From positions 1 to 31,961 of IMG/VR virus record IMGVR_UViG_3300037991_000533: 31,961 nt of DNA; one strand, written 5' to 3'. Position 1 is the first letter of the stretch, and the number at the start of each line of letters is the position of its first letter. Below, one piece after another: positions 1 to 31,961 of the stretch. A program made the translations under genes and the position numbers. The notes beneath the pieces were generated by a model. The model was not told the origin of the DNA, made no database searches, and saw only the letters and a list, made by a program, of their open reading frames with translations. This DNA comes from a virus (lineage: Duplodnaviria > Caudoviricetes).

Positions 1-1
1 A

Positions 2-70
2 GCAAGAGAGAGATACTCTTTTGGTGTTTCTGATTGGAGAGGATTCTTTGGTTCTGCAGGTGGCAGCTAG
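2..70 (+). CDS. Major capsid protein, C-terminal fragment (5' truncated by window)
   Basis: Frame from nt 2 reads ARERYSFGVSDWRGFFGSAGGS*, a C-terminus I recognise from marine phage capsid proteins (ARERYSFG.SD.RG); followed by a terminator and head/neck genes. Confidence 0.8.
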   Translation, partial: ARERYSFGVSDWRGFFGSAGGS

Positions 71-80
71 AATCTAACAT

Positions 81-108
81 ATAAGGGGTCTCTTAGGGGA
101 CCCTTTAT
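81..108 (+). terminator. Probable intrinsic terminator after the capsid gene
   Basis: ATAAGGGGTCTC-TTAG-GGGACCCTTTAT stem-loop (two G-U pairs) followed by an interrupted T-rich tract. Confidence 0.7.
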
Positions 109-131
109 ACTTTATATAGAAGGAATTATAA

Positions 132-413
132 ATGACAAACTTAACAGCAATAGAATATTCAGCAATTACTACAGCAGCAGCAACGTCTACTGTTCGTTCT
201 TTTGGTACAAGAATAAGAGGTTTTAATGTTGCTAATATTAAAGATGTAGTAGGTGCTTTTGAAATTAAAAATGGTACTACTTCAAGAGTTAGAATTGTAT
301 TACCTGCAAATGGTACACTTGATACTTATTTAGCAGATGAAGGTATTAGATGTGAAGATGATGTTACAGTAAGTGTAACTCCAAGTGTCTATGCTACAAT
401 TTATATTGGATAG
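132..413 (+). CDS. Hypothetical virion protein (possible head decoration protein)
   Basis: 93 aa, AAGGA RBS, beta-rich composition, directly after capsid gene. Confidence 0.5.
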   Translation: MTNLTAIEYSAITTAAATSTVRSFGTRIRGFNVANIKDVVGAFEIKNGTTSRVRIVLPANGTLDTYLADEGIRCEDDVTVSVTPSVYATIYIG

Positions 414-418
414 ATGGA

Positions 419-724
419 ATGGCTAGAAAAGCTAAAAAGAAATCTAAAGGAATGGGAATTAAGACTAGTGTAAAGTCAGGTAATTTTTTACCCACTAGCA
501 AAGGTGCAGGTATGACAAAGAAGGGTGTTGCTGCTTATCGTAGAGCAAACCCAGGTTCTAAATTAAAGACTGCAGTAACTGAATCAAGACCTACAGGGAA
601 AAGAGCAAAGAGAAGAAAATCATTTTGTGCACGTTCAGCAGGACAAGCTAAGATGCATAACATAAGCTGTAAGAAAACTCCAAAGAAAAGAATTTGTGCA
701 GCAAGAAGAAGATGGAAATGTTAG
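419..724 (+). CDS. Small basic phage protein (RRKSFCAR family, DUF6321-like)
   Basis: Motifs GAGMTKKGVAAYRRANPGSKLKTAVT, RRKSFCARS and RRRWKC; very Lys/Arg-rich. Confidence 0.65.
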   Translation: MARKAKKKSKGMGIKTSVKSGNFLPTSKGAGMTKKGVAAYRRANPGSKLKTAVTESRPTGKRAKRRKSFCARSAGQAKMHNISCKKTPKKRICAARRRWKC

Positions 725-1381
725 ATGGCAAATTATACAACATTAACAACAGAGATAGTAAATACAACTGAGAATGATGCTCAAGAGTTCTTAGACCAAA
801 TACCTAACATTGTTAATAGAGCAGAAGAAAGATTAACAGATGAATTAGATGATTATGGTTTAGTAACTTATACATCAGTTGCAGTATCACAAGGTAATAA
901 TATTGTTACCTTACCAACTGGTACAAGAATAGTAAAGAATTTTAATGTAGATATTAATGGAGCAAAGACAAGTATACTAGTAAAAACTGATGAATATTTA
1001 AGAGATTACTGGAATGTGTCAGCTTCAACAGGTGAACCAAAGTATTATGCCCATAAAGATAATACAACAATAATGATTGCACCTACACCTTCATCAACAA
1101 GTAATGGTGAAGTCGTACATGTAACGAGACCAACAACATTATCGTCAGCTTCACCTGCTAATTATTTTACACAGTTTTGTTATGACGCATTGTTTAATGC
1201 CTGTATGGTAGAATCGTACATCTTTATGAAGAACTTTCAGATTGTTCCTTTATTTGAACAACGATACCAAACTTCAATACAGACTGTAAGAAACAGAGCC
1301 AGAAGATTTAGACGTGACGATATGACAAGACCTGCAAGTCCTGCAGGAGCAGATAACACAGTAGTAGATGGGAGTAATTAA
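725..1381 (+). CDS. Head-tail adaptor / neck protein
   Basis: 218 aa; MANYTTL start, AEERL, TGEPKYYA, IAPTP motifs typical of phage adaptor proteins; position in head module. Confidence 0.65.
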   Translation: MANYTTLTTEIVNTTENDAQEFLDQIPNIVNRAEERLTDELDDYGLVTYTSVAVSQGNNIVTLPTGTRIVKNFNVDINGAKTSILVKTDEYLRDYWNVSASTGEPKYYAHKDNTTIMIAPTPSSTSNGEVVHVTRPTTLSSASPANYFTQFCYDALFNACMVESYIFMKNFQIVPLFEQRYQTSIQTVRNRARRFRRDDMTRPASPAGADNTVVDGSN

Positions 1382-1779
1382 TGGTCATCAGTAGAAGTTC
1401 AATACCACAACAAATAATGAAACCTGGTGTAAAGAAAATGAAACAAGGAAGAAAGACTAGACGTAATACAACTCCTGCTACAAAAGATATTAAAAAATCT
1501 TTATCTAAATCAAAACAAAAATTAAAAAATACCTTTACAAAAAAAACATTAGGTAAAAAAGGATTAACAGAAGAAAATATAAAGGAAGCTGTACGTACAG
1601 CATCTTATTTAATTCCTAAATATCCTTATGGTTTAGAGACACTTTTTATGCCTACAAAATTAGGAGCAGCAGATTTATTTAGTAATCAAGAATTAAAAGA
1701 AATGAAACGTAAAGAAAAAGAAAACGAAAAATCTATAAAAAAATATATGGGTGGTTCATTAAATACAAGGAGAAAATAA
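1381..1779 (+). CDS. Lys-rich hypothetical protein
   Basis: 132 aa, TAATG-coupled to both neighbours; ends KKYMGGSLNTRRK. Confidence 0.55.
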   Translation: MVISRSSIPQQIMKPGVKKMKQGRKTRRNTTPATKDIKKSLSKSKQKLKNTFTKKTLGKKGLTEENIKEAVRTASYLIPKYPYGLETLFMPTKLGAADLFSNQELKEMKRKEKENEKSIKKYMGGSLNTRRK

Positions 1780-2294
1780 TGGTAAAAGAAGTAATTAAAA
1801 AAACAGTTGGAAAAAAATTTACAGAATTAACTCCAGAGCAAAGAAAAAAAATAGTTAATCAAGTTAGAAAAATTCCTGAGTTTACAAAGAAAACTAAAGG
1901 TGAAATAAGAAAAATACTTAATAAAGTTTTTACCAAAATACCTACAAGAAGATATAAAAAGAAAGAAAGAAAACCACTCTTTGACCCTTCAGATAGAATC
2001 TTAGCTAAAGATGGTGACGTTACTATGGTAAATAGACCTTCAAAACTTAAACCTGACTTAGAGGCAATGAAGGGAACAGGAAGTGGTCAAAAAATAATTA
2101 GACCTGAAGATATAAAAGAAAGCACTAAAACAGGTAAGCTAGTAGAAAAACTAGAAACAGGTTCCATAGAAAAACCTAAACGTGGTGACACACCTATAAT
2201 GGACCAAGGAAGAAATCTTCCAAGTGGTGTTTCATTTAATAAAGGTGGAAGAGTTCGTAGCTATCGTGGTTATGGAAAAGCAAGGAAAGGGTAA
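1779..2294 (+). CDS. Lys-rich hypothetical protein
   Basis: 171 aa, AGGAG RBS; ends FNKGGRVRSYRGYGKARKG. Confidence 0.6.
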   Translation: MVKEVIKKTVGKKFTELTPEQRKKIVNQVRKIPEFTKKTKGEIRKILNKVFTKIPTRRYKKKERKPLFDPSDRILAKDGDVTMVNRPSKLKPDLEAMKGTGSGQKIIRPEDIKESTKTGKLVEKLETGSIEKPKRGDTPIMDQGRNLPSGVSFNKGGRVRSYRGYGKARKG

Positions 2295-2299
2295 TTAAA

Positions 2300-3295
2300 A
2301 TGGTTACAAAAACAATATTAAAAAAAGCATCTGAATTAGCTTTAAAAAGAAAAAAGAAAAAAGACATTCTTGAAAAAGAATCTATAGCTACAGCTAAAAA
2401 GAAAAAAGAAGGTATTAAAGAATTAAAGAAACAACCTTCTCCTAAAGGTTTATCTTCTTCTCCTGCAAGAGAAACTGCTGCAGCTCAAGAAGCATTAGGT
2501 AAAAAGAGTGTTACTTCTCAAGCTCAAAAAGGTTATAGAGGAGAAATAAAAAATATAGCAGTTGAAAGTAAAACTCCTAAAGCAGGAGTTAGTTCTGCAG
2601 GTAAAAAGAAAATAGATAATCAAGTAGGAAAATTAAAAAAACAGATTAAAAATGCTCAAAGAAATCCTAGATTAAGAAGAGCATTAGCTATGGATAAGAG
2701 ATATGGCACTGTAGCTAAATTGCAATCTAAATTAAAAAAACTACAAAAAATTCAAAAAAAATTTACAGGACCTAAAGATGTAAAAACATTTAAAGGAAAA
2801 GAATTAGATAAAAAATTAAAAGAATTAGGTATACCTAAAGTATCTAAAGTTCCTCCTAAACCACAAAAAGGTCCTACAAGACCAATCAATCCTGAAGAGA
2901 GAAGTGGTAGAGATTATAGAATTGACGTTAATAGAAAACGTGAGCCTGAATTTTTTAAAGGTAAAGACCCTTATGACCCTAAACAAACTTCAGGTCCTAC
3001 AAATATAGAATATGCTAAAAAGAAAAAACTTAAAACTGGTCGTAGAATTGGTTCAATTAAAAAACCTAAAGAAACTAAAAAATTAAAAGTTGACCAAAAA
3101 CCAAAAAAAAGAATGCAACCAATTGACCCTAGAGATTTAGCTAAAAATTTAATAGAAGCTGGTGAAATACCAAAAAGACCAGGAATAAAACGAGGTAATG
3201 TTATTGAAAGTTTACCTACACCTAGAAGAGGAAATGGTAAACTAAGAGGTATGGGTAAAGCACTACGTGGTGGTGGTAAAGTAATGAGAGGTTAA
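2300..3295 (+). CDS. Lys-rich low-complexity protein (possible internal DNA-binding protein)
   Basis: 331 aa, very basic; ends RGMGKALRGGGKVMRG, similar to the C-terminus of the previous ORF. Confidence 0.6.
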   Translation: MVTKTILKKASELALKRKKKKDILEKESIATAKKKKEGIKELKKQPSPKGLSSSPARETAAAQEALGKKSVTSQAQKGYRGEIKNIAVESKTPKAGVSSAGKKKIDNQVGKLKKQIKNAQRNPRLRRALAMDKRYGTVAKLQSKLKKLQKIQKKFTGPKDVKTFKGKELDKKLKELGIPKVSKVPPKPQKGPTRPINPEERSGRDYRIDVNRKREPEFFKGKDPYDPKQTSGPTNIEYAKKKKLKTGRRIGSIKKPKETKKLKVDQKPKKRMQPIDPRDLAKNLIEAGEIPKRPGIKRGNVIESLPTPRRGNGKLRGMGKALRGGGKVMRG

Positions 3296-3299
3296 ATAG

Positions 3300-3983
3300 A
3301 TGGCAACTAATAATACGTCAGGCACTTATGACTTTAACTTAGAAATAGGTGACGTTATACAGGAAGCTACTGAAATGATTGGTGGTGAAGTAACTCTTGG
3401 TGAAGAACCTAGAAGTGCTAGACGTTCAATTAATCTTATTTTAAATGACTGGCAAAATAGAGGTGTTTGTTTATGGACAACAAATACAACTATTGTGAGT
3501 ATTGCTGCAAGTACATCACAAGTAAGTTTAGGTAGTCATGTAAGTGACGTAATGCAAGTTGTTGTCAATAGAGATAATACAGATTTAGAAATGACTCGTA
3601 TATCGTTTGAAGAATATTTAAAAGTTCCTAATAAAGGACAAACAGGTAGACCTTCACAATATGCAGTTAAAAGATTTGGTGATAATGTACAATTACATCT
3701 ATGGTCATTATCAGATGTTAATACTGATAAATTAAAAATTGAAAAGATTGATTATATGCAGGACGTAAATAAATCTGCAATACAAAATGCAGATATGCCT
3801 AGAAGATTTTTACCTGCACTAACAACTGGTCTAGCATATTATATGTCATTAAAAAGACCAGGAATAACTGAAGCAAGAGCAAAATTTTTAAAAGCTGAGT
3901 ACGAAGAAAGACTTGGTTTTGCAATGACTGAAGATAAAGAACGTGCATCACTTTACATTACACCTAAGATGGGTGTAATATAA
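3300..3983 (+). CDS. Head-tail adaptor / tail accessory protein
   Basis: SGTYDFNLEIGDVIQEA, RSARRSINL...W.NRG..LWT, NKGQTGRPSQY, PRRFLPALTTGLAYY motifs conserved in this class of podovirus adaptors. Confidence 0.7.
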   Translation: MATNNTSGTYDFNLEIGDVIQEATEMIGGEVTLGEEPRSARRSINLILNDWQNRGVCLWTTNTTIVSIAASTSQVSLGSHVSDVMQVVVNRDNTDLEMTRISFEEYLKVPNKGQTGRPSQYAVKRFGDNVQLHLWSLSDVNTDKLKIEKIDYMQDVNKSAIQNADMPRRFLPALTTGLAYYMSLKRPGITEARAKFLKAEYEERLGFAMTEDKERASLYITPKMGVI

Positions 3984-4273
3984 TGGCAGTAGGTAAAAGA
4001 GCAAAAGCAGTATGTGACGTATGTGGATTTGTTTATCCTCATAATGTTATGAAGTTAAACTCTTATGGCTTATTAGTTTGCCCTACTGATTTTGATGGTG
4101 CTTATGATGAAAAGAATCATCCACAAAATAGAGCACCAGATGTAAAAGATGACGAGACGATTAGAAACCCAAGACCTACACAAAGCGAAGCTTTTACAAC
4201 TTGGGAAAATCAAAATACTAACTGGGAAGCAACTACCCAAGATTGGAACATAGTGAGTAATTTAGATGCCTGA
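3983..4273 (+). CDS. Conserved small virion-module protein with Cys motif
   Basis: AVCDVCGF...GLLVCP..HPQ..PRP; Trp-periodic tail WENQNTNWEATTQDW. Confidence 0.6.
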   Translation: MAVGKRAKAVCDVCGFVYPHNVMKLNSYGLLVCPTDFDGAYDEKNHPQNRAPDVKDDETIRNPRPTQSEAFTTWENQNTNWEATTQDWNIVSNLDA

Positions 4274-6098
4274 TTTAACTGGACAAGAAATATCAAATAC
4301 ATATAAACGATTAATGCAAGTAAAGACTTCAGCTAATGAAGGAATTACTTCAACTCTAAGGACTATTCAGTCAGGTGACAATGCAGACTCACCTTTACAA
4401 CTCAACAACTCTACATTAAATGTTAATGGTACTTTTGCAATAGGTGGTGTAAATCTAACTGCAACTGTTTCATCTTTAAATGCAACTGCAGATATATCAG
4501 GTGGTGAAGGTTATGTAGTTGTATCAGGAACTAATATTTATAAAAGAAGTTTTTCTGCAGGTAATGGTATTACTATTACTAGTAATGATGGTGTTGCAAG
4601 TAATACAGGTATTGCCTTAACAAGTACAATAAGTAATATTCAAAGTTTTGGTGCTTCAACAGTTTCAGCAACTTCATTAAATGTTGCAGGAACTATGACA
4701 GTTTCCTCAATGAGTGTTACTGATTTTAATGCAGCTACTGTAAGTGCTACTTTATTAAAAGGTAATAATGCAACAATTGTAAGTACAGTATCAGCAGGAT
4801 TTTTTGTAGGTGATGGTTCAGGTTTAACAAATGTTCCTTCTGCTGAAGGTGGTACAGTAAATGCAGTAAAAGCAGGAACAGGTCTTAATGCAACTGTTAA
4901 TGGTGTTACATCAACAACTGTAAATACAAGTGGTACATTAAATGTAGATGCTGACCAATCATTTGGTACAGTTTCAGTTTCAACAGGTTTAGTTGTTCCA
5001 CAAGGAGCAATAACTTTTTCAGTTCCAATAAGTGGAACTTCAGCAGTCTTTACAGGTGATGTATCAGCAGCTAATGTTTATGCAGGAACAAATGTATTTG
5101 TAGGTGGCACAGCAGTACCAACAGCAGCAAATGTAGCTGCAGTATCAGCACTTACTTCAGTTAACAAAGCTGATATAGCTACAAATGTGGCAGCGATAAC
5201 TTCAGCAAACACAGTTATAGCTGCAGTATCTGCATTATCATCTGTAAATAAAGCAGCTATTACATCTATAAATAGTATTATAGGTGATGGTGGTAATTAT
5301 GCTACAAGTGCTGAACTCGCTACAGTATCTGCAGCATTAGCTACAAGTATAGGAAATAGTAATACAAATATAGCTGCAGTATCAGTTTTAACTTCAGTAA
5401 ATAAAGCTGACATTGCAACAAACGTAGCAGCTATTACTTCAGCAAATACAGTAATAGGTGCAGTCTCTGTACTTACAAAAACAAACTTAGATGCCATTAC
5501 TTCAATTAATACAGTTGTAGCAAATGTTTCATCAACTCTTGCAACTTCTATAGGAAATTCAAATACTAATATTGCTGCAGTTTCAGTCTTAGCTTCAGTA
5601 AATCTTGCAAGAATAGTTGCAACTTCAGCAGCTTTAGCAACAAGTATAGGTAATCATTTACCATTAGCAGGTGGAACAATAACAGGTACAGTATCTGCTC
5701 AATCAGTTTATGTAAGTGCATTAGGTGCAAATACTTCAGCAACCCTTGGTAAAAGAATTAGAGTAGATGGAGCTGCAATAGCTGACATTGTAAGTTTAAC
5801 TGATGGTGCAAATATATCAGTAGACTTTAATGCAGGTCAAAACTTTGCAGTACAATTAGCAGGTAATAGAACATTAGATAATCCTACAAATTGTGTTCCT
5901 GGACAAACAGGAAGTATATTTGTAATACAAGATGGAACAGGTAGTAGAACTTTATCATTTGGAACTAACTATAAGTTTCCTGGAGGGACTGCTCCAACAT
6001 TATCAACAGGTGCTTCAGCATGTGACAGAATTGACTATATTACATTTACGTCAACAAACCTACATGCAGTAGCCACATTGAATGTAAGTACAGCTTAA
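4266..6098 (+). CDS. Tail fibre protein with coiled-coil shaft
   Basis: 610 aa rich in S/T/A/V/G/N; FVGDGSGLTNV and LPLAGGTITG fibre motifs; C-terminal QDGTGSRTLSF...FPGGTAPTLST domain. Confidence 0.8.
   Translation: MPDLTGQEISNTYKRLMQVKTSANEGITSTLRTIQSGDNADSPLQLNNSTLNVNGTFAIGGVNLTATVSSLNATADISGGEGYVVVSGTNIYKRSFSAGNGITITSNDGVASNTGIALTSTISNIQSFGASTVSATSLNVAGTMTVSSMSVTDFNAATVSATLLKGNNATIVSTVSAGFFVGDGSGLTNVPSAEGGTVNAVKAGTGLNATVNGVTSTTVNTSGTLNVDADQSFGTVSVSTGLVVPQGAITFSVPISGTSAVFTGDVSAANVYAGTNVFVGGTAVPTAANVAAVSALTSVNKADIATNVAAITSANTVIAAVSALSSVNKAAITSINSIIGDGGNYATSAELATVSAALATSIGNSNTNIAAVSVLTSVNKADIATNVAAITSANTVIGAVSVLTKTNLDAITSINTVVANVSSTLATSIGNSNTNIAAVSVLASVNLARIVATSAALATSIGNHLPLAGGTITGTVSAQSVYVSALGANTSATLGKRIRVDGAAIADIVSLTDGANISVDFNAGQNFAVQLAGNRTLDNPTNCVPGQTGSIFVIQDGTGSRTLSFGTNYKFPGGTAPTLSTGASACDRIDYITFTSTNLHAVATLNVSTA
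5129..5655 (+). repeat. Internal coding repeats in the fibre shaft
   Basis: AAVS(A/V)LTSVNKADIATNVAAITSANTVI occurs twice and LATSIGN three times; DNA copies differ mostly at third codon positions. Confidence 0.85.
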
Positions 6099-6394
6099 TG
6101 ATAGCAAGAATACCTAGAAAAAAAGGTCAACCTGCTAAGAGTAAAAAACATTCAGACTTATATACTGATGAAGACCCAAAGGGTACAATACATGGTTTAA
6201 AGTTTGCAACAGTAGCAGATGCTCAAAGGTCAGTGAGAAAAATAAAAAACTCTACTCGTAAACATAATCATAAAACACAAGCAGCAATTGCAATGGAACA
6301 AAGAGCAAAGGCTGCAGGTAAAAATAAAGCAGCATTAGTTTATAGAAGATTTATTGAACAACAAAAAAGAAAAACTAAAAATAGGAAGGCTTAA
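6098..6394 (+). CDS. Small basic conserved phage protein
   Basis: 98 aa; HSDLYTDEDPKGTIHGLKF and AMEQRAK motifs; TAATG-coupled on both sides. Confidence 0.6.
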   Translation: MIARIPRKKGQPAKSKKHSDLYTDEDPKGTIHGLKFATVADAQRSVRKIKNSTRKHNHKTQAAIAMEQRAKAAGKNKAALVYRRFIEQQKRKTKNRKA

Positions 6395-7851
6395 TGGCAA
6401 TATTTCAAAACAATTTATTAGCAGGAGCAGGAGCACAGTCTAGTTCTAGTGTACACAGGATAAACCAGTCAATTAGATTTAATGAAGCTGATACTCCTTA
6501 TATGGCACGAACTTTTGGCACACCAACTAATGCAAAAAAATGGACTTTATCTGCTTGGGTGAAACAGCATGGTAAAACAGATGGTGCTAGTAATGGTTCT
6601 AGATTACTTGAAGCTGGAGGTAGTTCTGGTAATGAAGACCTTATATCAATTGGTTCTGGATATTCTGGTTACTCAAAACTTTATTTTTGGAGTAGAACTT
6701 CTTCATCCTATATTTGGCGATTAGAAAGTGAAGCAGAGTATCGTGACCCAAGTGCTTGGACGCATGTTGTATGTGTCTTTGATAGTGATAATACAGTATC
6801 ATCAGAAAGAATAAAAGCATATATAAATGGTACAAGATTAACAACTTTTTCTAATTATACAGCTCCAAGTAGTGGAGCTGCATCAAGAATTAATACAGCA
6901 GTTGCCCATAGAATAGGTGCCTCAGTTTATGCAGGTAATAATGCTGAAGGCTATCTTGCAGAAACTGCACTCATAGATGGACAAGCATTAGACCCTAGTT
7001 ATTTTGGAGAATTTAAAGAAGATGTTGGAATTTGGATTCCTAAAGATATAAGTGGTCTGACATTTGGAAATAATGGTTATTATATTGATGGTAGGGATGC
7101 TTCAGATTTAGGAGATGATGAATCAGGAAATGGTAATGATTTCAGTACAAGTGGACTTGGAGCACATGACCAAGTTCTTGACTCGCCCACAAATAATTTC
7201 TGTACAGCAAATCCATTAGATAATTATTATTTTGCAGGAACATTTAAGGATGGTAATCTAGATGTAACTACAAATGGAACAACTGGTAATTATACTTTTC
7301 ATACTTCTACGCAAAAAATACCTACAAGTGGTAAATGGTATGTAGAGGTAAGAGCTTATGAAGTTGGTGCTGGTTGTGGTATTGGTATTTCGCAAGAACC
7401 AACGACAGGTATTGATGTTTATTTGGGAGAATTAAGCACAACTTGGTCATATTATAATAATGGTAATGTATATAACAATGATTCTCAACCAATAGCAAAT
7501 TATGGTGATGCTTATACAGCAGGGAATGTTATTGGTATAGCTGTTGATATGGATAATAATAAATTATATTTTTCTAGAGAAGGAACTTTTCAAAATAGTG
7601 GCGACCCAACAAGTGGTGCTACTGGTACAGGTGCGATAAGTATTACTGGAGGGGTAGATTATTTTTTAGGTGCAAGTGATGATACTGGAGGTGCTACAAC
7701 TTCACGATTTATGTGGAACTTTGGACAAGATGGAACTTTTTGTAATGGACGAACAGCACAAGGTAACACAGATGCAAATGGATTTGGTAATTTTTATTAT
7801 AGTGTACCAAGTGGATATAAAGCTTTGTGCACAAGGAACTTAGGGAGTTAA
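6394..7851 (+). CDS. LamG/ConA-like plus SPRY-like lectin domain protein (candidate receptor-binding protein)
   Basis: SIRFN, KWTLSAWVK, RDPSAWTHVV, GYLAE..IDGQAL, DSPTNNF, SGKWYVE, GNVIGIAVD, NFGQ, VPSGYKALC. Confidence 0.8.
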   Translation: MAIFQNNLLAGAGAQSSSSVHRINQSIRFNEADTPYMARTFGTPTNAKKWTLSAWVKQHGKTDGASNGSRLLEAGGSSGNEDLISIGSGYSGYSKLYFWSRTSSSYIWRLESEAEYRDPSAWTHVVCVFDSDNTVSSERIKAYINGTRLTTFSNYTAPSSGAASRINTAVAHRIGASVYAGNNAEGYLAETALIDGQALDPSYFGEFKEDVGIWIPKDISGLTFGNNGYYIDGRDASDLGDDESGNGNDFSTSGLGAHDQVLDSPTNNFCTANPLDNYYFAGTFKDGNLDVTTNGTTGNYTFHTSTQKIPTSGKWYVEVRAYEVGAGCGIGISQEPTTGIDVYLGELSTTWSYYNNGNVYNNDSQPIANYGDAYTAGNVIGIAVDMDNNKLYFSREGTFQNSGDPTSGATGTGAISITGGVDYFLGASDDTGGATTSRFMWNFGQDGTFCNGRTAQGNTDANGFGNFYYSVPSGYKALCTRNLGS

Positions 7852-7852
7852 T

Positions 7853-10627
7853 ATGGCAGCACCAACAATTATTAAAGGCGAAGAACATTTCTTTCCAATA
7901 ATTTATTCTGGAAATGGACAGGGTCAAAGAGTAGGTAATTTTATACCTTTTACTGACCAAGCTACTATTGCTAAAAGTGTTATGTATAATGATGGTGATA
8001 GTCCTTATTTAACAAGAACTCAAGAAAGTGGTTCAGGTGACCAAAAAAGAAAAGCTACTTTTTCATGGTGGTTTAAAAGAGGCACGAATTATGGAGCAGA
8101 AATGATACATGTTGGGTCAGCTCCTTCAACAAGATTGTTAGCACGATTTGACACATCAGATAGATTGGTGTTTCGTTTAACTAACGGAACTACAGAATAT
8201 CAAAAAGTAACAAACATGACATTTAAAGATTCTTCAAAATGGTATCATTGTGTTTGGGCAATTGATGTAAGTCAAAGCACAGCTACTGATAGGTCAAAGG
8301 TATATATTGATGGTCAGAGAATAACTAGTTGGAGTTCTGATAATAATCCAGCACAAAATACAGATGTTGTAGGATTAGCTGATGGTACAACACAAAGAAT
8401 TGGTTGTGGTGCACATTTTGTAGGACAAATTTTTGACGGATATTTAGCAGAGTTTAATTATATAGATAATCAAGTATTATTACCTGCATCTTTTGGTATT
8501 ACTGATACCTCAACTGGTCGTTGGATTCCAAAAACTGTTGAACCTTTTCCTACAACTACAACTGATATTGCAGTAACAGTTGTAAGTAGTGGTGGTAATA
8601 AATATGCTCTTGATGGAGTAACACAAGGAACAGTAACTCTTATTGAAGGTGCAACTTATAAGTTTGACCAAAGTGATTCTTCTAACTCTGGGCATCCATT
8701 AAGATTTTCTACAACTTCAGATGGAACACATGGTGGTGGTTCAGAATTTACAAGTGGTGTAACAACATCTGGAACCCCAGGCTCAAGTGGTGCTTATACA
8801 GAAATAACAGTACCAACAGGAACAGCTACATTATATTATTATTGCACTAATCATTCAGGTATGGGTGGCACTGCTAATACTCAAGACCAGTATGGTTCAA
8901 ATGGATTTAGATTACAGTTTCAAGATAGTTCAGCATTAGGTGATGATACTAGTGGAAATACGAATGATTTTACATCTAGTGGTTTAACAGCATCTGACCA
9001 ACGAACTGATACACCTACAAATAATCTACCTATAATGAGACCATACAACCCTAGTTATTCTCAAATATTATATGAAGGTAATTTAACACATTACACAAAT
9101 GGAACCAACAAAGGTTATCCTATGCCTTCAACTTTACGACCTAGAGGTTCAGGTAAATATTATGCTGAATGTAGAGTTAGTGGTGATGGAGGTGGTAATA
9201 CTGTAGACCTTGGAGTATATACTCAAGAAGATATGCATAATTATTCTAGTGGTAATTGGTACCCAGGAAATAATAATGGTAGTGGTTGGAACTCTGCTGT
9301 AGGTTATGGAAGTAGAGGGTTTTATCAACAAGTAAATAATACTAATACTTATGTTAAATTTATTAGTGAAACTATGGCAGCAGGTGATGTTATAGGTATG
9401 GCTTTAGATTTAGACAATGGTCAACTTTCCTATTATAATAACTCTGGAAGTTTAGTTGGAAGTGTGCCTGTTGACAGTACTAAAACACTTATGTTTGCTG
9501 GTGTGTCAAATACAAGTATTACTTTTATTTGGAACTTTGGTGATAACGGAACTTTTTCTGGTAATGAAACAGCAGGTGGTAATGCTGATGAAGATGGTAA
9601 TGGAAACTTTTATCATAGTGTTCCAAGTGGTTTTAAAATGTTGAGACAAGATAGTATGCCAGAAACAGGTAAAGGTATTCCTGGACTAGTATGGGTTAAA
9701 GATACAGATGGCTCAGGTAATTTTCATACATTAAACGATTCTAGCAGAGGAAGCCTTTTAGAAGTATATGCTAATAGTGATTCTGCACAAGCCACACAAC
9801 CCAACTCTATAAAAAAATTTTTAAAAGGTGGCTATTCAGTGATGAATGCTGGTAATTGGAATTATGCTGGTAATAGGTTTTGTGCTTGGAACTGGGTAGG
9901 AAATGGAGGAACTACTGCAACCAACAGTAATGGTTCAATTACCTCAACTGTTCAAGCTAATACAACTGCTGGATTTTCTATCGTACAATATACTGGTACT
10001 GGTAGTAATGGAAGTGTTGGACATGGATTATCTCAAGCACCAGAATGGATTATGGTAAAGATTTTAAATCTTAATTCAGTTGCTGGTTTTACAGTTTCAA
10101 CAACAGCAGACCCTAATGGATTTAATAATTATTTATATTTAAACGAAACAGAAGTAAGTAGAGCATATGATAATTGGCAAAACACAGCACCAACAAATAG
10201 TGTATTCACTGTAAGTTCTTCAACTATAACAAATTATAGTAGTCAAGCTATGTTAGCTTATTGTTGGCATTCTGTAGATGGCTTTAGTAAATTTGGAAGA
10301 TACAAAGCTAATGGTAATGCTGATGGACCTTTTGTATACACAGGATTTAAACCAGCATTTGTTATGATTAAAAATATAGATAGTGCTTATAGTTGGGGTA
10401 TGTTTGATAATAAAAGAGACCCAGATAATCCAGTAAAAGATTATTTAGCAGCAAACTCAACAGCAGTAAGTGGCAGCCAGGAGGTTATGGATTTTTTATC
10501 TAATGGTTTTAAAATGAGAATTAGTGGTTCTTCATGGACTAATAATTCAACAGACACACACGTTTATATGGCATTTGCTGAAAATCCATTTGTGGGTGAT
10601 GGTACAAGTCCTGTAACTGCACGATAG
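7853..10627 (+). CDS. Multidomain LamG + cupredoxin-like insert + SPRY + C-terminal beta domain virion protein
   Basis: Core collinear with the upstream ORF, plus AGFSIVQYTGTG, VGHGLSQAPEWI, GPFVYTGFKPAFVMIK and DFLSNGFKMR domain motifs. Confidence 0.8.
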   Translation: MAAPTIIKGEEHFFPIIYSGNGQGQRVGNFIPFTDQATIAKSVMYNDGDSPYLTRTQESGSGDQKRKATFSWWFKRGTNYGAEMIHVGSAPSTRLLARFDTSDRLVFRLTNGTTEYQKVTNMTFKDSSKWYHCVWAIDVSQSTATDRSKVYIDGQRITSWSSDNNPAQNTDVVGLADGTTQRIGCGAHFVGQIFDGYLAEFNYIDNQVLLPASFGITDTSTGRWIPKTVEPFPTTTTDIAVTVVSSGGNKYALDGVTQGTVTLIEGATYKFDQSDSSNSGHPLRFSTTSDGTHGGGSEFTSGVTTSGTPGSSGAYTEITVPTGTATLYYYCTNHSGMGGTANTQDQYGSNGFRLQFQDSSALGDDTSGNTNDFTSSGLTASDQRTDTPTNNLPIMRPYNPSYSQILYEGNLTHYTNGTNKGYPMPSTLRPRGSGKYYAECRVSGDGGGNTVDLGVYTQEDMHNYSSGNWYPGNNNGSGWNSAVGYGSRGFYQQVNNTNTYVKFISETMAAGDVIGMALDLDNGQLSYYNNSGSLVGSVPVDSTKTLMFAGVSNTSITFIWNFGDNGTFSGNETAGGNADEDGNGNFYHSVPSGFKMLRQDSMPETGKGIPGLVWVKDTDGSGNFHTLNDSSRGSLLEVYANSDSAQATQPNSIKKFLKGGYSVMNAGNWNYAGNRFCAWNWVGNGGTTATNSNGSITSTVQANTTAGFSIVQYTGTGSNGSVGHGLSQAPEWIMVKILNLNSVAGFTVSTTADPNGFNNYLYLNETEVSRAYDNWQNTAPTNSVFTVSSSTITNYSSQAMLAYCWHSVDGFSKFGRYKANGNADGPFVYTGFKPAFVMIKNIDSAYSWGMFDNKRDPDNPVKDYLAANSTAVSGSQEVMDFLSNGFKMRISGSSWTNNSTDTHVYMAFAENPFVGDGTSPVTAR

Positions 10628-10629
10628 GG

Positions 10630-10658
10630 TTGTATTTAAATAACTAATAGTTTATAAT
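10630..10658 (+). promoter_or_regulatory. Sigma70-type promoter
   Basis: TTGTAT-N17-TATAAT in the intergenic gap, upstream of AAGGAG RBS and ATG 10692. Confidence 0.7.
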
Positions 10659-10691
10659 ATTAATTAACACAATAACATAAGGAGAAATATA

Positions 10692-11300
10692 ATGTGGGCA
10701 AAAGTAAAAGCTGACCAAGTTATTGAAATCTTCAGTGGTGCTAAAGCTGTAACTGATAATAATGGTATTCAGCATCCTGCAAGTATATTTAGTAATTGGT
10801 CAAAAGCAGAGTTAGCTAATATTGGTTTTTATCCAGTAACTCAGGCAACACCTGCTGATAATAGATTTTATAAAAATGGAGCTGCAAGTTATAGCTTTAG
10901 TAATGGAGTTGTTACTGAAACTATGAGTTCAACTGCACATGAAATAGCTGACGTTACAGTTACAGATAAAGATGGTAACGTAGTTAATGATAGTAAAGGT
11001 AATCCAAGAATACAAACTGGTTTAATATCTCAATATAAAATGGATATTGATAAACGTGCTTATAATTTATTACAACCATCAGACTGGATGGTCGTAAGAG
11101 AAATGGAAACAAGTGTAGCAGTTCCTTCTGAATGGTCAACGTACAGAGCAGGTGTACGAACTAAAGCTGCAGAGATGAAAACTGCAGTGTCTGCTGTAAC
11201 TTCAGTAGGTGCATTAAAAGATTTACATGTAGTTTATGATGCAGATAATTCAATAGCAAGTGGAATATTATATAATTTTGGTGAACCACCAACAGAATAG
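10692..11300 (+). CDS. Tail fibre assembly chaperone-like protein
   Basis: LLQPSDWMVVR...WSTYRAGVR resembles the L..SDW...W..YR..LR signature; follows fibre/lectin genes. Confidence 0.65.
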   Translation: MWAKVKADQVIEIFSGAKAVTDNNGIQHPASIFSNWSKAELANIGFYPVTQATPADNRFYKNGAASYSFSNGVVTETMSSTAHEIADVTVTDKDGNVVNDSKGNPRIQTGLISQYKMDIDKRAYNLLQPSDWMVVREMETSVAVPSEWSTYRAGVRTKAAEMKTAVSAVTSVGALKDLHVVYDADNSIASGILYNFGEPPTE

Positions 11301-11311
11301 GGGAAAATTAA

Positions 11312-12283
11312 ATGGCAACATTTACGTCAAGGATTAGACTTGAGAAGCAAGATAATGGAGCAAACTCAGGAACATGGGGTACTGTACTTAATCAAAACGT
11401 AATTGATTTAGTTGATGATGCAGTCGCAGGTTATACTATTGTCTCATGTAGTTCAGCTATAACATTATCATCTAATAATGGTTCTTCTGACCAAGCTCGT
11501 AGTGCAATTCTTGAACTTCAAGGAACATTAACATCTAGTGTTGATATTACAATTCCCTCAGTATCTAAAATTTATTTTGTAAAAAATAATACTTCAGGTT
11601 CACATGCAATTACATTAAAAACTGCAGCAACAACTGCAAAAACTACAGTTACTCAAGGTGGTACTGGTCCTTTTGTTTGTGATGGTACAAATGTATTTTC
11701 AGGTGCTGATACTACAGGTCTAGGTTTAGGTACAGCAGCTACATTAGACTTTGGTACTGGTGATGCTAATTTAATTCCAGTGTCAAGTGCAGATGTAAGA
11801 TATATACCTACTTCAACTTCTTCAACTATTAGTTCTAATAAAGTATTTAGTGGTACTGTTATTACTTCAGGAACAAATACATTTACTTCAGTTACTACAC
11901 ACTCAGGTAAGTCAGTATTTACTGCTGAAGTATCTGCAGCTTCATCAGCAACTTTTTCAGGTGCAGTAGGAACTCCTGAAGTTTCAATTGCAAGTGCAAC
12001 TTCAATGAATATAGATTTTTCAGCAGGAAATAATTTTGCTATTACATTAGGAACAAATGCAACTCTTGCAGGAGCAGTTAATGGTAAGGTAGGTCAATCA
12101 GGTACAATAACAATAACGCAAGATGGTACAGGAAATAGAACATTATCTTATGGAGCTTCTTATAATTTTCCAAGTGGTACAGCACCTACACTCTCAACTG
12201 CTGCTGCTGCAAAAGATATTATAGTTTATAAAGTAAGGGAAGTTTCATCTGTAGATTGTGCCAGTCTTCTTAATCTTTCATAG
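11312..12283 (+). CDS. Tail fibre / fibre adaptor protein
   Basis: N-terminus LEKQDNGANSGTWG..N.N typical of this phage class; C-terminal domain paralogous to that of 4266-6098. Confidence 0.75.
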   Translation: MATFTSRIRLEKQDNGANSGTWGTVLNQNVIDLVDDAVAGYTIVSCSSAITLSSNNGSSDQARSAILELQGTLTSSVDITIPSVSKIYFVKNNTSGSHAITLKTAATTAKTTVTQGGTGPFVCDGTNVFSGADTTGLGLGTAATLDFGTGDANLIPVSSADVRYIPTSTSSTISSNKVFSGTVITSGTNTFTSVTTHSGKSVFTAEVSAASSATFSGAVGTPEVSIASATSMNIDFSAGNNFAITLGTNATLAGAVNGKVGQSGTITITQDGTGNRTLSYGASYNFPSGTAPTLSTAAAAKDIIVYKVREVSSVDCASLLNLS

Positions 12284-12291
12284 GAGATTCT

Positions 12292-14124
12292 ATGTCAACA
12301 GAAACACAGCTTCAGTTACTTAAACTTGATTTTGCTCCAGGTTTTCATAGAGAGTCAACTCAATATGCTGAACAAGGTAAATGGTATGATGGTAATAGAG
12401 TTAGATTTAGAGCAGGTAAACCTGAAAATATAGGTGGATGGAACTTTAAAGTTAATACTTCTTTTGAAGGAACTGCTAGAGATTTAATTAGTTGGGAAGA
12501 TAATGATACATTAAAGAGGGCAGCTTTTGGAACTGAATCAAAACTTTACACTTATTTTGGTGGTGTTAATTATGACATTACTCCTATTACCTCAACAGTT
12601 ACTGTAACAAATAAATTAACAACTGCAGCAGGTAGCACAAAAGTTTTAGTAAGTACAGCTAATACTTTATCTACTGGAGACTTTATAGAATTTACATCAA
12701 TGGCAGCAACTATTGGTGGTAATGTATTTTTTACAAGTGGTAGTGATTTTAAAGTTAGTGTTATTAATAGTAATTCATTTGAAGTATTAACTTCAACAAC
12801 TGCAGCAGCTACATCAGCAGCAACTGGTGAAGTAACAATAAACTTTTTATTACCAGTAGGTACATCAACAGCAGTTACAGGTTTAGGTTGGAATGCAGGT
12901 TATTATGGACAGGGTGGTTATGGTGAAGCTAAAACACAATCAGATATAACTATATTACCAAGACAATGGACATTAGATACATGGGGTGAAGATTTAGTTG
13001 CAGGTTTAAGAGGTGGTCGTGTTTATTATTGGGAAACTTCTGTAGGTATTGACCAAAGAATAATTGAAGTAAGTGCAGCTCCAAGTGTAAGTAATACAAT
13101 AATTGTTTCTCAAGAAGACAGACATTTAATTTGTATGGGAACAAATCAATTTACAGGTGGAGCATTTAATCCATTATTAGTTAGATGGTCAAATCAAAAT
13201 GATTTTAATAACTGGACACCTTCAGTAAGTTCAACTTCAGGTGAAGCTATATTAGGTTCAGGAAATAGAATTGTAGCAGCAGCTCGTAGTAGAAATAATA
13301 TAATTATTTTAACTGATAAGTCTGCACATACTATGCAATTTATTGGACCACCATTTACTTTTGGTTTTAATGAAATAGGTACAAACTGTGGTGCAGTAGG
13401 TTTACATTCAGCTAAAGATTTTGATGGTAGAGTTTATTGGATGGGTACTGCAAACTTTTATGTGTTTGATGGTACAGTTAAAAATTTACCATGCACAGTA
13501 AGACGATTTGTTTTTGACGATATTAATTTAGACCAATCAGATAAAATATTTGCAGGTATTAATTCACAGTTTAAAGAGATAACATGGTTGTACTGTTCTA
13601 AAAATTCAACTGAATGTGATAGGTATGTAACCTTTAATCCAAATGAAAACTATTGGGTATATGGTTCTACACACTTTACAACTTTTGAAGATAAGGGTGT
13701 ATTTGCAAACACAATTACAACTGGTCGTGAAGATGATGGTGATTCCTATTTATATGATAATGAACCTGAAGGTATCTACACTGCAAATGGAAATGGTATT
13801 GAATCATTTGTAGAGTCAGCAGATTTTGATATGTCTCAAGGTAATGAAATAATGTTTATAGATAGAATGGTTCCTGACTTTACATTAAACAATGAAGTAT
13901 CAGGAACATCTGGACAACTTAATGTACAGTTTACTACTAAGAGATACCCAGATTCAAATGAATCAACAACAAAAGGACCTTTTATTATACAACCAAATAC
14001 TCAAAAGGTTTCAATGAGAGCCAGAGGAAGACAAGCAAAGATAAGAGTAGCAACTTCAACAACAGGTACAAGTTGGAGATATGGGACAGTAAGGCTTGAT
14101 ATAGGCTCAGATGGGATGAGATAA
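12292..14124 (+). CDS. Tail hub / DNA stabilisation protein (P22 gp10-like)
   Basis: WYDGNRVRFRAGKPENIGGW, WTLDTWGEDL, LLVRWSNQ, FIGPPFTFGF..GTNCG, RARGRQ...WRYG, ends DGMR. Confidence 0.75.
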   Translation: MSTETQLQLLKLDFAPGFHRESTQYAEQGKWYDGNRVRFRAGKPENIGGWNFKVNTSFEGTARDLISWEDNDTLKRAAFGTESKLYTYFGGVNYDITPITSTVTVTNKLTTAAGSTKVLVSTANTLSTGDFIEFTSMAATIGGNVFFTSGSDFKVSVINSNSFEVLTSTTAAATSAATGEVTINFLLPVGTSTAVTGLGWNAGYYGQGGYGEAKTQSDITILPRQWTLDTWGEDLVAGLRGGRVYYWETSVGIDQRIIEVSAAPSVSNTIIVSQEDRHLICMGTNQFTGGAFNPLLVRWSNQNDFNNWTPSVSSTSGEAILGSGNRIVAAARSRNNIIILTDKSAHTMQFIGPPFTFGFNEIGTNCGAVGLHSAKDFDGRVYWMGTANFYVFDGTVKNLPCTVRRFVFDDINLDQSDKIFAGINSQFKEITWLYCSKNSTECDRYVTFNPNENYWVYGSTHFTTFEDKGVFANTITTGREDDGDSYLYDNEPEGIYTANGNGIESFVESADFDMSQGNEIMFIDRMVPDFTLNNEVSGTSGQLNVQFTTKRYPDSNESTTKGPFIIQPNTQKVSMRARGRQAKIRVATSTTGTSWRYGTVRLDIGSDGMR

Positions 14125-14411
14125 TGGCTACAAATAAAGCTACAGTTTTTCCTGAACTACGAGATACGTTTGGGACTTTAACAACAAGAGAACAGAAGAT
14201 TGTTTTTGATATTGTAAAACAATGGGCAGATTCTTTAACAACTGAATTAACATCACAGATTATTCAGGAACAAGCTAGAGAATCAATAAGAGTTGCAAGA
14301 GTGGATAATACAGCAAATGTACCTAACCCTCAAGCAGGTGATATAAGATTTAACATTTCAACTTCAAAGTTTCAAGGATATACTGGAAGTGCTTGGGTTG
14401 ATTTTCATTAG
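14124..14411 (+). CDS. Small tail-associated protein
   Basis: 95 aa coupled to the hub gene; C-terminal GDIRFN...FQGYTGSAW fibre-knob-like motif. Confidence 0.55.
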   Translation: MATNKATVFPELRDTFGTLTTREQKIVFDIVKQWADSLTTELTSQIIQEQARESIRVARVDNTANVPNPQAGDIRFNISTSKFQGYTGSAWVDFH

Positions 14412-14419
14412 GAGTAATT

Positions 14420-15208
14420 ATGGGAGCAGGTGGTAGTAATTATGCACAAAATGCATTAGCCACATTATTTACAGAACAGTTTAGAAATCAAGGAGCTATT
14501 GGTCCTAGTGATAATCCACAAAATTTACAAGAGTTGGCTGATGATATGGCTTATCATAAAGCTAGGCAAGAAGGATTAACAACTAATCAAGAGTTAGTTG
14601 AACAGTATACTCCTCAATCAACATCTGTTGGTAACACAGTTCAAGATGTTTTAAAAAGATATACTGAAGGAACAGGAGAAGTACCTACTTCACAATCAGC
14701 AGGATTACAAGGTATATTAGATAAGATAGCTGCAGAACAAAAAGCATTAGATGAATTAAAATTTACTGAAACTAAAACTAGACAAGTACCTGTTTACACT
14801 TACTATAAAGGAGCTACTGGTCCTACAGGATTAGCAGGAAGCACACCAGGTGTACCTACAAGGACAACACAAATCCCAAAGGGTTCTATTTATTCTCCAG
14901 GTGGAGGAGGAGGGGGTCTATCAGTTCCTCAACCAGCAGGTTATACGAGTCCATCAGGGTCAAGATACGAAAGAACAGGTAGTAAAACTGTTACTGATAC
15001 ATTTACACGTCCTGCAGTAGCTGGAGACCCAGAGTACGATAAAAAACAAAAACTAATAGATGCTTTACAAGGACAATATGATACAAGAAGTAAATATACT
15101 TCACCAAGTGCATCAGGAATACAGGGTTTAATAGCTGAACCTATTGCAAATCAGCCACAAACAGGTTATAATAATATTAACGAAATTATGAAAAGGTATA
15201 TAGGATAA
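14420..15208 (+). CDS. Hypothetical protein (probable internal virion protein)
   Basis: 262 aa G/T/P/Q-rich, AGGAG RBS, first gene of the ejection cluster. Confidence 0.5.
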   Translation: MGAGGSNYAQNALATLFTEQFRNQGAIGPSDNPQNLQELADDMAYHKARQEGLTTNQELVEQYTPQSTSVGNTVQDVLKRYTEGTGEVPTSQSAGLQGILDKIAAEQKALDELKFTETKTRQVPVYTYYKGATGPTGLAGSTPGVPTRTTQIPKGSIYSPGGGGGGLSVPQPAGYTSPSGSRYERTGSKTVTDTFTRPAVAGDPEYDKKQKLIDALQGQYDTRSKYTSPSASGIQGLIAEPIANQPQTGYNNINEIMKRYIG

Positions 15209-16491
15209 TGATGCAAAATAAAATGACAGCTCCACCATTACAAGGAATATCTAACTTGATGAAGATGCAAGGTAGAATGGGTGACACTGAGTTAGTACAT
15301 ATGACTAAGCCTGAAGTAAAAGGTTTAGCATCATTAGGTGTACTAACTAAAAATCCTAATACTGGTTTACCTGAAGCATTTCTTGGTAGCATTGGTGGAT
15401 TTTTTAGAGACATTGTAGCTCCTGCAGCAATTGGTGCTATATCAGGACCTGCAGCACCTTATACAGTAGCAGGTTATCAAATGGCTAAGACTGGTGCAAT
15501 GGGTGGTAATTTTATTGATGCAGCTACAGCAGGTTTAATGAGTTTTGCAGGTGGTAAATTAGGTCAAAGTTTAGGAAAAAGTTTTGCTGATACAGGTACT
15601 GCAGTAGCTGATGGCACTAAATCTGCTGCTGAAGCTATGGTTCCTCCTACTGCTACAAGCGATTATAGTGCAGGTTTAGTTCCTGCTACAGCTCCTTCAG
15701 CTTTAGAAACTATATCTCAAATACCTGGAAAAATAGCTGGTGGTATAAGTGATTTAGTAACAGACCCAGGAAAAGCTATATCAGGATTAGCTAAGACTGC
15801 AGGTGAAAATATTAGTGAAACTTTAAAAGACCCTGAAAAATTAGGAAGAGTAGCAGGAACTGCTTTAGGTTCTCGTCTAGCTGACACAATGTTACAGGAA
15901 AAACTACAATCAGAAAATATTCCAGATACAGTTAAAGATGCTGAAACAGTTCAACAAGAATTTTCAACAGGTAAACTACAAAACATGAACCCTCAATATG
16001 CAGATAAAGATTTGTCTGCTTCACGAATCGTAGGTGCAATGCAAGGAACTCAAGCACCTTTACAATTTACTGACCCTAGTTATTCACCTGCAGTGACAGG
16101 TAATTTAAGTTCAATACTAGGTGCTAAAAATGGAGGTGCTATGTCTAATCTGAAGGAGAGAGCAATGGGCAGCCAAAGTAAAGGTCTAGCAGATGCGTTA
16201 GAATCTATTACTGAAGGTGCTGAAGACATTGTAGACATGGGGGGAGGGCAGGTTTATTTTGAAGGTATGGTAAAAGGTGATGGTGATGGTATGTCAGATG
16301 AAATACCTTTTAGTATTGAAGGACAACAACCTGCATTATTAAGTAGAGACGAGTACGTGTTACCTGCTGACGTTGTATCAGCTTTAGGTAATGGTTCATC
16401 TAACGCAGGTGCAGATATGTTAGATAAGTTTATGACTGACGTTAGAGAAAAAACTATGGGGAGAGAAAGACAGATTAACCAAATAGGATAG
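15208..16491 (+). CDS. Internal virion / ejection protein
   Basis: GRMGDTELVH...NPNTGLPEAF domain, Gly/Ala hydrophobic segment, C-terminal GDGDGMSDEIP...LSRDEYVLPADVVS domain. Confidence 0.65.
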   Translation: MMQNKMTAPPLQGISNLMKMQGRMGDTELVHMTKPEVKGLASLGVLTKNPNTGLPEAFLGSIGGFFRDIVAPAAIGAISGPAAPYTVAGYQMAKTGAMGGNFIDAATAGLMSFAGGKLGQSLGKSFADTGTAVADGTKSAAEAMVPPTATSDYSAGLVPATAPSALETISQIPGKIAGGISDLVTDPGKAISGLAKTAGENISETLKDPEKLGRVAGTALGSRLADTMLQEKLQSENIPDTVKDAETVQQEFSTGKLQNMNPQYADKDLSASRIVGAMQGTQAPLQFTDPSYSPAVTGNLSSILGAKNGGAMSNLKERAMGSQSKGLADALESITEGAEDIVDMGGGQVYFEGMVKGDGDGMSDEIPFSIEGQQPALLSRDEYVLPADVVSALGNGSSNAGADMLDKFMTDVREKTMGRERQINQIG

Positions 16492-16499
16492 GAGTAATA

Positions 16500-16916
16500 A
16501 TGAAAGTCGTTCCTGTTGAACCCATAGCAGTAGAATTATTTTGGGATAAAATTAAACCCTTAATTAAAAAAGCAACAGATTATTCAGGTGGTAGGCACAC
16601 TGTAAGTACAACAAAATATTTATGTGAAACAGGTATGATGAATTTATGGTTAGTTTTTAAAGACGTTAAAAACATTGAAGCCATAATAACCACACAAAAA
16701 GTTATTTATCCTGCAAAAACAATGATGTCAGTTGTTTTATGTGGTGGTAAAAATATGAATAAATGGGCACGTTTAGCTATTAATACTATAAATGATTATG
16801 CTAAAAAAGAAAAGTGTACTGGAGTTGAAGTCATGGGTAGACCAGGGTGGAGAAAAATATTTAAACAACATACAAAATATAAGGAAAGTTATGTCTTATT
16901 TGAAAAAGATTTCTGA
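16500..16916 (+). CDS. GNAT-fold acyltransferase-like protein
   Basis: 138 aa; LWLV, YPAK, CGG..M..W, AKKEKC..VE..GRPGW.K pattern; position among ejection genes as for P22 gp14-like genes. Confidence 0.55.
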   Translation: MKVVPVEPIAVELFWDKIKPLIKKATDYSGGRHTVSTTKYLCETGMMNLWLVFKDVKNIEAIITTQKVIYPAKTMMSVVLCGGKNMNKWARLAINTINDYAKKEKCTGVEVMGRPGWRKIFKQHTKYKESYVLFEKDF

Positions 16917-19167
16917 TTTTATAATAGAAAAAGTATTACCAATTAAATTTAAAGTTTGGTTATTGGACAGACTTGCATGTGATATTGCCAATCAAGGTGA
17001 AGATGGTGATACTGAACTTGCACATATAAATTCATATGAAGCTAAACTACTAAGGTCAGTTGGTGGTTCAGGTACTATTAATAAAACTACAGGACTTAAA
17101 CAATATAAAGGTGGTGGTGGTGGTTCACCAGCTCCTGCAGCTACATCTACAGTTGTAGAAAAAGCAGAGTTTCCTCCTGAACTCAGACCATTTATTACTG
17201 ACATACTTGAGAAAGCTCAAGCTCAAGAACAGGCAAGATTAGCAGCAGGTTACCCAGTATACCCTGGTCCACGTATCGCCCAGTTTACTCCTGAAGAAAG
17301 AGCAGCTCAAGCAGGTATAGTTAGTTTGGTAGGTTCACAAGAACCAACATTTGACATAGCTAAAGGTTTAACTGCAGCTAGTGCATTAGAAGATACTTCA
17401 GGTGCAATACAACAACGTATGTCTCCTTATATGCAGAATGTTGTAGACATACAAAAGAGAGAAGCTGAACGTGGTGCTGAAGCACGAAGACAACAACTAG
17501 CTGCTCAAGGTGTTGCTGCAGGTGGTTTTGGTGGTTCACGAGAAGCATTAATGCAGTCTGAGTTAGAAAGAAATTTACAACAACAATTAGGTGATATACA
17601 GGCGACAGGTTCACAAGCAGCATTTCAACAAGCACAACAAGGTCTTGCTAATCTAAGACAAAGACAGGCACAAGCAGGTCAACAGATGGCAGGTATGGCT
17701 CCAATACAATCAGGTGTACAATTTAAAGAACTTGGTGCACTTGCAGGTATAGGTGAACAGAATAGACAACAACAACAAAAAGCATTAGACTTAGGATTCC
17801 AACAGTTTAGAGAAGAACAAACTTATCCTGAAGCTAGTTTACAACAATATCAATCTATCATTCGTGGGTTCCCACTACAACCAACAACTACACAAACTCA
17901 GCAATCAATACTACCTACACCTTCATTAGGACAACAACTAATAGGTATGGGTACTGGTGCATTAGGTCTAGCAGGTGCAGCTAAAACTTTATTTAAAGAA
18001 GGTGGACCACTTAAACCAATACCTGAAGGTAATAAAGGTTTATCTAAATTACCTACAGATGTAAGAAATAAAATGGGTTTTATGAAATCAGGTAAGAGAC
18101 CAAAGATAACTAAAAAACAAAATAAGATGTACAAAGAAATGTTGTACGCAATGTTATCAGATGGTAAAAGAAAAGACATGAATGGTGACATAAGTGAGAT
18201 AGCTGACATCATGAAAGAAAAAGGTATTGCTACATTATCTCAAGATGGTGGTGTTGTTAAGTTAAAAGATTCATTTGGAACTATAGGTAGTAATATGCCT
18301 TTTGATACTAGTATGTATTCACCATCTAAAGAGGAAAAAGAATTACAAAAGAGAAGACTTGAGTTAATTGAAGAGGTAGGACAAGATATTATAAAGAGTC
18401 CTGAAGAGATTGCTAAAGAACAAGATGAAGCTAAACAATCTTCTAAGTTACAAGCTTATATACAACTTGCACAATTAGGTGGAGATGTGTTAGCTGCTGA
18501 CCCAAGTAGAGGTACATTAGCTGCAGTTGGTCAAGCAGTATCTAAAGCTGGTCCAGAATTTGCAAAGATTGCTGAAGATTATAAAAAAATTGGTAGAGGT
18601 GAAAAAGAAAAAAGAACTAAAGAAAAATTACAACAACTAGAATTATTGGATAAAAAATCTGAAGCCATGAAAGAAACAAGAATGGAAGACTTAGCTATTC
18701 AAAAAACTATTTCTGAGATTCAAGAAAATTTATTAACTGCTGCAAGTCAAGGTGGTTATACTACTGCTAAACAACAAGATGATATTCTTGCAGGTGGTAA
18801 ACAAATGTTTAAATTAGCAGGTGAAGAATTAGGTTTTGAATATGATGAAGCAACTAAACAATTTGTTAATATACCTGGTATAACAACAAAAGGAACTAAA
18901 GCAGATGCTACTGATTTAGCTGCAGAAGCATCAAGAATATATGCAGATGGAATTAGAAATCGTCAGTTAGTAGATGCTATAGATATATTCCAAAAAGTTG
19001 CTAGAAGAAAATATCCTAAAAATGTTACACCTCCAGCAGGTGGTACTGGTGGTACTGGAACAGGTACTGGTGGTACTGGTGGTACTGGTGGTACTGGGAC
19101 AGGTACTGGGGGAGCTATGAGTATATTAAATCAGTTAAACCCAACTCCTCAAAATAAAATTCCATAG
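16891..19167 (+). CDS. DNA transfer / ejection protein (start revised from 16792)
   Basis: AAGGA RBS before ATG 16891; Gln/Ala-rich helices, MSPYMQNVVD and AGGFGGSR motifs of podovirus DNA-transfer proteins. Confidence 0.7.
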   Translation: MSYLKKISDFIIEKVLPIKFKVWLLDRLACDIANQGEDGDTELAHINSYEAKLLRSVGGSGTINKTTGLKQYKGGGGGSPAPAATSTVVEKAEFPPELRPFITDILEKAQAQEQARLAAGYPVYPGPRIAQFTPEERAAQAGIVSLVGSQEPTFDIAKGLTAASALEDTSGAIQQRMSPYMQNVVDIQKREAERGAEARRQQLAAQGVAAGGFGGSREALMQSELERNLQQQLGDIQATGSQAAFQQAQQGLANLRQRQAQAGQQMAGMAPIQSGVQFKELGALAGIGEQNRQQQQKALDLGFQQFREEQTYPEASLQQYQSIIRGFPLQPTTTQTQQSILPTPSLGQQLIGMGTGALGLAGAAKTLFKEGGPLKPIPEGNKGLSKLPTDVRNKMGFMKSGKRPKITKKQNKMYKEMLYAMLSDGKRKDMNGDISEIADIMKEKGIATLSQDGGVVKLKDSFGTIGSNMPFDTSMYSPSKEEKELQKRRLELIEEVGQDIIKSPEEIAKEQDEAKQSSKLQAYIQLAQLGGDVLAADPSRGTLAAVGQAVSKAGPEFAKIAEDYKKIGRGEKEKRTKEKLQQLELLDKKSEAMKETRMEDLAIQKTISEIQENLLTAASQGGYTTAKQQDDILAGGKQMFKLAGEELGFEYDEATKQFVNIPGITTKGTKADATDLAAEASRIYADGIRNRQLVDAIDIFQKVARRKYPKNVTPPAGGTGGTGTGTGGTGGTGGTGTGTGGAMSILNQLNPTPQNKIP
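19039..19113 (+). repeat. GGT/GT low-complexity coding repeat (GGTGGTACT units)
   Basis: Encodes GGTGGTGTGTGGTGGTGGTGTGTGG near the protein C-terminus. Confidence 0.9.
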
Positions 19168-19179
19168 GTAAATGTTAAT

Positions 19180-22100
19180 ATGGCACTTAATATTAATACA
19201 GAAGAGTTTAGAAATACAGCAAAAGAATTAGATGACCTTGCTAATCAAGGCACATTAAATAAAGATAGTGCTCAAAAAATAATAACTAATAAGGGTTTTA
19301 ATACTGAAGAATTTATAGAGGGATATAAAAAACTTAATGAAATGTCTCCAGAAGAAAGAGATAAAGCATCTGAATTAACTGGTATAGGAATTATAGATGT
19401 ACCTGCTAGACTTGTGGGTAGAGCATTGGGTGAAACTGGTAGAGGTATAGCTGATATATCTCAAGCTATTGCTCCTAAATTTAGTAAAGAAGTTGCTGAG
19501 ATTGGAAATAAAATAGGAGCTATTGTTCCTGAAGAAGTAAAAGATTTTGCTGATGAAATATTTGACCCTTATCATGGGTCAGGTGTTTATGGTGAAGGTG
19601 AGGAAATGGTAGGTAACGTATTGTCCTATTTTGTCCCTGCCACAGGTATACTTAAAGCTACTAAAGGTGTTTCAAGTTTAGCTAAAAATAGTAATACTAT
19701 TAGAAGTGCTCTAACTAGAACTAAAAGAACTCTTGGTAGAAAGGGTAGAAAAGGTGCACGTATCGCAGGTTATGGTGGGGTTGGTGCAGCTTCAGCAACA
19801 ATTATTGAAGACCCTGCTGAAAATACAATTAATATTCTTAGAGAACAATTCCCTGAATCAACACAATATTTAGATAGATTTGCTATTAATCCTGAAGATA
19901 GTGAAGCTAAACAATACCTTCAATCCTTTATAAATAATTTAGGATTAGAAGCTGCTTTGTTTGGTGGTTTAGCAGGTCTTGCAAAAACATGGAATAAAAC
20001 TAAAAATATAAGAAGAAAATATATTACACAACCTTTAAAGTTAGATAAATTTTTAACTGGCTTTTCTTCAAGACGAGGTATGTCTGATGACCACTTAGCT
20101 AAGTTTATTAAGAGAGATGCAGCAGCTAAAAATTCTTTAGAGTCAGCTATTGAAGATTCTAAACAACTTGAGAAAGCTATGAAGTCTTCTAAGTTTACTT
20201 CAAAAGAAAATGTAGATTTAGTTAATGATGCCTTACAAGGTAACTCTATTGCATTAGATGCTTTACCTGAAAATGTTAAAGGTATTGTTAATAGTATGAG
20301 AGACAAGATAGATAATCTTTCAGGTTTCTTTTTAGAAAATAATAGAACATCTGGTTCTTTATCTGCAACTATAGATGAAAATTTAGGTGCATACATAACT
20401 AGAAGTTATGAGATGTTTGACAATCCTGAGTATTATGATAAGATTCAAAAAGCTATAAAAAAGAATAGACCAAACATAGAAGCAGGACAACTGGTTAGTA
20501 TAACTGATGAAGCAGTTAAAAATATGTCAGACTATTTAATAAATGATTTAAAGTTACAACCTCGTAAAGCTGCACAGGCATTGGATGAATTAATGGCAGA
20601 CTATGCAGAAAAAACAGGAAGAGGTGAACAGTTTGATATAGGTGAATTTTTATTCTCATTAGGTAACTCAGCAAAAAAAGCTTCAGGAACAACTAAAGCA
20701 TTTCAAAAAAGAGAAATATTACCAAATAAAATAAAAGCTTTTTTAGGAGAAGTAAAAGACCCTGGAATTAATTATGTTAATGCTTATCAAAAACTTGCAG
20801 TATATAAAGCTGAAACTGAATTTTTAGAAGAACTTGCTGATGATTTAATTAAGAGTGGTGCAGCTAAAAGAGTAAATGCTAAAACAGGTGAATTACCTGA
20901 TTCACTTGATAGGACTACAATGGCAAGAGCAGGTGATGTAGCAGCAGAAAGATTAGGTAAAGTATTTGGTAGAGGTGTTGTTTCTTCAGGTAAAATAAGA
21001 AATCCTTTTGATAGTTTATATGTTGATAAGAATTATGTTGATACACTTAAACAAGGACTAGATGCTATTGACCCAAGTAAAAGTAAAATATTTGATGCTT
21101 ATGTAAGATTAAAAGTTGCAACTCAAATGGGTAAAACTGTTTACAATCCTGGAACTCATGCTATAAACGTATTAGGTAATGGTATGTTTATGATTTCAAA
21201 TGGGTTTGTTCCAGGTGCTAGTGGTTTAAAAGATGCAGGTGAATTTGTAATATCTAAATTCACTGGATTAAAGAATGAAGATTTAACAAAAAGATTTAAT
21301 AAATATAGAGAACTTGGTATAACTGGAACAGACCTTGCACTTGAAACTATAAGAACTAATTTAGATAGAATATCTAGTAGACCTGAAAAGTATTTTAAGA
21401 AAACATTTAAACCTTTAGATGTGATAAAAAAACCTATTGGTTTTATACATAATAAAATAAAAGATGCTTACCAATTAGAAGATGATGTATTTAAAATAAT
21501 GCATTTTGAAAATACAAAAGATTATTTAAGAAAAGCTTATACCAATATAAGTGAAGAAAACTTAGATAAAATGGCAGCACAGAGAACTAGAGATTTATTA
21601 CCTAATTATAAAATAGCTCCTAAGAATATTAAAAAATTAAGAACTATGCCCTTTGGGGATTTTGCTACGTTTGCAACTGAATCTGCTAGAGTTGCTAAAA
21701 ATTTAATTAAATACACAGTTCAAGATGCTTTAAGTGGGAATGAAGCATTAACAAAAATGGCAGCTAGAAGATTAGCAGGTATGACTGTTGCAGGTTTAGG
21801 TGCAGAAGCATTACATAATAAATCTAAAATGATGTTTGGTATTTCAGATGACCAAGAAGAAGCATTAAATACAATAGCTGAACCTTGGGAGTATGGTGTA
21901 CCTCAAATATATTTAAGTGGTGTAGAAAAACAAGGTGGTAAAAATGTAGTTAAAAGTGTATCAACAGGTAGACTTGACCCTTTTATATTTCCAAAGATGA
22001 CTGCAAAGTTTTTACACAGAATATTTAATGACCCTAAGTTTACACCTGAAAGATTAGCTAATATAAAAAATGACCCTGAGTTAGCTAAGTTTGCTATATC

Positions 22101-22902
22101 AATGTATGACCAAACTTTATCACCTTTCATTGGAACTTCAATAGCTACTGATGCTCTATTAGATGCTGTGGCAGGTGTTAGAGGTAAAGGAGATGTTGAC
22201 TATGCAGAAACTGCTTTAAAGTTTCTTGAAGGAACTATATCACCAAGTCTAGTTCAGTTTTTAAAAAATAGAAAAAAATATGAGATTGAAGCTCAAAGAA
22301 AAGAACCAGGTTTAAGAGATAAAGGTTATCCAAGTAATGCTTTATTTTCTGAGAGAACTAAAGGTGTTCCAGGTGAAGCTGATTGGGCAGCATTAACAGG
22401 ATTTAAAACAAGATTAGTAGATATTGATTCTACAATTCCTTATAACTTACAATATAAATTAAGTGATTTAGAAAGAAATAATGAAGTATCAGATTTAATA
22501 AAAAAGAAAACAAAAAGAAAATTTAATCTTAAAAAATATTTAACAGAAGGTAATTTACAAATAAATAAACAAGATATAATTGATGCTAAGATAAGAGATG
22601 AAAAAAGAAAGATAAGAAAAGAAAGAGAGATACGAATGTATCTTAAAAAATATAAAGACTTAGGGTTAAGTATAAATGACATAATAAGAATAATGAAAAT
22701 AAAACCAGGGACAAAAGTTGGTAATAGATTATTAAGAGATATTATCTTAATAGATAGAAATAAACACATGCCTATACTAGAATCAGGTTCAAAAACTGAT
22801 GTAGAAAATTATATTAGAATACTTCAAGAAGAAGGAGTTGAAAATCCTTTTCCTGATTTAATGGAAATAAATAATAAAATAATAAATAAGGAAATAGAAT
22901 GA
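19180..22902 (+). CDS. Large internal virion / ejection protein
   Basis: 1240 aa, helical; YITRSYEMF, KTVYNPGTH..N..GN, YQLEDDVFK, PNY, PFGDFATF..ES.R motifs; last large gene of the virion module. Confidence 0.65.
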   Translation: MALNINTEEFRNTAKELDDLANQGTLNKDSAQKIITNKGFNTEEFIEGYKKLNEMSPEERDKASELTGIGIIDVPARLVGRALGETGRGIADISQAIAPKFSKEVAEIGNKIGAIVPEEVKDFADEIFDPYHGSGVYGEGEEMVGNVLSYFVPATGILKATKGVSSLAKNSNTIRSALTRTKRTLGRKGRKGARIAGYGGVGAASATIIEDPAENTINILREQFPESTQYLDRFAINPEDSEAKQYLQSFINNLGLEAALFGGLAGLAKTWNKTKNIRRKYITQPLKLDKFLTGFSSRRGMSDDHLAKFIKRDAAAKNSLESAIEDSKQLEKAMKSSKFTSKENVDLVNDALQGNSIALDALPENVKGIVNSMRDKIDNLSGFFLENNRTSGSLSATIDENLGAYITRSYEMFDNPEYYDKIQKAIKKNRPNIEAGQLVSITDEAVKNMSDYLINDLKLQPRKAAQALDELMADYAEKTGRGEQFDIGEFLFSLGNSAKKASGTTKAFQKREILPNKIKAFLGEVKDPGINYVNAYQKLAVYKAETEFLEELADDLIKSGAAKRVNAKTGELPDSLDRTTMARAGDVAAERLGKVFGRGVVSSGKIRNPFDSLYVDKNYVDTLKQGLDAIDPSKSKIFDAYVRLKVATQMGKTVYNPGTHAINVLGNGMFMISNGFVPGASGLKDAGEFVISKFTGLKNEDLTKRFNKYRELGITGTDLALETIRTNLDRISSRPEKYFKKTFKPLDVIKKPIGFIHNKIKDAYQLEDDVFKIMHFENTKDYLRKAYTNISEENLDKMAAQRTRDLLPNYKIAPKNIKKLRTMPFGDFATFATESARVAKNLIKYTVQDALSGNEALTKMAARRLAGMTVAGLGAEALHNKSKMMFGISDDQEEALNTIAEPWEYGVPQIYLSGVEKQGGKNVVKSVSTGRLDPFIFPKMTAKFLHRIFNDPKFTPERLANIKNDPELAKFAISMYDQTLSPFIGTSIATDALLDAVAGVRGKGDVDYAETALKFLEGTISPSLVQFLKNRKKYEIEAQRKEPGLRDKGYPSNALFSERTKGVPGEADWAALTGFKTRLVDIDSTIPYNLQYKLSDLERNNEVSDLIKKKTKRKFNLKKYLTEGNLQINKQDIIDAKIRDEKRKIRKEREIRMYLKKYKDLGLSINDIIRIMKIKPGTKVGNRLLRDIILIDRNKHMPILESGSKTDVENYIRILQEEGVENPFPDLMEINNKIINKEIE

Positions 22903-23132
22903 ACAGTAGAGATTCATTAGAAGCACGACTAGCTGCACTTGAAGCACGTAATGAAGAGCAACACAAAGAGGTTGCCAATAAACTAGAAGTTGCTTTTCAA
23001 TTAATTAATAAACAAACAGAGATTATATCAGGACTCAGGGCAGACTTAGCTAGAGGTTCAGGTGCCATTAAGATGTTGTTTATTGTAGGTGCTGCATTAG
23101 GTTTAATATATACATGGATTAAAATGATATGA
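22899..23132 (+). CDS. Coiled-coil protein with C-terminal TM helix (XhlA/holin-like)
   Basis: RLAALEAR..E N-terminus, hydrophobic MLFIVGAALGLIYTWI; ATGA overlap with upstream gene. Confidence 0.5.
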   Translation: MNSRDSLEARLAALEARNEEQHKEVANKLEVAFQLINKQTEIISGLRADLARGSGAIKMLFIVGAALGLIYTWIKMI

Positions 23133-23341
23133 TGTGGTGGACAAAACTTAAAAAAAAATTTTCAGATGCAGATAATATTATTGACTTTAGTGTTGATGTA
23201 CTTATCATTATATTTGACGTAATGACTACACCATTACTAATACCTATACGAATAGGTAGATATTATATTAAAGGTTTTTTTAAATCAATGTGTAAGAGAT
23301 TTCTAAAGAAAACTTATCATAGGTTGTATGATAAAGAATGA
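23129..23341 (+). CDS. Small hypothetical membrane-associated protein
   Basis: 70 aa with hydrophobic core and basic tail; ATGA overlaps on both sides. Confidence 0.55.
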   Translation: MMWWTKLKKKFSDADNIIDFSVDVLIIIFDVMTTPLLIPIRIGRYYIKGFFKSMCKRFLKKTYHRLYDKE

Positions 23342-23661
23342 CGTTAGTAAACTTAACAGATAAAGCAAAAGAACATCTAAAAAATCTTGCTAAAGACCAC
23401 GACAAAAAATATGTTCGTTTAGAAGTTAAAGGTGGTGGATGTGCAGGTTTTAGATATGACTGGTCATTTGATAACTACATACAAGATAGTGATGACTTTA
23501 TAGAGTTTGAAGGTTTTACTTTATTAATTGATAAATCAAGTTTACTTTATTTAATGGGAATGACTATTGAATATAAGAAAGAAATATTTGGTAGCTTCTT
23601 AGAACTAAAGAATCCTAATGCAACAAGTAGTTGTGGTTGTGGAGAAAGTTTTGGAGTATGA
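23338..23661 (+). CDS. iscA: A-type Fe-S cluster carrier (IscA/SufA/HesB family)
   Basis: LTDKA, VKGGGCAGFRY and NPNATSSCGCGESF with all three Cys; subfamily (IscA vs SufA/ErpA) not resolvable by eye. Confidence 0.93.
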   Translation: MTLVNLTDKAKEHLKNLAKDHDKKYVRLEVKGGGCAGFRYDWSFDNYIQDSDDFIEFEGFTLLIDKSSLLYLMGMTIEYKKEIFGSFLELKNPNATSSCGCGESFGV

Positions 23662-24053
23662 CATATAGTAAAAAATTATTAGACCATTATGAAAACCCAA
23701 GAAATGTAGGGTCAATGGATAAAGAAAATAAAGATGTAGGTACAGGTTTAGTAGGAGCACCTGCCTGTGGTGACGTTATGAAGCTACAAATTAAAGTAGG
23801 TGATGAGGGTGTTATAGAAGATGCTAAGTTTAAAACATTTGGATGTGGTTCAGCTATTGCTTCTAGCTCGTTAATAACTGAATGGGTTAAGGGTAAGAAG
23901 ATTGATGAAGCGAATAAGATAAAGAACACAGAGATAGCTAATCATTTAGCTTTACCTCCAGTAAAGATTCATTGTTCTGTGTTAGCAGAAGATGCAATCA
24001 AAGCTGCAATATCAAATTATAAGGAAAAGAATGAGAGTAAAAACTTACTGTAG
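23658..24053 (+). CDS. iscU: Fe-S cluster scaffold protein IscU (start revised from 23631)
   Basis: YSKKLLDHYENPRNVGS, GAPACGDVM, KTFGCGSAIASSS, LPPVKIHCSVLAEDA; GGAG RBS and ATGA overlap at 23658. Confidence 0.97.
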   Translation: MTYSKKLLDHYENPRNVGSMDKENKDVGTGLVGAPACGDVMKLQIKVGDEGVIEDAKFKTFGCGSAIASSSLITEWVKGKKIDEANKIKNTEIANHLALPPVKIHCSVLAEDAIKAAISNYKEKNESKNLL

Positions 24054-24156
24054 AATAATTATATTTTTATTTATAGTGGAGATATTTATGCACATTGCTG
24101 AAATAGGCTTTGATGTAGAAGCACATTATAATTGGACAAGTATATTATATAAGTAG
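24031..24156 (+). CDS. 41-aa predicted membrane peptide (not in ORF track)
   Basis: AAGGA RBS at 24021-24025; MRVKTYCRIIIFLFIVEIFMHIAEIGFDVEAHYNWTSILYK*; fills the gap before the terminator. Confidence 0.55.
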   Translation: MRVKTYCRIIIFLFIVEIFMHIAEIGFDVEAHYNWTSILYK

Positions 24157-24175
24157 CCAACTGTGAAAATTGGAC

Positions 24176-24217
24176 AAAAAAATACCCCTAGTTATTAAGT
24201 TAGCTAGGGGTTTTTTA
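24176..24217. terminator. Bidirectional intrinsic terminator between the convergent arms
   Basis: A7-T-ACCCCTAGTTA-TTAAGT-TAGCTAGGGGT-T-run: GC-rich stem with an A-tract before and a T-tract after. Confidence 0.9.
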
Positions 24218-24218
24218 T

Positions 24219-24434
24219 TTACTTATCAGATTTATTTTCAATAGTAAGTGTAGACATTTCATCTTTCACTTCTTTTATTTCATTTTCATAATGCTCTTTT
24301 TGTTCTTCAAGATAATCTAATCTAGCTTGTAACTTTTTTTGTTGAGCTTCTTGATACATCTTTTCAGATACGACCATTACTTTTGGTCTCATTAAATCAA
24401 AATGATTATAGAACATGTTGTCCAATAACATCAT
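24219..24434 (-). CDS. Small coiled-coil hypothetical protein
   Basis: 71 aa, AAGGAG RBS; aromatic N-terminus LLDNMFYNHFD, RPKVMVVSE, then charged coiled coil. Confidence 0.7.
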   Translation of the reverse strand: MMLLDNMFYNHFDLMRPKVMVVSEKMYQEAQQKKLQARLDYLEEQKEHYENEIKEVKDEMSTLTIENKSDK

Positions 24435-24454
24435 AGTATTTCTCCTTTTAGTTT

Positions 24455-24529
24455 ATTATCCCTTAATAGGCAATAATGTTTTTATTAACTAGGTTTAAGC
24501 CATACCTTTTAAAGCATATGGCTTATACC
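24455..24529 (-). promoter_or_regulatory. Tandem hairpins with matching UG/G internal loops (candidate cis-regulatory RNA)
   Basis: UAAGCCAUA-UG-CUU-UAA-AAG-G-UAUGGCUUA and AUUAU-UG-CCU-AUUA-AGG-G-AUAAU on the - strand transcript. Confidence 0.55.
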
Positions 24530-24544
24530 AAAAAAATAATGCTA

Positions 24545-24625
24545 TTACTTTTCAGCACAAGCATATGAATTAATTTCTAAACCTACAGAAATTTCTGTTG
24601 CAACAGGTTTTGTCCATTGTTTCAT
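24545..24625 (-). CDS. pqqA: PQQ precursor peptide PqqA (not in ORF track)
   Basis: MKQWTKPVATEISVGLEINSYACAEK*; W-x-x-P leader and G-x-E-x-x-x-Y core; AAGGAG RBS; tandem TAA TAG stops. Confidence 0.88.
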   Translation of the reverse strand: MKQWTKPVATEISVGLEINSYACAEK

Positions 24626-24626
24626 A

Positions 24627-24998
24627 TTATTTCTCCTTCCATGTTTTAATTCCTTTCTCAGCACCTCTACTTATGATATAGCCACCAATACCAATCTGTA
24701 ATAAATCAAACAGTTTCATAATAACTGCATCTGATAAATTCTCAGGATGTATTCCAAACCAATACATAAATAAAAGTAACAAGAAAGATACCATAGTCAA
24801 TGGTCTCCAATTACGTTGTAACCAACCTTCACCTTTAGCTTCAGCAACCACTACAGATGCAGCAGCTTTTTCTATGTCTGCTGAGTGCGTAACTAGTGCT
24901 TTGTTTAATTCTGATTGAGCCTTTGCTTGAGCAGCTTTATCAGGAATTATTCTATCAATTACTTTACCTAATATAGGTGCAATCATTGGTAATAACAT
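24627..24998 (-). CDS. Holin, GTA 3-TM family
   Basis: IDRIIPD, AEAKGEGWLQRNWRP, IGIGGYIISRGAEK family motifs. Confidence 0.85.
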   Translation of the reverse strand: MLLPMIAPILGKVIDRIIPDKAAQAKAQSELNKALVTHSADIEKAAASVVVAEAKGEGWLQRNWRPLTMVSFLLLLFMYWFGIHPENLSDAVIMKLFDLLQIGIGGYIISRGAEKGIKTWKEK

Positions 24999-25020
24999 AA
25001 TATTTCTCCCATTTATATGT

Positions 25021-25049
25021 ATTATAACTCATATTTATCTAAAAGAAAA
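25021..25049 (-). promoter_or_regulatory. Possible sigma70 promoter for holin-pqqA
   Basis: TTTTCT-N17-TATAAT: perfect -10, weak -35, in AT-rich DNA. Confidence 0.35.
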
Positions 25050-25614
25050 GAGTTAATTTATTATTTTTGTTCATCTTACATTTACCTTCAAGGCAAATTA
25101 AGTCATTGTTTTCATTAGTTTTTTGATAATACTTATGAAGAGGACTAGTGTAAAAGTAAAATGAACCCTCCTGCATAGGTATATAATATTTTTTAGTGCC
25201 AGGTCTATTGTAATAAAACAAAGCTGAACTTGAGTTACCTATATGTATTGGTAACACAAAGTAACAATCAGCTTTATGATTTAAATTACAATACGTACCA
25301 TCTTCCTGAATTATTTCAAATGCAGGAGATGAGTATGTGTCTTCAAATGTTAAATCTTCTACATACATATTGTTTAACATTTGTTTTACTTTAAATAATA
25401 ATGAAGGAAACTTTTCAAAGATAATTGGATTGTAAGTTAAACACTTATCTTTGTAAGTATCTTCAGTATCTGTGTTTTCTTTTCCTGAACCTAATGAAAA
25501 TCTATCATAATATTTTGACCAAGAATCTTTTAAATCCATTACTGATTTATAGATTGCCTGACAATCTCTATCTTCTATAAAATTTTTAATCGTTATTGAA
25601 GAGAGTATTTTCAT
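25039..25614 (-). CDS. Degenerate 2OG-Fe(II) oxygenase-like (DSBH) protein (start revised from 25725)
   Basis: IKNFI..DC start, FSLG, P.F.II, GSFYFY...LH and ICLEGK pattern; no canonical H-x-D; ATG 25614 gives only a short overlap. Confidence 0.45.
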   Translation of the reverse strand: MKILSSITIKNFIEDRDCQAIYKSVMDLKDSWSKYYDRFSLGSGKENTDTEDTYKDKCLTYNPIIFEKFPSLLFKVKQMLNNMYVEDLTFEDTYSSPAFEIIQEDGTYCNLNHKADCYFVLPIHIGNSSSALFYYNRPGTKKYYIPMQEGSFYFYTSPLHKYYQKTNENNDLICLEGKCKMNKNNKLTLFF

Positions 25615-27862
25615 ACTTAGGATGTTCCTTTCTTCCACCTGTCTTCCATAACTCAGAAACAAGAGTACCTTCTCCATATAGTTCCATATGCATATCAACA
25701 TCTTGTCTTTGAAATAATTTTTCACAATCTTGTGCCATAGCTAGTAACTCGCCTGTAGTCCAGAACTTCTTATTATTTGTAGTAACGTGTAAGTATTTAC
25801 CTTTACCTGTTGTACTATCAACTGCATCTTTATCTTTAGGTTCATCCATTGAACAATCAAAACCATATAGTTTAAAGTTTCTAAATCCTAATGTATGCCC
25901 AACACTAATGGCTCTCATTGCTGCACAAGTACCACCAGTTAGTAGAACTGTATCATCAGGTATACCTAATTCTTTTGGTATAGTAACTTTATTATCTGTG
26001 TTCTTCTCAACAATAGCATCTGAGTATGCATTCCAACCCACTATCTTTGCATTCTTATCTTTTAAGAAATCTACAACTGAAGTATCAGTCATAGATGATA
26101 CAAAAAATATAGTTTCTTTAGGTATCTCTTTAAATAATTCTTTACGAACAATACCATGTGTACTTGTACCTTCAATAGGTCTAGGGTCAAGTATGTTACA
26201 TGCCCAAGGAACTATACCTTCTTTTAAAAGCATAGGTAGTGAATGTTTAACACACATAATTTTATTTTGTGTTGACTTGAGATAGTCTTTATACTTTAAA
26301 AATGAAGGACCACCTGATACTATGTTAAGTATCTCTCCATGTGGTCTAGCTTTAGTTAACCATTTATTAATTGACTGTACATTATTCTTAATATTATTTC
26401 TAATATAATCAGTAGGCATACAGTCTTTTGGTTTAACAATTATTGGAACGTGATTGAAACTTTCAGGGAGTTTATCAAGATTAGATTTATGAAGAACAAC
26501 AGCAAGATGAGTAATACCACCACCTGCCACTGGGTCATTAGATGGAAGAACTTTTTTGCGTAGCTTTTTACTAAGGGCATCAAATACTTTATTTGTTCCT
26601 TTATGTTCATCAACTACTTCCTTTCCTTTTTCATCTTTAGTAAAGTAATCATCAAATACAACAGCAGGTATATCCTTTGTCATATTATAATCATGCTGAA
26701 CAGTTTCAAAACTATGACCACCATCTAAATATGCAATGTCAAAATCTTTTTGCTGTGTTAGTGTTACTTTAGTATCACCCTTAACTAATTTAAATTCAAA
26801 GTTTTTGTTCATTTTTTCTTTAACAAAAGTTTTAAATTCTTTTAGTCTATTATTAACTGCTTCATAAAGATTGTGTGGTTTAGTATTCATTTCAGTTGCA
26901 TCAGTAAATTCATCTGCATCTTCAAATAAATCATAACCTTCATAGTAAACTTTGTCTACGTTGTCAAAAGCTGCCAGTGCCATTTCAATAGCACGACCAC
27001 CATTCCATGTACCTGTCTCCAGTATTCTTGAAAACTTGTAATGTCTGATGACATCTGCCAATTGTTTGTACCTCTTTGGACCAACGACATCAGGTGTGGT
27101 CTTATCAGATAACAAGTCCTTCCTATTACCCTTGAAGTGTTCAAAGTAATTTGCCAAAGGAGAATTATTAAACGCATCTAAACCTCTCACGTCTGGTGTT
27201 AAACTATGTTTCTTTAAACCATGTGCACCATAGATATTAAATAATCTTTCAAAGATAAATCCATCATGCCATTCTCTATATGAAAGAACTTCATGACTAT
27301 TATAAAGACCTCTCATATCCCCTAGTAAATCAAGGGGTGGGACAGTATTAAGATTAAAAGCCATGAAAGATGTTTCACTATAGTCCACATCCTTCCTACC
27401 TAAGTGGACGAGTTCAGAACCTAGGGGAATGATTCCAAACAAGTCTTGTTTATTAACAGGCTTTTTAAGGATAATGTCAGCATCTAACCATACTACCCAC
27501 CCAGCTTGTACACTCTTTTCTACCAACTTGAAGGAGAAGTCAGTCAGAGCATACACTTTGTGACACCATTTAATGGCATCTAATCTCCAGTTATAAGGCA
27601 TCTTACCACCTTCAGTACCATCATGAAGTTTCATTTCTTCACGATAGGTAATCATTTCGTCTACCTTATTAAGATTTTTAAATGTTATTTTATTTGATTT
27701 AGGAAACTCTTTTATCTGTTCATCAGTAAAGTCATGATAGTAAGCAGTTAAATGTAAATCATCAGCCATAAACTTTACAACTGAGTCAATCATTTTCTTT
27801 GCATAAGTTTCCCATCCCTTTGGACTAAAGGAAGTTACGATATTTATTGTGTCTTTATTCAT
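25586..27862 (-). CDS. Three-domain fusion: GT-A glycosyltransferase + class I SAM methyltransferase + DUF115/Maf-like domain
   Basis: IVTSF, KVYA, WLDAD, SETSF, EWHD, HFKG (GT-A); ILETGTWNG, YLDGGHSFETVQHDY, FDDY (Methyltransf_24-like); IVSGGPS, DPR, GG.C, GFRNFKLYGFDCS (DUF115-like). Confidence 0.8.
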   Translation of the reverse strand: MNKDTINIVTSFSPKGWETYAKKMIDSVVKFMADDLHLTAYYHDFTDEQIKEFPKSNKITFKNLNKVDEMITYREEMKLHDGTEGGKMPYNWRLDAIKWCHKVYALTDFSFKLVEKSVQAGWVVWLDADIILKKPVNKQDLFGIIPLGSELVHLGRKDVDYSETSFMAFNLNTVPPLDLLGDMRGLYNSHEVLSYREWHDGFIFERLFNIYGAHGLKKHSLTPDVRGLDAFNNSPLANYFEHFKGNRKDLLSDKTTPDVVGPKRYKQLADVIRHYKFSRILETGTWNGGRAIEMALAAFDNVDKVYYEGYDLFEDADEFTDATEMNTKPHNLYEAVNNRLKEFKTFVKEKMNKNFEFKLVKGDTKVTLTQQKDFDIAYLDGGHSFETVQHDYNMTKDIPAVVFDDYFTKDEKGKEVVDEHKGTNKVFDALSKKLRKKVLPSNDPVAGGGITHLAVVLHKSNLDKLPESFNHVPIIVKPKDCMPTDYIRNNIKNNVQSINKWLTKARPHGEILNIVSGGPSFLKYKDYLKSTQNKIMCVKHSLPMLLKEGIVPWACNILDPRPIEGTSTHGIVRKELFKEIPKETIFFVSSMTDTSVVDFLKDKNAKIVGWNAYSDAIVEKNTDNKVTIPKELGIPDDTVLLTGGTCAAMRAISVGHTLGFRNFKLYGFDCSMDEPKDKDAVDSTTGKGKYLHVTTNNKKFWTTGELLAMAQDCEKLFQRQDVDMHMELYGEGTLVSELWKTGGRKEHPKYENTLFNND

Positions 27863-27863
27863 A

Positions 27864-28697
27864 TTAATATGTTACCATCTTTGTAGGTCTTGTTTCATTT
27901 ATAGTATTTCTATATAAAAGCTTTTCATCTTCCCAGTCTTGAGCAAATTGCATAGTTGCAAACTTACCACCAAACCAAGGACCACCAAGAGAAAAATGTA
28001 TAGCATTAGGACTTTCTTTTAATTGTGAAACACCAGGAATATGATTCCAACTAGCAGGTATCTCTCCTATCTGGTCATCACTTGTCCATTTAAATTGATG
28101 TAGGTCTAAACCTTTCATAGTATTTACATCATCACTTGTTAAATTTTTTACATCTTTATGTTTCATATTAAATAACATTAGAGAAGACCAAAGTTTCTTA
28201 TCATATCCAAGTTGCTTTTGATTATCCATCTTAGTATCTTCAGTAGGTTGCCAGTCAAACTTAACACATGCAACAGCTTTATCAGCATAGTTCTCTTCTA
28301 CAAACTTAAATAGTTTGTCTATATCTTTAAGAAATAAAAAATCACAATCACAAAACATAACCCAATTTTTCATCTTATTTATTTTAGCTAAGTGAGGACA
28401 TAGAAATCTAGTATGACTAAACTCTGTTGAAAAAGGTTTGTCATCTAGCACATCATATTTTTGTCCTTCATTATCTTCTCTCCACTCTCTAGTAAAATGA
28501 CCACTACTTCTTAAATGAGAAACATTTAAATCAATGATTGTTAAGGGTCTTGAGCTATGTCTAGCTAATGAATTTTCACATACTCTGTAAGCTATATCTT
28601 CACGAGAATCATAACCTATAAAAACAAAGTTAGTTTGTTCTTTAGGTAAAGGATGAATTATTTCTTCCTTATGTGTTGTTCTTGCATTTATAAACAT
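27864..28697 (-). CDS. GT-A glycosyltransferase (GT8-like)
   Basis: FIGYDSRE, STEFSHTRFL, FCDCDFL (DxD), KKLWSSLMLFN, LHQFKW, WNH, IHFSLGGPWF. Confidence 0.88.
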   Translation of the reverse strand: MFINARTTHKEEIIHPLPKEQTNFVFIGYDSREDIAYRVCENSLARHSSRPLTIIDLNVSHLRSSGHFTREWREDNEGQKYDVLDDKPFSTEFSHTRFLCPHLAKINKMKNWVMFCDCDFLFLKDIDKLFKFVEENYADKAVACVKFDWQPTEDTKMDNQKQLGYDKKLWSSLMLFNMKHKDVKNLTSDDVNTMKGLDLHQFKWTSDDQIGEIPASWNHIPGVSQLKESPNAIHFSLGGPWFGGKFATMQFAQDWEDEKLLYRNTINETRPTKMVTY

Positions 28698-28706
28698 ATT
28701 TATTCC

Positions 28707-28775
28707 TTAAATAAAACTTGAACTAACTAAAACTATTAAAAGCATATAAAGTCCACCAATTATTATTCTTTTCAT
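28707..28775 (-). CDS. 22-aa hydrophobic micropeptide (not in ORF track)
   Basis: MKRIIIGGLYMLLIVLVSSSFI*; AAGGA RBS; ATGA overlap with upstream ORF; stop abuts the next RBS. Confidence 0.5.
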   Translation of the reverse strand: MKRIIIGGLYMLLIVLVSSSFI

Positions 28776-28870
28776 TTATCTTTCCTTTCAGTTTCATCAC
28801 ACCAATTACAAGGCTTACCTTTTTCTGTACCTATAATATCTTTTTCAACCTCACAATAATGTTCCCACAT
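28772..28870 (-). CDS. 32-aa His/Cys (Zn-finger-like) peptide (not in ORF track); could extend to ATG 28945
   Basis: MWEHYCEVEKDIIGTEKGKPCNWCDETERKDK*; HxC...CxxC; no clear RBS. Confidence 0.55.
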   Translation of the reverse strand: MWEHYCEVEKDIIGTEKGKPCNWCDETERKDK

Positions 28871-28924
28871 ATTATTTCTATATTTTAAATAATCATTAAC
28901 TGTTAATTGATTATTAAATAAATA

Positions 28925-28953
28925 ATTATATATTCTTTTAATCATAAAGTCAA
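28925..28953 (-). promoter_or_regulatory. Near-consensus sigma70 promoter
   Basis: TTGACT-N17-TATAAT just downstream of the RNR stop, pointing into the glycosyltransferase unit. Confidence 0.8.
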
Positions 28954-28960
28954 TAAAAAA

Positions 28961-30874
28961 TTAAACTATTTCACAAGCACCTGCAGTACATGCAAGTTCT
29001 TTTGATGAAGTAGTTGTATCTTCCTTCTCATAGTTAGTTAAGTCCATCCAATTAATATTTCTTGGGGTCTTAGCTAACCATTCTTCATAAGTTTTCTTAT
29101 CAACTTCTTGATAAGGTGCTTGTTTGTATGAATGGTCAGAGTGTGGTAAGAATGAAACACCACTCATTACATCAAAGTTTTCGTACACCCATGCACCAAC
29201 TTGTAACCACTCCTCTTCTTTTACATAAACTGTAATTGAAGGTTTGTGTTCACACCAATGTAGCTGATACATCTTCCATATCTCTAGTTGTTCAATAGCA
29301 GATTTAGCATCTCTCATAATTGAACTTGTTGGAGACTTCATAGGAAAGTATATAACCTTTGTATCATTAGGTTTCATTACATCATCTTCACCATAAAAAC
29401 CTTTGTCTAACATCATGTCGCACAATGGGTCTTTTTTATCTGCTCTAACAGTTCTAAGATAGTAAGGTGAATAACGTGGGTGAATACCTGAAGCTGAGTC
29501 AACTAATTGTGATACAGTTCCTGAAGGTTTCACACAAGTAATAGCAGTAGCTTGGTTAACTCCTAACATCTCTGCCCACTTTTTATTTGTTTTAATTGAA
29601 TGTTCTTTAAGATTAATTAACATATCTTTTAAAGCATTCTGATTAAATATATCACCTGCTAAAACTTTGTGGTCCATGATACCAGTTAATGAAACACCTA
29701 GTAATCTTTCCTCTTCAGTATTATCTTTCCATTGTTTAGTTAAATATCTAAAGTCTGATAAAGTTGATTGAAGTGTACCAAAGATTGTAGCTATCTCTAC
29801 CTTTTCTTTTAAAGTTTCTTCAGTATCATCAGGTCTTACAACTACTTCAGATAAATTACAGAATTGTTTATTTCGTAGAACTATTTCTGAACATGGATTA
29901 GTTCCAAAATCATATTCACCATCTCTTCTACCTGAACGTGTTGCCATCTTTTGTGATGCAACTCTATTAAAGATACCACGTTCACCTGATTTAGAATCAT
30001 AAAGAGATACCCACTCTTTCATGAATGTACCTATGTCAGGTTTTTCAGTGTAAGCTACAGAATTATTGGCATAACTTCTTTGTGGATTATTGTCCCACCA
30101 TTGACCAGTCTTTGCATCTCTCATTCTAATGTCTGAAAGATTAGACAAGCTAATTAAAGCTGAACGTCTTACACCACCACAAACAACTACGTCTGCAATC
30201 TTACATACAATATCATGACACTCAATGCTTGTTAGTTTTCTACCACTAGCTTTTTGAAATGTCTCAATACTAAATTTAAATAAATCTCTTAATGGGTCAG
30301 GACCACTAGCACGTCCACCAAATGTTTTTAGTTTAGCACCTGCAGGTCTGACAAGAGACATATCAAATTGTGGTATCTGTCCTGCATATAACATAGCAAT
30401 AAGTTCACGATAAGACTTTGCCCAACCTATCTTACTGTCTCTAACTTTAATAACTGTTTCAGTTGTATGAAACTTCTCTGCAATCTCAGGAAGTTTATCA
30501 ACGTACTGTCTTTCAACACTAAACCCTACACCAGTACCACACATAAGTATGTACATTATTTCATCAAAGGTTCTTACATTATCAATAGCAACATATGAAC
30601 AGTTAAATCCTGCTACATTATCTTTGTCTAAGGCAGGACCTGCAGTCATCAATGCTCTCATTGAAGGCATAACTTTTAATGTAGTGATAGCATCAACCCA
30701 TCTATCTCTTTCTTTCTTATCTAATTTTTTATTAGTTAGTTTCTCATAACGTCCTTGCATATAACTAACATATCGTTCAACAGTTTCACTCCATGTTTCT
30801 CTTCTGTTTTCTTTCTCAATCCATCTCGCATAACGAGAGATGGCAATATAGTTTTGATATTCAGTTGGTAACAT
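28961..30874 (-). CDS. nrdJ: Class II (adenosylcobalamin-dependent) ribonucleotide reductase
   Basis: MPSMRAL, FNCSY, GTGVGFS, GGVRRSA, GTNPCSEI (thiyl Cys), CNLSE, CVKPSGTVSQL, C-terminal LACTAGACEI; no adjacent beta subunit gene. Confidence 0.93.
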   Translation of the reverse strand: MLPTEYQNYIAISRYARWIEKENRRETWSETVERYVSYMQGRYEKLTNKKLDKKERDRWVDAITTLKVMPSMRALMTAGPALDKDNVAGFNCSYVAIDNVRTFDEIMYILMCGTGVGFSVERQYVDKLPEIAEKFHTTETVIKVRDSKIGWAKSYRELIAMLYAGQIPQFDMSLVRPAGAKLKTFGGRASGPDPLRDLFKFSIETFQKASGRKLTSIECHDIVCKIADVVVCGGVRRSALISLSNLSDIRMRDAKTGQWWDNNPQRSYANNSVAYTEKPDIGTFMKEWVSLYDSKSGERGIFNRVASQKMATRSGRRDGEYDFGTNPCSEIVLRNKQFCNLSEVVVRPDDTEETLKEKVEIATIFGTLQSTLSDFRYLTKQWKDNTEEERLLGVSLTGIMDHKVLAGDIFNQNALKDMLINLKEHSIKTNKKWAEMLGVNQATAITCVKPSGTVSQLVDSASGIHPRYSPYYLRTVRADKKDPLCDMMLDKGFYGEDDVMKPNDTKVIYFPMKSPTSSIMRDAKSAIEQLEIWKMYQLHWCEHKPSITVYVKEEEWLQVGAWVYENFDVMSGVSFLPHSDHSYKQAPYQEVDKKTYEEWLAKTPRNINWMDLTNYEKEDTTTSSKELACTAGACEIV

Positions 30875-30876
30875 AA

Positions 30877-31251
30877 TTAATTCCCCTTTCTATTTTTATG
30901 TTTAATTCTATCATAGCTATCTTTATAAGTCAATAAAGCATTTATATGATTACGAACAAAGTTAGTTCGTTTTAATGTTAATATTTCCATAGCTACCCCT
31001 CGCATATAGTTTGGTTCAATATCTGCGAGTTCGCATATGTATTCAAAGTCATCTTTACGTTTACCATTTTTAGTAGTAAACCATAAGATAGCTTCACGTT
31101 TATACTTATGACTTTCCAAGTCTTGAGTATCCTTTTGTGTAGCATCAAGAAGTGCTTGTAAAATAACTGCAAGGAATAGTGTCCTCTCAGCACTTGTTGA
31201 GCTGACCATGTTTTGTTCAATTGTGTGTAAAAAATTATCATGTTGTAGCAT
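30877..31251 (-). CDS. Conserved helical phage protein (start probably 31251, not 31323)
   Basis: ERTLFLAVILQALLDA...AILWF...DFEYICELADIEP motif. Confidence 0.6.
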   Translation of the reverse strand: MLQHDNFLHTIEQNMVSSTSAERTLFLAVILQALLDATQKDTQDLESHKYKREAILWFTTKNGKRKDDFEYICELADIEPNYMRGVAMEILTLKRTNFVRNHINALLTYKDSYDRIKHKNRKGN

Positions 31252-31609
31252 TATACCAATGTGTAGGAATACCATCACTAATTTTACAGTAATCAAAGTT
31301 GTGTTTAATACACCAACCTGCATAAGTCATAGTACCACCTTTGTTTAACTTTTTATTTGGATTATCAAACGCAAACCTAATTAAAATTTTAGGATTACAT
31401 TTTCTAAAAAACAAATGTTTCTTTCTCATCTCTATTGTTAATCGTCCTTTAACTTCTATGTAAGTACCATTAGGTAGTAAGAAGTCAGGACAATAAGTTT
31501 TAGTTTCATGCCACTCATAGCTATATTTAGTAGGTTCATATTTAACTCTTATTTTTTTATCTTTAAAAAATTTATAAACCTTTTCTTCTGAACCACTTCT
31601 AAACTTCAT
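31238..31609 (-). CDS. T7 endonuclease I-like Holliday junction resolvase
   Basis: FRSGSE, YEP, YCPDFLLPNGTYIEVKGRL, RKKH, TY..WC.KH.F. Confidence 0.9.
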   Translation of the reverse strand: MKFRSGSEEKVYKFFKDKKIRVKYEPTKYSYEWHETKTYCPDFLLPNGTYIEVKGRLTIEMRKKHLFFRKCNPKILIRFAFDNPNKKLNKGGTMTYAGWCIKHNFDYCKISDGIPTHWYNATT

Positions 31610-31830
31610 TTAATATTCCTCATATGAAAAAAGTTTCGTATATGTAAGGCAGTAAAAACAAGACACATGATTAACATAAAATAACTGTCAGATAATATTG
31701 ACCATGTAATCCATATTATATTTGAAACCATACCATATAAGGGTGCATAGTTATCTTTATTACCATACACCCACACAGTAATCACTGCAGAAATTGCAGC
31801 TAGTAATTCAAATACACTAACCAACATCAC
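31606..31830 (-). CDS. Small multi-pass membrane protein
   Basis: About three hydrophobic segments; GAGG RBS; ATGA overlap with the endonuclease gene. Confidence 0.6.
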   Translation of the reverse strand: MMLVSVFELLAAISAVITVWVYGNKDNYAPLYGMVSNIIWITWSILSDSYFMLIMCLVFTALHIRNFFHMRNIK

Positions 31831-31960
31831 TTAATTCTACCTCAATTACATCAGGTTCTTTTACAACCTTGGTCAAGTATCTTGGTCCATTCGCATAGAT
31901 AAATTTTCTAAGTCCTTTCCCATCATTAGCATCCTTCCAACAATCAACTTTATAAGCACA
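31817..31960 (-). CDS. C-terminal fragment of a Cas4-like PD-(D/E)xK exonuclease (5' truncated)
   Basis: CAYKVDCWKDANDGKGLRKFIYANGPRYLTKVVKEPDV...*; C-x5-CW fits the distal Fe-S Cys ligands; located near endonuclease I. Confidence 0.6.
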   Translation of the reverse strand, partial: CAYKVDCWKDANDGKGLRKFIYANGPRYLTKVVKEPDVIEVELSDVG

Positions 31961-31961
31961 G

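Follow-up and report, generated by a model that had tools for sequence, protein, structure and literature searches.

Whether a phage can carry a genuine gene for PqqA, the precursor peptide of PQQ, and what use such a gene would be to it, is the question raised by a short open reading frame in a marine virus. In the PQQ pathway PqqD binds PqqA, PqqE cross-links a Glu and a Tyr of the peptide, and PqqB and PqqC then process it to PQQ; the reference for this established pathway is said to be Barr et al. 2016. The stretch of DNA that was analysed, here called the window, is 31,961 nucleotides long and equals a whole linear IMG/VR virus record (IMGVR_UViG_3300037991_000533; 33% GC, 55% complete according to CheckV).

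A phage-encoded PqqA peptide

The reading frame lies on the minus strand and runs from 24625 to 24545 (81 bp, 26 codons), with the ATG at 24625-24623, a TAA at 24547-24545 and a second stop (TAG, 24544-24542) directly behind it. A Shine-Dalgarno sequence, AAGGAG (24638-24633, minus strand), is present 7 nt ahead of the ATG within the final codons of the holin gene, and the holin stop is separated from the pqqA ATG by a single base. An earlier note on this DNA had described the 26-codon frame, the ribosome-binding site, the 1-nt spacing and the two stops, all of which the sequence bears out; its coordinates (24545-24625) are also correct, and the strand, which it left unstated, is the minus strand. 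A plus-strand reading of these positions was ruled out (stops and no open reading frame), and a GTG start yielding 39 residues was dropped, as it overlaps the holin gene and is unsupported by the relatives, which conserve the ATG and the Shine-Dalgarno sequence. The exact peptide is already a gene call on 53 JGI/IMG contigs, with none of five cluster members named, and PHROGs holds no family for it.

The peptide scored 32.8 bits against TIGR02107 (cut-off 20, E 4.5e-8) and 28.6 bits against PF08042 (cut-off 21.1). It has the E-x-x-x-Y core, the W-x-x-P leader (W4 and P7) and a length within the 22–30 residues of the family; the residues expected to form PQQ are E17 (24577-24575) and Y21 (24565-24563). 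A loose PqqA motif matched once in the window and in none of 200 mononucleotide shuffles. No solved structure of the peptide was found. The identification as PqqA, for which the earlier note had proposed a comparison with PqqA models, is thus supported by scores above both cut-offs: the frame is a genuine phage pqqA, a member of the PqqA family, and of the alphaproteobacterial (TMED127) type.

A Shine-Dalgarno-like word precedes all 117 scorable viral pqqA copies of the TMED127 type (by a lax pattern for which no background rate was computed), and AAAGAA stands in place of AAGGAG in a relative that is devoid of pqqA (L344, n = 1). Judged from the 1-nt spacing, holin and pqqA are likely co-transcribed, and translation of pqqA may be coupled to that of the holin. 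In two RNA libraries, each from a different study, contigs of related strains (∼94% alike) run across holin and pqqA (X12, 24308-24887; X6, 24154-24701), which reports presence only, since strand, level and transcription are not readable from contigs; four of 24 listed runs were examined, and in the other two the contigs only adjoin pqqA. A promoter scan of the window stayed at chance level (12 vs 10.9).

Genomic context of pqqA

The plus strand of the window carries virion genes up to a pair formed by an iscA-like gene and iscU (23338-24053; TIGR00049 and TIGR01999, both over cut-off). On the minus strand are genes for endonuclease I, a B12-dependent ribonucleotide reductase, glycosyl- and methyltransferases, the holin, pqqA and a 71-residue open reading frame. 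This is the setting of a viral AMG: a virus record with virion genes on one side and holin, reductase and endonuclease I on the other. The holin-family gene directly upstream of pqqA (24627-24998, minus strand) encodes 123 residues with three transmembrane segments and matched PF11351 (GTA_holin_3TM) at 39.9 bits (cut-off 24.8) and phrog_3427 (holin). Cultured phages are at best distant relatives: the reductase shares 62% identity with its counterpart in Puniceispirillum phage HMO-2011, and a virion protein 33–37% with those of DSL-LC04, HTVC027P/023P and CRP-901/902; from these relatives, the phage would be podovirus-like. No tRNA or tmRNA was found in the window. A 758-residue multi-domain protein (25586-28697, minus strand; methyltransferase PF13578 and MptE-like PF01973) adjoins a GT8-like glycosyltransferase gene, is conserved in all 24 close relatives defined below, and possibly serves surface or DNA modification.

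A search with the holin gene yielded 53 loci, 24 of which, at an identity of at least 86%, are referred to as close relatives. pqqA is intact and in the same place in 22 of these; one copy is cut by a contig end and one site is empty. pqqA was absent from the 29 more distant holin loci, several of which are cut short. In the empty site (L344:5001-5450, record G449, 98% complete) the holin gene runs directly into the terminator, lacking both pqqA and the 71-residue frame and keeping iscA-iscU, and pqqA was found nowhere else in that record. On the evidence of this one clean empty site, pqqA is an accessory, dispensable gene in these phages.

The segment beyond pqqA is variable as well. A stem-loop is predicted just 3' of the gene (24492-24529, minus strand), as part of an optional segment that also carries the 71-residue frame (24219-24434, minus strand; present in 15 of the 24 close relatives); it is absent in L340 and L342, where pqqA meets the terminator directly. 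The 113-nt spacer folds with a z of −1.83, seven of 200 shuffles being equally good, and ten sequences gave no two-sided covariation for the hairpin. This predicted element possibly stabilises the mRNA. A structured RNA family was rejected, as the hairpin lacks two-sided covariation and the window has no Rfam match. The 71-residue frame gave no family over cut-off, and the Atlas returned viral look-alikes only, with scores under 0.9; an origin as a host gene was rejected, the frame being absent from five TMED127 genomes save for one coiled-coil piece (E 0.02). An intrinsic terminator flanked by a T-run on either side (24184-24211; terminator scan, fold z −2.69) is predicted to end holin-pqqA from one direction and iscA-iscU from the other, and it is this element that sits straight after the holin gene in L344.

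The iscA-iscU pair, found in 14 of the 24 close relatives including L344, is an independent accessory unit, which comes and goes separately from pqqA. A general viral link of pqqA with iscU, through supply of Fe-S to PqqE, was rejected, as pqqA was present in none of the best 80 of 594 viral iscU loci (median 9.9 kb). Conversely, iscU was seen in six of 118 viral pqqA loci, 38 of which are shorter than 630 bp. In L004, L044, L083, L091, L094 and L109 pqqA and iscU are immediate neighbours, and in L004 iscA flanks pqqA on the other side; L004 and L044 group with T4-like phages, so that a window-like pqqA-iscU layout occurs in an unrelated phage group.

The remainder of the PQQ pathway was searched for with TMED127 sequences as queries. 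PqqB, C, D, E and XoxF gave no tblastn match in the window or in the 118 viral loci (the 38 short ones included), and TIGR02109 found nothing in the window, in line with the earlier statement that it holds no pqqBCDE. Because the record is linear and only 55% complete, the stand-alone nature of pqqA rests on the relatives: PqqD, PqqE and PQQ alcohol dehydrogenase are absent from 20 whole records, 19 of them pqqA carriers, of which six are at least 90% complete.

The predicted host

Cellular pqqA was sampled as 121 loci from 13 of the 64 parts of a genome collection. The closest cellular peptides were from low-GC marine genomes; AG-404-M02, AG-915-O07, AG-337-E20, AG-896-A16, SAT166, TMED13 and MED657 belong to the order TMED127 (Table S1/S3, PMC12542740). 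There were two exceptions: L168, a low-GC contig of 2.5 kb that was binned, possibly wrongly, with a gammaproteobacterium, and L141 (NZMJ01000006.1), a contig from a MAG that bears the title Maricaulis. The latter is a phage of the broad group of the window (portal, GroES, holin-like gene and pqqA) and likely a contamination of the bin. The C-terminal signature EIN[S/C]YACAEK-stop was present in four of 401 alphaproteobacterial genomes, all of TMED127 (the order of G004) and one of them the seed genome.

The IscU protein of the phage points the same way. It is up to 91% identical to sequences within TMED127 (G309), and three of its top four matches in a sample of 301 genomes of the class are from this order, the fourth (G294, 87% identical) lying outside it. 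Two unpublished genomes (G045, G245) entered the signature and IscU tallies as negatives only. In an IscU tree the phage row falls among 22 TMED127 rows (support 93/86, unstarred, with an unconverged bootstrap), and three other viral IscU rows fall outside this clade. DNA matches between the phage and TMED127 genomes were confined to iscU, pqqA and a weak piece of iscA. A phage virion gene was found in none of 42 TMED127 genomes, which are incomplete, so that its absence does not exclude the host, and neither a prophage nor an infected-cell contig was found. The literature searched (few subscription papers, with some supplementary AMG tables outside it) gave no link between TMED127 and phages. 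Overall, peptide, signature and IscU indicate that the host is very probably a member of TMED127/Methylaequorales, uncultured methylotrophs of the ocean.

The earlier note had asked whether the host carries pqqBCDE, and in TMED127 these genes are present: one pqqA leads a pqqA-B-C-D-E operon that adjoins a gene for a PQQ dehydrogenase; other copies are orphans. The pqqA pattern was detected in 39 of the 42 genomes, with two to five copies in 29; pqqE exceeded its cut-off exactly once in 28. The layout of many pqqA genes and single enzymes is also known from Methylophilaceae, with 3–12 pqqA copies (PMC4109929), and from Hyphomicrobium (accessible text of PMC9851590). Two TMED127 loci may be recorded here: L147:345-491 has two pqqA genes in head-to-tail order, on opposite strands and some 150 bp from each other, and in L158:622-2977 an orphan pqqA is next to a gene for a ZnuD-like TonB receptor. 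TMED127 are lanthanide-dependent methanol oxidisers; according to the text available for PMC12542740 they are likely obligate methylotrophs, xoxF5 makes up 16–57% of their transcripts, and a PQQ glucose dehydrogenase is transcribed as well.

A probable role as extra substrate for host PQQ synthesis

With a probability of roughly two in three, in our estimate, phage pqqA serves as an extra substrate for the PQQ pathway of TMED127, keeping lanthanide-dependent methanol oxidation running during infection. The phage peptide would be made behind the holin, bound by host PqqD, cross-linked between Glu17 and Tyr21 by host PqqE and processed by PqqB and PqqC, and the product would add to the periplasmic PQQ available to XoxF. 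PqqA would be consumed once per cofactor, with the enzymes turning over. Diffusion drains free PQQ (PMC12124388), so that a steady supply would make sense; as it leaks from the periplasm, a gene of 81 bp may be the cheapest source when host expression falls. The suggestion in the earlier note that the phage supplies the consumable substrate is strengthened by the HMM scores, by the purifying selection described below and by a predicted host with pqqB-E. What counts against a need is that as many as five pqqA copies are already present in the host and that one 98%-complete relative does without the gene. It is also not obvious why more PQQ, a recycled cofactor, should be needed within one lytic cycle, and in Methylovorus PQQ rose to only a limited extent when pqqABCDE was overexpressed (accessible text of PMC9851590).

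Conservation and selection

Twelve distinct alleles from 23 genes were compared, with the reservation that the pairs are not independent and that L325 and the window possibly come from one population. Codons 11–26 showed a pN of 0 against a pS of 0.19, and codons 2–10 a pN of 0.245 and a pS of 0.183 (pN/pS 1.3), W4 and P7 being excepted from the variation; W4, P7, E17 and Y21 are invariant in all 12 alleles. The E-x-x-x-Y core is kept in 118 of 118 viral copies, with both the E and the Y codons varying synonymously, and these copies had been collected by a pattern on the leader and middle of the peptide that made no use of E and Y. The last 16 residues equal the commonest TMED127 host alleles, and the leader in the window is identical to host alleles at 18–20 of 23 positions. 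Viral copies favour ATT and TAT; those of the host favour ATC (30/31) and TAC (27/31). Phage pqqA is thus under purifying selection, which answers the call in the earlier note for a check of conservation and selection.

These data bear on the notion that pqqA is a passenger, a host gene caught at an accessory hot spot, frequently re-captured and of little benefit. The variable zone with its optional neighbours, the relative without pqqA and the many host copies ready for donation would fit such a history. It is already largely refuted, however, by the absence of amino-acid change in codons 11–26, by the viral codon preference, which implies that the gene has spent some time in phages with its core unlost, by the Shine-Dalgarno-like word ahead of every scorable copy, and by the presence of pqqA at different sites in several unrelated phage groups; we regard it as improbable.

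The same alignment speaks to a second proposal, raised in the earlier note, that the peptide is a decoy or competitor which binds PqqD or PqqE to block PQQ synthesis or drain SAM. Altered binding is conceivable, given the free variation of residues 2–10 and the differences from the host in the leader, but a peptide acting as a dead substrate would be expected to lose E or Y, and neither is lost in any of the 118 copies. The host-like last 16 residues argue against it as well, and stopping the energy supply of an obligate methylotroph would presumably hurt a lytic phage. A decoy is accordingly disfavoured, and we give it slightly less weight even than a passenger.

Distribution among viruses

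By extrapolation from partial scans, an estimated 550 or so IMG/VR stretches hold the alphaproteobacterial-type core, and about 180, podovirus-like and T4-like, the narrower C-terminal signature, the counts being of stretches and not of species. Eighty flanked loci together with the window and L141 fell into five gene-sharing groups (43, 13, 12, 6 and 3 members) and five singletons. One group is T4-like (gp33 and gp59 as neighbours) and includes copies with the signature of the window. The neighbours of pqqA are replication genes (gp33, gp59, exonuclease) in T4-like carriers, and portal or terminase genes in other podovirus-like groups. As the insertion site differs between groups, the layouts suggest several separate captures of pqqA by phages.

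PQQ is an antioxidant and binds lanthanides. The phage peptide might be converted to PQQ with the benefit lying elsewhere: in these two properties, in the host glucose dehydrogenase of which PQQ is the cofactor, or in a public good set free when the cell lyses. Of 118 TMED127-type viral loci, 77 have pqqA behind a holin or holin-like gene (only weakly holin-like in 36 of the 77), which could mean late expression; the host transcribes the glucose dehydrogenase, and PQQ, once secreted, becomes a common good (PMC12124388). The association with a holin is lineage-specific, however, pqqA being placed among replication, portal or terminase genes elsewhere, and XoxF dominates host transcription, so that such a benefit is judged unlikely, if less so than a passenger or a decoy.

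The spread over unrelated groups also weighs against superinfection exclusion, in which the extra PQQ would occupy a PQQ importer serving as phage receptor. PQQ does block an E. coli phage that has PqqU as receptor (PMC12124388), and each of five TMED127 genomes inspected has 2–4 TonB-dependent receptors. However, three receptor types of TMED127 compared with solved structures were ZnuD-like, FecA-like and without match, none of them being a PqqU (a fourth type, L728, was outside the search), and one shared receptor is unlikely across unrelated phages. We consider this reading very improbable.

Several further features of viral pqqA loci were observed. A protein of 107 residues with a hydrophobic N-terminus (cluster c16; L003:9705-10025) is encoded behind pqqA in 39 of the 118 TMED127-type loci and has no Pfam or PHROG family. 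In L002:8654-9715, and also in L024, L062, L075 and L078, a protein of 354 residues of the fatty-acid-desaturase family (PF00487), which we take to be AlkB-like, is encoded just upstream of pqqA; these phages are large (those that were checked are 14–19% complete at 45–60 kb by CheckV). Viral pqqA also comes in a second type, with Cys-Tyr-Ala-Cys-Ala-Glu-Ile/Leu as its end (L133, L136, L160, L200, L215 and many viral loci), which matches another low-GC marine alphaproteobacterial group, not TMED127, with pqqE (five of five). In L088 a viral PqqA-like frame has a long Asp/Ser-rich repeat tail that replaces the usual stop.

Relation to known systems

The novelty implied by the earlier note does not hold. 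The Lake Baikal phage VP_266 carries pqqA, which in the accessible text of Coutinho et al. (2020, PMC7678222) was already interpreted as a PQQ boost for methanol oxidation, and viral pqqA, pqqD and pqqE are listed for reservoir sediments, with pqqA as auxiliary gene, in the available part of a 2026 article (PMC13188868). The gene kind and its interpretation are thus published; what is new is the host assignment and the breadth. The window phage resembles VP_266 in carrying a pqqA that is read as an auxiliary gene for the PQQ of a methylotrophic host. VP_266, as described in that text, is a T4-like freshwater phage with a predicted Methylophilaceae host and also carries methanol dehydrogenase, whereas the window phage is marine and, judged by its relatives, podovirus-like, has an alphaproteobacterial-type peptide and TMED127 as predicted host, and 19 carrier records lack a dehydrogenase. 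The 2026 article, in the part at hand, frames viral pqqA in terms of phosphate solubilisation in freshwater sediment and holds no analysis of the peptide. Viral pqqA is not described in the accessible portions of PMC11118758, PMC12801897, PMC9004378 and PMC13558084; the main text of PMC12542740 contains neither 'pqqA' nor 'phage', and the available text of PMC11996626 none of 'phage', 'viral' and 'pqqA'.

Phage pqqA belongs to the same family as cellular PqqA and shares the stand-alone layout of the orphan copies of TMED127 and Methylophilaceae in particular, but differs in its position directly behind a holin gene and in its phage-like codon usage. The cultured OM43 phages Melnitz-1 (MZ577095) and Venkman (MT375522), the hosts of which are known, also contain a stand-alone pqqA that is unannotated (L714:1498-1566 and L715:1198-1266; PF08042, 37.2 and 43.3 bits). 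These peptides are of the Methylophilaceae type and about 55% identical to that of the window; in Melnitz-1 a hypothetical CDS is annotated over pqqA on the opposite strand.

Implications

There is an annotation gap for pqqA, which has no PHROG family and is unannotated in the two cultured OM43 phage records; these phages offer a ready system for studying its function. More tentatively, and at somewhat less than even odds, pqqA may play the part among phages of open-ocean methylotrophs that psbA plays among cyanophages: TMED127 phages of both the podovirus-like and the T4-like kind would have captured host pqqA separately, since PQQ supply would limit lanthanide-dependent methanol oxidation in infected cells, and the C-terminal signature would act as a host barcode that ties the ∼180 IMG/VR stretches to the most active methanol oxidisers of the ocean. 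If the host assignment is right, a gene of 81 bp would be an inexpensive way to mark the hosts of many uncultured marine phages and would point to viral control over the turnover of methanol and lanthanides.
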